IMG/VR virus record: IMGVR_UViG_3300027987_000368
Coordinates: 16,844 to 80,843 of that record
From: a virus
Length of the DNA stretch: 64,000 bases
Reading direction: 5' to 3' (one strand)
Positions 1 to 64,000 of this stretch are shown piece after piece. Each line of letters starts with the position of its first letter. Position 1 is the first letter of the stretch. The position numbers and the translations under genes are program-made. The notes under the pieces are model-generated. The model searched no databases. It worked only from the letters and a program-made list of their open reading frames with translations, and had not been told where the DNA came from.

Positions 1-285
1 GGACACAGCACTGGCCACGGCTCGCGGCTCGACCGGGATCTGACCTCGCTCGCCAACGTCCACACCTACGCCCGCGAAGAGCTCGTAGCTGAGTTCGCGG
101 CTGCGTTCCTGCGCGCCCACGCTGGCATCGTTGACGACGTCGAGACCGAGCAATCGGCTGCCTACCTGCGCGGGTGGGCGAGCAAGATCCGCGAGGATCC
201 CAAGGTCCTGACCTGGGCTGCGTCGCAAGCTCAGAAGGCCGTTGACCACGTGCTCACCCACAATGCCGAAGCTGTCGCGGCGTAG
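1..285 (+). CDS. ardC: ArdC-like antirestriction protein, C-terminal zincin-like domain (5'-truncated by window edge)
   Basis: Frame +1 translation GHSTGHGSRLDR...YAREELVAEFAAAFL...SAAYLRGWASKIREDPKVLTWAASQAQKAVDHV* matches the ArdC C-terminal pattern (HxTGHxxRLxR; YAxEELVAE; AxYLxxW; AAxxAQKA). Confidence 0.8.
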   Translation, partial: GHSTGHGSRLDRDLTSLANVHTYAREELVAEFAAAFLRAHAGIVDDVETEQSAAYLRGWASKIREDPKVLTWAASQAQKAVDHVLTHNAEAVAA

Positions 286-290
286 CGTGC

Positions 291-335
291 TCGACATGAC
301 CACATTGTCTGACTCGGATAATGTGGTCATGTCGA
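291..335. promoter_or_regulatory. Long palindrome, putative operator or hairpin
   Basis: TCGACATGACCACATTGTCT-GACTC-GGATAATGTGGTCATGTCGA, 18/20 arm match; related site at 5748-5779. Confidence 0.55.
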
Positions 336-630
336 CTTGGGTTATTATCTTCATGAACTCGCCTGATCACGTCGACGACGTCCGGTGCCGGATTTACGGC
401 GGCGACAGCAACCAAGAAGACGAAGACCGGCGTGTCAGCTTCGTCAAGTCATGCGCGGGCGCGGGCGTGATCGACTGCCGGCCTACGATGGCTTCGTCGC
501 GGCCATGCAAGGCCGGGGCTGGCTGCCCATCGAGCCGGAGTTCGAGCCCAACCCCGACGGCGAGGGCAAGATCGGCCGGTGGAGGCTCACCGACAAGGGC
601 CGAGTCGAAGCGGGTGATCTGATCCGCTAG
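329..630 (+). CDS. Hypothetical protein, probably frameshifted near 480
   Basis: Protein-like text starts in one frame (MSTWVIIFMNS...) and continues in another (YDGFVAAMQGRGWLPIEPE...WRLTDKGR). Confidence 0.35.
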
Positions 631-2468
631 GGATCAATCGCGTCGAGCGCGAGCTGGAAGCGCCGCTTCGCTATCGTGTGGCGCGCGACCGGCTCGAGTT
701 CGGCGATCTCCCGCGCGAGCGCAGCGGGACGAGCGCCGCGGGCGTGCCCTGGCGCCGGGTGGACCGGCTCGGTCCCATCGCAGCTGCGGCCCATCTTGGT
801 CCCGTTGACAGCGAACCTCGAGACCGCGGAGCCGTCGATCGAGGTCACGCCGAGATCGCGGCAGAGCGCGGCGCGGCGCTCACCGTTGACCCTGCCCACG
901 TGCACCCGCACCCCAAGCTCTAGCCCGAGCTCGGCCCAGTCGTGGACGGTCCGCCACTTCCACATGGGGGTGCCAGGGCCCGCGCTCCCGCCGACGAAGA
1001 TCCCGCCGATCCGGTGCCGCTCGAGCGCGCGCCGGACCTCGAGCACGGTCATCCCGTCTTGGACCGCGAGCAGCCAGTTCGGCGAAGCGGCGGCGGCGAG
1101 GCCGTTGCGGTGCTGCTTCCACCAGGCGATGGAGAACGCGAGCGAGTCGGCGCCGCCTGCGACGATGTCCGGGAGCACGGCGAAGCTCGGCTGCTCGAGC
1201 TCGACCGCGCGCGCGAGCAGCCGCACGAATGGCTCCTCGAGCCAGGCCTTGCCCGCGACGTGGCAGGCCCAGGCGCCGTTGTCGATAGCCCATGGCAGGC
1301 CAGTCACGGGCTTCGTGTGGCCGCTCAGGTCGTCGAGCTTGTGCCCGCCACGTTTGAGCTTGCGGACGCGGCAGAGATCCGGCGCGGTCTCGGGGTCGTG
1401 GCCCATCGAGATGTGCTCGCCCCGCGGGACGACGCGGGTGGCATCCCTGGTGAGCGTGGTCCCGTCGAGCAGCATAGTCATGAGCGGCGTGTCGCGGGCA
1501 TCGAGCAGCGCCTCTCCGCCGTCGCGGATCAGACGGTCGATCCAGTCGTCACCATCAAATTCTGGCGGCACCGGACCAGGCTCCGGCATGTCCGCGAGTC
1601 GCCGTCGCAACGCTGGTATCCACTCGATTGGCGGGACCACGCCCGCGAGGTTGTGGCCGGTGCCGCGGCAGTCGTTACACTGGGGCAGCACGACGAGCCC
1701 AACATTGAGAGATTCGCTAACCGCCTCTATTATTCGCCATTGCGAGTAGTCCGACTCGGCGCGGGTGTGCATGAGCCGCTCATAGAGCTGGCGGCCGACA
1801 ACCAGGGGCTGAAGCTCAGTATCACCTGCCATGTCAGCTGACCGCGCCACCCGATGCACTGCGGCCAGCGCATCGTCGAAGGTGTCAGCGGTCCCAGTGC
1901 ATGCCTGGCACTCGCTCGGCTGCACCGGCGCGCTCGGGGCCCAAGAGCATCGACCGTCGAGCATGTCGAGCAGACGCTGGCCCAAGCGCGCGAGGGTCTT
2001 GCCCGCGGCGGCGCTCCGCTTGGCTCCGGTCTTGGCGTAGGCGCGGGAGAGCTTGCCTGGCCAGCCGCCACGATGCGTCAGCTTCTTGGCTCCGAAGTAG
2101 CACCCGCCCGGGCAATCGGCATCGAAGAACGCCACCCCGCGACCATCGCAGACGTCGCAGGCTTCGATGTCCTCGCCTCGCTCAAACCCGCTAGACCAAT
2201 TCGAGTCGAAGGTCCCACGGATGCGATTTTCCGGCCCCAGCCCGAGGTCTCGCGTCCAGTCCTCGAACACCTCCTGTTCGTCGGCCAGCGCCACCAGGCT
2301 CCGGCCGTACTCGCGGGCGGCGTGGACATCGAAGGTTCGGCCGAATCCCCAAGCGTCGAGCGAGCGATTGGAGTCGTCATCTGGCAACGACTCGAAGATC
2401 AACTGCTCGACGTTCCGCCGGTGGCGCTGCATTGCGTGGACCCGCTTGGGCCCCACCGACTGAGTCAT
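627..2468 (-). CDS. Zn-finger (CxxCxGxG) region fused to a C-terminal TGT/DpdA-like TIM-barrel domain
   Basis: Motifs AIDNGAW, AVLPDIVAGG, LLAVQDG, GIFVGGS, VHVGRVN, SIDGS resemble transglycosylase-fold proteins; N-terminal half has CDVCDGRG, CQACTGT, CNDCRGTG. Confidence 0.6.
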   Translation of the reverse strand: MTQSVGPKRVHAMQRHRRNVEQLIFESLPDDDSNRSLDAWGFGRTFDVHAAREYGRSLVALADEQEVFEDWTRDLGLGPENRIRGTFDSNWSSGFERGEDIEACDVCDGRGVAFFDADCPGGCYFGAKKLTHRGGWPGKLSRAYAKTGAKRSAAAGKTLARLGQRLLDMLDGRCSWAPSAPVQPSECQACTGTADTFDDALAAVHRVARSADMAGDTELQPLVVGRQLYERLMHTRAESDYSQWRIIEAVSESLNVGLVVLPQCNDCRGTGHNLAGVVPPIEWIPALRRRLADMPEPGPVPPEFDGDDWIDRLIRDGGEALLDARDTPLMTMLLDGTTLTRDATRVVPRGEHISMGHDPETAPDLCRVRKLKRGGHKLDDLSGHTKPVTGLPWAIDNGAWACHVAGKAWLEEPFVRLLARAVELEQPSFAVLPDIVAGGADSLAFSIAWWKQHRNGLAAAASPNWLLAVQDGMTVLEVRRALERHRIGGIFVGGSAGPGTPMWKWRTVHDWAELGLELGVRVHVGRVNGERRAALCRDLGVTSIDGSAVSRFAVNGTKMGRSCDGTEPVHPAPGHARGARPAALAREIAELEPVARHTIAKRRFQLALDAIDP

Positions 2469-2764
2469 GGCGCGAGGTCCTCGCCTTGATCGTCAAGGTC
2501 GCGCTGCCGCTGGCGATCGTCTTCGGCGAGCTGCGCCGCGTGACCGACCACGATCAGGATGTGCCCGAGCGTCAGGACTGCCAAGGCGACGCCGGCCATC
2601 AAAAACGCGTCGGTGACGACGGGCGTCCAGATGATGGCAGCTATCCACCCCAGCGAGAGAATGACGCTCGATGCGATCGCGTGCTTGCCCCCGGCTACCG
2701 CCGTCGAGGTGGCTACGTCGGTCCACATGCTCGGCTTGGCGGTCGGGGTCTTGCTCGGTTTCAT
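2465..2764 (-). CDS. Small membrane protein (2 TM segments)
   Basis: Two hydrophobic stretches followed by a charged C-terminus; 4-nt overlap with the downstream gene. Confidence 0.5.
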   Translation of the reverse strand: MKPSKTPTAKPSMWTDVATSTAVAGGKHAIASSVILSLGWIAAIIWTPVVTDAFLMAGVALAVLTLGHILIVVGHAAQLAEDDRQRQRDLDDQGEDLAP

Positions 2765-2775
2765 GGGGGGAGCAA

Positions 2776-3462
2776 TCAGCCAGAGCCTGTTCGATTCCCT
2801 GCGCTGGTCTCGCGGGCGTAGAGCCAGCGCCAAGCCCGGACCAGCGGACCGTGCCGCGCGGCGAGCTCGGCCAGGCGCTCGGACCACGGCTGCCCGACGG
2901 CCAGCGCCTGGTCGGTCGCCATCATCCACTCGCCAGACAGCGGCTTGACGCCCATGCCCGCGAGCAAGCAGCCCGCGGCGACGGCTGGCTCCCAGCACAG
3001 CGCGATCACCAGCGGCTCGAGGTCGGCGAGCAGCACTCGAGCAGGTCGATCCGCGTCGGACTTCTTCGCGGTGATCGTGACCCCGCAAGTGAGTAGCCCG
3101 GGACGCAGGCGATCCGCGAACGCCTCGACCGGGGCCTTGGTCATCGCGTTCTCGTATCCACCAGACCCGCGCGCGCCGTAGTGCAGGAAGTCGAGCATCC
3201 ACCGAGCATCTCCGTGCGCCTTGTGAATCTGCCTGGATGGCTCTCGGGCGGTCCCGTTGACTCGCCGCCACATCCCCGCGAGCTCGGGATCCCGCTGATA
3301 CATCGTCGCCAGCGGCCGCTGCAGCTTGGCTCGATAGGTGCCCGCCGCGTGACCGATCGTCGGGATGCACGAGAGCACGAACGCGAGCGCCTCGCCCTCG
3401 ACGATCGGCGTGGTCACGGGCTCGCCCACGCCGGCGCCGAACAGGCTGATCTGCTCGCTCAT
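2776..3462 (-). CDS. Hypothetical protein
   Basis: MSEQISLF... ORF, start overlaps the upstream stop. Confidence 0.55.
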   Translation of the reverse strand: MSEQISLFGAGVGEPVTTPIVEGEALAFVLSCIPTIGHAAGTYRAKLQRPLATMYQRDPELAGMWRRVNGTAREPSRQIHKAHGDARWMLDFLHYGARGSGGYENAMTKAPVEAFADRLRPGLLTCGVTITAKKSDADRPARVLLADLEPLVIALCWEPAVAAGCLLAGMGVKPLSGEWMMATDQALAVGQPWSERLAELAARHGPLVRAWRWLYARETSAGNRTGSG

Positions 3463-4166
3463 GTGGCCTCGGCCGCGTCGAGCATCTCCACCATCGCGTC
3501 GACGTGGGCGCCGAGCATGACGCCGTGGCCATGGCAGTCGGGGCACGGGTCCGCGACTGTATGGCCGGTGTTCATACAGTCCGAGCACCCGTAGCCCTCG
3601 AAGCGCCCGCTGGCGTGGTCGCAAATGCTCGGATGTCCATCACACCTCGGGCACTCTCCCCGCAGCCACGCAGCGATCCACTCGCCAAGCGGTTCGCCGG
3701 TGGTCATCAGGAGGTCAGCTTCAACGGCGAGCTGATCGCGTCGAACGGGTCGAGCGAGTTCGGCAACCACGCTGAAGTGCGCGCGATCGCGCGGCGCAAG
3801 CTCGCAAACGAGACGTGGCAGCGCATCGCGTTCGCTCTCGATTGGGTGGCTGTAGCTCGACTCGACACATGCAGCCCACAGGAGAGCTGTGAGCGCGTCA
3901 AGTATCCACTTTCGCGCGCACGCTGTGTTGTGCGTCACCATCACCACGCTCCCTACGATAGTCGCACTCCATTCTGGCCCAGGCACGAACCCGATCTTCA
4001 AGCTGACGCACTCGTGCTGAGCGAGGTGGCGGTCCAATAAGCTGACTGGGTTGGCCCGAGCATGTGATCGTCGCTGGCGGGTGTCCCACGTGCGGAACAC
4101 ATCTAGAACGTCAGCGTTCATGTTCGAGACCGTGACGTTCGCATGTAGCGGTCGAGGTCGCGGCAC
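3459..4166 (-). CDS. Hypothetical protein with C-terminal DnaJ-type Zn fingers
   Basis: CPRCDG, CSDCMNTG, CPDCHGHG; ADLLMTTGEPLGEWI resembles the TIGR02996-like motif. Confidence 0.5.
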   Translation of the reverse strand: MPRPRPLHANVTVSNMNADVLDVFRTWDTRQRRSHARANPVSLLDRHLAQHECVSLKIGFVPGPEWSATIVGSVVMVTHNTACARKWILDALTALLWAACVESSYSHPIESERDALPRLVCELAPRDRAHFSVVAELARPVRRDQLAVEADLLMTTGEPLGEWIAAWLRGECPRCDGHPSICDHASGRFEGYGCSDCMNTGHTVADPCPDCHGHGVMLGAHVDAMVEMLDAAEAT

Positions 4167-4329
4167 GCCGCCGCCGTCTGTCCCCTGGCGACATCGAGCA
4201 CGGCCTCTGCCTGTTCGAGCACGGCCGCCGCCGCATCCTCAATCGCCTCCGATTCTGCCGCAGCCTGGCGCAGCTGCTCGAGCTGCTCGTCGAACCCCGT
4301 TGTCGTGTCGACGACCCGCTGTGGAATCC

Positions 4330-4500
4330 TCACGACCCAAGCCTCGACAGCAAGATGGTGCACCCCAACGCGACCACGGCCGCGACCACGAAGATCAGCC
4401 CGGCGGTCCACGAGATGCGCGCAACGATGGCGAACATGACGAGCGTCGTCGCCAGCCAGGCGAGAACGGCAAAGCTTTGGGCGCCCGACTTGGCGTTCAT
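4330..4500 (-). CDS. Small membrane protein
   Basis: 56 aa, two hydrophobic helices. Confidence 0.4.
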   Translation of the reverse strand: MNAKSGAQSFAVLAWLATTLVMFAIVARISWTAGLIFVVAAVVALGCTILLSRLGS

Positions 4501-4585
4501 TGGATAGCTCCGATGCGAATGTGATGAAGCACGACGTCCGCGACCGATGCTCATAGCGACTGATTCCCAGACATCATCCGAGACA

Positions 4586-5395
4586 TTATCGTGTATGCGT
4601 AACCGGAAGATGAATGCGATCCTCCTCGCGCTCGGCATCGTCCTCATCGAACTCGTCGTCGGAAAAGACCTGGCGGAGCGGGCAGTCCTTCCCGCGCTCG
4701 CACACAGACGCCTTGCACCGCACCTCGTCCTCATCGATCGCACCGCAGTGCTCGCACCATTCGTATTCGCCGGTATCGCTCCGCTTGAGATCGTCGTGGC
4801 CATTGGGAACCTCGAGCCGGACGTCGTGCTCGTCCATCCATTGAGAGAACACCTTGATCACGGCGTTCGCCTGGCGGACAGTGAGGGGATCTTCGTCGAA
4901 GTGCTCGCCCTCGCTCGCCCGCCCGCGCATGACCTCGTAGGCGTGCTCCATGCGGTCGTGGTAGTGCTCGGCCGTCCATCGCCAGTAGGGGACCTCGATC
5001 GGCAGCGAGCAGATAGGCCAGAACTCGGCCGCATGCTCGACGGTGATGGTCTCTCGCTCCCCGCCCAGCAGCTCGGCCTGGTCGGGAAGCAGCCGGGTCC
5101 AAATCTCGTCTACGAAGTGCTGGTGATCGCTGGCGATCGCTCGCACGTGCTTGTCCGTCAGCAGGCCAGCATCTTCCGCGCGCGCTGGCACGAGGTCCTG
5201 GCCGCGGCTCGAAGGGACACTGCGGGTGCGGAACTTGTCGCGGACCGCCCAACGCCACTCGGTGGGGTCGTCACCGAGCCCCAAGGCCTCGACGAGCATC
5301 GCCTTGTGGGACTCGATCAGGGCCAGCGTACCGACCTGAACATCGACGGGATGCAAGAGACCACGTGTGAACATGAACCTTGTTTCGACGGACAT
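4586..5395 (-). CDS. Hypothetical protein with C-terminal Cys cluster and acidic tail
   Basis: 269-aa ORF with natural composition; WCEHCG...C...C...CP. Confidence 0.6.
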   Translation of the reverse strand: MSVETRFMFTRGLLHPVDVQVGTLALIESHKAMLVEALGLGDDPTEWRWAVRDKFRTRSVPSSRGQDLVPARAEDAGLLTDKHVRAIASDHQHFVDEIWTRLLPDQAELLGGERETITVEHAAEFWPICSLPIEVPYWRWTAEHYHDRMEHAYEVMRGRASEGEHFDEDPLTVRQANAVIKVFSQWMDEHDVRLEVPNGHDDLKRSDTGEYEWCEHCGAIDEDEVRCKASVCERGKDCPLRQVFSDDEFDEDDAEREEDRIHLPVTHTR

Positions 5396-5492
5396 CGCCC
5401 ACTCAACGTGGCCGGGCCCTTGCTATTCCTGCTGGCCGTTCGATTCCCAAGCCGAAGGTCCGGGACCGCCGTGAGGCGACCCCGGGTGAGAG

Positions 5493-5690
5493 CTACCAGT
5501 CGGGCTCGATCGGTTCGTCGACGTCGCCCTGGCTGTAGCCGCGGAAGATCTCCGGGCGAAACTGCGCGCGCTTGGCCTTCTCGCACTTGTCGCAGACGCG
5601 TCCGCAGTAGACGCCTTGGGCATCCTTGAGTTCCCAGGATGTTTTGCCGGAGCCACAGGGGCAAGTTCGGATTGGCTTGAACATGGTCAT
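5493..5690 (-). CDS. Small Zn-binding protein with SEC-C-like motif
   Basis: CPCGSGK plus YCGRVCDKC. Confidence 0.6.
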   Translation of the reverse strand: MTMFKPIRTCPCGSGKTSWELKDAQGVYCGRVCDKCEKAKRAQFRPEIFRGYSQGDVDEPIEPDW

Positions 5691-5747
5691 TGTCTGGTCT
5701 TTCTGCCGGATGCTGCCGACATCAACAATATACGCGACATTGACGGA

Positions 5748-5779
5748 ATCACGTTATCTGGACCGGACAATGTGGTCAT
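5748..5779. promoter_or_regulatory. Second copy of operator-like palindrome
   Basis: ATCACGTTATCT-GGACC-GGACAATGTGGTCAT; same half-site and 5-nt spacer as 291-335; lies upstream of an AT-rich promoter-like region. Confidence 0.5.
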
Positions 5780-6207
5780 CCCTCATCGACCCACCCATAG
5801 TGACGCGCGTCGGCGAGGATGTCGTCGTCGCTGTACCCGACGATGTCCTTCATGCCGATCAACGCCCTTCGCTTGTTCAGGTAGCGCCGAGCTCGGTCGG
5901 CGGGCTGCTCCCGCTTGAGCACGGCGGCGGCGGGCTCTTGCACCGCGAACCAATTACTCCCGCCGATGCTGCCGAGTTCGGCAACATCGCCTTTATCGTC
6001 CAATCGGACCATACACCGTATGGGTCGGCCCCATGTGATCGCATCGGTCCCGTTCCCGAACGCAGTCACCATCGATGTCAGCCAGGCGGTTGACGGCGCG
6101 TCTTTAGCCAGTGGAGGGCTCTGTTCAAAGACCAAGACCATAGCCAGGGTTCCAAGAGCGCCCTTGGTCATCACGATCGCTTTGCAGACGTCTGTGAGCT
6201 CATGCAT
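5776..6207 (-). CDS. Hypothetical protein
   Basis: ORF with natural composition. Confidence 0.5.
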   Translation of the reverse strand: MHELTDVCKAIVMTKGALGTLAMVLVFEQSPPLAKDAPSTAWLTSMVTAFGNGTDAITWGRPIRCMVRLDDKGDVAELGSIGGSNWFAVQEPAAAVLKREQPADRARRYLNKRRALIGMKDIVGYSDDDILADARHYGWVDEG

Positions 6208-6257
6208 GGCTGGGCCGACAGTTGGCGGCTTCACCTATTCCACGGCCGCCTGGGCAT

Positions 6258-6449
6258 CTAGCCCCCGGGCACATCGAGTGTGGTCGCGGGTGCGCTGGCG
6301 TTCGCCCACGCATCCAGCTTCGCCGCGTCACCCGATGATGCTCGAGTCGAGGCGCCGCACGGGCACGCCCCACGCCATCGCCCGTCGTCATGACGCCAAG
6401 CCAGCTTGAGCTTGCCGCACGCGAAGCAACCGGTGAGCAAGATCCTCAT
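6258..6449 (-). CDS. Small Zn-ribbon protein
   Basis: CFACG...CPCG; coupled to the methyltransferase stop. Confidence 0.4.
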   Translation of the reverse strand: MRILLTGCFACGKLKLAWRHDDGRWRGACPCGASTRASSGDAAKLDAWANASAPATTLDVPGG

Positions 6450-8287
6450 CGCGCAATCTCGTCGTGATCCTGGACCCAGACACCCGCCGATGACAAGGTG
6501 AAGCTCTCCTCGGCGCCGAGGTCGAGCAAGCCGAGGATCACCCCGCCGATCGCCTGCGCGGCCTGAACAGGGACCGCGTTGCCGACGTGCTCGCGGACCA
6601 GCGAGTCGGGCCCCTCGAGCTGCACGAACTGCCCTCGAGGATCCCAGAGCTGGATCTCGGTCGGGTCCCCGGGGATGTGCCAGATCGGGCAGCCCTGCAG
6701 GCGCATGAGCTCCGCCGTGGTCATCGGCCTGTGGACTGTGCCGTCGGGCGCCCGGATCACCATGTGGGTCGGGCGCCCGCCCTTGGCGAATTTGGCGCGG
6801 GGACCGACCAGCCAGAACTCGCCGGCAGTCCAGGCGTCGCGATCCCCCGTCCACTCCTGGCCTGCGACGAGCTCGTGGTCCGGGACAAACAGCTCGCGCG
6901 GATCGGCGACGGCGCTGGGGGGCTGCCTCACCGAGTGATTTCCGCGCACCGTAGAACTCGGCGCGGCTGGGTCTTGGACACCGTAGCTCCCGCGCCTTGG
7001 CCCGTTGTCGAGCCTCGGATCGGCGACGCTGCTCGGGCTGTTCTCGACCTTCTGGTGGCCGATGACCGCGGTCTTGTAGGGCAGCGCGGGGTCGCTGACG
7101 CCGATCGAGTCCTCGCGGCGGTGGCAATGGCTGCGCGGATCGGCGACGGCGCTGGCGCTGTTGTGGATGTCCGCCGTGCCGATGATCGTCTTGCTGGGAC
7201 CAGCGTCATCCAAGACACCCATCGTGCCCGCGCGCGGCGAGCAGTCGATCCGAGGGTCGTTGACGCTCGCCCAGGTGTTGCGCACCGAGCCCTCGGCGAC
7301 GACCGCGTGACTTGGGCTACTGCTGTCGTTGACGCCGTAGCCGCCGTTCTGGCGAGCAGCTCGAGCTGCAAGGCGCGGATCGTCGACGCTAGCCCAGCTG
7401 TGAGAGCCAGCGCGCGCGGCCGCGACGATCGTGTGGCTTGGCCCCTCGCTCGAGCAGACGCCGTAGAGCCCAGCCTGCCGACCTCGAGCATCGCCACCGC
7501 AGCGGGGCTCGACGTCGAGCCCCACATGCACCCGCCCTGGTATCGCGCGCCAGTCGTATCCGGCCGGGATCGTGGCGAGCCGCAGCCAGTTGATTGGCGC
7601 CAGCTGTGGCAGCCGATGATGTGGTCCGCCGGCGGTCGAGCCCGGCACCGGCACCGGCAGCTCCCACAGCACCGAGGCCATCGAGCGCAGGCCCAGACCT
7701 GGCGGCATGAGCAGGTGGCTAGGCGCCGAGCTGCGCAGCCGCGCCATCAGCAGCACCCGCTCCCGCTTTTGTGCGAGCCCGCCGATCTTCCCGCAGTCGT
7801 GGACCCGAAGATCGACCTCGTAGCCGGCCTTGCGCAGCAGCACCTTCATCTGCTCGAGCAGATCGGCTCCACGCGTCAGCATCCTCGGGACGTTCTCCAG
7901 CGCGATGATCTTCGGCTTGCGATCCCACGTCTCGATCGCTAGGTCGACGGCTCGAAGGGCCAGGCGATTGAGCGCCTGGTAGTGCTCGGTCTTGCTCGAC
8001 TTCTCTGGAAGGCAACCTGAGAACGCTTTGCATGGGGGCGAGCCAACGACGAAGTCAGGCACGCCGTCGCATCGCTCGCGCAGCTGCTCAACCGTGACCG
8101 CGCCAAGGTCGAGCACCTGCGCGCGCGCGCCCGTGAGCAGTTCGAAGTCCTTGCACGCGACCGGGTCGAGGTCGAACGCACCGATCGAGCGGAAGCGCGA
8201 GCCGTCTGCTCCACGCGCCCGCAAGATGCCCAGCGTCTTGAATCCCGAACCCGAGAAGAGCGTGACGACGTTGTAGACGCGAGGCAT
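6446..8287 (-). CDS. DNA (cytosine-5)-methyltransferase with five tandem repeats in the variable region
   Basis: Motif I LFSGSG, motif IV GSPPC, motif VI ENV, motif VIII QKRER, motif IX/X ELMRLQG...GNAVP. Confidence 0.92.
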   Translation of the reverse strand: MPRVYNVVTLFSGSGFKTLGILRARGADGSRFRSIGAFDLDPVACKDFELLTGARAQVLDLGAVTVEQLRERCDGVPDFVVGSPPCKAFSGCLPEKSSKTEHYQALNRLALRAVDLAIETWDRKPKIIALENVPRMLTRGADLLEQMKVLLRKAGYEVDLRVHDCGKIGGLAQKRERVLLMARLRSSAPSHLLMPPGLGLRSMASVLWELPVPVPGSTAGGPHHRLPQLAPINWLRLATIPAGYDWRAIPGRVHVGLDVEPRCGGDARGRQAGLYGVCSSEGPSHTIVAAARAGSHSWASVDDPRLAARAARQNGGYGVNDSSSPSHAVVAEGSVRNTWASVNDPRIDCSPRAGTMGVLDDAGPSKTIIGTADIHNSASAVADPRSHCHRREDSIGVSDPALPYKTAVIGHQKVENSPSSVADPRLDNGPRRGSYGVQDPAAPSSTVRGNHSVRQPPSAVADPRELFVPDHELVAGQEWTGDRDAWTAGEFWLVGPRAKFAKGGRPTHMVIRAPDGTVHRPMTTAELMRLQGCPIWHIPGDPTEIQLWDPRGQFVQLEGPDSLVREHVGNAVPVQAAQAIGGVILGLLDLGAEESFTLSSAGVWVQDHDEIAR

Positions 8288-8320
8288 TGCGAGCCCTACC
8301 AGCGATGGGCTCGGTCATTC

Positions 8321-8755
8321 CTAGGCCAGCCCCATCTTAGCCCAGAGCCGCTGACGCTGAGCCTCGATCTCCTCTTCGCTCTCCGGATCTTCGAAGGGGA
8401 CCAGCGAAAACCGGGCCGGCTCGGTCACGAAGACATCGCCCGCGAACGTGATGATCTCACCGCTGACCGAGGCCGATCGATGGATCGAGACATCGGCTGG
8501 AGCGCTGGCAATCGGATCACAGTCGACATCGACCACGCATATGGTGTCGTCCCAGGCTGGGTCTCGAGGTGGTTGCTGCTGCTCGAGTTCACGCAAACGC
8601 GCGAACCTGAACTCGTCGAGCTTGAGTTGCCCGAGCAATGCCAGTTTGTTGTAGCCGATGTCCAGCAAGCCGATCGGCCCCTCTGGATGGTTGAAGAACC
8701 TCCCCGCCCTGCGCAGCTCCATGAGCTCGAGGCGCTCGGTTGGGCTCATCTTCAT
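8321..8755 (-). CDS. Hypothetical protein
   Basis: ORF coupled to upstream gene. Confidence 0.45.
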   Translation of the reverse strand: MKMSPTERLELMELRRAGRFFNHPEGPIGLLDIGYNKLALLGQLKLDEFRFARLRELEQQQPPRDPAWDDTICVVDVDCDPIASAPADVSIHRSASVSGEIITFAGDVFVTEPARFSLVPFEDPESEEEIEAQRQRLWAKMGLA

Positions 8756-9072
8756 TGGACATCTTCGCCTGGCTCGGTTCGCACCTTCGAGCATGTCCTG
8801 CACACGCGCCGCGTGAAGTCCATCTCGAACTCGATGCCTGGAAGGTACGGGCGAGTCCATGCTTGGCTCCCGCAGCTCTCACATAGGTCGAGGCGCCGTT
8901 CGGGCGGGAGCATCTTGTTGAGCACATGCAACTCGAGCACGAGATGCTGAGCTAGCAGGATGGCCATCGCCCCCATACCGGGGTCAACGGCGACGGTTTC
9001 GCCCTCGCAGAACACAGAATGCGCCGCCTCCTTGGCCGCTTCGAAGTTGAATCCCTCGGGTCGTGAGAGCAT
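8752..9072 (-). CDS. Hypothetical Zn-finger protein
   Basis: CESCG...CRTC. Confidence 0.5.
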   Translation of the reverse strand: MLSRPEGFNFEAAKEAAHSVFCEGETVAVDPGMGAMAILLAQHLVLELHVLNKMLPPERRLDLCESCGSQAWTRPYLPGIEFEMDFTRRVCRTCSKVRTEPGEDVQ

Positions 9073-9168
9073 GGGCTGGCCTACCGCGGAGATCCTGGCG
9101 AGATTCCAGCATGCTCGCAGCCCAGGCTTGAGCGTGGAACAACCTCAAGCTCGGCCGGTTCGGCGGGC

Positions 9169-9972
9169 ATGGCAAATTCAGTCAACGTGCCCCCAGCTGT
9201 CCGCGACGTCCTTTCGCGCGCGACTATCACCAGCGACCGCGTCGTGCTCCCGCCCGAGCAGCTCGAGCGCAAGCTCTACGAGCAGGTCAACAAGGTGCTC
9301 GCAGCTGCGGGCGGGAAGTGGAACCGCAAGGCCGCGGCCCACCTGTTCAAACACGACCCACGCAAGGCGCTCGGGCTCGCGGTCGACAGCGGGACGATCG
9401 TCAACACGAAGAACGTGCTGCAGGCGTTCTACACCCCGCTCGAACTCGCTGACCTGCTCGTCGAGAAGGTCGACCTACAGCCTGGCGAACGCGTGCTTGA
9501 GCCGTCGTGTGGCGGTGGTGCGCTGATTGCCGCCGTGCTCCGCCGCCAACCAGCGGCGATCGTCCACGCGATCGATATCGAAGAAGCGGCGATCTTCGAA
9601 TCAGCTGCTCTTGTCAGCAGCTATCAGCAGGCCGGAATCGTACCTTCAGGCCTTCAGGTGAAGCTCGTCACCGTCGACTTCCTCGAGGTCGAGCCCAGCC
9701 CAATCTACGACGTCGTCGTGATGAATCCGCCCTTCACCAAGGACCAAGACATCGCGCACGTCCGGCACGCGTGGGCGTTTTTGCGTCCTGGCGGTCGCCT
9801 GGTGAGCGTCATGTCGAAGGGCTGGACTTGGCCTGGCGGCAGCAAGAAGCGACAGGACTGGGCTCGCTTCGTCGGGGCCCAGCGCGGCGAGGTCGAGACC
9901 GTCGATGCGGGCGCGTTCAAGGCGAGCGGCACCATGGTCGAGACCGTCATCGTGCTGCTGCGAAAGCCCTAG
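9169..9972 (+). CDS. DNA N6-adenine methyltransferase (gamma-type motif order)
   Basis: FYTP, VLEPSCGGG (SAM binding), VMNPPF (catalytic), LRPGGRLV. Confidence 0.88.
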   Translation: MANSVNVPPAVRDVLSRATITSDRVVLPPEQLERKLYEQVNKVLAAAGGKWNRKAAAHLFKHDPRKALGLAVDSGTIVNTKNVLQAFYTPLELADLLVEKVDLQPGERVLEPSCGGGALIAAVLRRQPAAIVHAIDIEEAAIFESAALVSSYQQAGIVPSGLQVKLVTVDFLEVEPSPIYDVVVMNPPFTKDQDIAHVRHAWAFLRPGGRLVSVMSKGWTWPGGSKKRQDWARFVGAQRGEVETVDAGAFKASGTMVETVIVLLRKP

Positions 9973-10469
9973 ACCTCGGGCAACGCGATCGTGGCATCGA
10001 CGATCAGGTCGCCGCCGTCCCACCGGACCGGGCGCAGCTCAGGATGCGCCCGCCATAGGTCGGCGAGCGACGGGTAGCGCAGCCCGAAGCCGGCCTCTTG
10101 CTTGACCGGGTCGAGCAGCCACGCCTCGCCGTCGGTGACGCGGACCAGCGCTTCGCCGTACAGAATCCGCCGGCCGTGAAGCACCGCGTCGAGGCGGCTC
10201 TTCGCGTCGCGTTCCTCCGAGTATGCATGCCGAGCTCGGACCTCGGCCTCGGACTGCAGCGCGCGCGCTTGGCCGATCGCCGTCGTCGCATCGGGCAGAA
10301 CCTCGGCGATCGCATCGGCGACGACGTTGGCGCGGTCGATGTCGTGGCAGTCGACCAGGACGCTTGGCCCTGGACTTCCGCCGCCATCATTCACGTAGAC
10401 CAGCGCAGGTCGATGGCGCTGCCCCTTGACATTCTCCGCGCGTCGGTGGCTATCGATGGTCAGCATCAC
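9969..10469 (-). CDS. Hypothetical protein
   Basis: 166-aa ORF in coupled gene chain. Confidence 0.5.
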   Translation of the reverse strand: MMLTIDSHRRAENVKGQRHRPALVYVNDGGGSPGPSVLVDCHDIDRANVVADAIAEVLPDATTAIGQARALQSEAEVRARHAYSEERDAKSRLDAVLHGRRILYGEALVRVTDGEAWLLDPVKQEAGFGLRYPSLADLWRAHPELRPVRWDGGDLIVDATIALPEV

Positions 10470-10906
10470 TGCCCCAGCACCTTTCGAAGCGCGACCGACA
10501 TCCCCTCGGCGCGCGCTCGTTTCGTCGCGGCGAGATCCACCTGTTCTCGTTCCTCAAGTTCATCGGCGAGAGCGTGAAGTTCGGCATGGCGTTTCACGAT
10601 CCAGTCAACCGCGGCTTGGTCGAGCGCAGGCATCGAAGGTTGCTCTGCATCCTCGATGACCTCGATGACGACGTCGTCGGTATACTGGCGGTAGCACTTG
10701 CCGGCCTCCATCCTCTCATCCAGAACCTTGAGGGGACCAACGTGCGGCGCCCAGCAGATGCCGTTCTCATCGTAACCGAGCAAGATTCCGTCAGCCTTCA
10801 TGATGAAGTGGTTCGGGATGGCTCGATGACCAAGCCGGACCTGGCGACCCTCCCACTGCATGGCCTCGCGTTTGTCGTGGATCGTGACGATCATGCCCGC
10901 CTGCAC
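10466..10906 (-). CDS. Hypothetical protein
   Basis: 146-aa ORF in coupled gene chain. Confidence 0.5.
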   Translation of the reverse strand: MQAGMIVTIHDKREAMQWEGRQVRLGHRAIPNHFIMKADGILLGYDENGICWAPHVGPLKVLDERMEAGKCYRQYTDDVVIEVIEDAEQPSMPALDQAAVDWIVKRHAELHALADELEEREQVDLAATKRARAEGMSVALRKVLGQ

Positions 10907-10930
10907 ATCGGCTGCGGCGGGTGCATTCCA

Positions 10931-12025
10931 TCATGAGCATCCAGCGAAGAGCGGGCCGTCGCCACCGTCGTCGAGCGCGAGGCAATGCGGCGACGCCCAG
11001 ATCGTCTCGCCGTCCTTGCGCCACACGTGCTTCGACCAGCCGTGCTTGAGCAGTTCGTCGTGCTCGTTTCCCTTGCCCGCGAGGGTGATGCGCAGCAGCG
11101 GGTTGGCGCCGTGCTCGAGCGCCCAGGCCCTGACCTCGGCGCTGATCGCCGGGTCGTCGACGCGGTAGAGCCTCGAGCTGCGCAGGCTGTGGCAGTAGGG
11201 CGGGTCCAGGCTGACGCCGGTCAGGCCGTGGCTCGTCGTCACCGACACGGTCAGGACCCGCCGCCAGTCGCCGCAGATGATCCTGGCCCAGCGGAGCCGC
11301 TGCGCGAGCTCGACGAACCAGACGACGAGGGCCTCGCGGTGGGTCCCGCTGTGGATCCCGTTGCCGTGGGCCGGGTGCCCGGTGTAGCTGCCCGAGATCA
11401 TGGGCATCTGGCGCGGCGTGACGCCGTGGCCAGCGTGGCTCAGCTGCGGCCGGGTCCGGTGGGTTGCAGCGCCTCCGCGGCCGGCAACGCCGAGCCCATA
11501 GTGGGGACGCTGACCCTGACCTCCGACCCGCGGGATCTTCCGCGTCGTGCGCCTGACGACGCCTCGACCTTGGTGCGGCCGGTTGCCCTGACCGCCGAGC
11601 GCCGGCCGCTTGCGGCTGGGCTCCCGGCACCAGCCCGAGCCCAGCCACGCCGAGGCGCCCCAGATCCACCACGCCGCGAGTTCGATGTCGCAGGCCTTGG
11701 GGTCGCTGCGCAGCAGGTCCGGCAGCTCATGCGCCCGTGCGACGAGCAGGTCGTGCGCTGCATGGAGGGTGACCTCGTGCACGGGATGATCGCAGAGCTC
11801 CGCGGTATCCTCGGGCGAGTAGGTGATCGCGCGCCAGACGTTGACGATCAGCCCGTCTGCGTCGTTGATCGTCTCGACCTTCGCGGGGGCGGACCGGCCG
11901 AGTAGCTCGCCGAGCATGCCCGCGAAGGGGATCACGAGGTTGTTGATCGGCCCCATGAGCTGCTCGATCAGCGGGGCCGCCTGCAGCTTGGATCCGTAGT
12001 ACGGGGCCGGGGCGCGGAGTGTCAA
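10931..12025 (-). CDS. Dam-like (D12 class) DNA adenine methyltransferase with internal repeats
   Basis: PYYGSK, VIPFAG, ETINDADG, LDPPY; TTG start after GGAGG. Confidence 0.85.
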   Translation of the reverse strand: MTLRAPAPYYGSKLQAAPLIEQLMGPINNLVIPFAGMLGELLGRSAPAKVETINDADGLIVNVWRAITYSPEDTAELCDHPVHEVTLHAAHDLLVARAHELPDLLRSDPKACDIELAAWWIWGASAWLGSGWCREPSRKRPALGGQGNRPHQGRGVVRRTTRKIPRVGGQGQRPHYGLGVAGRGGAATHRTRPQLSHAGHGVTPRQMPMISGSYTGHPAHGNGIHSGTHREALVVWFVELAQRLRWARIICGDWRRVLTVSVTTSHGLTGVSLDPPYCHSLRSSRLYRVDDPAISAEVRAWALEHGANPLLRITLAGKGNEHDELLKHGWSKHVWRKDGETIWASPHCLALDDGGDGPLFAGCS

Positions 12026-12213
12026 AACGGTGGGTCCTCCCACACGCGACCACGGCAATCGGTGAACCTTCCATTGCCAATGGCTCGCCGCGTGGAGTGA
12101 GCCAGGCGGCAAGTGGGGCACCCGCAGCCGCAGCCAAGTCGAGCAAGCCGTTGCTCGGTTGCCGTCTTTCGGTCCGCCTCCGACTTGGTCATTTTATCCG
12201 CCTCCGACTTCAT
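12022..12213 (-). CDS. Small Cys-rich hypothetical protein
   Basis: CGCGCPTC; coupled at both ends. Confidence 0.4.
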   Translation of the reverse strand: MKSEADKMTKSEADRKTATEQRLARLGCGCGCPTCRLAHSTRRAIGNGRFTDCRGRVWEDPPF

Positions 12214-12542
12214 GGCTGCGCCTCGAGTTCGAGCTCGGCTTGCCTGTCGGTTTCCACGGCCGCGCGCGCCATCGCGTCGTCGTCGAGCCCGAGCTGATCG
12301 AGGTAGCTCGCGCGCCCATGGTGCCAGGCTGCGTGACAGCCGGTGCTCATCGGGACGATGTCCGCCGCGCGCCCGCCCGCGCCGCGGCTGACGATGTGGC
12401 TCGGCTCCGACCAGCCGCCCGTGCACTCGGGGTGCTTGCCGGCGCAGACGCAGGGCATCGCGTTGATGACCAAGATGCGCTCGCGCGAGCCGAAGTCGCG
12501 CAGTCGTCGGGCTTGCTGTCGCGGCGCGTTGGGTCGGATCAT
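12210..12542 (-). CDS. HNH-like / DUF968-Ref-like nuclease-fold protein
   Basis: PCVC...EPSHIVSRGAGG...IVPMSTGCHAAWH. Confidence 0.6.
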   Translation of the reverse strand: MIRPNAPRQQARRLRDFGSRERILVINAMPCVCAGKHPECTGGWSEPSHIVSRGAGGRAADIVPMSTGCHAAWHHGRASYLDQLGLDDDAMARAAVETDRQAELELEAQP

Positions 12543-12666
12543 CCCATCCTCCGCGTGTAGGGCTTGGACGCTGGGCGGCGGCTTGGTGGATCTTCGTACT
12601 TCGCGTACTCCGCCAACAGCATCCCGATCTCATCGCAGCCGGGTGGAGGACGAAGGCGATTGAGGT

Positions 12667-12960
12667 TCACGGCCTCACCTCGCTCGGATCGCCGCGCTTC
12701 CACGCCGCCGCACACTTGTCGCAGACGCACCGCACGGTGTTGGCATCGCACCACGCGAGCGCATCGTAGCGATCTTGATCGTGGGTGCCGGCGTGCTGCT
12801 GGCGGAACACGTGAGTGCCCGCCGAGATCATCGCTCGACCAGACTCGACCAGCTCGGCGCGCAGGCGCTTCACCTCGCGCGCGAGCACCTGCTCGCCAGC
12901 GCTGACTGGCGCGCGCACCAGGATGTCCAGCGTCGAGCCGGCGGACGCCTCGCTGCTCAT
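12667..12960 (-). CDS. Hypothetical protein
   Basis: ORF in coupled chain; CVCDKC. Confidence 0.45.
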   Translation of the reverse strand: MSSEASAGSTLDILVRAPVSAGEQVLAREVKRLRAELVESGRAMISAGTHVFRQQHAGTHDQDRYDALAWCDANTVRCVCDKCAAAWKRGDPSEVRP

Positions 12961-13460
12961 GACCGCGCCGCCATCCCGGCGAGGATCACCCACTGGTCGA
13001 TGCCCGTGGCGTCGTGGGCAAACTCGATCAACTTGGCGACGCTCCACGCGTCGTCGGTATCGGTGGAGACGAACGCCATCTCTTCGTCGCCCTCAGCCAC
13101 CCAGGCCGTGTAGTCGTCCCCCGATCGTGACGTCAGGTTTGAGTCGGGCATCCCCGCTCGCTCGCGCATCCAGGCGAGCGCGCCTTGAGCGGTCACGCCC
13201 GCCTCGCGCACCTCGGCGCCGCCCGGCATCACGCGGGACTTCCAGCGCCGGATCTCCGCCTTCGCCTCCGCGAGCTGCTTCTCCGCCGCACCGATCTCGC
13301 TGGCTCGGTCGAGGCGCGCCTCCGATGCCGCCCGTTGGAGTGCGAGGATGCATTCACGCGGATCGAAGTGCTCTTGCACCTTCGCTTCGCTGGTCCCGGG
13401 CGCTGATCGCCAGACCCGTTCACCATCGAGAATCAAACACTGGCAGCGACCGCACAACAT
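12957..13460 (-). CDS. Hypothetical protein, paralogous in its C-terminal half to 21793-22536
   Basis: RVMPGGAEVREAGVTAQGALAWMRER resembles RVVINSSDVAQAKVTAATRNAWLRER. Confidence 0.5.
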   Translation of the reverse strand: MLCGRCQCLILDGERVWRSAPGTSEAKVQEHFDPRECILALQRAASEARLDRASEIGAAEKQLAEAKAEIRRWKSRVMPGGAEVREAGVTAQGALAWMRERAGMPDSNLTSRSGDDYTAWVAEGDEEMAFVSTDTDDAWSVAKLIEFAHDATGIDQWVILAGMAARS

Positions 13461-13565
13461 CAGTCCGCCTCCGCAAGCTTGGTCAGCATGCCATCGGCGA
13501 CCGAGCACCAAGCTGTGTCATTCCATGGCCGCCGCGAACAGCTCACGCGGCGATCCGTGCGGGGC

Positions 13566-14411
13566 TCAGAGCATACGCTCGAGGCGGAACTGCATCATAA
13601 ATTGTACGTCGATGTTGTTGGACCCGACCTTGACGATCCCTTGCACGTCGGTTCGCTCAACGATCCTCGTCACGGCCGCGTCCGAATCGAACAGCGCGGT
13701 GGTGTTCTCGACCGAGCTGACAGGCAAGATGGACCACGCCGTCCCAAGCCCAAAGTTTGTGCCGATAAAGGCTGTGCCTCGGCCGAGTGCAGATCCGAAC
13801 GGCGCGTAGGTGAGCTTCGCAGCATGCCCACGTGGACAGTGGAACGAGGCCGATCGCGAGCGCCCTGCCCCGATCGGGATCCGATCGAATACCTTCCCAC
13901 CGCCATCGCGGACGTCGACGTTCCCCAGATTGTTCGTGCTAGGCGCATCTTCGGTCGCGCCAAGCGAGGTCACGACTGACGCATCTTGGACACGAAACAC
14001 CGATGCTGGAACCGACGAACCGCTCGGTGGGGTCGGTGGGGTCGGTGGCCTGTTTGCCCGGCCAAGAATTCCGTCGGTCGGCTTGTAGGTCACGGCCACG
14101 TTGGACAGCCCATTCATGACAAGCAGGTCGGAATTACGCCAATCTCCTAGTTCATCGATGAACGTGACCAATACGAGCTGAGCACCGCTGACTCCGAACG
14201 TGTCGCCTGCGCTCGAGGAGACGACGAACATTGGCTTGGGAGCGAGAGGCAAGGGACGTTTGGTAGCGACTCCGGCCCACACATCAGCGGTGGTGTTGTT
14301 CGGGATGGCGAGGCGTTCGCCAAACGCCGGATGCGATCCCTCGTTGCGAGCCAGGCTCGTCCTCAGAGTATCGATCTGAGGTGGGCTCAGGAGTCCGCCT
14401 GACGGGATCAT
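13566..14411 (-). CDS. Putative beta-rich virion/structural protein
   Basis: VVSSSAGDT..GAQLVLV..IDE..VMNG pattern seen in uncharacterised phage proteins; beta-strand-like composition. Confidence 0.5.
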   Translation of the reverse strand: MIPSGGLLSPPQIDTLRTSLARNEGSHPAFGERLAIPNNTTADVWAGVATKRPLPLAPKPMFVVSSSAGDTFGVSGAQLVLVTFIDELGDWRNSDLLVMNGLSNVAVTYKPTDGILGRANRPPTPPTPPSGSSVPASVFRVQDASVVTSLGATEDAPSTNNLGNVDVRDGGGKVFDRIPIGAGRSRSASFHCPRGHAAKLTYAPFGSALGRGTAFIGTNFGLGTAWSILPVSSVENTTALFDSDAAVTRIVERTDVQGIVKVGSNNIDVQFMMQFRLERML

Positions 14412-14821
14412 AGCAGCCGAGCTCCCGACAAGATGTACACCCAGAGCGCAGGCAGCACGCCGACGTTGGCGAGATTTTCGATGTTCAGCCACGCTGTAGA
14501 CCCGGGGGTGAGGCCTTGAGCGGTCACCGAGATCCTGGCGCTGAGGCTCACGCTCACCCTCTCCTCGATGTCCAGCCCCCGGACGATAGCGCCGTCGATC
14601 TCGGTGGCGACCCACGCGTTGATGGCCAGCGATCCGACGTCTTGGCCCGCCGCGTCCACCTGGGTCCCAGCCTTGCCGACGAAGGCGAACGAGACTTCCG
14701 GCCTCAAGATTCGCATCGGTCGAACCGTGTCGGGGATCGGATTCGCTGGGTCGGTCCAGTTCTGATCGCGAACGAACCCCGTGGTGAGGTTGATCCGGCG
14801 AATGAGCGTCGAACTCGCCAT
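14408..14821 (-). CDS. Hypothetical beta-rich protein
   Basis: 137-aa ORF; TAGAGT box 6 nt upstream of ATG; coupled to the next gene. Confidence 0.55.
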   Translation of the reverse strand: MASSTLIRRINLTTGFVRDQNWTDPANPIPDTVRPMRILRPEVSFAFVGKAGTQVDAAGQDVGSLAINAWVATEIDGAIVRGLDIEERVSVSLSARISVTAQGLTPGSTAWLNIENLANVGVLPALWVYILSGARLL

Positions 14822-14842
14822 GAGCCCACTCTAGCAGACCAG

Positions 14843-14958
14843 TCACATGAACTCGCAAAAGCGAGCCAGCGAGCCAGCAGCTGGCTATTGATGAGTTTCC
14901 TGAGCCGCTGGTCGCGCGCGGCGCCCTGCGACGCCGCGGTGACAACGAAGCTCAACGT
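14843..14958 (-). pseudogene. Relic of the 3' end of a YmfQ/DUF2313 baseplate gene
   Basis: VTAASQGAARDQRLRKLINSQLLA aligns with VTATSLGAAQDQALQDLINGQLQA of 26656-27246; a 1-nt shift restores ...AFCEFM* versus ...AIYTFT*. Confidence 0.6.
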
Positions 14959-14961
14959 GGG

Positions 14962-15282
14962 CTACTCGGTCCACTCGGCGAGCCCACGGATGAGCTCGCC
15001 GAGATGGGCGAGGCCGATGGTGTTGTGCTTGCTCGGGACTCCCTCGCAGCGAGCGAGGCTCTCCAGGATCTCTGCGACCTCGAGCAACTCGCCGCCATCT
15101 GGGGTCAGCGCTGGCGTGATTCCGCCCTTGACGAGTTGGCGCTCGAGCGCGCGCACCCGCAGAGATTGACCGCGGATCAGGGCGCTGAGCTCGACGATGG
15201 GGTCTATGGCCGCGGGCGCGCGGTAGGGGCCCGTCGTGGTCGAGGCGGCTGGTCGCCGTCGAAGTCGGTCCAGTAGCCCCAT
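14962..15282 (-). CDS. Hypothetical protein
   Basis: 106-aa ORF with GAGG upstream. Confidence 0.45.
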   Translation of the reverse strand: MGLLDRLRRRPAASTTTGPYRAPAAIDPIVELSALIRGQSLRVRALERQLVKGGITPALTPDGGELLEVAEILESLARCEGVPSKHNTIGLAHLGELIRGLAEWTE

Positions 15283-15426
15283 TACCTCGCCGCGCGGGCC
15301 GGATCGGCGCGGACGTCCTCGGCGTCGCGCTCGTAGTCATCCCAGTCGAGCGTGCTCATGCCCACACTACGAAGAGCCCGACCAGCACACCGACCGCAGC
15401 TCCGATGATGGCGCTCCCGACGTACT

Positions 15427-15738
15427 TCACGAACCGGCCTCGCGCCGGGTCTCGCTGAGCACCCAAAAGTACAGAGGCGCCCGCGACGGGGCCGACTCGA
15501 TCAGCTCCGCCCGGACAAATCGGCCAACGATCGGCGTCGCAGTCGAGCACCGAACCTCGGTTCCAGTCGGGGGCGGATCGCCAATGTTGGCGAAGAGCAG
15601 CGGGGCGCCGTCCAACAGGAGCACGTTGGCGTTGGCGTCCTTGATCACGATGGTCTTGCCCGCGCTCGTGAGCACCCCGATCCCGCCAGCCTTGAGCCAG
15701 TCGGGGCCCGCGAGTTGGAGCGTGACGGCGTCATTCAT
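15427..15738 (-). CDS. Hypothetical protein
   Basis: 103-aa ORF, GAGG upstream, coupled. Confidence 0.45.
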   Translation of the reverse strand: MNDAVTLQLAGPDWLKAGGIGVLTSAGKTIVIKDANANVLLLDGAPLLFANIGDPPPTGTEVRCSTATPIVGRFVRAELIESAPSRAPLYFWVLSETRREAGS

Positions 15739-15972
15739 GGTGATGTCCTCTCCAGCTGCGAAGCCGGGCCTGTGCTCCCGTGGGCCTTGACCAGCGCGCG
15801 CTGGTCCTCGGCGCCCAGCTCCTCGAGCAGGCGCAGGGCCCAGCGAAGGGCGCTCGCCTCTGCGCGGTCGTGGTCGCCGTCACGATCCGCGATCCATGCG
15901 AGCCGCCTGCGCAGTCGGTTCATCCGCGCGCGACCCTTGCTAGAGCTCGGGCTTGCTGGGTCGTCTCGCCGG

Positions 15973-17604
15973 TCAGGCATCCTGTTCCTCGATGATCGGA
16001 AGCCCACACTCCTTGAGCGTGAGCCTGTGGAATTCTTCCGTGGTGTATCGCCGCCAGCCGGTGTCGTGAAACAGCCAGACGCCCGCGACCCGGCGCTCGC
16101 GGGCAATGCTGCGCGAGCACTGCCAGCAGGATGGACCGCCCGACACGGCGAGCTGGCCGTCGGCGGTCTTGACATGCAGGAGCTCGAGCTGGTCGAGGTA
16201 GTGCGCGGTCATGTCCCGGAGCGCCTCCATCTCGGCGTGCTCGCAGAGCTTGGCGCAGTTGGCCATGCACGCGGGTGATCCGTCACAACCAAGGGGGCGA
16301 GGCGGGGAGTTGTGCCCGCCGCTGATGAGCTGCGGCGTGTTGTCCGGCCGGTAGATGGCTGGCTTGTAGATGACCACTCCGCGCTTGCTTTTGCAGCACG
16401 GCGATGTGTTGGCCAGCCGGACGGCGCGATCAATAGCGAATTGTGGCGGGTTCATTTCGGTCCTTGGCTGTGAATGTAGTTGATCGATGGTGAACGAATG
16501 GCCCCCGGTTCGCGTTGGGGCTTGGTCACCGAGGAGCTCGGCTTCGCAGCGTTCGGTCGCGGCGGCGTAGAGCTCCCGAGCGTGCGCCTGCTCTGGGTAC
16601 ATCTCGACGAGCTCGGCCGCTTGCTCTGCGTGCTTGGAGATCATGTCCTCGCGCGTCATCCCGATCGACCGCAGAGCGGAGCCGCGATTCAGCAGGTGCG
16701 TCAGCCTCGGGCAGATCTTGTCGATGTACCTGACCCAGCGTGCCTCGGGCGTCGATTGGCGCTCGTAGTCTTCGATCAGCTCGACGATCCGCGGAAGCCC
16801 GAGCGCGCGCAGCTGCTCGAGCGCGGCCTGCTCGCGCGCCGCCTTGTGCTCCCGCTCCCCGTCCGTCAGCCCCCAGGCCGTGCACGTGTCCTTGGCGTAG
16901 GTCTCGACCAGGTCGTGGACGAGCACCGCGCCAAGCAGCTGCGCCCGCCGGAGCTCGCTCGGAGCGAGTTCGATGGCGAGCAGCCCGAGCATCACCGTGT
17001 GTGTCGTGTCGCTCTCGGGCTGGCCGTCGGGGTGCTCGGTCGTGCGCAGGACCTGTCCGAACTGCATCGCCACCTCCGCGAGCTTGAGCGCCTGCTCGAG
17101 CTGGTGATCGGCCAGCTGCCCGTCGAGGTCGGCGTCGCGCTTGGCGAGTTCCGCAACGCTGGGGAAGTCGGATGTGTTGATGCCCAGCCGCGCGATGGCT
17201 TCGCGCGCGCGCTCGTTCGGCGTCGCCAGCTTCGCCGCCTCAAGCCCGATCAGATCGGCAAGGGCGACGTCACTCAGCAGCGTCAACCGCCCGGGTTCCC
17301 CGACTAGCCTGACCCCGACGATCGCGGGTGGATCCCCATCGAGGCGCCTGAGCACCGGGTACCACCACGACTCGCGGCCCTCGTTCGTGAGCTGCACCAA
17401 CCAGCCGTCGACGGTTGGAACCCCGCGGGCGAAGTGATGACCAGGCGGATCCCCGGCATCGAGCTCCCCGGAGAACACCAGTTCGACCTCGGCGCCAGCC
17501 ATCTCGGCGGATTCGAGCTGGCGCAGGAACTCGGCTCGCACGTGGGTGAGCATGGCGGATTGACCAAGCTCACCCACGTGCGGACCAGACTTATCAGTCT
17601 TCAT
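15973..17604 (-). CDS. HD-domain (YfbR-like) nucleotidase fused to dCMP/cytidine-deaminase-like domain
   Basis: ESDTTHT...LVHDLVE...DK (HD family); SPCCKSKRGVVI...GHN...CEHAEMEAL...PSCWQC (Zn deaminase); no stop between the domains. Confidence 0.8.
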   Translation of the reverse strand: MKTDKSGPHVGELGQSAMLTHVRAEFLRQLESAEMAGAEVELVFSGELDAGDPPGHHFARGVPTVDGWLVQLTNEGRESWWYPVLRRLDGDPPAIVGVRLVGEPGRLTLLSDVALADLIGLEAAKLATPNERAREAIARLGINTSDFPSVAELAKRDADLDGQLADHQLEQALKLAEVAMQFGQVLRTTEHPDGQPESDTTHTVMLGLLAIELAPSELRRAQLLGAVLVHDLVETYAKDTCTAWGLTDGEREHKAAREQAALEQLRALGLPRIVELIEDYERQSTPEARWVRYIDKICPRLTHLLNRGSALRSIGMTREDMISKHAEQAAELVEMYPEQAHARELYAAATERCEAELLGDQAPTRTGGHSFTIDQLHSQPRTEMNPPQFAIDRAVRLANTSPCCKSKRGVVIYKPAIYRPDNTPQLISGGHNSPPRPLGCDGSPACMANCAKLCEHAEMEALRDMTAHYLDQLELLHVKTADGQLAVSGGPSCWQCSRSIARERRVAGVWLFHDTGWRRYTTEEFHRLTLKECGLPIIEEQDA

Positions 17605-18092
17605 CGGGTCACCGTCGCCGCCGGCAAGGCCAGGATCCCGCCCACTGAGTAGTCGGCCTCGGCGAAGTCGGCGATGTTCGGCACGATCCGCTCGGCGAAG
17701 GTCTGCTGTCCGCTCTCGATCGCTGGCAACCAGACATCGATCGGAGACTCCAGGCCGCTCTCGATCACCTCGAGCTTCGACTTCACCGCCCAATAGAGCG
17801 TCCGATGCAGCCGCATCGCCTGCTTTTTCCAGTGCTTGTCGGCTGCGTCGCCCCTCAACCCACGCTGGAGCGGGTCTCCCTGTCGTGGCGGATCGACAAC
17901 CAACCGCACCATCATGGTGATGCCGGCGTGGATGAACTGGAAGCGAAGTATCGAGCGATGCGGTGGCGTCGTGGTCCACTGGACCGCCGTCACTCCGTGT
18001 TGCTCGAGCAGCTTCGAGATGTCGGTGCGCGACTTATCAACGCCGACCTTCGTGTCGGCGTACGGCTTTGGCCTGCTCTTGGGCTTGGTCAT
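17601..18092 (-). CDS. Conserved phage hypothetical protein
   Basis: YADTKVGVDKSRTDISKLL..HG...LYWAVKSKLEVIESG pattern. Confidence 0.65.
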   Translation of the reverse strand: MTKPKSRPKPYADTKVGVDKSRTDISKLLEQHGVTAVQWTTTPPHRSILRFQFIHAGITMMVRLVVDPPRQGDPLQRGLRGDAADKHWKKQAMRLHRTLYWAVKSKLEVIESGLESPIDVWLPAIESGQQTFAERIVPNIADFAEADYSVGGILALPAATVTR

Positions 18093-18159
18093 GACAGCCC
18101 AAGCATCGCAATCGTCGAGAGATTCCCGCCTCGATCCACGCAAGACCAACTCCGCATAT

Positions 18160-18202
18160 GAAAGAAGCGCCGGCTGCCTACGATCGATCGGCAGCCGGCG
18201 CT
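18160..18202 (-). terminator. Intrinsic terminator downstream of tRNA
   Basis: 13-bp stem AGCGCCGGCTGCC/GGCAGCCGGCGCT followed by TCTTTC on the minus strand. Confidence 0.7.
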
Positions 18203-18217
18203 CTAGGTTGTTGGTGT

Positions 18218-18291
<74 letters not shown>

Positions 18292-18296
18292 GCTCT

Positions 18297-18325
18297 GGTC
18301 TACCGCCGTGGACGACCACCGTCAA
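18297..18325 (-). promoter_or_regulatory. sigma70-type promoter of the tRNA
   Basis: TTGACG-17 nt-TAGACC ending 5 nt before the tRNA. Confidence 0.6.
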
Positions 18326-18557
18326 GGTTCCGCGGGGCGACCGCGTCGGAGAACCAGGCGCTGGCGCTGCACGACGCTGCTGCGTCTGGGCCGGCATCGC
18401 GACAAGTTCGGCACACGTGCCTGCGGACCAGTACAGAACCCACTTTTTTGACCTTGACCTCGTGGTCCAGCACGAGGTCGCTGCTGCATTTGATCGTGGC
18501 CATCGACCCGCCCAAAGCCATCCGCCGGTCGGGTATTCCACCCGCTCGGAGCCGCGG

Positions 18558-19328
18558 TCACTTCCGCCTTCGTCGGAGCCAGCGCCACGCCTTGATCACG
18601 ACCTCGACGTGGCAGTGAGCTGGCCAGCACGAGCAGACGGCGTAGTGGGCCGGCGTCAGCTGCTCGAGGTAGTCGACGACCGCGCGGTCGAAGTCAGGCC
18701 CCGCGGTGATCTTGCCACGCAGCCACGCCCGGTACGAAGCGAGCGACGCTACGACGGCGTCAGCTCGAGACTCGTCGGGGCCGGGCTTGAACTTGAACGG
18801 GTTCCCCGCGGGCGACGGCCGGCCGCAGTAGAGCGCGGGTCCCGGCGGGGTGCCGTGGTGCGAATTCCACGGGCGCGGCTCGGCGACGGCCCAGATGTGG
18901 TGCACGACCAGCCCGGCCTCGTAGCCAGCGACGCGGCAGTCAAGCGTGCCCGCGCCGCCCTCGAACGCGATCACCACGTCGGCGCGCGGGTCCGGGACCA
19001 GTTGCCCTGGCCGGCGACCCGAGATCATGTCTCGGTTGCGGATCGGACCAGCAGGGCGCCCGTGCCGTTTCCAGTCGGCCGGCCACGATTCGACATCCCA
19101 GCCGCGCGCTCGGAGGTAGCCCGCAACGAGCGTGTCGGTGCTGCCGACGAGTTCGCCGCGGGCGTTCTTCTTGGGCGGGCAGGCTCCATGCCGGACCACG
19201 CGGGCGCCGATGCCAGCAAGGAGTACCTCGAGCTGCTCGAGCTCCGCCAGCGTGGGGGTCCGGTCCCTACCGCCAGTGATGACCGCGACCTCGCGTCGAT
19301 CCTGTGGTTGTGAGTCCGACGGATTCAC
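18558..19328 (-). CDS. SLOG (DUF2493/YspA-like) domain fused to DUF4326-like domain
   Basis: VITGGRD, HGA, PADWKRHGRPAGPIRNRDM, VIAFEGGAGT (SLOG); YCGRPSPAGNPF...CSCWPAHCH (DUF4326). Confidence 0.8.
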   Translation of the reverse strand: MNPSDSQPQDRREVAVITGGRDRTPTLAELEQLEVLLAGIGARVVRHGACPPKKNARGELVGSTDTLVAGYLRARGWDVESWPADWKRHGRPAGPIRNRDMISGRRPGQLVPDPRADVVIAFEGGAGTLDCRVAGYEAGLVVHHIWAVAEPRPWNSHHGTPPGPALYCGRPSPAGNPFKFKPGPDESRADAVVASLASYRAWLRGKITAGPDFDRAVVDYLEQLTPAHYAVCSCWPAHCHVEVVIKAWRWLRRRRK

Positions 19329-19582
19329 TTGATGCTCTTCCGCCTGTACGCCCACCAAGTGCGTGCCTTCTGCTCTGCATGAGCGTACGACCTCGCTGCA
19401 AAGAACCGCGTTGACTCGAGCCTCGTAGCCGTATCCACAAGGATCACGGGGTAAGGGTCCTCCCCGTCTCGGCATGTCTCAGAAGCCAGCTGGTGACTTC
19501 GGTGGAGCATCTTGCGAGGCGACATCAACAGGACTACCTCTGTGGCTCAGGCTCCATTCCTGGTGCGACCTGTCGCACTTGG

Positions 19583-19804
19583 CTACTCCTGAGTTTCGGC
19601 CTCGGCCACCGCGAGCGCGAGCTTCTTCAGCTTGCGCTCGATCTTCCCAGCCGTGGCGAGATCCGTCCTCACGACGGCCTTGACCGCGCTGCCTTCTTCT
19701 TCGGTCAGCGGAACCAGGTCGATCTGGCTCGGTTCGATGTTGAGCACCTTGGCGAGAGCCCTGGTGACGTTGGCGTGGTCGATGTCGTAGGTGACGTTAT
19801 CCAT
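19583..19804 (-). CDS. Hypothetical protein
   Basis: 73-aa ORF with natural composition. Confidence 0.45.
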   Translation of the reverse strand: MDNVTYDIDHANVTRALAKVLNIEPSQIDLVPLTEEEGSAVKAVVRTDLATAGKIERKLKKLALAVAEAETQE

Positions 19805-19881
19805 CGATTCACCAACCGGCGGATGTCCTTGGCATTCCAGGCGAGGTGAAATAGCTGAGCGTCGGTTGCGGTCATGCGGAC

Positions 19882-20139
19882 ATGAGCGACGAGCTGACCA
19901 ACACGAAGCGCGCCGAGGACATGATCGACACCTTGTCGATGGAGCTGGCATCCAGCGATGACTTCGAGGGTGAACTCGAAGATGCCTACTACGCTGCGGG
20001 TGCTCACTTGCTTGCGGGTGCCTTGCTGCGCATCGCCGCGCTGACGACCGAGCTGAAGCTCGAGCAGCAGAATCACCGCGCCGAGATCGACCGCATCATC
20101 CAGACCGAATCTGCGTGCAGGACCGACCCCAAGGGATGA
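19882..20139 (+). CDS. Hypothetical protein
   Basis: 85-aa helical ORF. Confidence 0.45.
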   Translation: MSDELTNTKRAEDMIDTLSMELASSDDFEGELEDAYYAAGAHLLAGALLRIAALTTELKLEQQNHRAEIDRIIQTESACRTDPKG

Positions 20140-20169
20140 CCCAGCTCGAGCTCAGCCTGACCCTCGATG

Positions 20170-20425
20170 TCAGCGTCGGCGCCTAAACTCTAGCCGAAGC
20201 TCGACACCGAGTTCGCGGCACACGGCTTCGAGGGCGTCAGCCGCGGGCCAGGGGTGGCGAGGGTATGAGCCTCCGCAGCTTCTTCTCACTCGAGGCCCCC
20301 GACAGATCCGGCCAGCAGAGCTCAGCCAGCCCGCCGACCGTCGTGTCGTGCTCGAGCAGGTAGGCGTCGACGAGCTCGCGGAGCTGTTCGCCTGGGAGCT
20401 CGACGAGGGGCTGCTCGGCGGGCAT
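20170..20425 (-). pseudogene. Cro/XRE-like HTH gene with apparent frameshift near 20260
   Basis: LRELVDAYL..TTVGGLAELC...KLRRLI in one frame, ADALEAVCRELGVEL in another. Confidence 0.4.
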
Positions 20426-21084
20426 CGAGCTCGGACCCGGAGCCGGTGGCCACCGGCCTTGTTCGCCACGTGCCGGATGATGTTGCTCTTGCCCGTTCCG
20501 GGCTCGCCCACCAGCAAGACCGAGCACATGTACCCCTTGGCGAGATAGGGCAGCTGGCGCAGCCAGATCCTCTCGGCCGTCCCGCTCGGCAGCGTCTCGG
20601 TGATCGGGTCAACCTGGAGCTGCGCCGGTCCGATCGCGGGCTGATGGAACTTCACCGCGGATCCCATCGCCTCCCAGGCGAATGCCCGGAGCGCAGCGAT
20701 GGCCTCGTCAGGATCGCCGACCGTGAACGGACCATCGACCCACCGCTCGTACTCGACCCACGCGACGCGGACGCCGTTGACGACTCCCGCCACGACCGTC
20801 TCGTTTTTCTTGCTCTCGCCCTCGGGAGCGACGAGGTGGTGGGCGATGCAAAGCTGGAGAAGGAAGTGCTCGAGCGGAGCTGCTCCCGGGACTGAGCGCC
20901 ACCCGCTGAGCGGCGCGCGGTCGAACTTGTCGATCGCCTTTGATAGTAGCTTCGCACCGACCGCCACGAAGCCGATCGGGCCAGTGTCCTTGTTGAGCTG
21001 CACCAGCACGTCGGCCGTGTCGCCCACCACGCGCACGCCCTTGAGCGCGAACTCGCGAATCATCCTCTTGTCGATCTTCGTCAT
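20426..21084 (-). pseudogene. Truncated AAA+ ATPase (similar architecture to 52075-53178)
   Basis: SVLLVGEPGTGKS Walker A, then the sequence degenerates before any Walker B. Confidence 0.55.
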
Positions 21085-21168
21085 GCGCGCACGACATCGC
21101 CTGACGGTGTTCGCTTCCACGCAACCAGTCGATTGGAATCACCGGCTCGGGTTTGGACTTGCGCGCGC

Positions 21169-21756
21169 ATGAACCTCGCGTTCGAGTCCATCCGCGCCAA
21201 GCTCGAGCTCGACGTCCAGCGGCGCCTGGTCGAGCAGGTCAGGGCCGTCGCCGCGGCGTCCCCATTCGTCCAGCCCGTCGCTCGCGGCGGCCTGGCCATG
21301 AGCGTCAAGGTCACCTGCGCCGGCGAGCTCGGCTGGGTGGGCGACGGCGCCTACCACTATAGCCGGGCCGATTCGCGCGGGAATCCGTGGCCGCCGATCC
21401 CCGCCGAGTGGACCGAGATCGCCAACCGCGTCATCGGCCGGGAGCTCACCTGGGACTGCGCGATCATCAACTGGTACGCCCCCGGCGCACGCCTGGGCGA
21501 GCACGTCGATCTCAGCGAGCGCGACCGGACCCAGCCGATCGTGACCATCTCGTTGGGCGACGCGGCGTCGTGGACGGTGCGCCGGTTCGCTGGCGCACCG
21601 ATCCACCGCGCGCTCCTCGAGAGCGGCGACGTCACCGTGCTCGAGGACGACACCCGGCTTGCACTTCACTCGATCGAGCGGGTGGTCGACGCCGGGTTGT
21701 TCTCGCCGCTCGGGGTTCGTGGGCGACTTTCGATGACGCTGCGGCGCGCAGGGTGA
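21169..21756 (+). CDS. alkB: AlkB-family 2OG-Fe(II) dioxygenase
   Basis: CAIINWY..GARLGEHVDLSE...PIVTISLG...LESGDV...HSI...RLSMTLR (HxD...H...RxxxxxR). Confidence 0.9.
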   Translation: MNLAFESIRAKLELDVQRRLVEQVRAVAAASPFVQPVARGGLAMSVKVTCAGELGWVGDGAYHYSRADSRGNPWPPIPAEWTEIANRVIGRELTWDCAIINWYAPGARLGEHVDLSERDRTQPIVTISLGDAASWTVRRFAGAPIHRALLESGDVTVLEDDTRLALHSIERVVDAGLFSPLGVRGRLSMTLRRAG

Positions 21757-21792
21757 GGAATACGCGCCTCCAGGCCGGGCTTGGGGATCGAC

Positions 21793-22536
21793 ATGGCGAC
21801 CACGAACGAAGTTCAACAAACAGATTACAGCAGCCTGCGGGAGCATTGCGAGCAACTCGCCAGCCGTGGCAAGTGGACATGTCGACGCCGCCAAGGTGTC
21901 GCCAACGTTGCTCTCTTCAAAGATGGTCACGAGATCGAGGTCATCGCGGCGAACGTGCCAGCATGGGCTGTCGAGGTCCTGGCGATCGGCCCTCACGGTG
22001 TGCTCGCGCTTCTAGATGAGATCGATACGCTGCGGACCAGTTCTGTCACGATCGCCGAACGCGACGAGGCTCGCCGGCTCTATTGTGAGCTCGCCGGGAG
22101 CAGCGATTGTGGTCCGATGGGTGATGGTCATGCGGACGTCGCCCGCGATCACGGCTGGGGCTACCTCTACGAGACGAAGTCTGACGGCACGAGTGAGCGC
22201 GACCAGGCCGAGCGCCACGACGAGCGCGACCAGGAGCTCGAGCGGCTGCGTGCGCGGGTCGTCATCAACTCCAGCGACGTCGCTCAGGCGAAGGTCACCG
22301 CGGCCACGCGCAACGCCTGGCTGCGCGAGCGCTGCGAGGCGAGCACCGGTCCAACACCTGGCACTACGATCTGGTCAAGGGATGGGGTCGAGGTCGCGCT
22401 CACCTGGGACGATGCGATCGATGACGGCGTGCAGCGCGGCGAGACGGCGCGCTTCATCAACAATGTCGCGCCGATGTTTGGCCTCACCCCGTGGGCGCTT
22501 CTCGAGCAGCTTGCCGCCGCGAGCCCGAGCGAATGA
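21793..22536 (+). CDS. Hypothetical multi-module protein
   Basis: ORF in coupled chain; C-terminal half paralogous to 12957-13460. Confidence 0.55.
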   Translation: MATTNEVQQTDYSSLREHCEQLASRGKWTCRRRQGVANVALFKDGHEIEVIAANVPAWAVEVLAIGPHGVLALLDEIDTLRTSSVTIAERDEARRLYCELAGSSDCGPMGDGHADVARDHGWGYLYETKSDGTSERDQAERHDERDQELERLRARVVINSSDVAQAKVTAATRNAWLRERCEASTGPTPGTTIWSRDGVEVALTWDDAIDDGVQRGETARFINNVAPMFGLTPWALLEQLAAASPSE

Positions 22537-22967
22537 CCGACTGGACCAAGCACGGCAAGGGCAAGGTCGGCCGCTACGACTCGCACCCGAGCGGCTGGCA
22601 GATCCGCCATTGCGGGCACCCCACCGCGCACTGGCCCTGGTACGCGCTGGCGCCAACCGGCGAGCGTGTGTGCAGCGAGAGCGGCTTCGCGTGGCGCAAG
22701 CTCGCCGAGGCGCACGAGCACGTAGACCAGGCCATCGCGGGCGAGCGCGTGCTCAGCTACGCGCGTTGGTCCGGGTGTGGAAGGGAGATCTACGGCCGGC
22801 TCGTCTGGCGCTGCTATGCCTGCGACGCCCCGGCGGCCGGGCGCGCGATCCCTGGCGGCGACCCGCGGACACCGAGCAAGCCAGCATGCGAGCGGCACCG
22901 TTGGGCCGAACTCGGGGCTGACTCTCGCCGCCGGCTGGACGGGGCCGAACCCATGGCGGCGCCATGA
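22533..22967 (+). CDS. Hypothetical protein
   Basis: SGWQIRHCGHPTAHWPWY; coupled at both ends. Confidence 0.5.
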   Translation: MTDWTKHGKGKVGRYDSHPSGWQIRHCGHPTAHWPWYALAPTGERVCSESGFAWRKLAEAHEHVDQAIAGERVLSYARWSGCGREIYGRLVWRCYACDAPAAGRAIPGGDPRTPSKPACERHRWAELGADSRRRLDGAEPMAAP

Positions 22968-23578
22968 CCGACGCGCCGATCGTCGAGCTCAAGCCCGTCG
23001 TCGGCCTCGACGGCGCGTGCGCCAGCTGGGGGGCGAACTGTGGCCCGGGAGCCATCGCCGCTGCGCTCGGGGTGGGCATCGACCGTGTGCGCGGGGCCGT
23101 CTCGAGCAGCGGGAAGTTCAAGGGCTACATGGGCGTGCGCGACTTTCGAGCTGCGATCCCGAGCGCGGGCGGGCGGATCGTCCGCCAGAGGTCGAAGCCG
23201 ATCGGGCCGACCGACGTCTTCGACCTATGGCACGCTATGTCCGCCGCCACCGAGGACCTCGAGGGCAAGCCGGTCATCGTGCTCTTGCGGTTCTGCGGGC
23301 CCTGGGACAGCGTGCCGCGGGCGGCCGCGACCTACCGCCACGCGATCGCCTACCGCCGGGTGTTCTTCCGCAGCCGCGATTACTGGACCCAGAGCGCCTA
23401 CGGGCCCGGCTGGGTCTTCGACGTCAACAACCACGAGCGCGACGACGCGACGTGCTGGCTGCCATCCCAGGCCTGGCGCAACCAAGTCTTGATCGATCTG
23501 CTGCCAGCGCGCGGCAACGGCCTGGTCGCGGTCGACTGGATGGCCCAGGTCGAGCGCGTGGAATCGACCGGCGCGTGA
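22964..23578 (+). CDS. Papain-fold (C39-like) cysteine peptidase-like protein
   Basis: NCGPGAIAAALG (Cys), HAIAY (His), WVFDVN (Asp). Confidence 0.55.
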   Translation: MTDAPIVELKPVVGLDGACASWGANCGPGAIAAALGVGIDRVRGAVSSSGKFKGYMGVRDFRAAIPSAGGRIVRQRSKPIGPTDVFDLWHAMSAATEDLEGKPVIVLLRFCGPWDSVPRAAATYRHAIAYRRVFFRSRDYWTQSAYGPGWVFDVNNHERDDATCWLPSQAWRNQVLIDLLPARGNGLVAVDWMAQVERVESTGA

Positions 23579-23593
23579 GCAGATTGCGCCCGC

Positions 23594-24832
23594 ATGACAA
23601 CCGACGTCACCTTCGCCATCGCCACCGCAAGCTCCCCAGACGAGGTGCCCGACTGGGTTCCCGAAGGCATGGCCGACGAGGCCCGAGACAGGCTCGCGAG
23701 CAACTACAACGAGCGAACGGTCATGTTCATCATCAAGACGAAGATGGTCCATCTCGGAGGGCACAAGGGCCTCATTGAGGATCCGCCGGCCCAGCTGCCG
23801 CCCATCAAGAAGTGTCACGAGCTGATGGCCAGTCGCGACCTCGATGGCCTCGACATGCTCGAAGAACGTCGTCAGCTTGCGGCGGCCGTGGATGATGCGA
23901 TGGACGCCCTCGAAGAAGCTGGACGGGCGATGGCGCAAGCGGCCAAGTTCTTGCTCGCCGACGCCATGCGCCGGTCCGAACTCTCGAAGGCCGCCGCGCA
24001 GCTCGAGGCCGATCTTCACCTGGCCCGATCGAATGGCCAATCGGATTTCATCGAGGGCCAGCGCTTCGTGGCCAGCGCGCTCACTCCCGAGGCCCGCGCA
24101 TGGGCGGACCATACCCAGCTGAGTTTGGAGGCCGGAAACGCAGAACCTACGCCTGAGCAGTGGTCGGTTCTGCGAGCTGAGAACATCGACCACGAGACGT
24201 TCGTGACCAGCTACGGGCGAGCTGGTGAGCGCATCGACGCGCATCACGATGTCCTGACCGCTCGACTTTGCGAGTTCACCAGCGCCGATGACATCGAACG
24301 GATGGCCGCACGCGGCGCGATGGCTGTCGTGCTCGCGCAGCTCACAGCCGCGCGGCTCGACCTCGCCAACGCTCGCGCAGAACGTGACCGGGCAGAGATG
24401 GCCAACAGCGACGCCATCGGGTCTCCATGCGAGCTCGACACCGAGCCCGAGCCCGAGCCCGAGTGGCGCGGGTTCCCCCGCGACCGCGAGGAGCTCGGCT
24501 ACGAGCGCACATCCGCGTGGATGGCGCTCGGCCGGCGCGGCGATCAGCGAGGAGACGAACCGCACATGACCCAGGCTCTCCGCCCCTCAAACACCCGCCC
24601 CTCAACTTCGACAAAGCTCACCATGTTCAACTTCGGCGACGCAATCACGATCCTCAAGGCCGGCGGCCGCGTCCAACGGCAAGGCTGGAACGGAAAGGGC
24701 ATGCACCTCTACTTGGTCAGCTTCCCGAGCTGCGAGCCCTGCATCGTCCTGCACACGGCTGCTGGCCTCGAGCAGCCCGGCTGGAACGCGAGCACGGCCG
24801 ACGTCCTGGCCAACGACTGGATCGAGCTGTGA
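23594..24832 (+). CDS. Coiled-coil protein with C-terminal DUF2829 / Tad2-like domain
   Basis: FNFGDAITILKAGGRVQRQGWNGKGMHLYL...PGWNASTADVLANDW at 24623-24832; possible internal start at 24566 after GGAG. Confidence 0.75.
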   Translation: MTTDVTFAIATASSPDEVPDWVPEGMADEARDRLASNYNERTVMFIIKTKMVHLGGHKGLIEDPPAQLPPIKKCHELMASRDLDGLDMLEERRQLAAAVDDAMDALEEAGRAMAQAAKFLLADAMRRSELSKAAAQLEADLHLARSNGQSDFIEGQRFVASALTPEARAWADHTQLSLEAGNAEPTPEQWSVLRAENIDHETFVTSYGRAGERIDAHHDVLTARLCEFTSADDIERMAARGAMAVVLAQLTAARLDLANARAERDRAEMANSDAIGSPCELDTEPEPEPEWRGFPRDREELGYERTSAWMALGRRGDQRGDEPHMTQALRPSNTRPSTSTKLTMFNFGDAITILKAGGRVQRQGWNGKGMHLYLVSFPSCEPCIVLHTAAGLEQPGWNASTADVLANDWIEL

Positions 24833-24974
24833 ACCGCGAGAAGCGAAGCCCCGAACACGTCCGCCAGCTCAACGGCGTCCGCGTACGGTCAATGATCGTC
24901 GACGTTGACGGCGGCTCACCGGATGATCTCGCGCTCGAGCAGGGTCTTGATCTCGTCCGGCGAGCTGCCGGGCC

Positions 24975-25313
24975 ATGACCAGCGAGAAGCGCCCCGGCCC
25001 CGAGTGGACCCCGATCCCCTGGCCGACCGGCGCCCCGGGCCCGACGGCCAGCGCCTGGCGGTGCGGCCCGATCGTCGCGCTGTCCGAACTCGTCGTCGCC
25101 GAGTACCCCGATGGCGTCGGCGAGGGCCCGCAGTGGATCGTCTCGATCTCCAGCAGCGGCAAGCGGCCCAAGCCGAAGCAGGTGCGCAAGGCGCTCCGAT
25201 CCTTCGACATGGTAGCGACCGAGGAGGACTGCCATCACCCACAAACCGGGCGAGCGCGGCAACCTGACCAGCAAGGCGCGACGGTTGGTATCTCGCTGAC
25301 ATCGGCCACCTAG
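24975..25313 (+). CDS. Hypothetical protein
   Basis: PQWIVSIS...RP...F.M..EED. Confidence 0.45.
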   Translation: MTSEKRPGPEWTPIPWPTGAPGPTASAWRCGPIVALSELVVAEYPDGVGEGPQWIVSISSSGKRPKPKQVRKALRSFDMVATEEDCHHPQTGRARQPDQQGATVGISLTSAT

Positions 25314-25331
25314 CTATGCTTCAGAGGCCGA

Positions 25332-25400
25332 TGTCCCTCGACATGTCCCTTGTGTCCCCCGGCGTGAAACCCGGCGTGTCCCTTGTGTCCCCTGTGTCCC
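25332..25400 (+). repeat. Six TGTCCC direct repeats upstream of the TerS candidate
   Basis: Copies at 25332, 25344, 25353, 25377, 25386, 25395 (two triplets). Confidence 0.75.
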
Positions 25401-25421
25401 ACGCGGTGTTACGATGTGGTT

Positions 25422-26180
25422 GTGAAGCTCGAGCCCACGGACACGCGACCATCGGAGATCCTGCGCCTTGTCGGGTCTGGCCTCACAGCAAAGGACGCGG
25501 CGGCCGAGGTCGGGATCAGCCGCAAGACGGTCACTCGGTGGCGACAGGGGTTGGCCGGGTTTGCCGCGGCATGCGATCGAGCTGCAGTTCTGAGCAGCGG
25601 CACGTCGCCAGCGGAGCGATCCGCGCTCGACTTGCTCGTGCGGACGTGGACCCCCGGCGGCCTGGTCAGCGCGCAGCATGAAGAGCCCACCCAGCCTGGC
25701 CAGCCTGGCCAACCCGAGGCTCTCGAGCAAGAGCCGGCTACGGACTCGGTCGCAAAACCGGAAGCGGCACCATCGCCGTCGAGCACCGTGGACCCAGACG
25801 TGCTCGATGTACGGGGGAAAGAGCTCGCAGTCGCCCGCCGATCTCCAGCTGCCGAGCCAGAGTCTCCCTACACGACGGCGCGTCCGCCCACGCCAGCCGA
25901 GTGGCTTGCGGAGATGGCATTGCTCAGCAAGGACTCGTCGCAGCCAGCTCAGGTCCGGGCGGTGGCGATCGCAGCGGTGAGCTCTGGCGTGCTCGGCGGG
26001 CCAGTGAGGCGGCCAGTCGAGGCCGAGCAGGTGCCCAGCCAGGTCCGCGGCCGTGACCCAGGCGTGCCGGCGAGCGTCTGGAAGGAGGCGCGAAAGAACT
26101 TCCTCGGCCCAGCTCCAGACGACAAGCCGGACGCGGCTCCTGGCGGTGACGTCGTCGAGTTCGAGCGGGCGCCTGGCTAG
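25422..26180 (+). CDS. HTH protein, probable terminase small subunit
   Basis: GLTAKDAAAEVGISRKTVTRWR HTH; C-terminal VWKEARKNFLG reminiscent of Mu-type TerS ends; no other TerS candidate near TerL. Confidence 0.5.
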   Translation: MKLEPTDTRPSEILRLVGSGLTAKDAAAEVGISRKTVTRWRQGLAGFAAACDRAAVLSSGTSPAERSALDLLVRTWTPGGLVSAQHEEPTQPGQPGQPEALEQEPATDSVAKPEAAPSPSSTVDPDVLDVRGKELAVARRSPAAEPESPYTTARPPTPAEWLAEMALLSKDSSQPAQVRAVAIAAVSSGVLGGPVRRPVEAEQVPSQVRGRDPGVPASVWKEARKNFLGPAPDDKPDAAPGGDVVEFERAPG

Positions 26181-26214
26181 ACCGGACCGCGCAGCCCCGT
26201 GATACCGTCTGCTC

Positions 26215-26589
26215 ATGGCCTCCGAATTCGTGCTCTTGACGCAGACCCAGGTCACGCCCCGGCTGCGTATCGGCTACCGCGTGAGCGTCGGAGCTCGCTG
26301 CCTGGCCAAGCGCTCGGGGCCCGGGCTGATCGGGATCGAGATCCGGCGGGGCGATGGCGGGGGCCCAGAGTTCTACCCCGACGTCGTCGATTACCTGATC
26401 TACGGACCGGTTCTTGCGGGCGAGGAACTCGAGCTCAAGCTGGGGGCGATCGACATGGTCGACGCGGGGTCTTACCCCCGCACCTACATGCTGCGCTTGG
26501 TGGCGATCGGCGGGGTTGACGACGTCAACGTGCGCGACGCGAACATCGCGACGTCTCCGTATTCGGAGCCCGGGCTTGTCCCGCCGTAG
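26215..26589 (+). CDS. Hypothetical beta-rich protein
   Basis: 124-aa ORF with natural composition. Confidence 0.5.
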   Translation: MASEFVLLTQTQVTPRLRIGYRVSVGARCLAKRSGPGLIGIEIRRGDGGGPEFYPDVVDYLIYGPVLAGEELELKLGAIDMVDAGSYPRTYMLRLVAIGGVDDVNVRDANIATSPYSEPGLVPP

Positions 26590-26655
26590 GAACGACTTCG
26601 CCGGGTCGGTCATTGCTGCGTGGTCTACGGCGCGAGCTCAAGCGCCAAGGCGTGA

Positions 26656-27246
26656 TCACGTGAACGTGTAGATCGCGTGGAAGCCAGCCTGCAGCTGGCC
26701 ATTGATCAGGTCTTGTAGAGCCTGGTCCTGCGCCGCCCCGAGGCTCGTCGCGGTCACCTGCATGGTGACCTTCCACAGGCCGCCGGCGAGGTAGTCGTCG
26801 GCGACGCTGACCGTCGTGAAGGGGTCAGCGGCCGGTGTCACCACGGCGTCGAGGTAGCCAGCATCGACGCACACGCTGGTGTAGTACTCGGCATTCACAC
26901 CGCCCTCAGCTCGCATTTTGGCGAGGACCGTCGCGCGCCGCTCGTCGAGCGTCTGCCCGTCGACCGGCACGATCGCTCGTTCGGCCTCGCGCTCGGCGAG
27001 CAGAATGTCCGCCGTCCGCGGATCATATTGTCGCTCGAGCACCTCCCGAGCTCGACGAAGCCGCGAGAAGAACCGCGCGATCGCTCGGGCTGTGGCGGGA
27101 AGCCAGCCGACCGTGCGATTCCAGTACTCGCCAAGCGGAAACTGGCGTAGTACCTCGGCCAGCTCGGCCACCGACGTCACGTTGAGGAACGCCAGGTCGC
27201 TGGTGGATTCGACTTCTTGCTCACCGTAGATGTCGATAAATGCCAT
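26656..27246 (-). CDS. Baseplate protein YmfQ/DUF2313 (Mu gp48-like)
   Basis: PLGEYW, DPRTADILLAERE, TLDERRATVLAKM..GG...YY; position downstream of baseplate J. Confidence 0.8.
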   Translation of the reverse strand: MAFIDIYGEQEVESTSDLAFLNVTSVAELAEVLRQFPLGEYWNRTVGWLPATARAIARFFSRLRRAREVLERQYDPRTADILLAEREAERAIVPVDGQTLDERRATVLAKMRAEGGVNAEYYTSVCVDAGYLDAVVTPAADPFTTVSVADDYLAGGLWKVTMQVTATSLGAAQDQALQDLINGQLQAGFHAIYTFT

Positions 27247-27247
27247 G

Positions 27248-27655
27248 TCACACGTCCCGAACGCGAACTACGATCGCGCCGATCTGGAACCTGGCTTCCT
27301 CGCCAATGCCGGAAAACACGACAGGCGTTGGCGCACCGATGAAGTCCGTTATTTGCCCAGCGCGAAGCAGGTTACCGGCCACCGATGCATCGAAGATCGC
27401 CCAGTAGTCGGCGCTGCCTGCCTCTGTGATCGTCGGAAACTCGATCGGTGATGCGTTTGATCGCGCCGACTTGCCGACGCCAGGAACCGACGTGGTCCAG
27501 TCCTGGTGCGCCGCGCGAGCATAGCCGGCCAAAGTGATCTCGACACCGGGAGCTCCTGGGTCGATGGGGTTGCCGAGGTACAGGGCGATGTACCGATCCG
27601 TGCCGGCCGGCAAAACGCCAGCGAGCATGTAGGCCCGGCCGACTTCAGGATCCAT
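27248..27655 (-). CDS. Minor tail/structural protein
   Basis: YIALY...GVEIT..GYAR...NASPIEFP...WAIFDASVAGNLL pattern. Confidence 0.65.
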   Translation of the reverse strand: MDPEVGRAYMLAGVLPAGTDRYIALYLGNPIDPGAPGVEITLAGYARAAHQDWTTSVPGVGKSARSNASPIEFPTITEAGSADYWAIFDASVAGNLLRAGQITDFIGAPTPVVFSGIGEEARFQIGAIVVRVRDV

Positions 27656-27667
27656 TGCTCGCCTTGT

Positions 27668-28768
27668 TCATGGTGGTTCCGTCCACGTTATTGTACCTGG
27701 AACGAGCAGCGATGTCGCCCCTACGACCGTGTCGTAGGGCCCATATCCGCCCAGTCCGTCGCTCACGAAAAGGCGGTGATGCTGCTCTCCTGCTGCCCGG
27801 TCGACCGCCTTCACCAGGTCGTCGTAGTAGGCAATCCCCCCTGGCTCGACGTCCGCGAGCGCGAGCGCGAGGGACTGCGTGACAGCGTTTTGGATATCGA
27901 CCGTGTCCGGCGTCAGCACGATGTAGGGGTCGAGGTTTTGCAGCACGGGCCCTTGAACGAACACCCCATGCAGGCCAGCTGGCTTGAGCGCGGTCAGGGA
28001 TGCCTCGACCGTGGCTATCAGAGCGGGGCTGGGGACCGGCGAGTCGCCGGGGTCTGTGGGGTCCCACTCCTGCGCGATGACCACGAGCACCGTGCCGATC
28101 CCAAAGGCGGCGTCGAAGGCCCATGCCTGCGCCACGCCTGCTACGTCGGTCGACCAGCCGATGTAGTCTTGCTCGCTCCCACCGAGCGGGACCGACTGAA
28201 TCTTGAAGAGCGTGCGCAAGCCCACCGATTCGGCATCCTCGGCGTCGAAGCCATCGGTGATCCCGTCTTCGCCCGCCGTGCCGAGCACGATGACGTCAGC
28301 ATCCACACCAGCTGGCGGCGACGGAAACGTGAGCACGGTGCCCGTCGCCGTGTTGCCGATCGATCCAGCCTCGGAAGCGGTGATGGTGATTGTCACCTCG
28401 CCAGTGACAAGCACGACGAATGGCGCCTGCGTCAAGAATTCTGTGCCGTCGTCTCGAGCGACCACGGTCAGCGCCGGAATCACGCTCCCGGCCACGCCGG
28501 TCGCTCGGCCCAGGCCGGTCGCAGAGGTGGCCGGGTTCGGGGTGACCCCGTAGATCGCAGCCCACAGCAATTTGAAGGCAGCGTCAGCGAGATCGACAAA
28601 CATCTGCCGCGCCTCCCATTGCAGGATGCGCAAGTACAGGTATCCGATAGCCGCGAGCGCGAAGGCGATTGCCTCTCGAATCCGGCTTCCGAGCGTCCCG
28701 TTGATCTCGGTCTCGACGTCGTCGCGGGCGAGCTGACGCAGCTGTTTCAGTGTTGGGATCGTGAACAT
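27668..28768 (-). CDS. Baseplate J / Mu gp47-like wedge protein
   Basis: QMFVDLAD, ATG, GSIGNT, GFDAEDAES, GGSEQDYIGW..VAGVAQAW. Confidence 0.9.
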   Translation of the reverse strand: MFTIPTLKQLRQLARDDVETEINGTLGSRIREAIAFALAAIGYLYLRILQWEARQMFVDLADAAFKLLWAAIYGVTPNPATSATGLGRATGVAGSVIPALTVVARDDGTEFLTQAPFVVLVTGEVTITITASEAGSIGNTATGTVLTFPSPPAGVDADVIVLGTAGEDGITDGFDAEDAESVGLRTLFKIQSVPLGGSEQDYIGWSTDVAGVAQAWAFDAAFGIGTVLVVIAQEWDPTDPGDSPVPSPALIATVEASLTALKPAGLHGVFVQGPVLQNLDPYIVLTPDTVDIQNAVTQSLALALADVEPGGIAYYDDLVKAVDRAAGEQHHRLFVSDGLGGYGPYDTVVGATSLLVPGTITWTEPP

Positions 28769-28769
28769 C

Positions 28770-29171
28770 TCAGCCGCCTCCCTGCGGCAACACAACGGCA
28801 CCCTCGGCCACGCCGTTGCTACCGGTACGCGTGATTGCCCATCGCATCGTCAGTTCGTTGGCGGCCGTCTGTGTGACTGTGACGTCGACGCTCGACGCAT
28901 GAAGCGGCACAAACGCGGCGCGAAGGGCTGACTCGTAGCGCTCCTTGAGCAACTCGCGCGTGCTGGCGACGAGCGGTTGTGCAAAGCTCAGCCACGCGCG
29001 CGAGCTCGCCCCCTCGTGCCGACGACACAACCACTGCTGGTGCCGGCGGCTGTCCCGTGGCCGAACCGTGGAGCGCTCTGGGGCGTCAGTGAAGCAGACC
29101 GCCAGCACTTCCTCGGTCAGGGCGTCGAGCTGCTGGCCGGCGAGTTCGTAGACTGGTTTGGCGTTGGTCAT
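28770..29171 (-). CDS. Mu gp46-like baseplate protein
   Basis: CFTD...SSRAWL...ESAL; position between DNA-circularisation protein and J. Confidence 0.65.
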   Translation of the reverse strand: MTNAKPVYELAGQQLDALTEEVLAVCFTDAPERSTVRPRDSRRHQQWLCRRHEGASSRAWLSFAQPLVASTRELLKERYESALRAAFVPLHASSVDVTVTQTAANELTMRWAITRTGSNGVAEGAVVLPQGGG

Positions 29172-30472
29172 GCGAGAGGGTCGAGGTAGAGGATCTTCGT
29201 GCCGGGCAGCAGCCGCAGCATCTCAGGTCCCAGGGCGTTGGTGTCAATTACGCTGTCTACCGCGCGCTGCAGCACGTCGTCGTTGACAGCGCCGAGGTCG
29301 TCATACAACTCGGGGATCAGGGAGAAGACGTCGGTCGTCGTGATGATGGTGTGCGTGAGCAGCCGCGGCAGCGAGGCCGCGGTCTCCGCAAGAAATTGCC
29401 GCGTGGCCTGTCGCATCACGCGGGCATGCTGGTACACGTCACGATCGAGATTCCCCAGGGCGAACAGCGCCTCGAAGGCTGGCTCGAGCGCGTCGGCCAC
29501 GGCCAGCACGCTGTTGACGGTGCCGAACTCGGTCGACGTGATCGCCAGGCAAACAGACACGGTGACCGAGGACAAGACCAGCTGCGTGGCGGCGGCGACT
29601 TCGTCGACCTCCTCTAGATCTTCTTCGCTCGGTATCGGGACCAGGTCGGCCTGCAACGTCGCCGCGCCGTCGTTGAAATTGACCCCGTCGAAGAGCGCGC
29701 CAACGAAGATGTCGGCAGCCTTGTTGCTCGTCGGATTTTGGATCACCGCCGAACCCGTATCTATGTCGCCCTGCGAAGCGAGCGAGGGCACGAGCGATAG
29801 CAGCTGGAGAGCAGCACCCATGAGCTGCATCGCCAGATTTTGCGGCGCGTTCAGGATCTGCTCGAGGGTGCTCGCTATCGCCTGAATCGTTCCGGCGACA
29901 TTGTTGACTGCTCCGAACGCTGCGGAGATTTTGCCCAGCGTATTCGTCAGCCATTCGAGCCCGGCCAGCAGCGTCTCGAGCTGTCCGTCGTAGGGGCCGT
30001 TCAGGCTCTGCCGGCGGCTGAAGTCGAGCGCCACCGCCTTGCTCAGCAGCGAGATCGCAGACTCGACGGCCGAGATCGCGGACTCCGAGAGGATCAGCTG
30101 CGGCTCTGCGTCGATGAGCGTGAGCGACCCCTCGCTCATGAGCTGGCGCGCCTCGTCGTATAGCGTCAGCGAGTACTCGCCATCGAGCCAAAGGCCCGTC
30201 ACTTCTCCGAGCACGGGCGAGTTCAAGGTGAACGGTCCGCCAGCCAGAAACATCGCCCGCAGATCCAGCGACGCGGTCTCGTAGTCGGACACGATCCACT
30301 CGCCATCTTGGATCAACATGAAGTCGACACGGACCCGCTCCGGCGCCTGGCCGAGCGTGACCACGGTCGCGCCGTCGACGTTGGGCGCCTCCTTGATGAC
30401 CGTGCGCTCGGACCCTGTGAGCGCCGTGGTCGTGATGAAGACCGGGATGTCGTTGATGCTTCCGCGCTCCAT
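29168..30472 (-). CDS. Mu gp43/N-like 'DNA circularisation' tail protein
   Basis: N-terminal GSINDIPVF...ERTVIKEAP..DG...LG; C-terminal LysM-like LYDD...N...LLPG. Confidence 0.75.
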   Translation of the reverse strand: MERGSINDIPVFITTTALTGSERTVIKEAPNVDGATVVTLGQAPERVRVDFMLIQDGEWIVSDYETASLDLRAMFLAGGPFTLNSPVLGEVTGLWLDGEYSLTLYDEARQLMSEGSLTLIDAEPQLILSESAISAVESAISLLSKAVALDFSRRQSLNGPYDGQLETLLAGLEWLTNTLGKISAAFGAVNNVAGTIQAIASTLEQILNAPQNLAMQLMGAALQLLSLVPSLASQGDIDTGSAVIQNPTSNKAADIFVGALFDGVNFNDGAATLQADLVPIPSEEDLEEVDEVAAATQLVLSSVTVSVCLAITSTEFGTVNSVLAVADALEPAFEALFALGNLDRDVYQHARVMRQATRQFLAETAASLPRLLTHTIITTTDVFSLIPELYDDLGAVNDDVLQRAVDSVIDTNALGPEMLRLLPGTKILYLDPLA

Positions 30473-31119
30473 CAGGTCCCCTTCGCCTTCGTCGTCGCCG
30501 CCGCGTTGACCAGATCGTTGCCAGGGATCGCTGGCGGGATAATGGCTGTACCATTTAGGAATGCGGCAAAGTTGGTGAACGCCAGCACGCCGCCGTCATT
30601 GGGCGCAAAGTTCCCGAGCTGGATGGCATATGCGGCTGCCTGCACAAGGTGATTCTGCGCGAGCTGTGCCTTCAGTAAAGCCGCCGCCAGCGCGTCTCCG
30701 ACGTTGACGACCTGGCCGTCGTCGACAAGGACCGTCACGTCGGACAGCGATCGAGCGGTCACAACGATGCCGCCGTCATCGTCAAGGTAGATCTCATGGC
30801 CACCAGCGGTCCAGAGCGCCACGTCGCCCGTTTCCGTCGCAGGCCGACCTGTGACGCTCGACACCAGCGCGACCAGATTGTCGACGTCTCCACCGGGCGC
30901 GAACACGAGCGCCTCACCAGATGGCGCAGAGCAGGCAAAGCCGTAGGGTTCGAGCACGTCTGCGGAGTCATCACCGTCGAGCGTGCATGTTGGCCCCTCA
31001 CCTGCTGTACCGGTCACCCCCGACGAGACAGACCACTCGACCATCGACTCGGTAGTGTCCCTGTCGCCGGCCTTGCGCTTGTCGATCAGCCTCACCAAGC
31101 CTTTCAAATTGACGTCCAT
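30472..31119 (-). CDS. Baseplate spike (Mu gp45 / gpV-like)
   Basis: EPYGFACSAP..EALV...GG...RP..ETGDVALW..GH.I.L. Confidence 0.8.
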   Translation of the reverse strand: MDVNLKGLVRLIDKRKAGDRDTTESMVEWSVSSGVTGTAGEGPTCTLDGDDSADVLEPYGFACSAPSGEALVFAPGGDVDNLVALVSSVTGRPATETGDVALWTAGGHEIYLDDDGGIVVTARSLSDVTVLVDDGQVVNVGDALAAALLKAQLAQNHLVQAAAYAIQLGNFAPNDGGVLAFTNFAAFLNGTAIIPPAIPGNDLVNAAATTKAKGT

Positions 31120-32354
31120 CAGGATCCCTCCGGTGGCTTGAACAGCAACTCGAGCTTCTTCTCGTCAAAGTCGATCGTGTCGCTCGCGTCGGCGATCTCC
31201 GTCACGAGTGCGCTGTGCTGACGCAACCACTCGGTGTTGGCCCGATACTGATTTCGGCGACCGCCGAACCCGCCACCGTCGACCGTGAAGTCGTCGAGCA
31301 CAGCATGAGCATCTGGCGGCATGAACTCGAGCATGGTCTTGTCAGCTCCGCCGAGTTCGCGCGAGAGCGTCACCGACGTGAGCAGCATGGTGTCGAAAAA
31401 ACCGCGCACGTTGTCCTCGAGCGGGTAGAGAGTGTTGGGCCAAAACATCGCCTGGCTGTTGTTCGGACTCCAGCCGTCGAGCTCGATCGATACTCGGATG
31501 GCCTCGGCCCTGCGCTTGCGAACCTCGTACTCGGCCTGTCGAAGCAGTTCGCCCTCAGTCCGAGCGCCCGCCTCCGCGTCGATGATCAGCGGGCTGTACC
31601 TGGCAGAGCTGTCGTAGGCTGGCGCGCCGAGCTGCGTGAGCCCGCCTCCGGCCTTCCGCTTCTTGCTCTTGCGACCGACGATGATCTCCGACTGGACCGC
31701 GCGGCCGTCCAACTCGTAGCCCCACGAGAGCACGCGCGCGTGCGGCCGCGCGATCGCGATCGGTGACGATCGGACGGCGTTGCGCGTGAGCCTGATCGAC
31801 GCCTTCGCCTTGCGATCTGGGGTGACCGATGCCGCGCCGCTCACCAGGATGCAGCCCTGGCGCTTGGCCACCCTCTGGATAAACTCCCACGCGCCCTCGT
31901 TCTTCTTGATCTTGATCTTATCGATTGGAACATCGGCGATCTCGTTGCCGGTCTCGCCGACGTCGACCACGATGTCGAACGGCCGGACCACGCGCTCGAT
32001 GATCTGCCGCGCCGACAGGTTGCGGAACACCCGGCTCGTCACGCTCTCGCCGTCGCCGATCTTGATCGACGACTTGGTCAGGCGCTGGGCCGAGGAGAAC
32101 CCCGTGATCGACAGCGTGTCGGAGTTGGCGTCGCCATGGCTGCGGTAGTTCAGGACCTCGCCCACAAGCACGACGCGACCAGCGATCGCCACGGCCATCG
32201 AGTCGCCGATCCGCAGATCGGCCAGCGCGATGTCGTCGGCGACCTCGACCTGTACCTGGTCCGCGAGCTCGCTCACCGCAAGGCGCAGCGAGAACGACAT
32301 CACGCGCTGCAGGTTCTTACCGCCGATCTGCACGACAAGGGACGGGAGGGTCAT
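31119..32354 (-). CDS. Baseplate hub (Mu gp44/P-like)
   Basis: 411 aa; EGAWEFIQRVAKRQG, RYSPLII, GW...FWPN; follows the tape measure. Confidence 0.8.
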   Translation of the reverse strand: MTLPSLVVQIGGKNLQRVMSFSLRLAVSELADQVQVEVADDIALADLRIGDSMAVAIAGRVVLVGEVLNYRSHGDANSDTLSITGFSSAQRLTKSSIKIGDGESVTSRVFRNLSARQIIERVVRPFDIVVDVGETGNEIADVPIDKIKIKKNEGAWEFIQRVAKRQGCILVSGAASVTPDRKAKASIRLTRNAVRSSPIAIARPHARVLSWGYELDGRAVQSEIIVGRKSKKRKAGGGLTQLGAPAYDSSARYSPLIIDAEAGARTEGELLRQAEYEVRKRRAEAIRVSIELDGWSPNNSQAMFWPNTLYPLEDNVRGFFDTMLLTSVTLSRELGGADKTMLEFMPPDAHAVLDDFTVDGGGFGGRRNQYRANTEWLRQHSALVTEIADASDTIDFDEKKLELLFKPPEGS

Positions 32355-34843
32355 GAGGAGATCCCTGCTTCCATGCTCGGGCCCGTCGTCTTGGTCGTGT
32401 TGGCTGCTACCATCTTCGTCGCGTCGATGAGCTCCTGCATCGCGGCGAGCGTGCCGCCCTCCCCCGAGAAGCCGGTGGGCGCGGTGAATGCTGCCTCGCC
32501 GAGGTTCAGCGTCGCGCCATATTGCTTATCAAATGCGGCAAGATCAGCCTCGGCGCGCGCGGCCTGCATATCCAGATCTTCGGTCACGCCGGACGCAACA
32601 TTGAGCAATCCCGACCAACCACCAAGGCTCTTTTGCAAGAGGTTCGCGTCTTCGGCAACCCCACCAACTCGAGACTCGGTCGCTGCCGAACGCGCCGATT
32701 TCGTCACGGAGATCAGTCGGCTGCGTCGCTCCATGAGCAACTCCGCATCGGTCTTCTGAACCGGACCCAACGTCGAGCCCGAGACCGCGGCGATTTCCGC
32801 GTCGATCGCCGCCTTCGCCTTCTTTCCGCGGGCACCTTTTCGCTGCTCTTCGAGTTCGGCGATCCTAGTCGCCTTATCGGCCTCGAACTTGGTCCTCTCT
32901 ACGGCCGTTGCCTCGCGCATAAACGAGATGTTTTTCTGCTGTTCCTCTATTGACTTGATCGTCTCCTCGTACTTGGTGAGCGACGTCTGGGCCTGGTCGA
33001 GCACGAGGTTGAAGGCGGTGATGGCCACGGCCGCGCCAGCAAAGATCGCCGGCATCGCACCAACCATCGCTTTCATCCCACCGCCGATCTTGGACGTCAT
33101 GCTCATCGCCGTCCCCTGCTTTGTGACTGCCGTGCTCAGCGTATCAGTCGCGCTGCTCAGCTTCATGTTTCCCAGCTGCGTGACGCCCGAGAGCGCCTGC
33201 CACATCGAGTAGACGCTGATCAGAGCACCAGCTGCCTTCGCGGCGACGGCCGTCCCTATGGCCACCTTGGCTAGCGTTCCGGCAAGGTTGGGGTTTTCCT
33301 TTATCCAGTCCCGCGTCCCAGAAATTATCGGCATCACAACGTCGGACAATTCGAGCAGTGCTGGGACAAGCTCCTGGCCCGCCTGGATCTTCAGCAACTC
33401 CCACTGGGCCTCAAGCTTCGCGGCCTTCTGGGCGGCCGTGTTCGACATCTTGGCGTAGGCAGCCTCGGCCTTGCCTGCCGAGTTGGTCGCGTCACCCAAT
33501 ACGCTGTGGAAGCCCTCGAGGTCCTGAACGAGTCCGCCGATCGCTGCCTGGGCTTCGGACGATTCGAACAGCTTACCCAGCGTTTGGGCGCTGTACTTCT
33601 CGGAAGCGGCGATCTGCATCACCCACGCCTCGAGCCCGCCAGCAGCCTTGATTCCCGCCGCGCTGAAGTCGATCCCGAGCTTCTCGGCCTCTTCGCGAGC
33701 CATCTTGCTCGGCTTGGAGATGTTCACCAACGCCTGATTGAGCCCCTTCGAAGCGACCGCGCTCGACTTCATCTTCAGAGACAGGAAGGAAACCGCGGCG
33801 GCGGTCTCCTCCATCGATAGCCCCGCACGAGATGCGCTGTTGGCCACTTGCGGAAGCGCGCCGGCCATCTCCGACACCGTCGTCTGGCCGCGCTGCACGG
33901 CCGCGAACATGATGTCAGACGCCTTTTCGGACGTGACTCCGAAGTTGGCGACACTCTTGCTGATCGCTAGAACAGCTTCCTCCTGCGTCGCCACACCGCC
34001 GATCGCCAGCTTGTTTGCCGCTGTCAGCTGCGACTGCGCTTCGGCAGCTGTCGATGCGCCGGCGGACACGATCGAGTAGAAGGCCTTGACCTGCTCTGTC
34101 GGCAGCCCGCCGAACTCCGCCGCGGCGTCCTTTGTGGCTTTCTGGATCTGGTCGATCGAGATGTCGTCGGTCAGCGTGCTGACTTCGACGACCGCCTTCT
34201 CGTAGTCCTTGAAGGCGTCGAATGTCCCGCGGATCCCCTGCTCGACTTGGCTACCGAACTGCTCGAATTCACCGCCGGCGGCCGCGAGGTTCTCGGCGAA
34301 CTCGAGCTTGCCGAACGGGCCCATCTTGGCCTTTCCTGGCTTGCTCGGGTCGGCGCCAAGAGATGTTTTGGCCGCGTTGCGAGCTGCTCGGCGTCGGCGC
34401 GAGTTGATCTCGCGCTGCGTCTCGACCTCCTGCAGCTGCGCGTCCGACAGCCTGTTGAGGTTCTTCGCCGCTCGCTGCGACGCGCGGACGCGCTGCTGCC
34501 CCGCGCGCGCGAGCATGGACACCTGTCGCTCGGCATCGCGCGACTCCTTTCGATACGATTTTTGGCGCGAGCGCTGTGCGGACTGCAGCGCCTTGTCGAA
34601 GCTGGTCCTCGTGTCTCGAGGTCCGGCGCCGCTGGCTCGCGATGCGCCGCCACCCCCACGTCCACCACCACGACCCGCGCCGGCGAGCGAGCCGAGCGAC
34701 CCACTGCCGAGGCCACCCATCGCCTTGTTGGCGCGGCCAAGGGAGTCAGCGAACCCGTCGGCAAGCTTCGTCGCGCTCGTCAGCCACTTGTGGACGCCCT
34801 TGTCACGCGCCTTGGCCTGGAGGATGACGTTGATCGTGGGCAT
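32351..34843 (-). CDS. Tail tape measure protein
   Basis: 830-aa Ala-rich helical protein; TP901-type core (YEKAVVEVSTL...FYSIVSAG...GQTTVSEMA). Confidence 0.9.
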   Translation of the reverse strand: MPTINVILQAKARDKGVHKWLTSATKLADGFADSLGRANKAMGGLGSGSLGSLAGAGRGGGRGGGGASRASGAGPRDTRTSFDKALQSAQRSRQKSYRKESRDAERQVSMLARAGQQRVRASQRAAKNLNRLSDAQLQEVETQREINSRRRRAARNAAKTSLGADPSKPGKAKMGPFGKLEFAENLAAAGGEFEQFGSQVEQGIRGTFDAFKDYEKAVVEVSTLTDDISIDQIQKATKDAAAEFGGLPTEQVKAFYSIVSAGASTAAEAQSQLTAANKLAIGGVATQEEAVLAISKSVANFGVTSEKASDIMFAAVQRGQTTVSEMAGALPQVANSASRAGLSMEETAAAVSFLSLKMKSSAVASKGLNQALVNISKPSKMAREEAEKLGIDFSAAGIKAAGGLEAWVMQIAASEKYSAQTLGKLFESSEAQAAIGGLVQDLEGFHSVLGDATNSAGKAEAAYAKMSNTAAQKAAKLEAQWELLKIQAGQELVPALLELSDVVMPIISGTRDWIKENPNLAGTLAKVAIGTAVAAKAAGALISVYSMWQALSGVTQLGNMKLSSATDTLSTAVTKQGTAMSMTSKIGGGMKAMVGAMPAIFAGAAVAITAFNLVLDQAQTSLTKYEETIKSIEEQQKNISFMREATAVERTKFEADKATRIAELEEQRKGARGKKAKAAIDAEIAAVSGSTLGPVQKTDAELLMERRSRLISVTKSARSAATESRVGGVAEDANLLQKSLGGWSGLLNVASGVTEDLDMQAARAEADLAAFDKQYGATLNLGEAAFTAPTGFSGEGGTLAAMQELIDATKMVAANTTKTTGPSMEAGISS

Positions 34844-35835
34844 CTATCGTCGTCGTCCGAGTAGGGCCGCGAGAACGGCTGAGAGGGCGTGGGCGTTGGC
34901 GTGAGCGGTGCGGGTGCGCTGGCGTTCGGCGTCGAGCGCGAGCGCGTTGAGCTCGCCGAGAGTCAGGTCGTCGATGTCTTCGGGGCGCCAGCCGCCGTAG
35001 ACGTGGAAGAGAGTCGCGCACCGATTGCGGTGTTCTGCTGCTGTCCCGCTTTTTTTTTGAGTGCCTCGAACGCGTCCCACGCATGGATGGCATCCTCGGT
35101 GCGGAGCGCGAGCATCATCCCCAGCGCGCGATCGCTGGCCTTGGCCAGTGCTACGAGGCGCCCCATCCACTCGCTCTTCTCGCGCGCGGCGGTCCCCGTG
35201 TGCAGTCGCATGTGACCCGCTCGGACCGGCCCGATCGACAGGACCCCGACGCCAGGAGTGCGGCAGCGGACGCGCGCCGTGGTGCCATCGATCTCAGTGA
35301 GCAGCGCCTGCGCGACCTCGATCCACGCGAGCTCGGGCGCGCCTGCGATGAGCTGCTTGCCCCCACCTTCGAAGTAGATCTCCTTGCAGATGTTGGCGGC
35401 GTCTCGACCAGCGGCACGCACGCACAAGGCGATCCCGCCCTCGACGTCGGCCGGATCCATGCGCCACTCGACCGTGTCGAGATCGAGGCCCATGGCGCGG
35501 GCAAACACCTCGTGCTTGATCCGGTCGTCGAGATGGGCAACGCACAGGTCCGAGGCCGTGAAGCCGCGGATCGTGATCTTGGTCGGCCGCTCGTCTTCGG
35601 ACTCCTGGATCTCGAGCCCGTCGGGTGCCAGGCGTGGCTCGATCGGGACCAGGTCGACCTCGTACGGATCGGTCGTGTCCTCGGCTGGCGCCGCGATGGC
35701 GTCCACCGCGTTGGCGATGGCGAACCAACCTCGACCGCCGTCCTCGAGCTGCTCGATCGGCAACAGCAGCGCCCCGTCTTCATCGACCGGGCACACGGAC
35801 CGAAACGCGGCGTAGAGCTGAGCGGCGTCAGCCAA
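34844..35835 (-). CDS. Tail assembly chaperone pair G/GT (G = 34963-35835; GT by -1 frameshift, ending 34844)
   Basis: Between tube and tape measure; A9 slippery run at 35050-35058; the -1 frame encodes GGWRPEDIDDLTLGEL (GpE'-like). Confidence 0.75.
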
Positions 35836-35837
35836 GA

Positions 35838-36212
35838 TCAGCTGCCCTTCTTGGTCTGAAGGACCTGCTTGCCGTTGTACGTGATCGCAACATCGCCCGA
35901 GCCACCGGAGAACGACGGAGGATCCGTGTTGAACGCCGAGCGCATCAGCCACTCATCGCCGGTGTCGGTCTGAATGCGGATGTCGACATTGACCGCGGTG
36001 AACGCCGCCACGATGTCCGTGCCCGCCTCGACCGCGCAGGTAAGCGAGACCTCGGCCGCGGTACCTTGGCGCGTCGAGCCGACGACCTCCTGTCCTGCGA
36101 GCACGGGCGTGTTGGTGAACCCGCCGAAGTTGATCGACGCGGTCCCGTCCTTGACCAGCACCTTGCGAGTGCCGATCACCACTGCTCGAACGTCGCTGAT
36201 TAGTCGGGCCAT
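35838..36212 (-). CDS. Tail tube protein (Mu gp40-like)
   Basis: 124 aa following the sheath; GG..NTPV.G..VVG; IQTDTG..W. Confidence 0.8.
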   Translation of the reverse strand: MARLISDVRAVVIGTRKVLVKDGTASINFGGFTNTPVLAGQEVVGSTRQGTAAEVSLTCAVEAGTDIVAAFTAVNVDIRIQTDTGDEWLMRSAFNTDPPSFSGGSGDVAITYNGKQVLQTKKGS

Positions 36213-36215
36213 GGA

Positions 36216-37646
36216 TTATCCTTGCACGCTGAATGCGGTCACGACGTCGATCGTGCCGGTGTTGATGTAGTTCGTGCCCGGGATCGGCGGGCTCGTGTTG
36301 ATCGTCAACTCGTTCGCGCCCGAGCGCACGACCTGGAGATTCGTCTCGTAGTACTCGGCGTTGTCCGTCCACGCCCGGGCCTGGAACACCTCGCGGTTGA
36401 GCGAGATCATCACCTGCCTGACGCCCTCGGGGTCGATGACCTTGTCCGCCGTGTCGACGTCGTACTGGACCGCGCCGACGTCGTCGACCAGCGTCTTGCC
36501 GATGTAGGGCTGGAGCGTGATGAGCTGCAGCTGTCGGATCTCGGCGGCGGTCAGCTTGGTCTCGGCGTCCTGGAAGATCTCCGAAGGCTGCCCGAGGCCG
36601 TTGAGCTTGTAGAGCGTGATCATTCGCTGCACGCGGGTCTTGCCCGCCACGTAGTGAAACGTGGCGATCCCGCTCGAGAGCAGCGTCTGCTGATCCGCTG
36701 GCTGCAAGTACTCGGTCTCGTCGGGCGCTACCAGGCCAGGGATGTCCAAGTCGTAGAGCGTCAGCTTGGGATTCTCGACGCTGGCACGCAGACCAGCGAC
36801 GCGCCCCGCCCACGCCCACGGGTTCGCGGGAACATAGGGATCACCAAAGATGGTGATGTGCTTGGTGTCCTCGCCGAGCCCGAGCGTTGCCAGGGTGCCG
36901 ACCGTGTCTCGGCGACCAATGAATGCGTGCCCGTCGATCTGCCGCGACTCGGTCCAGCGGTCGTCGAGCTCGGCGATCGCAGCTGTGAGGTTGAGCGCGG
37001 CCGTGTCGGGCAGGACCCAGTACTTGTAGCGCGTGCCGCCGAGCACCGCGATCGCAGCTGCAAGGTCGGGGTCGCCGGCCCCGGCCGACATCGCTACCGG
37101 GGCAATCGTGATGCCGGGGGTGTCCTGCAACACCTTGAACCGGATCTGGTTGCCGTGAGCTCCGATGCTGCGGGCCGTGAGCGTCTGGACGCCAGCCAAT
37201 ACGCTGCTGGTCACGTGCAGATCAAGGTATTCGTTGACCGCAGCGTCGGCAGCAGCAGCGACCGTGCCGAAGGCATCTCCGATCGCTACTGGCACAACGA
37301 TCGACTGATCTTCGACCTGCAGGATGACCGGCGTCGCCGTGGTCGCCGCGCCTGTGTAGGTGAGCGTCCCCGTGGCAGCAACGCCCGCGGGGGCGTCCAT
37401 CAACACCAGAGTCACATCCGCGCTGCGGTAGGCACCGAAGACAGCGACGACCTCCTGGTGCGCTTGCGATCCGCGGCCTGCATAGCTGGCCGCTTCATCT
37501 GGCGAAAACACTCGTGTCGGGGTGTTGATCGCGAGCGAGCCCGCGACAGTTTTTATCCCAAACACGAGGATCTTGTTCGCGGTGAACAGCGACCCAGTTC
37601 GTAGATCGCTGATCGTGTAGCGTCCGCCTGGTACCAAAATGGCCAT
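36216..37646 (-). CDS. Tail sheath protein (Mu gpL-like)
   Basis: GRGSQAH, LTARSIGAHGN, MSAGAGDPDL, LLSSGIAT, QRMITLY. Confidence 0.92.
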   Translation of the reverse strand: MAILVPGGRYTISDLRTGSLFTANKILVFGIKTVAGSLAINTPTRVFSPDEAASYAGRGSQAHQEVVAVFGAYRSADVTLVLMDAPAGVAATGTLTYTGAATTATPVILQVEDQSIVVPVAIGDAFGTVAAAADAAVNEYLDLHVTSSVLAGVQTLTARSIGAHGNQIRFKVLQDTPGITIAPVAMSAGAGDPDLAAAIAVLGGTRYKYWVLPDTAALNLTAAIAELDDRWTESRQIDGHAFIGRRDTVGTLATLGLGEDTKHITIFGDPYVPANPWAWAGRVAGLRASVENPKLTLYDLDIPGLVAPDETEYLQPADQQTLLSSGIATFHYVAGKTRVQRMITLYKLNGLGQPSEIFQDAETKLTAAEIRQLQLITLQPYIGKTLVDDVGAVQYDVDTADKVIDPEGVRQVMISLNREVFQARAWTDNAEYYETNLQVVRSGANELTINTSPPIPGTNYINTGTIDVVTAFSVQG

Positions 37647-37912
37647 TAGTTGCCGTCCTTCTTGCTGCGATCTGCGTGTTGTTTGGGCAAGGCCTTGGCC
37701 TGCTCGACCTTCTCGACCGAGCCCTCGATGATGCGGCGCGTCCAGTATGACCCAGACGTGCCATCCATCGAGACCGTGTCTCCCTCGGCGAGAAGCACCT
37801 TCAGGCGACCTCCGGCCACTGGCGGATAGGGGATCGTGGCCGTCTGTGGTCCACGACCAGCGTCGACCATCTTCGGCCTGATGAAAATTCGCTTGGGTGT
37901 CTTGGCCATCAT
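37646..37912 (-). CDS. DUF2635 / Mu gp38-like small protein
   Basis: L.AEG..V...YWTRRIIEGSV directly upstream of the sheath. Confidence 0.75.
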   Translation of the reverse strand: MMAKTPKRIFIRPKMVDAGRGPQTATIPYPPVAGGRLKVLLAEGDTVSMDGTSGSYWTRRIIEGSVEKVEQAKALPKQHADRSKKDGN

Positions 37913-38517
37913 GTCACCTGGAACTTGACTTCATCTCCGTTGGGGTCGCCGTCGTAGGCATCGGTGCCGTCGATCAGCAGCAGCACGCCGTCGCCTGGGC
38001 GTTCGCGGCCAGCTGCACCGAGAGAGATCTCTTGCTGCCACTGGATGCCCCAGATCGTGTAGGCGGTCTTCTCGTCTTTGTCGAGGTACCGCGCCCGGAA
38101 CCTGACGGATCCTGCGACCGGTGGCTTGCTGAAAATATTGTCGACGTCCGCGTCGCGGAACACGTCGGCGTAGACGAAGCGCATCGCCTCTCCGATGAAA
38201 TCGAGCGCGTCTGTTGTTCGGTCGATCAGCACGCCTCGAACGATCACGTACCAGACGAATGTCGGCGTGCACTGGATCGTCATCCCGTGGCCGTTGCGCA
38301 CCGCATCCCCATCAACAACCGTCACGATGCTGCGCGGCGCCATGCCTGCATGCCGCATGATGAACCCTTGGGTCACGGGCCCGCTGTGCCCGATCGTCTC
38401 GTGCTTGGCGTGAGGCCCCATCCACGCCTGTACCTGCGCGACGACAATGTCGCGAGCCTTCCGCAAATTGCTTTGCGGTCGCGGGCTTGGAAGCACTGGC
38501 TCGGTGACAGCCATCAC
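37909..38517 (-). CDS. Tail terminator/neck protein (Mu gp37-like)
   Basis: Position; IWGIQWQQ C-terminal motif. Confidence 0.6.
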   Translation of the reverse strand: MMAVTEPVLPSPRPQSNLRKARDIVVAQVQAWMGPHAKHETIGHSGPVTQGFIMRHAGMAPRSIVTVVDGDAVRNGHGMTIQCTPTFVWYVIVRGVLIDRTTDALDFIGEAMRFVYADVFRDADVDNIFSKPPVAGSVRFRARYLDKDEKTAYTIWGIQWQQEISLGAAGRERPGDGVLLLIDGTDAYDGDPNGDEVKFQVT

Positions 38518-38948
38518 CAGCCCCTTTCGAAGTCAGCCGGGAAGATCGAGTCGAGCGACTTGCCGAGCTCGCGGCTGAGCCCGACGTACTCGCGCTTGGG
38601 CAATCGTCCGTCGCGTGACCCCGTCTGGTGCACGACCGCGTAGGGCAGCGGCGAGCCGAACCCAAGCACGTCGCCGGTGCGGTCGGACTCGAGCGAGTCC
38701 GCCAGCGAGCCCGTCGAGAACAGCAGCTTGTGCTGAGGCCCGCGTGTCGCCGCGTAGTCGGGCGACCAGTCATCCCAGACCTTGCCGCTGGGGCTCACCT
38801 TGTCGTCCTCGAGCCGCAGCCGCGTGTCTTCTTCGAGGGCCTCGCCGAACACGTCGAGTACGCGGCCGGGCCACCAGTGTTTCCACCGGGCCTCGAGCAT
38901 CTCGAACTCGAACAGGCCATCGAGTTGGAGGTCCATCAGCACCCACAC
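38514..38948 (-). CDS. Virion morphogenesis / tail completion protein (Mu gpG / P2 gpS-like)
   Basis: SPSGKVW, LFSTGSLADS, YAVVHQTG, LPKREYVGLS. Confidence 0.88.
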   Translation of the reverse strand: MWVLMDLQLDGLFEFEMLEARWKHWWPGRVLDVFGEALEEDTRLRLEDDKVSPSGKVWDDWSPDYAATRGPQHKLLFSTGSLADSLESDRTGDVLGFGSPLPYAVVHQTGSRDGRLPKREYVGLSRELGKSLDSIFPADFERGW

Positions 38949-39403
38949 TTTCCGAGTTTGCCGATCGGGAAGACGCGGACGATCGGCCCGCGGTACGCCG
39001 GGCGCGGCGCGACGATGCCGAGGTCGAGGCGCTTGTTGGCGATGTCGTCGAAGTAGGCCTTGACCTCCTCGACGCTGCGCTTGATGCGGTCCGTCAATAC
39101 GCCGTCATCTGCTAGCGCATCCCGGGCGGCGATCTTGGCGGCCGCATGACGAAGGTGCGGTGGGATCGTAGTCGGGAGCGCGAGGTAGGCCTGAAGGATC
39201 CGCGTGTCGAGGGCGGAGCTCGCGGTCTCGATCGTCGCGTCGATCCGCAGCAAGATCGTCGTGGGGATGTCGAAGGTCAGGCCGTCGATGTCGAACGATG
39301 TCAGCGGCGTCAGCCACAACTGCGCGTCGAAGTGCATGCGAACATTGTCCTCGGTACCTCCGTACCAACGGACAACATCCTCACGCTCGCAGTAGTTCGG
39401 CAT
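38936..39403 (-). CDS. Head-tail connector (Mu gp36 / DUF1320)
   Basis: MPNYC, ASSALD...Y..LP...P..L...IAR...IA..RLDLG. Confidence 0.8.
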   Translation of the reverse strand: MPNYCEREDVVRWYGGTEDNVRMHFDAQLWLTPLTSFDIDGLTFDIPTTILLRIDATIETASSALDTRILQAYLALPTTIPPHLRHAAAKIAARDALADDGVLTDRIKRSVEEVKAYFDDIANKRLDLGIVAPRPAYRGPIVRVFPIGKLGKCGC

Positions 39404-39406
39404 GGA

Positions 39407-40030
39407 TCAGGTCTTCGCCTTGATGCGCCGCTTCAACAGCTTGACGACAGGCGCCCGATCTTCGCCGACGATCTCAGCACCGAGAGCTTGCTGCAGCGCA
39501 GCTGCATCGAGGTTCTTGATCGCGGACTTGACCTCGACGAGATCGAGCCCGGCGAGATCAACCTCGCTTGACGCTGGGGGAACTTCGCTGGCCCCGCCGT
39601 CCAGCCTCGCCACCACCTTTTCGAGCTGCTGCGCGAGCATCTCGTTGCGCGCCTCCAAGGCTGCAAGCTGGCGCCCCTGGGCGAGCTCTCGCTCCGACCT
39701 GGTTGCGGCGTCTCGGGTGCGGTAGTGGCTGCGCAGGCCAGGCCGCACGGGGACGACGTGGACTTCGTCGCCGGCGACCGGTGTTCCGACCTGGAGGATC
39801 GGCACCATGCGCTTGCCGATCCTGACGCGGTCGTTGAAGAGGTGAGCAAAAGCTCCACCCTTGGCGCGCATCGTCGCGCCCTTCCCCTTGAAGCCACCGG
39901 TCCCGCGCTCGATATAGCCGCTCGGCACTTCGTTCCACCCCCGCTCGAGGCGCACTCGTTCGCCGCCGACTTTGGGCGTCAGAAAGAGCGGGTGCTCACC
40001 GTTGTTTCGGATGTTGATTGTCTCGGTCAT
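39407..40030 (-). CDS. Hypothetical head-associated protein
   Basis: Directly downstream of the capsid gene; C-terminal helical motif E...RAPVVKLLKRRI. Confidence 0.6.
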   Translation of the reverse strand: MTETINIRNNGEHPLFLTPKVGGERVRLERGWNEVPSGYIERGTGGFKGKGATMRAKGGAFAHLFNDRVRIGKRMVPILQVGTPVAGDEVHVVPVRPGLRSHYRTRDAATRSERELAQGRQLAALEARNEMLAQQLEKVVARLDGGASEVPPASSEVDLAGLDLVEVKSAIKNLDAAALQQALGAEIVGEDRAPVVKLLKRRIKAKT

Positions 40031-40053
40031 CGCGTCCTGGCCTACGTCAGATC

Positions 40054-41145
40054 TCAAACACCCCAGCCGGCGCCCTTGCCGTCCAGGAACAGCACACTCT
40101 CGGTGTTGGTCACCTGGACGCCCGCGAAGTACGACCAGACCGCGACCTCCATCATCCATGGGTTGCCGGGCACCATCACCGGCTGCTGGATCTGAGCGAA
40201 CACTGGCATCGTGCAGCGGATCAGATCTGCGCGGGGCGTCAAGAACAGCGCTCCGGGATGACCCTTGCCGTCCGCGTCGGACATGCCGGGATCCACGACG
40301 ATCTCCAGCTGTTCGTTGTTCTCGAGGATGTAGTTGCGCAGCGTAGTGTCGGTTCCGCCTGGCGAGAACTGCTCGGTCTTCATGTGCCGCGCGACCAGGC
40401 GCGGCAGCACCAGCAACTCTGGCTCTGGCTCTTCGCTGTCCTGCCCGTAGATCGCGTCGATGCTCTCGTTGAACTCGTCGTAGATCGGGCCAGCGTTGGC
40501 TGTAGCCCAGTCGACCGTCGAGACCTTCTGCAGGATCCCCGGGTAGTTGGCTACGCCGCGCAGTTTGTGCGCCACCGAGCCACGCCGCATCAGTCGGTTG
40601 ATCGCCTCGTAGTGCTTGCGACGGGTCGCGGTCCCCTTCGCCTGTTGCTTGTCATAGTTGGACCGAGCCGCCTGCGCGAGTTCGAAGAACCCGATCTGCA
40701 TCTTGTGCTCGATCTTGTGAAAGTTCGCGGTCTTGAGTTCGGCGATGATGTCGACGGTCCGCTCCTGCGCTTGGTCGAGCGCCGTCAGGCCATCGTCCTG
40801 CGTCGAATCGGTGACGCCACCCTCTTCCCATTCGAGGTGCTTATCCCCGATGCCCGCGCCTGAGTCGGTGATCGTGATGATCGAACCGTCGGCAAACGGC
40901 GTCTCGAGCTCGGGCTTCATGAACAGCCCAGCGATCATCGCCGTCGTCGCGCACCGCGATGCCGTGTGCAGCATCGAGTCGTTATTCGCGAACATCGACT
41001 TGAACTGAGGTGTCTTGCCCCAGTTCTGCATGGCCATGTCGCCCACAGCGTGGGCGATGACCTCGAAGTGCTGATCGAGAGCCTCCTGCTTGTGCCAGGG
41101 TTGGCGAAAGTCGAGCTTGGGTTCACGTTGAATTCGAGCGTTCAT
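40054..41145 (-). CDS. Major capsid protein (DUF2184, HK97 fold)
   Basis: ELAQAA...IN..M..GS...L.GVANYP...W...PELLVLP...LRNYILENN; position. Confidence 0.85.
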   Translation of the reverse strand: MNARIQREPKLDFRQPWHKQEALDQHFEVIAHAVGDMAMQNWGKTPQFKSMFANNDSMLHTASRCATTAMIAGLFMKPELETPFADGSIITITDSGAGIGDKHLEWEEGGVTDSTQDDGLTALDQAQERTVDIIAELKTANFHKIEHKMQIGFFELAQAARSNYDKQQAKGTATRRKHYEAINRLMRRGSVAHKLRGVANYPGILQKVSTVDWATANAGPIYDEFNESIDAIYGQDSEEPEPELLVLPRLVARHMKTEQFSPGGTDTTLRNYILENNEQLEIVVDPGMSDADGKGHPGALFLTPRADLIRCTMPVFAQIQQPVMVPGNPWMMEVAVWSYFAGVQVTNTESVLFLDGKGAGWGV

Positions 41146-41176
41146 GTTGTCCTCGTGTGGCTCACTGAGCAGCGGC

Positions 41177-41959
41177 TCACTTGAGCAGCAGCATGGCGGT
41201 CAATTCGCCGTTCGCGTCGGTGTAGGAGAGAGACGTCCAGCGCGCGTTGTCGAGAAGCTGAGTGTCGGTTCCGTCGGCGGAGATGCGGAAGGCTCCGTTC
41301 TCCTCGGCGCCGGCGTCGACCTTGCGAGCGTAGACGGGATCGTTGAGCGAGGTCACGGCCTCTTCGACCGAGACCGGGATCTCGCCCTGCGTCACCACGT
41401 CGACGTTGGCACCGACAGACCAATGATCGACATCGGCCGAATCGCCCGTGCTGCTTTCGAGCTCCGGGCCGATCGCCGTGACACCGAAGATCAAGCTCTC
41501 GGTGTCGGCCAACACGAGTTTGCGGAGGTGCCCGTCGTCGTTGAGCGAGACGGCGAGACCTGGACGCAGAGTATCGTTGGCCTCCGTCACGTCGGTCAGC
41601 GTCATGAGGGCGCCGACCGGAGCGACGGGCGTCGACAGGGTGAAGGTCTGATCGAGGTTGCGCGCCTCGAGGAACAGAGTCGCGCCAGTGGCTGTGCTCT
41701 CGGCCACCTTGACGACGACGGCGAGTGAGTCGGCCTTGGCCCCGAGCGCGACCACTGTTCCGTCGAAGTCGGTCGCTGCCACATTGACCTCAACCAGAGT
41801 CCCGTTGAACAGGAACGAATAGATGCCGTCGGCGTAGACGAGAGTCAGCGCGACCGACCACTTGGTGGGATGGCCAGGCCATACTCGGCTTCGAATGTCT
41901 CCCCGGCTATGGTCCTGGATCTGTCCCCGCATGGCGGGATTGGTCGTCGACAAAGACAT
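41177..41959 (-). CDS. Capsid decoration/cement protein
   Basis: PGLAV...FGV...VDVVTQGEIPV.VEEAV...VYAR; between protease and capsid. Confidence 0.7.
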   Translation of the reverse strand: MSLSTTNPAMRGQIQDHSRGDIRSRVWPGHPTKWSVALTLVYADGIYSFLFNGTLVEVNVAATDFDGTVVALGAKADSLAVVVKVAESTATGATLFLEARNLDQTFTLSTPVAPVGALMTLTDVTEANDTLRPGLAVSLNDDGHLRKLVLADTESLIFGVTAIGPELESSTGDSADVDHWSVGANVDVVTQGEIPVSVEEAVTSLNDPVYARKVDAGAEENGAFRISADGTDTQLLDNARWTSLSYTDANGELTAMLLLK

Positions 41960-42007
41960 GATGTGCGGTCCTCTTGGTACGTGGTGGGGGCGATCTGCCG
42001 AAATGGT

Positions 42008-44308
42008 TCAGGTCGTGGTGGCAGGCTTGCCGTAGACGGTGGTGGTGTCGATCTTCGGAACGATGATCGACACCGCGGAACCGTCCCTGCTCGACTTGCG
42101 AGCGGTTGCATGGCGTTTGGTCGCGGCGTATGCGTGATTCACGAACGCGTCGAACGTCGGAGCCGGCTTCTCCGGGTCGGGTCCTATCGCACTGTCGAGG
42201 TCCACCTTAGCGGCCGGGTCGAGGTCGAGGATCGCGGCGACGCGCATCGAGGTCATCGAGTCGGGTCGCTTGCCGTCCGACCACGTGGACACGAGCTGCG
42301 GACACAGCGGGGCGATCTCTCGCTCGAGCTCACGCATGTCGGCTTCTGCCTTGTCGGCCTCCAGCTTGTTGACGGTACGCGTAAGTGCGGAGAGCTCTCC
42401 CTGCGCGGCCGCGAGGTCGGTCGTCAGCTTGGCGGAGTCGCCGTGCACCTTGGCCTGCGACGCTCGGATGCGGGCAGCGGCGTCCTTGCTGACGCGCAGC
42501 TTGACGCCGTCCAACTCCATCATCTCGCCGCCGCCCAAGGCCTGCTTGACCATCTCGGGGTCGAGCTCGAGCGCGGCGGCAATCGCCTGCATCGCACCGT
42601 CTGCGGCCTCGGGGCTATCCGCGTAGGCGTATGCCTTGATCGCGTCGAGCAACGCCATCGCGGCCTCGGGGTCCATCTGATCTTTCTTCGGCTTCGTCAT
42701 GTCGTGTTCCTTGCTGGCCTCAAAAACGAAAACGGTCGCGCCGTCGATCAGCACTCGAGCCTTCGAGCCCGCACGTGCCTCATCAACGAGAGATTGATGG
42801 TTCACCTCGATGTCGGTCTGCCGATACGTGTACCGAACCCCCTGCGCATCGATGCCTGGGTCTCGCACCGCGAGCGTGGTGTAGCCGGTCGACAGCTGCA
42901 CCTTGCCGTCACGCATCTTGCGGATCGTCGAGATGTCGCCGACGCAGATCTTGACCTTGACGAAGCGTAGGCCGTGCTCGTCAGCGGGTTCCAGCGTCGC
43001 CCCCGTGCCGAGCATGCCCCTGGCGTACTCGCGCCAGTTGTCGGCCGTCACGAGGACTGGCGGATGGTCGTCGGTGAACGTGGCGAAGTCGAAGCTCTTG
43101 AGGCTCTTCTCGACTTCGTCCTCGCTCCGGTACTCGTACCAGGTGCTCTTGCCGTCGCCGTAGAGCTGGGAGCCCGTGCGCGCGGCGTAGCCCGTGACGA
43201 TCAGCCGGCCGTCGGTTGTGACCTTGTCGGCGAACCCGTCGGCGCGCAGCCGCTCCGCGATCGAGTTGACCTGCGCAGCATCGGTCTTCGGGCCGAGCTC
43301 GTCAGCGATGGCGAGCGCGCGGTCAACCGCCACGCGGTCTTCGGCACCGAGCGCGAAGTCCATCGTGCAGGTGCGGAAGACCCGGTCGGTCGAGTCGGCC
43401 TGCACGGTTGCGTTCGCCACGGTAGTCAGCAGCGCCAGAGCGCCCGCGAGCGCCTTGTCGGTCCAGCCTCGGGCGGCACGCTTGATCGGCGGCAAGGCCA
43501 TAACTCCGCGCAGCGCCTGGGTGACGCTGTCAGCGGTCGGCAGCTCGGAATCGTCGGTCGCATCGGTCCAGTGCCCCCAGTCCCGAAGCGACGCGTCGCG
43601 CTCGCTCGGACCTTCGCGGCCCTCGATCACAATCGGTTCCCCCTGCTCGACCTCGGACATGCGCTTGACAAACGCGATAGCCTTGACCGCGTCGTCGTAG
43701 TCGCCCTCGGTCCAGTCGGACATGGGCTTTTCTTTGAGCGCGATCACCCGGCGCAACGCATCTCGGGCGCTCTCTCGAGCGGCGCCTTCTTTGCGGTTCT
43801 CCCCCGCATATGGGCTCGCTGCCCAGTCGCGCATCTGCGAGGGCGTCATAGTGATCAGCCGCGGAAACTCTTCTCGGATCTGCGCCTGCTCATCTTCGCT
43901 GCGCGCGACATCGCCGTGAATGTCATGGTTGGCGCGCAGCTTCTCGAGCATTCCCTGGAGCGTGGTCTTGGCCTCGGCTCGGACTGCGTCCGACAGACCC
44001 TCGGTCTGCGACAGCCGGGCGAGCGCGTTGCGGATCGCGTTGCCGATGCCGACGAGCTCGCCGTCCTCGACGTACGCGATTGGCAGCTTGAAGCTCGCGC
44101 GCGTGATATTCTCGCCCGTAGGTGGATTCAGATCGGCAACGACGAAGCCCCTGGAGGCCTTGGCCCAGTCGACCTCGTCATCGTCCCCCGTAGCCCAGTC
44201 GAAGATTTCGCGCTGGCCACGAGCCCCGTCCCACTCGCCCTCGCGCAAGGTCATCGTGGCGTCAACCGTGACGGCGAATGCGTCTAGGCGTGCGGCGTGC
44301 CCGGTCAT
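42008..44308 (-). CDS. DUF2213 prohead protease/scaffold with N-terminal extra domains including DUF3140-like
   Basis: DGRLIV..AARTGSQLY...YR..EV..SLKSF...TDDHP...QLSTGY...NH.SLVD.ARAG; upstream EF..LITMTPSQMRDW...AFVKRM...SLRDWGH. Confidence 0.85.
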   Translation of the reverse strand: MTGHAARLDAFAVTVDATMTLREGEWDGARGQREIFDWATGDDDEVDWAKASRGFVVADLNPPTGENITRASFKLPIAYVEDGELVGIGNAIRNALARLSQTEGLSDAVRAEAKTTLQGMLEKLRANHDIHGDVARSEDEQAQIREEFPRLITMTPSQMRDWAASPYAGENRKEGAARESARDALRRVIALKEKPMSDWTEGDYDDAVKAIAFVKRMSEVEQGEPIVIEGREGPSERDASLRDWGHWTDATDDSELPTADSVTQALRGVMALPPIKRAARGWTDKALAGALALLTTVANATVQADSTDRVFRTCTMDFALGAEDRVAVDRALAIADELGPKTDAAQVNSIAERLRADGFADKVTTDGRLIVTGYAARTGSQLYGDGKSTWYEYRSEDEVEKSLKSFDFATFTDDHPPVLVTADNWREYARGMLGTGATLEPADEHGLRFVKVKICVGDISTIRKMRDGKVQLSTGYTTLAVRDPGIDAQGVRYTYRQTDIEVNHQSLVDEARAGSKARVLIDGATVFVFEASKEHDMTKPKKDQMDPEAAMALLDAIKAYAYADSPEAADGAMQAIAAALELDPEMVKQALGGGEMMELDGVKLRVSKDAAARIRASQAKVHGDSAKLTTDLAAAQGELSALTRTVNKLEADKAEADMRELEREIAPLCPQLVSTWSDGKRPDSMTSMRVAAILDLDPAAKVDLDSAIGPDPEKPAPTFDAFVNHAYAATKRHATARKSSRDGSAVSIIVPKIDTTTVYGKPATTT

Positions 44309-44514
44309 CCATGCCTCACAACGGGCGTCTCGTCGTCGACGGGCTTCTCGTCCTTGGTCGCCTGATCACGCTTGGCCTTGGCCTTCTCGGGCTTCGCTTC
44401 GCGTTCGCGCGACGTCGACGAGTTCGTGTTCACACCAAATTGGTACAGCGTTGCGCGCGTGCTTGTCTTGCCACAGCTGTCTCTGCAAGGGATCAAGTCT
44501 TGACGTTTCGGCCG

Positions 44515-45183
44515 CTACATTGCGATCGGGACATACAGACCGATGGGCGATCCCTCGACGAGATCCTGCAATCGAATCGATGCGCGCGCGCTCAGCTTCT
44601 CCACGCGGGCGACGAACACGTGGCCGAAGGTCGTGACTGTGACCAGACCGCGAGCTGCCACGCTCGCCATTCGCGACTCAACCTGCGCGCGCGCGTCGTC
44701 ATCGCTCGAGGCCCGGACCCACGTCACGAGTTCATCGGACGCGCGCACGGGCGTGACCGAGGGCGACCCGAGCACACCAACCCCGGAGACATCGACGCCC
44801 GCCAGATCGACCGTCACGGGGATCGCGGATCCCCGGACGCGAAGTCGCAGCGCGGTGTCGCCTGCGCTCGGCCAGACAGCGACAAGCCGCCGGCTCTCCG
44901 CCGGGATCTGGTCGAGCACCCGGCGAGCTGCGAACGGATCGCGGACCCCGACGCCGTCGACCTCGAACACTAGATCGAACAGCGGTGGCCCATCGAGCAC
45001 GAGGTCGGCATGCGCCGATCCGGTGGCTCGAGACCACCGCCCGATCAACGTCGCGGACGGCTGCTTCACGCCGGCCTCGACTTTCCAGATATGGCCGCGC
45101 CCGACCCCGACGCGCGCGGAGAGCTCGACCTGCGTCAGCCCGGCGCGGACCCGCTCGCGTCGAAGTCGGGATCCGAGGGTCAC
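44515..45183 (-). CDS. XRE-family HTH protein with C-terminal extension
   Basis: LGSRLRRERVRAGLTQVELSARVGVGRGHIWKVEAGVKQPS. Confidence 0.75.
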   Translation of the reverse strand: MTLGSRLRRERVRAGLTQVELSARVGVGRGHIWKVEAGVKQPSATLIGRWSRATGSAHADLVLDGPPLFDLVFEVDGVGVRDPFAARRVLDQIPAESRRLVAVWPSAGDTALRLRVRGSAIPVTVDLAGVDVSGVGVLGSPSVTPVRASDELVTWVRASSDDDARAQVESRMASVAARGLVTVTTFGHVFVARVEKLSARASIRLQDLVEGSPIGLYVPIAM

Positions 45184-45554
45184 CGCGCCCCCACCACAAC
45201 ACCGCGCGCGAGCAAGAGCGGCCGCACTTCGTTCCAGACTTTCGCGTGCCCCTTGGCCATCGTCGCCTGGCCCTTCGACAGCTCCACGTGCGGCTCTGTC
45301 AGCACGATGATGCGTTCGCACGGCACGCCATCGGCGTTGGACTTGAGCCACTTTCGCAGGGCCCGCACGACCGCCACACCTTCGATCACCCACGGTCCGG
45401 GGCGCGCGAACCAGTCCATCGCCACGTGCTCGCTCACGCCCGACCAGTCGAATAGCTCGATCAGGTCGTCGGTGTGCAGCACGTTCGACATCGTGTTCGC
45501 CAGCGTCGTCTTGCCCGTGCGCGGGCCGCCGATGATGCAGATTCGCTCGGTCAT
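45180..45554 (-). CDS. Small P-loop kinase (adenylate-kinase-like)
   Basis: RICIIGGPRTGKTTLA...LHTDD...WVIEG. Confidence 0.75.
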   Translation of the reverse strand: MTERICIIGGPRTGKTTLANTMSNVLHTDDLIELFDWSGVSEHVAMDWFARPGPWVIEGVAVVRALRKWLKSNADGVPCERIIVLTEPHVELSKGQATMAKGHAKVWNEVRPLLLARGVVVGAR

Positions 45555-45838
45555 CGCTCGCCACGCTTCTGCCGAGAACCTCGGTCCCGATCGTAGCTTG
45601 AGATCTTCTCGATGGATGCAACCGGGGCAAAGTCTTCGCATCCAGCGGGCGAATCGGCCGTCCATCGCCGATTCACAACGACCAGACTTCGATGCTTCGC
45701 GCCCTCTCCCACCACGAGACAATCCATGCGCGGCTCTTCCAGCCCGAACGCACACTCAGAGCACTTCACCGCGCCAGCGGGCTTCTTGTGGGTCATCGAT
45801 CCATGAATCCAACGCGCCGCTGGGTTGTTCCCGATCAC
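45551..45838 (-). CDS. Small Cys-containing hypothetical protein
   Basis: CSECAF...C...CEDF; coupled to the portal stop and kinase start. Confidence 0.4.
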   Translation of the reverse strand: MIGNNPAARWIHGSMTHKKPAGAVKCSECAFGLEEPRMDCLVVGEGAKHRSLVVVNRRWTADSPAGCEDFAPVASIEKISSYDRDRGSRQKRGER

Positions 45839-48171
45839 CGCTCGCCCCGAATATTCAGCTGCATGTGCTCGACGCCGACCTGCGCAGCCCGGGGCGCCAA
45901 CTCGACGCCGCGGCTCACGGCCGACTTGAGCTCGCGGATGTTTCCCGGCCACGGGTAGACCAGCATCGTTGCGATCGCGGTCTCGGTGAACGCCGGGTCC
46001 GCGGACTCGTAGCCGCGCGCGCTCGTGTAGTCCGCGTAGATCCCTTGGGCGATCGTCACGATGTCGGACTCGCGATCGCGCAGCGGGGGGATCTCGATCT
46101 CCACCTCCGCCAGCCGATAGAACAGATCAGGCCGCAGCACCCACTCGTCGCGGGCGTTGAGCGAGGTCGCCGACACGAGCCGGGCTTCGTGCGGCGCGGC
46201 CAGCACCCGCAGCAACGCGGACTGGACCTCGCGCGGCATGTCGCCGACCTCGTCCAAGAACAGGGTCCCGCCAGCAGCCGAGGCCAGGCCCTTCCGCAGC
46301 TGCTTCGCCGCGGCTGCGGGGTCGTCGGCGAGCTCGGCGCTGTTGATCGCCACGAACGGGCCGTCGCCGACGTGGAGCCCCCTGGCGATCCCCTCTTTGC
46401 CCGTGCCGGTCTCACCGAGCAGCAGCACCGCGAGACCGCTGTCGCGGACGCGCTCGAGCACCGCGAAGATCTCCCGCATTGCGTCGGACTCGCCCCACAC
46501 GTCGCCGAACTTCGTGGACTCGGACAGGCCGAGGTCGTCGAGGCGCTCGTCGGCGGCCTGCTCGAGCTGGGCCTGGGTCTTGCCCATGAGCGCCTCGGTC
46601 ACCTGGGACAAGTAGAACTTCCAGCGGCCGGCGATCACGTGCCCGCGGACCTTGCCGGCCTTCGCCATCTTGATCAGCGTGCTCGACGAGACATTGAACG
46701 GCCGGCTTGCCTGCGCCGCGCTGATCATGTCCTCGCCCTCGGGGTTGTCGAGGCCGGACGCCGTCGCCGCCTCGCGTGCTTGCTGTTCGCGCGTTTCCTT
46801 CGCTTCATAGTAGGCGTCGATGTCCGGGTAGTCCTCGCGCAGAGTTGGGTCACCCAGGATCACGTCGAGAGGCACGCCTGTTTTCACAGCATCCGCCGCG
46901 CGGGCATCGGCGTTGGCCTTCCGCTGCAGGGCTTTGTCCTTGCCGTTCGCCTCCTGAATATCGCCCATGGTGACGATGAACTGCGTCGGCACGATGAGGC
47001 TCTCGCCAGCCAGCTTCGCCTTGTAGACCTGAGCGGCGAGCGAGATCTCGCTCCCGCGGGTGATCGCCGGCACGACCATCTGCTCCGCCCACCCGGCGAC
47101 GAGATCGTAATAGGCGTCCATCGGCGCCGAGTTGTCGCCGAGGTTGCCTTCGGCCTCCATGATCAGGAGCTCCTTCGGCACGCCCGAGCTCGCGGCCGCG
47201 CGCAGCGCCTTGCGTTCTACGAGCTTGTCGAGGCCCGAGATGTTGCGCGAGACATCCCCCAGGTTGTCGTGCTCGTCCATCACGAGCAGGCCGTGGGCGC
47301 TCAAGCCCTCCAGTGCCTGCTCAATCCGCAGCGCAACCGCCACTCCCTGAGCGCTTTCTGGGTTCTCGGCGGCGAGCGCCCAACCACGGAGCCGAAGGTG
47401 CAGGATCGACAGCGTTCGGATTATCGCCGACACGTCGCACTCTACCTTCGTCCACTCGTTGAACGCCTGGTAGATGCCCTCCATCCAGCTCGGCGGCCAA
47501 CCCCTGTTCATCAGCATGATGATGCCGTCGGGCGTGTCGGTGGCCGTCATGATCGTCAGCCGCGATCGATGGATGAACCGGCGCTCCCCTGTTCGATACG
47601 TCTCGAACCACTCGGCGCTTTTCCAGTTATGGCCGTCCTTCGGTCGCAGGCTCCATGCCGTGTGGACGCGGACGCCCTTGTACGCACGCACGTTGGCCAG
47701 CTTGAGCGCCTCGCCATCGCGGTCGCTGTCGTCGACCACATGCTCGAGGATCCCGGCGCCGAAGACAAACGCCCATGTCGCGGCCAGGCGGCACGCGATC
47801 TTGAACTTCAGATCGTCGAGCTTCGAGATCGTCGGCGCCCAGTCGAAGTCGCGCACATCGGTGTGCGTGTACTTGTGACCGGGCTTGGTCATCAGCATCG
47901 CGAAGCGGCCGATCATCTGCCGCGCGACGCCGTTCGAGATGTACCAGGCGTAGGCGGCCTCGCCGAACATCCAGCCGGGCAAACCCACCGGCGCCTCGCC
48001 GCGCAGGACCGCCGCGATGTCGCCGAGTCCGGCCTGCGAAAGATGATCGGTTCGAGCGGTTCGAGCGGCGCCTGAATTGTCGCTGCGTGGCTTGCTTGAC
48101 GACGAGCGCTTCGACGGCGAGCGCTTCGCGGCCGGTCGTTTTCCGCCAGACCGTTTGCTGCTCCGGCTCAT
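45835..48171 (-). CDS. Portal protein (DUF1073 type) fused to excisionase-type HTH and sigma54-activator-like AAA+ domain
   Basis: Follows TerL; YISNGVARQMI, FGAG, IHRSRL, SGLDKL..AASSGVPKELL, YYDLV (portal); GETGTGKE, GGTLFLDEVGDM, RPDLFYRL, PPLRDR, YPWPGNIREL (bEBP). Confidence 0.88.
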   Translation of the reverse strand: MSRSSKRSGGKRPAAKRSPSKRSSSSKPRSDNSGAARTARTDHLSQAGLGDIAAVLRGEAPVGLPGWMFGEAAYAWYISNGVARQMIGRFAMLMTKPGHKYTHTDVRDFDWAPTISKLDDLKFKIACRLAATWAFVFGAGILEHVVDDSDRDGEALKLANVRAYKGVRVHTAWSLRPKDGHNWKSAEWFETYRTGERRFIHRSRLTIMTATDTPDGIIMLMNRGWPPSWMEGIYQAFNEWTKVECDVSAIIRTLSILHLRLRGWALAAENPESAQGVAVALRIEQALEGLSAHGLLVMDEHDNLGDVSRNISGLDKLVERKALRAAASSGVPKELLIMEAEGNLGDNSAPMDAYYDLVAGWAEQMVVPAITRGSEISLAAQVYKAKLAGESLIVPTQFIVTMGDIQEANGKDKALQRKANADARAADAVKTGVPLDVILGDPTLREDYPDIDAYYEAKETREQQAREAATASGLDNPEGEDMISAAQASRPFNVSSSTLIKMAKAGKVRGHVIAGRWKFYLSQVTEALMGKTQAQLEQAADERLDDLGLSESTKFGDVWGESDAMREIFAVLERVRDSGLAVLLLGETGTGKEGIARGLHVGDGPFVAINSAELADDPAAAAKQLRKGLASAAGGTLFLDEVGDMPREVQSALLRVLAAPHEARLVSATSLNARDEWVLRPDLFYRLAEVEIEIPPLRDRESDIVTIAQGIYADYTSARGYESADPAFTETAIATMLVYPWPGNIRELKSAVSRGVELAPRAAQVGVEHMQLNIRGER

Positions 48172-49763
48172 GGCCGCCTCCGCGGAAACAGGGATTTCTT
48201 TGATCGTCGGACGTCGGACATTTGGACCACCTGGCCGTCAGTATCAATCGAGTGCTCGAAGTGAGCAAGCGCGTACGCAGCATCGGCGTGCCGCTGCTGG
48301 CCGCGGTCGGTCCTGCGCTGCGGAGCGTAGATGCCGGTGCCCCTGCGCTTGAGCGATGTCAGGTCGTCGGCCAGGTCTCGGCCGTGCCGCGGAAGCGCGA
48401 GCTCGCCGTGCTCTAGCTTCGAGCGCACCCGGATGAATGCGCTGTCCGGTAGCCGCATCGTCACCACCATCTTGCCGCGGGTCATGTCCTTCGCCCGCTC
48501 GGCGCTGCTCAAGCCGAGGCCATTTCCGTCGCCAGAGCCCGAGCGAAGCCGCGTCAGGAGCGGCCAGCAATAGTCCGCGATCTGGTCCTGCACGGTCGAC
48601 GGCACCTTCTCGCACTCGATGACGAGCCGCGGAACGCGTCGGTTGAGCGAGCTGTTGGTGCCGATGAATTTGCAGCTGATGTCCCCGGTGCGGCCGTAGT
48701 CGTCACCGACGTGGATGTCGAGCCCGAGCTGGTTGATGGCCATGAGCAGCGGCGCAAGGTGGTTGTCGAGCCAGCTCCTGACCAGCTGCTCGCGCTCCTG
48801 GGGCGTCGCTACGTCGTCCAGCTGCTCGGTGGGCAGGGGCCAGGGCTTTTCGGCGGACTCGACCAGGTCCCCGTTGATCCACATCCTCGGCTCCGCGCCG
48901 CCGCAGATCTCGACGATCGGGCACTCGGTGGGCGACAAGATCTGCGCGGCCAAGACGATCGCTCGCCCAATCAGCTGGTTGCTCGCGCCGGCGACGATGC
49001 CGAGGAACTCCTCGTCGAACACGTCCTGATTTTCGTGGCGGATCTGCGCGACCCAGGCGTCCTCGCGCTCCTGCGTCCAGCGGATCGGCGGGCGGCTGAT
49101 CCGGCAGATCCGCTTGTAGAGTCCGAGCTTCAGGGCCTCGGGAAAGAACACGGAGTGGAGCGAGGCGAAGGGCTTGCCCTCCGCGATGGCCGCCTTGACC
49201 CGCTGGACGTAGCGATAGAACCCGCTGTCGGTTCCGTGATGTGTGCTGAGTATGGCGCGGCGTCCGCCCCAGATGGAGATCGCGCTCGACGCCTTGAGCC
49301 ACGCAGTGAGGTCGACGTGCGCCGCTTCGTCGCAGATCGCAAGGCACCGCTTTTTGCCACGCATGCGGGCGGGGCGGTTCGGCAGCGCGTAGATGAAGCC
49401 GCCGCTGGGGAAGCGGATCCGGTAGGTCTGGATCGCCACCGGGTCGTGGACTTCATCGATCCAGTCAAATTCTTCGACCTCCGGGGTCGCGCGCATGATC
49501 GGCGCGAAGCGGTCCACCCATGCCGCGCACTCGAGGATGAAGCCGCGCGCGTCGTCCTGGCTGGTCGTCATGAAGTAGCAGTCCAGCCCGCCATCGCTCT
49601 TACGCGTCGATGCGACCGTCACGGCCTCGCACGCGGAAGCCCAGGTGTAGCCCTCCTGCCTGCCCTTCTCGGCGACCTTGATCGGCGAGGTATCCCAGCA
49701 CCACGCGGCCTGGTTGGGCAGCAGCACGTACTCGTCGGCGTCGACGCGGGGTCCTCCGTCCAC
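48168..49763 (-). CDS. terL: Terminase large subunit (Mu gp28-like)
   Basis: LLPNQ..W..D.S..KVAEKGRQEGYTWA, CDEAAH (Walker B), LSTHHG, FDEEF, GDDYGRTGD, DGNGLG, HADAAYALA. Confidence 0.9.
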   Translation of the reverse strand: MDGGPRVDADEYVLLPNQAAWCWDTSPIKVAEKGRQEGYTWASACEAVTVASTRKSDGGLDCYFMTTSQDDARGFILECAAWVDRFAPIMRATPEVEEFDWIDEVHDPVAIQTYRIRFPSGGFIYALPNRPARMRGKKRCLAICDEAAHVDLTAWLKASSAISIWGGRRAILSTHHGTDSGFYRYVQRVKAAIAEGKPFASLHSVFFPEALKLGLYKRICRISRPPIRWTQEREDAWVAQIRHENQDVFDEEFLGIVAGASNQLIGRAIVLAAQILSPTECPIVEICGGAEPRMWINGDLVESAEKPWPLPTEQLDDVATPQEREQLVRSWLDNHLAPLLMAINQLGLDIHVGDDYGRTGDISCKFIGTNSSLNRRVPRLVIECEKVPSTVQDQIADYCWPLLTRLRSGSGDGNGLGLSSAERAKDMTRGKMVVTMRLPDSAFIRVRSKLEHGELALPRHGRDLADDLTSLKRRGTGIYAPQRRTDRGQQRHADAAYALAHFEHSIDTDGQVVQMSDVRRSKKSLFPRRRP

Positions 49764-49818
49764 GCTAACAGAGTAGCACGGGCTTGCTGTCGGCCGCGGC
49801 GTAGGCCACGATCTGGGC

Positions 49819-50916
49819 ATGCAAGTCATCCTCGGTCCGACCGTAGTTGCTGATAAATTTGGGCCCGGGCTCAACGGCTTCAAGGGCTCGATCCCACCGC
49901 TGCCGCCGCCGACGGAGCTGACCCCCGAGTGGTTCGACGCCGTCCAGATGGAGCTCGTCAACATCTTGGTCAGCCAAGGGATCGCGCTCGACGGGTTGCA
50001 GTTCGACCAGATCGCGCAGGCGCTGGCGAACTGGAACTTCGTGGGTGACGTGCTGATCGCTAGTGGTGGAACGTTGACGGTCGATGGCGACGCGACCGTG
50101 GCTGCGGGAGGAACGTTCACCTGTGACGCCGGTTCGACGTTCGCGGTCAACTCCAGCACGCCGACCTTCGGAGCATTCAGCGAAGTCAGCATGCTCGGTG
50201 ACGTAATCATCGGCACCGACGACGGCAATATGCTCACGGTGAATGCGACGTCTGCATTTCAGGGACCAGTGTCGTTTATTGTGGGACAGACTGTCACAGC
50301 CAACGGTCCATTCGTCGCAGAGGGAACAGTATCGATCAATGACGCAATGTCTGTGCTAGGTGTCAATGGCGGGTCTATGGATAGCGATTCTGCCGCTGTA
50401 ATGACGTGGAACGGGACAGCTAGTTTCACCAGCAGGCTACGAGTCAACTCGTCAATCATGTCCGCAGTTGGAGACTTTGGACGCAGCGGCGCCAATATGC
50501 TTTGGTACACGGGCACCGCTACATTTTATGGTCACACCAGTGCCGATGGCTGGGTGAAGGGATACGGCGTATATGACACCGTAGCAGCAGCACCTACGGC
50601 GACCGCTGACACCTTTGTTGCAGTGGCGCCCCCGGTCGCCGCCGACCTAGATGTTCATGTGACCTGTTGGGTCCAACGAGCCGTAGCGGGAGATGTAACA
50701 GTTGCTCTAAATGAGGTTGGTGGCGTGGGCCAGATTGGCACCTCTACGGACATCGCGGCGCCAGTCACTGGGACATCGACATATCAGGTTGTTTCATTCT
50801 CACGCCGCAGGGTTTCCGCTGATACCACACCACGGATCTACCAGTTGAGCGTTGGTGGCAACGGCCAAAATGTCAACCTGAAGAACGTTAGGATTACTGT
50901 CGAGCCTGTTCGCTAG
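49819..50916 (+). CDS. Tail fibre / receptor-binding protein
   Basis: N-terminal DKFGPGLNGF...TELTPEWFDAVQMELVNI..GI.LD...QI..A is the baseplate-attachment domain of fibres that follow DUF2313; lower-GC 3' half. Confidence 0.8.
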   Translation: MQVILGPTVVADKFGPGLNGFKGSIPPLPPPTELTPEWFDAVQMELVNILVSQGIALDGLQFDQIAQALANWNFVGDVLIASGGTLTVDGDATVAAGGTFTCDAGSTFAVNSSTPTFGAFSEVSMLGDVIIGTDDGNMLTVNATSAFQGPVSFIVGQTVTANGPFVAEGTVSINDAMSVLGVNGGSMDSDSAAVMTWNGTASFTSRLRVNSSIMSAVGDFGRSGANMLWYTGTATFYGHTSADGWVKGYGVYDTVAAAPTATADTFVAVAPPVAADLDVHVTCWVQRAVAGDVTVALNEVGGVGQIGTSTDIAAPVTGTSTYQVVSFSRRRVSADTTPRIYQLSVGGNGQNVNLKNVRITVEPVR

Positions 50917-51470
50917 TTCGGCCAGGCGCAGAATCCATTGACGGTGACGCCGAACGGCGAACACGTGAGGTGCTCGCACGTGTCGTCACCTTGTGTGCAC
51001 GGAGTAACGCAGCCGCCGTTTACCATGATCCCAAACTCACCGAGCACTGAATCTGTCAAGCATGGGTCTGACACGGTCACGTGAGCGCAAATGTTGGCAT
51101 CCGTCCCGTTGGCAGATACGCACGTCAAGCCGGGCTCGCACACCAAGCCGGGCTCGCACGCACAGTTGAGCTGACCATCTGGACATAACCCGCAAACTCC
51201 GCCCATGCAAGCCAGGCCATCAGAGCATTGCCCCTGAGCACACTCACATCCGTTCCCATCGCAGTTCCCATCGCCATCGCCATCGCCGTCGCCCGGTTCC
51301 GGCGCGCACTCTGGCACAGGCGGGTCTCCGCCTGTGGTCGTGTCGCCGCCCGTGGTCGTGTTGCCGCCCGTCGAGTCGCTTTCTCCATCACTGCTAATAT
51401 CGCCCATTTGACCTGGGCCACATGCGAGTGACGAAATGGTGAAGATATATATGATTGACGTTTTGCGCAT
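50913..51470 (-). CDS. Cys-rich lipoprotein with GDGDGD tract
   Basis: Signal peptide with lipobox SLA-C; T/G/D linker; many Cys. Confidence 0.75.
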   Translation of the reverse strand: MRKTSIIYIFTISSLACGPGQMGDISSDGESDSTGGNTTTGGDTTTGGDPPVPECAPEPGDGDGDGDGNCDGNGCECAQGQCSDGLACMGGVCGLCPDGQLNCACEPGLVCEPGLTCVSANGTDANICAHVTVSDPCLTDSVLGEFGIMVNGGCVTPCTQGDDTCEHLTCSPFGVTVNGFCAWPN

Positions 51471-51506
51471 TGTCTTTTTCGTTTCTAGTGGTGTTAGGTC
51501 AGTCGG

Positions 51507-51926
51507 TCATCCTAGAGGCCATCCGCACGCGCCACCAGCTATTGGGCATTCCATGCCTCCGTCGCAGTCTCCTGGTTGAAAACACGCAGGCGCGCACTCC
51601 CCATCAACGACCTCGATGGGATTGGACGTGTCCGGCGAGGGCTCGAGCCCATCGCACTGCGGGTCCACATCCGACAGCACGCACAGCGTGCTCATGTCGA
51701 CAGCCTTGCCCAAGTCCTGGACTAGGCACTCCAACTTCACACCGCACCAGGTTCGGCAAACCTCGTCTGGGCATGGACCCCAAAGTTGGCCGGGCCCGCC
51801 GACCTCTCCATCGTTGAACTCAGGGCAAACGCCGCCGCTGTCAACGACGTTGAAGCGAAGTGTCTCATCCTCCATTGGGATACACGCAAACAGAAGAAAA
51901 GCAGCTGTTAGAACGTATGGTTTCAT
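51507..51926 (-). CDS. Cys-rich lipoprotein
   Basis: MKPYVLTAAFLLFA-C lipobox; many Cys. Confidence 0.7.
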   Translation of the reverse strand: MKPYVLTAAFLLFACIPMEDETLRFNVVDSGGVCPEFNDGEVGGPGQLWGPCPDEVCRTWCGVKLECLVQDLGKAVDMSTLCVLSDVDPQCDGLEPSPDTSNPIEVVDGECAPACFQPGDCDGGMECPIAGGACGWPLG

Positions 51927-52074
51927 CGCGCGTTTCTATGTAACGATTAGCTGCGTGTCAAGAGGAAACGAAGAAATTATTTGCGTCTGCTAGTGCGCAA
52001 ATGCCTCTTTTGGTGCGCGGAATACGAATCATGTCGCAGCGACAGCCGACGTCACGACGTGGTCATCGCTGCAG

Positions 52075-53178
52075 TTATAGTTCACCACTCGGGACATCGT
52101 TCCATCCGTCACTCACGAGCGCCAACCTGCTCTCGAGCTCCGTGATCTCAGCATCCCACTGCGCCCCGCCAGCCACGCGCAGGCTCAGCTCGTCGACGTA
52201 TGCCGCCGGCAGTCCAGACGCACTCGCCCGCGCGCGCGCGTCGGCCGAGAGCTTTGCGCCAACAACGTCGAGAACGAGCTTGTCGATGCCCACGATCTCG
52301 ACGATGAGGTCAACACGCTTGGGACGCAACAAGGCCGGCCGGATCGGACGCAGCGAATTCGCGGTCATGATGACCAGCGGGATCGTCCTCCTGGTGACCT
52401 CCAGCGCCGATAGCAACATCGAACCAGCTGCTCGGTGCACCTTGAGCGCGTGGTCGAGGTCGTCAACGATCAGCGCTCCAGGACGCAGCGACATCGCCAC
52501 ATCCCAGGCGGCCCGGCGCGAGCTCGCTGATGCGTCTAGGACGATGTACGACCCACCGATCCGCTCTGCCAGCTGGCGAGCAAGACCTGTTTTTCCAGTC
52601 CCCGAAGGGCCCAACAGCAGCACCGACCGAGGGCCGTGCGCTATCTCGCAGCGAAGCTTGGCCTCGAGGTCTTGCCCCGCTGAGCTCATCACGTCGAGCG
52701 GGCTAGGCTCAGTGGAGATCGACCACTCGTTCTCGTACTCGCCGCCATGGAGCGCAAGCCGTGCCTCGCCGCGAAACGCCGCGGCCGTGACCACGTGCTG
52801 TGCCAGCTCGTCGAGCGGAACGCTTGAACGAAACTCAGACCACGACCCAGGCCGCGCCCAAGCGACAAGCGCACCCGCGACATCGCGCACAACCAAGCGA
52901 CCATCGGCGACCGGAATGCTCGCCACAATGTCGCCGAACTTCTCGGAGAGCGTACGTAGCACCGAGCTGTCGATCTCGTGCCATCGATCCCAGGTGTCAC
53001 GCAGCCACGCATGATGTATGTGGTCCCTAATTGCTTCGAGCGATGGCTTCGGAGTCCTCATGACCCTGGCCGCGAGGGAGCCTTGGTCGAACACCTGGCT
53101 GAATGCAGAAGCGATAGATGCCCACTCGATCCCGATATTCAGCCGCTCGATCATCTTCGCCCTGCGTGCGCCAGACAT
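52075..53178 (-). CDS. AAA+ ATPase
   Basis: LLGPSGTGKT, LIVDDLD, IMTAN, ALLRPKRVD. Confidence 0.85.
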   Translation of the reverse strand: MSGARRAKMIERLNIGIEWASIASAFSQVFDQGSLAARVMRTPKPSLEAIRDHIHHAWLRDTWDRWHEIDSSVLRTLSEKFGDIVASIPVADGRLVVRDVAGALVAWARPGSWSEFRSSVPLDELAQHVVTAAAFRGEARLALHGGEYENEWSISTEPSPLDVMSSAGQDLEAKLRCEIAHGPRSVLLLGPSGTGKTGLARQLAERIGGSYIVLDASASSRRAAWDVAMSLRPGALIVDDLDHALKVHRAAGSMLLSALEVTRRTIPLVIMTANSLRPIRPALLRPKRVDLIVEIVGIDKLVLDVVGAKLSADARARASASGLPAAYVDELSLRVAGGAQWDAEITELESRLALVSDGWNDVPSGEL

Positions 53179-53379
53179 CGCTATCCCCGAACGCTCGAGT
53201 TAGTGCTGGGACCGGGATGCCTGCGGTTGCCATGGCCATCGCAGTCAGGCGCATGCGGAATCGGCTTGGCCGAAACCAGATCCGCCAACAGGGAAGGAGA
53301 CAGCGGGCGCGTCCATGTCGCGCAGTCGCAGACAATCTGTCCGCTATCGTCGATGCTCCATCCAGGAGCGAGTTTATGG

Positions 53380-53781
<402 letters not shown>

Positions 53782-53823
53782 GGTGACGACCTCAATGACA
53801 CACGAGCAACGTATATTCCATGA

Positions 53824-54174
53824 TTACCTCGAAGCGAGAACGAGCTGATCGAGCGTGCTGTCGGGCTCGACACCGGCCAGCATGGACTCGGAGATCATCG
53901 CCTCGACCTCGCTGTTCGACAGCTGCAAAAACCTCGCGATCACGCGGGCGCGACCCATGAGCTCGCGCAGCTGCGCCACCATCCTGAGCTCGAACGCCGG
54001 AGCCGCGTCAGCCATGACCAGCGACACGAATGTCAGGCCGAACGCCTCGATGATGATCCGATACATCGGCGCCGCGATTTGGTCCGGCTGCTCGAGCAGC
54101 ATCGTGCTCCTGAGATTGATCGCGCCCGAGTAGACAGTCACGATGCGGACGGGTAGCTGATGACGGGTGGCCAT
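53824..54174 (-). CDS. Hypothetical protein
   Basis: ORF with natural composition. Confidence 0.45.
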   Translation of the reverse strand: MATRHQLPVRIVTVYSGAINLRSTMLLEQPDQIAAPMYRIIIEAFGLTFVSLVMADAAPAFELRMVAQLRELMGRARVIARFLQLSNSEVEAMISESMLAGVEPDSTLDQLVLASR

Positions 54175-54208
54175 GCGCGCACGACCGATCCGGCTCAGAT
54201 CGGATTCC

Positions 54209-54244
54209 AAAAAACGCGGCTGCCGGGTATTTCCGACAGCCGCG
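54209..54244 (-). terminator. Intrinsic terminator
   Basis: CGCGGCTGTCGG-AAATAC-CCGGCAGCCGCG-TTTTTT on the minus strand. Confidence 0.75.
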
Positions 54245-54291
54245 GTGACCAGACTTGACCGGTGGTGACCGCCACCAGTCCACCTATACAG

Positions 54292-54320
54292 AGGTTACCC
54301 GCGTTCTTCGCCGCGGGCAA
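54292..54320 (-). promoter_or_regulatory. sigma70-like promoter of a putative short RNA
   Basis: TTGCCC-17 nt-TAACCT. Confidence 0.4.
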
Positions 54321-54322
54321 GA

Positions 54323-54682
54323 TCAGTGGACGACGCCAGCTGGTCCCGCGGGATGACCCAGTTCGGCGGCGATGTCGAGCGCGCGAGCGAGGTGTTTGGT
54401 CTCCGAGCCCGGCGAACCCAGCTGCATGGTCTCGTGCTGAGCGAGGTGACGCGCGAGCGCGGCGACCCGATCGTTGTGTGCGGCCGCCGCCAGCTCGAGG
54501 TGCTGGTGAGCCGCCGCTTCGTTGGCTGACGCGCAGCACTCGTCGAGCGCATCTACCAGCTCGCCGATCTCGGTGTCGGCAGCTCGAAGCACCCTCACCA
54601 AGTCGTTGGCCGCACCAGCGCAGCCGCAGCCGCGCAGCAGAGCTGGAAGCGCGTGGTACAGGACCTTGCTGTATGCGGACAT
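54323..54682 (-). CDS. Hypothetical helical protein
   Basis: 119-aa ORF. Confidence 0.45.
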   Translation of the reverse strand: MSAYSKVLYHALPALLRGCGCAGAANDLVRVLRAADTEIGELVDALDECCASANEAAAHQHLELAAAAHNDRVAALARHLAQHETMQLGSPGSETKHLARALDIAAELGHPAGPAGVVH

Positions 54683-54916
54683 GGCGGAGATAAGATGGTC
54701 AGCTTGCACGCGGAGCTCCACCGAGCAGCTGCTGGAATGATTCCAGCGCCAGCGCGCACGAGCAGCTCGACGAGCGGCCGACGCTTGGTCACCCGCCCGC
54801 GGCTGCCGTCTCGGGCCAGGCTGACCCGCGATGCTGAACTCGAGCAGCTGGCGAATGCCGCGAACGGACGAACGCGCAGTTGGGAAGCGAGCAGCCGGAT
54901 CGCGGGTAGTACTCGC

Positions 54917-55168
54917 ATGTCCGAATTTCACCAGGCTCTCGACCTCATCCTGCACCGTCAACCATCCGCACCAGAGGAACTCACCGACATTGAGCGCGGT
55001 CTTCTCGTTCGCGTTTCCGCGCTTGTCGATGCCAATGCAGCCCTCCTCGACAAGCTCGTCGCCGAGCGTCAGACCACGATCGTCGACATCCGCAACGAGG
55101 CCGTGGTCGAGTTCCTGGCCTACTCGAACCCAGGCGTGCTCGTCAGCATCATGGGGCCGCCATGCTGA
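54917..55168 (+). CDS. Hypothetical protein
   Basis: First ORF of the plus-strand coupled chain. Confidence 0.45.
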   Translation: MSEFHQALDLILHRQPSAPEELTDIERGLLVRVSALVDANAALLDKLVAERQTTIVDIRNEAVVEFLAYSNPGVLVSIMGPPC

Positions 55169-55512
55169 TCGCCGAACGCCGGCGCGATCACCTGCGGGTG
55201 ATGGGCCAGTGGCTGACAAACGCGATCATCGAGTTTGACGCGGCCGGGCTGTCAGAGCTTGTGTCCGCGGCCGAGCACCACGCCGAACAGGCGCTGCTGC
55301 TCGCGCTGCCGGATGGCGCGGTCGACTTTCGGCCGGGCTGCGACGCGATCCCGATCCAACGAAACGGCATCACGCTGATCGTCCCCGGCGACACGCCGTG
55401 CGAGATCCTGGACTCGATGTTCGATATCGCCGAGGAGTTGGAGGCTGGGCCAGTTCCGCTCACCATTGCCGAGTTTTTCGAGTTCGTGAAGAAGTCGAGG
55501 CCCATCGGGTGA
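55162..55512 (+). CDS. Hypothetical protein
   Basis: 116-aa ORF, coupled. Confidence 0.5.
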   Translation: MLIAERRRDHLRVMGQWLTNAIIEFDAAGLSELVSAAEHHAEQALLLALPDGAVDFRPGCDAIPIQRNGITLIVPGDTPCEILDSMFDIAEELEAGPVPLTIAEFFEFVKKSRPIG

Positions 55513-56123
55513 CCACACGCAAGAGCCGGTCGCCTGTCACCGAGGTGGCCGGCCGCTTGAACAAACGCTGGCAGCCAGCCGAACTCAAGCGTCTAAAACA
55601 GCTTCTGGGCCAGCGCAAGACCCACGCGGAGATCGCCGACATCATGGAGCGAAGCCTTCCTGCTGTCGGCTATGCCGTGCGAAGAATTGGTGTACAGCGT
55701 CCAGCAAGGCGCTGGACCAAGGCTGACGACGCTAGGCTCCGCGAGCTCTGGGTCCCAGGTCTGGACGGACTCCCGAGCGACGACGCGCTTGCGTCCGCGA
55801 TGGGTCGCGGCGCTCGAGCGATCAAGGCCAGGCGACTGACGCTCGACCTGCGGCGCCGACCGGGATGGCTGACCGCGGAGGTCAAGCTTTTGCGTCGGAT
55901 GTGGCGCGCGAATAAGCCAGACCAGGCTTTCATCGATGAGGCCGCCAAGCGGTGGCCTGACCGGCCGCGACGCACCATCGCGCAGGTCCGAGCTCGGCGT
56001 GCGGCCCTTGGCCTGGTCCGCGGCCACAGCGGCATCAGGATCAAGGACTACGCGACCGACACGTTGATCAACGAGATCCGACGCCGCGGGCTCAACGTCA
56101 TCATCCGAGGCGACCGGCGTTGA
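55509..56123 (+). CDS. DNA-binding protein with three Myb/GcrA-like HTH repeats
   Basis: RWQPAELKRLKQL, RWTKADDARLREL, GWLTAEVKLLRRM. Confidence 0.65.
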   Translation: MTTRKSRSPVTEVAGRLNKRWQPAELKRLKQLLGQRKTHAEIADIMERSLPAVGYAVRRIGVQRPARRWTKADDARLRELWVPGLDGLPSDDALASAMGRGARAIKARRLTLDLRRRPGWLTAEVKLLRRMWRANKPDQAFIDEAAKRWPDRPRRTIAQVRARRAALGLVRGHSGIRIKDYATDTLINEIRRRGLNVIIRGDRR

Positions 56124-56195
56124 CGACTGCGCCGCTCGCCACGGCGCCGGCGTTGCATACTCGGAATACGCGTAGGCCACGCCAGTTTCATTGCC

Positions 56196-57131
56196 ATGAT
56201 CGAGATACCCGAGCTCGCTGTTGGCGAGGCCGTCGCCGTGGACTGGACCTTCGAGGTGTACCTCGAGGACCGCAGCGCGCTCACTAGGAGCTCGCTGGCG
56301 TTCTGCGAAAAGGACCCCCGCGGTTTCCGTGATTGGACCCTCGGCACGGCCGATTCGGGACCGGGCAGCAAGTCGAAGACGCGCGGGACGCTGTCGCATC
56401 TCTGGCTGCTCGAGCCCCAAGAATGGTGCCGGCGCGTTGGGGTGCCGGAGATCCCGAGGCCGGACAACGCGAGCGGGAACGCCAAGAAAGGGACCCGCGA
56501 ACGCGAGATCTACGACGGCTGGCGTGCCCTGGTCGCCAAGCGCGAGACTCTCATGGCGAAGATCCCAGACAGGATCGACGTGACGCTCGCCGAGTTCGAG
56601 AGCATCCAGGCCATCGCCAAGAGCGTTTGGTCGCACCCCGAAGCGCGGGCCCTGCTCTCCGCACCAGGCTGGTCCGAGCAGACCGTGCTGTGGCGCGAGC
56701 CGACTACGGGGCTACTGACCAAGGTCCGGCTCGACCGGCTCGACGAGCTCGGTCCCGAGCACATCGTCGAGACCGAACTCGAGGCTGGCCTGGCGATCGC
56801 CGACATCAAGACCACGCGAGACCACACCGAACACGCCTTCGGCCGGTCGATAGCCGACTATGGGTATCTCGCCCAGGCGGCCTTCTACAGCGATGCTGTG
56901 GAGGCTTTGTTCGGGCGCAAACCAGGATTCTACTTCATCGCCGCAAAGAACGAATCAACCTGGGGGACCGCTGTTTACCGGCTCGACGACGAGCAACTTG
57001 AGCGTGGGCGGCAGACCTACCAGGAGCGCCTTCTCGATGTGCTAGGACGTCAATTCCGGGACGACTGGCTCGCGGATTGTGAGCGCGGCGTCCGGTCAAT
57101 ATACGTACCAGATTGGAGCAAGAAGCGATGA
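56196..57131 (+). CDS. RecE/exonuclease VIII-like PD-(D/E)XK nuclease (DUF3799)
   Basis: GTLSHLWLLEP, SEQTVLW, KVRLDR, DIKTT, YGYLAQAAFY. Confidence 0.88.
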   Translation: MIEIPELAVGEAVAVDWTFEVYLEDRSALTRSSLAFCEKDPRGFRDWTLGTADSGPGSKSKTRGTLSHLWLLEPQEWCRRVGVPEIPRPDNASGNAKKGTREREIYDGWRALVAKRETLMAKIPDRIDVTLAEFESIQAIAKSVWSHPEARALLSAPGWSEQTVLWREPTTGLLTKVRLDRLDELGPEHIVETELEAGLAIADIKTTRDHTEHAFGRSIADYGYLAQAAFYSDAVEALFGRKPGFYFIAAKNESTWGTAVYRLDDEQLERGRQTYQERLLDVLGRQFRDDWLADCERGVRSIYVPDWSKKR

Positions 57132-57967
57132 GCGAAGACAATTACTCACAAGAGACAAGCGAGTCCGCACAAGACGACGAGATGATCAGCGACGAAATCT
57201 TGCCGCTATCTATCGATGTAACTGCGGCCAAGCTCGACATGATGCGCCTAGCGGTTCGGCTGGCAGAACTCGGCCTCGTGGAGATCGTTCCCGGTCTGCT
57301 CGGGCTCGAACTGCACCAAAGGCCAGCGGGCTCGATCGGTTACCGGGTGAGCCACAACTCGACGCCGGCCCTAGACGATGCGATGGCGCGAGCGCAGGGC
57401 CAGCTACGCCACGCCCATGCGAACCGCACAAACACGCACCTCAAGTCGAGCTACGCCGACATCGCCGCGGTGTATGACGCGTGTCGGTCTGCGTGCTCAG
57501 ATGCCGGAATCGCAATCGTGCAAACGCCGTGGGGTGACCCCGACCGTGGGCTCATTGTCACGACTCGGATCTCGCACAAGGGCGAGTGGGTCGAGGGCGA
57601 CTTCCCGGTGAGGCTCGAGTCTCACAAGGGCCTCAACAACAAGCAAATCGTCGGCGTGGCGATCACCTACGTGCGCCGGTACGCGCTGACGTCCATGCTG
57701 GGGATCGCCACCGGCGAGGACCTCGACGGGGAGGACGGAGAGGACAGGGGCGACAGCTCAAGTTCGGCGGCTCCGCAGAACCGGTGGGCCACGGCCGTGG
57801 GCGCGTTCGCCGAGATCGGCGTGAAGCCGCCCGCGATGCTCGCCTTCATCGGCCGCAAGACCGTAGGCCAGGTCGACAACGACGACCACGACAAGCTGCA
57901 GGCGCTGTACCGCGGGCTCAAAGCTCGCGACCCCGAGGTCGTCGCCGCCTTCGAGGCCAAGGTCTGA
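57128..57967 (+). CDS. ERF-family single-strand annealing protein
   Basis: N.HLKSSYAD, TTRISH.GEW, GVAITYVRRYAL..MLGI...D.DG. Confidence 0.9.
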   Translation: MSEDNYSQETSESAQDDEMISDEILPLSIDVTAAKLDMMRLAVRLAELGLVEIVPGLLGLELHQRPAGSIGYRVSHNSTPALDDAMARAQGQLRHAHANRTNTHLKSSYADIAAVYDACRSACSDAGIAIVQTPWGDPDRGLIVTTRISHKGEWVEGDFPVRLESHKGLNNKQIVGVAITYVRRYALTSMLGIATGEDLDGEDGEDRGDSSSSAAPQNRWATAVGAFAEIGVKPPAMLAFIGRKTVGQVDNDDHDKLQALYRGLKARDPEVVAAFEAKV

Positions 57968-58240
57968 TCGCGCAAGTAGCGGCTGGACAAGCACCCTAGA
58001 CGTGGATACCGCGCCGACCAACCAGAGGCCCTTGCTGCGGTCACCGGTTGGTCGGCGTCTTGCCACGCCGGTCTCGCAGGCCGGTGCGGTCAACGTGGTT
58101 CGCCAAGTACAGCGGGACCCCGAGATCGGAGGCCACCAAAGACCGCGTGCTTTGCGGAACGCAGGATAACACGAGACCTCTTCTCTCGGTTTTTCGAGTG
58201 CCAAGCAAGCTGAAGCGTGCGTAAGAGAGGTTGACCGCAC

Positions 58241-58320
58241 TAGCGACACGTTTTTGATTTTGAACGCCAGCCATGCCTGTGTGGCTCCCTGTTGGGCACC
58301 CGCCGTTAGCGACACGTTTT
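58241..58320 (+). repeat. 14-bp direct repeat TAGCGACACGTTTT x2 (iteron-like)
   Basis: Copies at 58241-58254 and 58307-58320 in a 580-bp intergenic region. Confidence 0.65.
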
Positions 58321-58549
58321 GGAATTCCGCGCAGGGCCAGTCAGGCGACGTCAGCGCACATCCACAACAGAAACCGAGGAGCCGGCCGCTGTGGTGTGGT
58401 AGGCTCGCACCGAACCAAAAGCGAAGGCCGGGAGCGACTACTCCTCGGCCTGAGCTGCACCCGGTCTTGAACGAGACCCCACCGAGGACAGCAATGGAAG
58501 AATCGCACCGCGCGGGCGCCCGCGCAACCCCTATCAAGCCTGAGATCAG

Positions 58550-59323
58550 GTGGCTCCGTTGAGCCGCTCGCCAGGCCAGATATCTCGCCTTGAGCTGCCA
58601 AACCTGGCATGCGGCCGCGGGCGCGCTCACGCGCCGATCGTGTGGCTCGGCCTGGCCTCGGCGCTCACCCACGGTGGGAGCTCCACCCAGGTCTACCTAG
58701 CGAACACCACGGTCGCGGAGCGGACGGGCTGCCCGCTCCGCGCGGTCGAGCTCGGCCTGGCCGCGCTGCGCCGCGCGGGCAAGATCACGGTCGAGTACGG
58801 CGCGCGCGGAAAGTACGGCTACGGCCGGATCGTGACGATGCACCTGCTCGGCGAGGGCCGAAACCCACGGGTGCGGCTGCCCAAGCCCAAACAGATGGCG
58901 GCGCTCTGGGCTCGAGCTCACGATCAGCGCGAGAGGCCGGCAACGCTCGTCGCGCTCGCGCTCGCGGCCTACGTGCTCGCGGCCGACCAGCACGGCAAGC
59001 TCAAGGGCCGCTGTGAGATCCGGCCGAAGCTGGTCCGGCTGCGAGCTCTTGTGGGCGCGGCAGCCGGGCACACCTTCTCTGCCCGGCTGGACGCGCTCGC
59101 CAGCGCCGGGATCCTCGAGCGCGCGGGGGAGCTCTGGCGCGACGGGATCACGCTGATCACCAGCTGGATCGTGCGCGTGGTCGAGGCCGTCGTGCTGCAG
59201 CTGCGGCCGAGGCTGCCCCCGCTGCGCTTGCTCAGCTGCTCGGCACCCAGCGGCTACATTGAGTGGACCGGCCCGCCCCCGGTAGAGGGGGACGACTGGG
59301 AGCTGGTGCACGATGTCGGCTGA
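58550..59323 (+). CDS. Winged-HTH protein, putative replication initiator
   Basis: YLANTTVAERTGCPLRAVELGLAALRRAGKI plus a second wHTH-like segment; directly upstream of the helicase. Confidence 0.55.
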   Translation: MAPLSRSPGQISRLELPNLACGRGRAHAPIVWLGLASALTHGGSSTQVYLANTTVAERTGCPLRAVELGLAALRRAGKITVEYGARGKYGYGRIVTMHLLGEGRNPRVRLPKPKQMAALWARAHDQRERPATLVALALAAYVLAADQHGKLKGRCEIRPKLVRLRALVGAAAGHTFSARLDALASAGILERAGELWRDGITLITSWIVRVVEAVVLQLRPRLPPLRLLSCSAPSGYIEWTGPPPVEGDDWELVHDVG

Positions 59324-61466
59324 CCGGGACCGAAATCCGAGTCGCCAGCTCGAGGTCGTCACTGGGGTCATCGACGGGACTCGATTTCGGGCGGCCGGCG
59401 GTGGTTTCACGGTGCTGGTAGCCAGCATCGATGGGGCCGACGGTGAGACGAGCTTGGTCGGAGAGCTGGCTGGCGGCGTCGAGAACGGGGCGAAGGTCAC
59501 GGCACACGGATCCTGGCGAGACGACCCGAAGTTCGGCAAGCAGTTTCGGTTCGAGGTGCTCGAGATCATGGTGCCGAGCGGTGCCGAGCAGATGGTCGCG
59601 CGGCTCAAGACGTACCCAGGTGTGGGCCCGAGCACGGCCGAGAAGATCGTGGAGCAGTTCGGCGCCCGCACCTGGGAGATGATGGACCACAGCCTCGATG
59701 ACCTTCTGCACATCCCAGGGGTCGGTCCTCGGGCCCTGGCAAAGATCCGAGCGCACCACGGTCGCCAGTCGGGTCCGGTGGCGAAGTTGCGGAACAAACT
59801 GATCTCGGTGAGCGCTCCCCCGAGTTTGGCGAAGGCGATCCACGAGGAGTTTGGCGAGCACTCGATGCAACTGCTGGACGATCACCCCTACAGGGTGGCG
59901 ACCAAGATCGATCGGTTTGGGTTTGCGATGGCCGAGCGGTGCGCTCGAGCTACGGGTGTCGACCCCGAGAACGACGAGCGAGTCGAAGCGGGCCTCATCC
60001 AGACGATGAGGACGCAGCGAAAACAGGGGAACTGCGGAATGCCGCTGCCAGCACTCGAATCGGAGGCGGCTGAATTGCTGGGTGTGCGGAGGCAGGCGCT
60101 CGACGCCGCGCTCGAGCGCCTGGAGTCTCGAGGCCTGCTTCGGTACAGGGCCGAGATGATGCAACTCTCGGGCATGGACCGGGTCGAGGACCGGGTCGCA
60201 AAGGCACTGATCGCCATAGCGATGCCGATCCGCATGGTCTGGTCGGTGAGCTGCCCCGAGCACCTTTCACCTGGTCAGCGAGACGCTGTCTATGCGGTCG
60301 CGCGCGCTGGGGTGACGGTGCTGACGGGCGGACCTGGGACGGGGAAAAGCACCGTCGTTGCAGCGGTGCTCGAGATGGCAGAGGCCGCAGGCTGCGAGGT
60401 CACGCTGTGTGCTCCGACCGGGCGGGCTGCGAAGCGACTCACCGAAGCGACGGGGCGTCAGGCGAGCACCATCCATCGACTACTCCGGCCGGTCCCGGGC
60501 TCAGGCAGTTTCTACTACGACGCCCGCAACCCGCTTCCGGCGGGCCTGATTGTCGTCGACGAAGTCTCGATGGTCGACATCGAGCTCGCAGACGCGCTGT
60601 TCAGCGCGCTCACTCCAGACCACCGAGTGCTGCTGGTGGGTGACGTCGACCAGCTGCCCTCGGTCGGCCCAGGGAATCTGCTCGAGGATCTGATCGAGGC
60701 GGCGACACCAGCGAACATCGTGGTCGTCCGCCTTGGCCTGGTGTTTCGGCAGTCGCACGGATCCACCATCGTCAGCAACGCGCACCGGTTGCTCGAGGGA
60801 CTGGATCCGATCTCCGACGATCCGAGCCTCGGTAATCGGGGCCAGTTTTTCTGCATCCCCGCGAGCACGCCCGAAGACGCCCAAGCCAAGATAGTGAAGA
60901 TGGCCACGGTGAGGATCCCCCACGCCTACGACCTCGAGCCCACCGAAGAGGTGCAGGTCCTATGTCCCGTTCATCGGGGCCCAGTAGGAACTGAAGAACT
61001 CAACGGGAAGCTGCAACTTTGGCACGCGGGTCGGGGAGCAGATTCGTTCTGGGGCGCGAGCGGTCGCCGATTTTGCGTTGGCGACCGCGTCATGCAGATC
61101 CGAAACGACTACGATCGAAACATCTTCAACGGCGACATTGGGTTCGTTGTCGAGTTCGATGCGACCTTTCTCGTGGTCGACTTCGACGGGTCGCAGAAGA
61201 AGTACAAACGGTTCGACCTTTCAGCGCTGCGTCTCGCGTACGCGATGACGATCCACAAAAGCCAGGGCGGGGAGTTCCCCGCGGTGATTGTTCCGGTCCT
61301 TCGTGAGAATAGGCGCATGACTCGTAACCTCATCTACACAGCCATAACCCGAGCACGTCGCTTGTGCGTATTGGTCGGCCACATTGCCGCGGTCTCAGCC
61401 GCGGTCAAGACTGTGGCGACACGAAGGTGGACTCGCCTGAGCCATCGATTGCAATCATCGGAGTGA
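59313..61466 (+). CDS. recD2: RecD2-like SF1B DNA helicase
   Basis: N-terminal OB/HhH region (GVGPSTAEKIVEQFG), TGGPGTGKST, APTGRAAKR, VVDEVSMVD, GDVDQLPSVGPG, AYAMTIHKSQGGEF, YTAITRAR. Confidence 0.93.
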   Translation: MSADRDRNPSRQLEVVTGVIDGTRFRAAGGGFTVLVASIDGADGETSLVGELAGGVENGAKVTAHGSWRDDPKFGKQFRFEVLEIMVPSGAEQMVARLKTYPGVGPSTAEKIVEQFGARTWEMMDHSLDDLLHIPGVGPRALAKIRAHHGRQSGPVAKLRNKLISVSAPPSLAKAIHEEFGEHSMQLLDDHPYRVATKIDRFGFAMAERCARATGVDPENDERVEAGLIQTMRTQRKQGNCGMPLPALESEAAELLGVRRQALDAALERLESRGLLRYRAEMMQLSGMDRVEDRVAKALIAIAMPIRMVWSVSCPEHLSPGQRDAVYAVARAGVTVLTGGPGTGKSTVVAAVLEMAEAAGCEVTLCAPTGRAAKRLTEATGRQASTIHRLLRPVPGSGSFYYDARNPLPAGLIVVDEVSMVDIELADALFSALTPDHRVLLVGDVDQLPSVGPGNLLEDLIEAATPANIVVVRLGLVFRQSHGSTIVSNAHRLLEGLDPISDDPSLGNRGQFFCIPASTPEDAQAKIVKMATVRIPHAYDLEPTEEVQVLCPVHRGPVGTEELNGKLQLWHAGRGADSFWGASGRRFCVGDRVMQIRNDYDRNIFNGDIGFVVEFDATFLVVDFDGSQKKYKRFDLSALRLAYAMTIHKSQGGEFPAVIVPVLRENRRMTRNLIYTAITRARRLCVLVGHIAAVSAAVKTVATRRWTRLSHRLQSSE

Positions 61467-61472
61467 AGAACA

Positions 61473-62495
61473 ATGCCAACTTTTGAAGACCCAAACACAC
61501 ACATGGAATCCGCATATGAAGACGTGCGCGCTTTCAGCTGCCACAAGGACCGACTTGCCGATGTGAACATCGTCGTCCTCGCCGCCTACGCCTCACGCGA
61601 CAAGGACGACGAGCCGCGAGGAGAAGCTATCGGTAGCATCGCGCGGCCCGTCTTGGGCAAGATTCGGATCACCAGCCTGGAGGACCGAGTCGCCGGCAAC
61701 GCGGATGTCCGCTTGCTGCTACACGGTGATCGCTGGGGACAGCTCAGCTCGGCGATGCAGCGCGCCGTGATCGACGATTGCCTCACGATGATCGAGGTGC
61801 TGCAGGAGGATGGGGCGCCGAAGCGAGACGACGCCGGCCGGCCGAAGCTTCGCAAGCGCGACTTCGACTTCGTGCACAGCGGATTCCACGACGTCGCCAA
61901 GCGCCACGGAGCGAGTTCGGTCGAGGTGCATAATCTCCGCGTCTTGTTCGACGAACATGGCCAGACGTATCTGCCGCACTTCGACCCCGACGATCGGCCG
62001 GTCGACTTCATGCGGATCCGGCCAGAACGCACAGGGACGCGCACCAAGGCGATCAGCGGAAAAGCGGCGGTAGGTCACGAGCGCGGCTCGTTAGGGATCA
62101 AGCCGCTCTGCGATCGGATTGAGCACCTCGACGGGGCAGCGACGATCCTCGCGGTAGCGAAGCTCGAGCTCCAGCGAAAACCACGACCAAAGGTGGTCAG
62201 CGCACTCAAAAACCGCGTGCTGGCGTTGACCATCCTGCCGGACTACATCGCGATCGAGAAGGGGCTTGAGACATCTGTCGCCCCAGATTTGAATGCTGGC
62301 GTGCTTGTGACGATGCCGGCGAGGCCGAAGCTCGATGCGCTCGACCGCTTGGTGCCAGGCTGTGCAGACCCGCTGGTTTTGGGCTGGGTGCTGGATGACG
62401 AACGGGACTCCGACGACCCGCGTCAGGAGGTCATCGACGTGGTCGAATCCCGGATCACGGAGCTGCGTGAGAGCAGCCCCAGGTACGACGCGTGA
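61473..62495 (+). CDS. Phage metallopeptidase-like protein (degenerate active site) with two C-terminal helical repeats
   Basis: LGKIR...D...W..LS..QRAVIDDCL where HExxH would be expected; F..V..RHG. Confidence 0.55.
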   Translation: MPTFEDPNTHMESAYEDVRAFSCHKDRLADVNIVVLAAYASRDKDDEPRGEAIGSIARPVLGKIRITSLEDRVAGNADVRLLLHGDRWGQLSSAMQRAVIDDCLTMIEVLQEDGAPKRDDAGRPKLRKRDFDFVHSGFHDVAKRHGASSVEVHNLRVLFDEHGQTYLPHFDPDDRPVDFMRIRPERTGTRTKAISGKAAVGHERGSLGIKPLCDRIEHLDGAATILAVAKLELQRKPRPKVVSALKNRVLALTILPDYIAIEKGLETSVAPDLNAGVLVTMPARPKLDALDRLVPGCADPLVLGWVLDDERDSDDPRQEVIDVVESRITELRESSPRYDA

Positions 62496-63379
62496 AGCCG
62501 GGCGACCACGGCGAGGCCGTCAGCCGCCTGCAGCAGGCCCTGCGTGCGGCGGCGGATCCCCTCCCACGATATGGATCTGACGGACATTTCGGTGGCGAGA
62601 CATCCGAAGCGCTGACCAAGTACTGCGAGGGCCTGGGTGTCAGCTGGTCCGGCGGCGCGGTGCCGATGATGGTCCTGGCCCAGCTTGGCCTGGCGGACCG
62701 CTCTGTTCCGCCGGCACCTGCGGTTCAACCTCGGATCTACGATCTGCGGCTGGAGGCCGCGGATCCGCACCCGAAGGCGCGCACATCGAACGGGCGTACG
62801 ACCAAGCGAGACTTCGCGAAGATCGAGGGCGTGGTGCTTCACCAGACCGCGGCGAAGTTCGGCCAGCCTCGTGGTGATCCGACCGAGCTCGGCCTGGCTC
62901 GGCGAGCTCTTCGGGTCGCGTGCCACGGGATGGCCTTCGACGGGCTCTTCGTGCTGGCGGCTCCGCTCGACTGGCACATCTATCACGCCGACGGGTTCAA
63001 CCCGACGACGCTCGGGCTCGAGCTCGACGGCAACTTCCCCGGCTTGCTCGGTGGACCGTCGACCAACTCGAGGCCGGTCACGCCGATGACCGATGGCTTG
63101 GTCGCATCTGCGCGCGAGGGCCTGCGCGCGCTGGTCGAGGAGGGCCGGAAGCTGGGGGCTCCGGTGCGCTACATCTACGCGCACCGTCAGGCCGACTCAT
63201 GGCGACGGGCAGACCCGGGCGAGGAGGCGTGGCAGCGGATCGTGCTGGAGTACGCAGTGCCTGTGCTCGGGCTTCTAACGCGACCGCTGCTGACGCTGCC
63301 CGATCCCCAGCGTGATCCGAAGCGCCGAGGGCTGGCGATCCCTGTGCAGTGGGACCCGGCTGGAAAAGGCCAGTATTGA
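62492..63379 (+). CDS. Endolysin: peptidoglycan-binding domain plus N-acetylmuramoyl-L-alanine amidase
   Basis: GDHGEAVSRLQQAL...DGHFGGETSEAL; VVLHQTA, HADGFN, GLELDG, AHRQ...DPG. Confidence 0.85.
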   Translation: MKPGDHGEAVSRLQQALRAAADPLPRYGSDGHFGGETSEALTKYCEGLGVSWSGGAVPMMVLAQLGLADRSVPPAPAVQPRIYDLRLEAADPHPKARTSNGRTTKRDFAKIEGVVLHQTAAKFGQPRGDPTELGLARRALRVACHGMAFDGLFVLAAPLDWHIYHADGFNPTTLGLELDGNFPGLLGGPSTNSRPVTPMTDGLVASAREGLRALVEEGRKLGAPVRYIYAHRQADSWRRADPGEEAWQRIVLEYAVPVLGLLTRPLLTLPDPQRDPKRRGLAIPVQWDPAGKGQY

Positions 63380-63434
63380 AATAGCGGGGCCTGGCGCGCT
63401 GTAGCAGGCGTTATGCAGGGACCCATGGAGAGCA

Positions 63435-64000
63435 ATGAGCAAGACCTACGATCCCGGTGATCCAGCTAGCCGGGCCGAACTCGCTCGCATCATCCTCGAT
63501 CGGCTGGATGCGTGGGGCTTCAAGCCGGCATCAGTAGACGGGCGCGAGCTCGTCTACGACCGCGAGGCAGGTCCCGATCTCGTGTGCCGCGTGTACACGA
63601 CGATCGAGCATGGGAAGGTGAAGGCCAAGGCCCACGACGCAATTCGTGTCTGCTTGGTCTACGCTGGAGATCGATCGCGGCCGATCTCCAAGGATCGCCC
63701 TGTACGCCGGACTGGCGCGGTTGACGAGATCGTGGACCGGGTGAGGGACCGAGTCGACCGGGTCAGCCGGGACGCAGGGGCGGCGCCACGTTGCGCATGC
63801 GGAGCTCCGAAGGCGCGAGACAAAAACGACTTGGTAGTGTGTGCGGCGCGTTGTGGGTCGCCATCGCCATCGCCATCGCCATCGCCATCGCCATCGCCAT
63901 CGCCATCGCCATCGCCATCGCCATCGCCATCGCCATCGCCATCGCCATCGCCATCGCCATCGCCATCGCCATCGCCATCGCCATCGCCATCGCCATCGCC
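63435..64000 (+). CDS. Hypothetical protein running into the repeat (3' open)
   Basis: MSKTYDPG...VCRVYTTI...DAIRVCLVY...CACGAP...CAARCG then (SP)n with no stop in the window. Confidence 0.55.
   Translation, partial: MSKTYDPGDPASRAELARIILDRLDAWGFKPASVDGRELVYDREAGPDLVCRVYTTIEHGKVKAKAHDAIRVCLVYAGDRSRPISKDRPVRRTGAVDEIVDRVRDRVDRVSRDAGAAPRCACGAPKARDKNDLVVCAARCGSPSPSPSPSPSPSPSPSPSPSPSPSPSPSPSPSPSPSPSPSPSPSPS
63858..64000. repeat. (TCGCCA)n microsatellite, about 24 copies up to the window end
   Basis: Perfect hexamer tract; reads GDGD... on the minus strand and SPSP... on the plus strand. Confidence 0.95.

Follow-up and report, generated by a model that had tools for sequence, protein, structure and literature searches.

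A phage portal protein carrying a winged helix–turn–helix and an AAA+ module derived from sigma-54 activators

The window analysed here (64,000 nucleotides; positions 16,844–80,843 of the uncultured phage genome IMGVR_UViG_3300027987_000368) carries on its minus strand (48171–45835) an open reading frame (ORF) of 778 amino acids (aa) that runs end to end in a single coding frame. GC3 lies between 0.72 and 0.98 in all 60-codon windows of this ORF, a uniformity that fits one coding frame. The start of the gene overlaps the stop of the large terminase gene (TerL) in an ATGA and is preceded by GGAGG. Parsing with Pfam and PHROG profiles bears out the domain order proposed earlier from the sequence alone, namely a portal, a helix–turn–helix (HTH) and an AAA+ core of the bacterial enhancer-binding protein (bEBP) type. 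The features of the locus are as follows.

48168–50237, minus strand: large terminase, with a stop codon overlapping the start of the portal gene
45835–48171, minus strand: portal–winged HTH–AAA+ ATPase, whole gene, 778 aa (Pfam, PHROG, GC3)
48022–48171, minus strand: N-terminal basic tail rich in K, R and S, aa 1–50 (pI 12; variable; distant members lack it)
46759–48021, minus strand: portal core and crown-like C-terminal helices, aa 51–471 (Pfam PF06381; profile match to solved portals)
46582–46743, minus strand: P-E-G-E-D cap and basic winged HTH of the HTH_17 type, aa 477–530 (Pfam, AF2; pI 9.8)
46504–46581, minus strand: helical linker and conserved LGLSES..FG motif, aa 531–556 (alignment, AF2)
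46081–46503, minus strand: bEBP-derived AAA+ core, aa 557–697 (Pfam, FlrA and NtrC1 alignments, AF2, fold comparison)
46393–46416, minus strand: Walker A GETGTGKE (K592), aa 586–593 (alignment)
46273–46341, minus strand: short non-homologous segment replacing the L1 loop, aa 611–633; the ESELFG...GAFTGA stretch is gone (FlrA and NtrC1 alignments)
46249–46263, minus strand: Walker B LFLDE (D640, E641), aa 637–641 (alignment)
46180–46209, minus strand: site of the deleted L2/pre-sensor-I insertion, aa 655–664 (FlrA and NtrC1 alignments)
46111–46134, minus strand: RPDLFYRL with R680 and R686, aa 680–687 (alignment)
45844–46080, minus strand: AAA+ lid domain with sensor II, aa 698–776 (Pfam, alignments)
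45928–45951, minus strand: sensor II WPGNIREL (R746), aa 741–748 (alignment)
45180–45560, minus strand: small P-loop NTPase ORF (IIGGPRTGKT), in close relatives only
44515–45183, minus strand: XRE-type HTH protein, 222 aa, after the portal fusion in most, not all, relatives
42008–44308, minus strand: DUF2213 head-maturation protease/scaffold with an N-terminal DUF3140 extension (profile matches; conserved context)

Wherever loci are long enough to include flanks, the gene order is TerL, fusion, DUF2213 protease, cement protein and capsid protein. Homology of TerL to its relatives begins near aa 160, so the GTG listed as its start probably lies too far upstream. The phage belongs to an uncultured contractile-tailed lineage with a head module resembling those of Pam3 and E217; the portal holds the same position in Pam3-type modules, alongside genes for a cement protein and for a capsid protein of PF09950. 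Three small-terminase Pfam families and the tyrosine integrase family had no match in the 80.8-kb genome, an absence that proves little for the small terminase (TerS), for which a separate HTH protein at 25383–26180 is a candidate. We rejected the idea that the HTH–AAA+ part substitutes for TerS, given this candidate and the predicted orientation of the portal C terminus, away from the terminase.

The architecture recurs, with the frame open across the domains, in over 40 independent metagenomic proteins and contigs (JGI, ENA, Logan and NCBI), in which the portal part falls to about 31–36% identity. Relatives come from soil, sediment and mangrove samples. About 28 proteins with the same fusion are 47–82% identical, and further carriers include the 50%-identity cluster representatives P0159–P0163 and P0166 and the IMG/VR loci L082–L094 and L098. 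Contigs of relatives from other runs bridge the junction (46459–46951), and the uniformly high GC3 of the ORF is accompanied by purifying selection in each domain (dN/dS 0.25–0.33). Among the sequencing runs listed in a run search, none shared more than 0.08 of the words of the window and none was an RNA dataset. So many independent assemblies carry the fusion that a misjoin between the domains, or a stop codon lost in one contig, has a negligible chance of explaining it, and we take the ORF to encode the real portal protein of its phage lineage.

No cultured phage with the fusion emerged from a tblastn search of 50,697 GenBank phage records, in which only the AAA+ part was matched. Searches of genome and metagenome contigs were dominated by cellular bEBPs, and two apparently long matches (L031 and L039) proved to be ordinary bEBPs. 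The earlier statement that no example had been described agrees with our search of the literature on portals with sigma-54 or AAA+ domains, phage GAFTGA proteins and DUF1073, which returned no description of a portal–HTH–ATPase architecture.

In the N-terminal part, Pfam detects Phage_portal_3 (PF06381, DUF1073) at aa 74–375 (E = 3.5e-21; 75.7 bits against a cut-off of 33.8), and the PHROG portal family phrog_146 matches aa 28–526 (E = 1e-27). A profile built from 11 portal parts matches solved portals, namely Pam3 gp3 (PDB 8hds; E = 3.8e-12), 9jlf, 9l01 and 7kln (E values ranging to 1.8e-7); the portal core is homologous to these Phage_portal_3 proteins at the profile level, with an identity below BLAST detection. 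A long C-terminal extension is present in Pam3 gp3 (621 aa) as well, but the solved portals (407–621 aa) are too short to hold both an HTH and an AAA+ domain, unlike the 778-aa fusion. In a full-length AF2 model built from 18 close sequences the portal part has a pLDDT of 52, with values below 50 over most of it. Because the Pam3 gp3 match stops at residue 380 of 621, the crown and barrel would lie C-terminally, with that end facing the capsid interior. In Pam3 itself, the barrel and crown are innermost and DNA is anchored at the portal (PMC9942802). By analogy with Pam3, and from what is generally known of portals, the C-terminal end of the fusion and the domains that it bears would likewise point into the capsid.

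The HTH runs from MISAAQ (aa 482) to RWKF (aa 519). Its match to HTH_17 (PF12728; aa 484–526) is below threshold in the 778-aa protein (13.7 bits) and above threshold in relatives (29.8–35.4 bits), and AF2 predicts a strand–helix–helix–strand–strand–helix fold with a pLDDT of about 85. A homologous HTH terminates a sister clade of metagenomic portals of 520–640 aa that have no AAA+ domain (P0307, P0309, P0311, P0312 and P0314). Fusions and sister portals are collinear homologues over the portal and HTH (hhalign 99.4%, E = 4.9e-22) and share a P-x-G/E-D cap ahead of the HTH, after which the sister portals end in an acidic tail; in the sole sister-clade locus seen (L249), a MuF gene comes after the portal. 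This clade of AAA-less portal–HTH_17 proteins is new and undescribed. Since its members carry a homologous HTH, the HTH is a feature of the portal lineage, to which the ATPase was joined later.

The sister portals also bear on a proposed second product, a free 297-aa HTH–AAA+ protein that would start at the ATG at 46728 (aa 482) and do the real work beside the fusion. The ATG exists, with GAGGGCGAGGAC upstream, and Met occupies this position in 16 of the 18 aligned members. However, locus L083 has CTG (Leu) at this codon and differs at two synonymous positions upstream as well, and the sister portals without AAA+ conserve the peptide before the ATG too, followed there by L, R or A and not by Met. 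No free-standing close homologue was found, the short matches all being on contigs of 1–5 kb and likely to be fragments, and the linker contains no conserved −1 slippery heptamer. The free product is thereby weakened, and we consider it improbable.

In the C-terminal module, Pfam matches Sigma54_activat at aa 559–692 (E = 2.3e-20) and AAA_lid_14 at aa 698–776. The first match spreads 134 residues over 167 profile positions, a shortfall of about 30 residues. Alignments with FlrA and NtrC1 place the losses in two deletions, the GAFTGA/L1 stretch and a 12-residue gap at the L2 site. Together with the lack of any HTH_8 (Fis-type) match in the 778-aa protein, which stops about 30 aa past sensor II, they confirm the predicted loss of GAFTGA, L2 and the Fis HTH. 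The Walker A, Walker B, arginine and sensor II motifs reported earlier were all located in the translation, as was the HTH as far as RWKF. With bEBPs (NtrC1, PspF, FleQ, FlrA and ZraR) the fusion shares Walker A and B, the glutamate-switch Asn, both arginines and sensor II; R680 and R686 align with R162 and R168 of PspF. Judged from these motifs, all residues for ATP binding and hydrolysis are apparently kept, including the trans-acting interface arginines, and the module is a predicted ATPase. It differs from bEBPs in the two deletions and in having neither a Fis-type C-terminal HTH nor an N-terminal sensor domain; its HTH is of another kind and lies N-terminal to the ATPase, and the module is attached to a virion-type protein, the portal.

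The AF2 model of aa 441–778 (pLDDT 86, pTM 0.76) predicts a winged helix beside a bEBP-like AAA+ domain. Structure-based alignments of the AAA+ core and lid with bEBPs give 29–35% identity, TM scores of about 0.72–0.77 and E values of about 1e-14; a BFVD fold search returned only generic AAA+ proteins (12–19% identity) and an ESM Atlas search only generic bEBP clusters. A four-copy complex prediction of aa 556–778 scored 0.32 (mark 0.42) and is counted neither for nor against oligomerization. The nearest cellular relatives include myxobacterial-type bEBPs. A myxobacterial host is weakly hinted at; portal matches numbered only 2 among 73 genomes from the order of a Nannocystaceae metagenome-assembled genome. 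Because the sigma-54-contact loops are lost, the fusion ATPase is not a sigma-54 activator. The consensus of sigma-54 promoters is not enriched in the phage DNA: at up to 2 mismatches, 24.8 matches to TGGCAC-N5-TTGCW were expected and 19 were found. The phage has no sigma-54 gene, and no part of the 80.8-kb genome matches the sigma-54 DNA-binding domain.

Across related IMG/VR loci the C-terminal module is 43–84% identical, compared with 31–80% for the portal part, and K592, N610, D640, E641, T669/S670, R680, R686 and R746 are invariant in the family. An HTH–ATPase that is more conserved than the portal and under the purifying selection given above has the pattern of a core component, not of swapped cargo. 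In a tree of the portal part only, a new result, the fusions form one clade (SH-aLRT 100) with the L2-keeping forms at its base; L2 is retained only in the basal P0162, P0163 and P0166, and basal fusions also keep a stump of L1. GAFTGA is absent from every member, the basal ones included, so sigma-54 contact was already gone in all sampled members, even on the earliest branches. Comparison of these sequences indicates that the GAFTGA tip was lost first, followed by L1 and L2.

We favour, with a probability of roughly 0.4, the interpretation that twelve HTH–ATPase modules lie within the capsid, around the inner opening of the portal, and handle the phage DNA in an ATP-controlled way. When the twelve portal subunits form their ring, the modules would be gathered where the DNA channel opens into the capsid, and there ATP-dependent association of the ATPase domains could set the hold of the HTHs on the phage’s own DNA; the HTHs might, for example, anchor or retain the packaged DNA end. 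The original prediction had offered three functions, a poison of host bEBPs, a regulator coupling head assembly to transcription and a DNA-binding ATPase on the portal. Weight moves towards the last of these because the HTH is older, being found in ATPase-less portals, and because the conservation of the module is that of a core part of the head. Such anchoring can be likened to the DNA ‘lasso’ at the Pam3 portal. The role would also be that of the separate, portal-bound, DNA-binding minor head proteins of the SPP1 gp7/80alpha gp44/MuF class, the genes for gp7 and MuF lying directly after the portal gene. In 80alpha, gp44 is reported to bind genome ends (PMC7290940). The analogy is functional only: the fusion has no sequence homology to this class, a search of the whole 80.8-kb genome gave no match to the MuF domain (Phage_Mu_F, PF04233), and in the fusion the function would be covalently attached and ATP-dependent.

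Several features count against DNA handling at the portal. By alignment, the loss of L1 and L2 removes the usual substrate-engaging loops of the bEBP AAA+ clade, and a twelve-fold portal bearing six-fold AAA+ rings needs a symmetry solution that nobody has observed. No repeated site for the HTH turned up in the phage DNA. As the released virion holds no ATP, any ATP-dependent step must occur in the infected cell. The AAA+ core and lid are acidic (pI 4.8), which does not favour threading of DNA through the ATPase ring itself. That the modules form an ATP-driven machine within the capsid, with twelve tethered AAA+ domains under the crown (as two stacked hexamers, for instance) gripping, pulling or latching the entering DNA through their HTHs, is conceivable but doubtful.

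Several readings place the action of the module in the host cell instead. The portal could serve as a capsid anchor from which the head protease frees the HTH–ATPase, which would enter the host and act with sigma-70 polymerase on phage or host transcription as an early regulator. Fusion to the portal guarantees twelve copies in each particle, a gene for a DUF2213 maturation protease lies downstream and the short P-E-G-E-D motif is conserved at the boundary with the HTH–ATPase. There is also a phage precedent in Htm (Gp204 of Mosigvirus AV110), a free-standing bEBP-like AAA+ protein without a GAFTGA loop or Fis HTH that is reported to reprogram host transcription (bioRxiv 10.64898/2026.10.06.757011). 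Htm is likened to the fusion by description alone and differs from it in several ways: it is not a virion protein but a free, early one, it binds single-stranded DNA, and it has a NusG-like N-domain and DD in its Walker B. Yet the HTH–ATPase is not exchanged like polymorphic cargo, its conservation being the highest in the head module; P-x-G/E-D also stands before the HTH of the sister portals, which carry no module to set free; and the twelve copies, once dispersed in the cell, would need to reassemble into rings that depend on arginines acting in trans. We therefore regard a virion-delivered regulator as unlikely, if still a serious candidate.

Somewhat less probable again is a second job in the cytoplasm, in which unassembled portal rings control transcription by binding phage DNA through the HTH, perhaps with the XRE protein, until incorporation into procapsids removes them and so couples assembly to expression. 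GAFTGA-less bEBPs such as TyrR act with sigma-70, and the XRE gene follows the fusion in many relatives, distant ones included. A portal with a second job is known in T7, whose gp8 acts against RelA and SpoT (PMC13483052). But four loci that keep the fusion lack the XRE gene (L091, L093, L094 and L098), the phage DNA contains, simple repeats aside, no exact 14-mer repeat usable as an operator or HTH site, and an HTH on ATPase-less sister portals is more easily explained by a role at the portal than by cytoplasmic regulation. A dominant-negative poison, whose loop-less subunits would enter host bEBP rings and block sigma-54 responses, draws on oligomerization-related motifs that are intact while the sigma-54-contact loops are gone, and on the myxobacterial-type bEBPs among the nearest cellular relatives. 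We hold it to be very improbable: identity to any cellular bEBP is only about 33–49%, a 12-mer tethered inside a capsid is a poor way of dosing a stoichiometric poison, and progressive loop loss beside strongly conserved catalytic residues points to a retained ATPase job and not to an inert cap.

A portal whose predicted inward end bears a DNA-binding domain together with an apparently functional ATPase of sigma-54-activator origin is an arrangement that we have found described nowhere. To our knowledge, the portal is seen as a passive or a sensing ring, and no source of packaging energy is known besides the terminase outside the capsid. A predicted active ATPase on the capsid-facing end of the portal would challenge this passive picture or, alternatively, would represent a new way of loading a regulator into virions at exactly twelve copies. 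Were the modules to act as a capsid-internal machine, they would constitute a second, internal energy-using component of the DNA-packaging apparatus. The family is also a natural series in which the core of a sigma-54 activator has been stripped and reused, and it provides a test case for the bare bEBP ATPase.

The portal fusion originally predicted is a real open reading frame of 778 aa, encoded by the minus strand (48171 to 45835). Its third-position GC content (0.72-0.98 in all 60-codon windows) fits one continuous coding frame, and its start ATG, preceded by GGAGG, overlaps the large-terminase stop (ATGA). [quoted passage not shown]

Domain matches in the portal fusion
aa 28-526, portal (PHROGs call)
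aa 74-375, Phage_portal_3 (Pfam, E 3.5e-21)
aa 484-526, HTH_17 (Pfam, weak match)
aa 559-692, Sigma54_activat (Pfam, E 2.3e-20; just 134 residues over 167 profile positions)
aa 698-776, AAA_lid_14 (Pfam)

Alignment with FlrA and NtrC1 revealed two clean deletions in the AAA+ core: a shorter, unrelated segment replaces the L1 loop bearing the sigma-54-contacting GAFTGA motif, and nothing corresponds to the L2 (pre-sensor I) insertion. There is also no Fis-type HTH in the fusion, so all three absences claimed earlier hold. By contrast with these losses, K592 (Walker A), N610, D640/E641 (Walker B), T669/S670, both arginines of RxDLxxRL (R680 and R686) and the sensor II arginine (R746) are invariant across the fusion family; N610 aligns with the glutamate-switch residue of PspF. 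A confident model of aa 441-778 (pLDDT 86, pTM 0.76; 23-row alignment) places a strand-helix-helix-strand-strand-helix winged helix (wHTH) beside an AAA+ fold; every one of the best PDB matches to this fold is the central domain of a bEBP (TM about 0.72-0.77, 29-35% identity), and the predicted viral structures that resemble it are just generic AAA+ proteins. Because the arginines act across subunit interfaces, the ATPase would be active only on subunit association. Sigma-54 promoter consensus matches are not enriched in the window (19 versus 24.8 expected) and the phage genome has no sigma-54 gene. On this evidence, the AAA+ domain should be an ATPase that depends on oligomerisation and is unable to engage sigma-54.

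The same architecture, sought elsewhere, proved to be conserved across a family. About 28 metagenomic proteins (JGI, ENA, Logan and NCBI) carry it in full at 47-82% identity, and further fusion loci are present in IMG/VR. Exhaustive HMMER searching with the last 309 aa as query added more distant fusions (P0159-P0163 and P0166), all with Phage_portal_3, HTH_17, Sigma54_activat and lid. Wherever a related locus extends far enough to reveal its neighbours, the fusion is flanked by the terminase on one side and by the protease, cement and capsid genes on the other; identity to the window in these loci is 43-84% for the C-terminal module versus only 31-80% for the portal part, so the ATPase module is constrained at least as much as the portal. 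Consistent with this, dN/dS is alike (0.25-0.33) in portal, linker, HTH and AAA+. Given these many independent assemblies, and relatives' contigs from other public runs that bridge the domain junction (46459-46951), an assembly chimera is excluded for practical purposes. No free-standing HTH-AAA+ module was found among the homology matches: the close matches that are short all come from 1-5 kb contigs and probably represent fragments, and behind them rank cellular bEBPs with no more than 40% identity. Portal aa 1-50 (48022-48171, minus strand) form a very basic K/R/S-rich tail (pI 12) that evolves fast (dN/dS 0.61) and is confined to the closer clade; distant fusions begin at the portal core. 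A distant copy (31% identity) on an 8.3-kb Nannocystaceae MAG contig (L004, 2687-4564) has no open frame before portal profile position 144 and matches just the first third of the Sigma54_activat profile; it may be frameshifted, decaying or misassembled.

A search within the order of a Nannocystaceae MAG surfaced a 520-aa portal (P0307, locus L249) with Phage_portal_3 and a C-terminal HTH_17, without AAA+ and followed by a MuF gene. Together with its relatives, it makes up a sister clade of metagenomic portals, 520-640 aa long, several of which are annotated PF06381 and PF12728. One member, P0311, is named 'anti-CBASS Acb1 family protein' in its NCBI MAG record, which looks like a carry-over tied to the PF06381/TIGR01555 family and not functional evidence. 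P0307 is collinear with the fusions through portal and HTH (hhalign 99.4%, E 4.9e-22) and a P-x-G/E-D motif before the HTH is common to both groups, indicating that the HTH belongs to the portal lineage and is not an imported regulator. On a portal-only tree rooted on the sister clade, the fusions form a single clade (SH-aLRT 100). At its base sit P0163, P0166 and P0162, the three members in which L2 (VRRVGGE...DVRVV) survives along with an L1 stump that has lost just the 9-residue GAFTGA tip; all L2-less forms are nested above. The simplest history is a wHTH portal that gained a bEBP core once, had lost GAFTGA by the earliest sampled branches and later lost L1 and L2; alternatively, the sister clade may have lost its AAA+.

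The window is the final 64 kb of an 80,843-bp IMG/VR virus record rated complete. On the minus strand, the large terminase is followed by the portal fusion, a small P-loop ORF, an XRE-type HTH gene, a DUF2213 protease/scaffold (766 aa), a cement protein and the major capsid protein, with sheath, tape measure and baseplate hub further along.

Neighbouring genes in the window
25383-26180, plus, 265-aa ORF with N-terminal HTH (HTH_23 E 1e-6; weak HTH_17; phrog_664 DNA-binding protein)
42008-44308, minus, head protease/scaffold, 766 aa (DUF3140 aa 147-224, DUF2213 aa 363-519)
within 44515-45560, minus, XRE-type HTH protein, 222 aa, unknown C-terminal domain, between portal and protease genes
within 44515-45560, minus, P-loop NTPase, 126 aa (IIGGPRTGKT), between portal and protease genes
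49819-50916, plus, tail-fibre-like gene, divergent, upstream of TerL

Gene content identifies a contractile-tailed phage whose head module is of the Pam3/E217 type. The portal part had no GenBank phage match even by tblastn. A mechanically listed 371-aa ORF is an over-extension spanning both the P-loop and XRE genes. Inserts of 6 kb (L086) and 1.4 kb (L085) mark the portal-protease slot as a hot-spot for added genes. The protease/scaffold also bears a variable added domain: its DUF3140-matching part is a long N-terminal extension before DUF2213, and most relatives conserve the protein only from about aa 250-350 onward. TerL (48168-50916 region; listed ORF 689 aa) shows homology to relatives from near aa 160. 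The divergent fibre/TerL layout recurs in close relatives (L082, L083, L085 and L086), which rules out a recent inversion confined to this genome. Across the whole genome, nothing matched any of three TerS Pfam families; the 265-aa HTH ORF is the only candidate small terminase seen. The 124-bp 'terminal repeat' (63877-64000 and the first 124 bases of the record) is a (CGCCAT)n hexamer tract, with related (GACGGC)n tracts at genome positions 120-155 and 70290-70310; the 'DTR, complete' rating may thus rest on a simple repeat within a gene and not on true genome ends. A Myxococcota host is weakly hinted at by two small contigs from MAGs that bear the label Nannocystaceae or fall within its order and, again weakly, by nearest bEBPs of myxobacterial type.

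The portal part matches Pam3 gp3, a solved 621-aa portal, only over residues 45-380, suggesting that the crown and barrel are C-terminal parts of Pam3 gp3. Twelve wHTH-AAA+ modules should then sit within the capsid, at the inner opening of the portal channel, where the portal ring would bring the ATPase subunits into proximity. Our leading, still tentative reading (probability about 0.4) is that the fusion gives the portal a built-in device that holds DNA under ATP control. In function, this device would resemble the minor head proteins that other phages make as separate, portal-bound DNA binders, such as SPP1 gp7 and the MuF class. Another of these is 80alpha gp44 (PMC7290940). A MuF homologue is absent from this phage's genome and present in the AAA-less sister locus. 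Three points count against DNA holding: both AAA+ and lid are acidic (pI 4.8), the fusion has lost the usual substrate loops and no DNA site for the HTH was found.

An early regulator injected with the DNA after release by the head protease is plausible given Htm, a free phage bEBP-like protein that also lacks GAFTGA (bioRxiv 10.64898/2026.10.06.757011), but is hard to square with the sister clade and with the lack of any cargo swapping, and we consider it unlikely. A cytoplasmic regulator coupled to assembly would account for the XRE gene adjoining the fusion even in distant relatives; as that gene is missing from four fusion-keeping loci, this role is rather improbable. Doubts are stronger still for a free HTH-AAA+ product from the internal ATG at 46728, since L083 has CTG-Leu in place of that Met and the upstream motif encodes a peptide conserved also where no Met follows. 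No result here specifically favours a poison of host bEBPs, which seems very improbable.

In keeping with the original prediction, the literature searched nowhere describes a portal that carries a fused AAA+ or bEBP-like domain. The parts of this DNA-holding candidate belong to known families; their combination, and the capsid-internal ATPase that it implies, are new.
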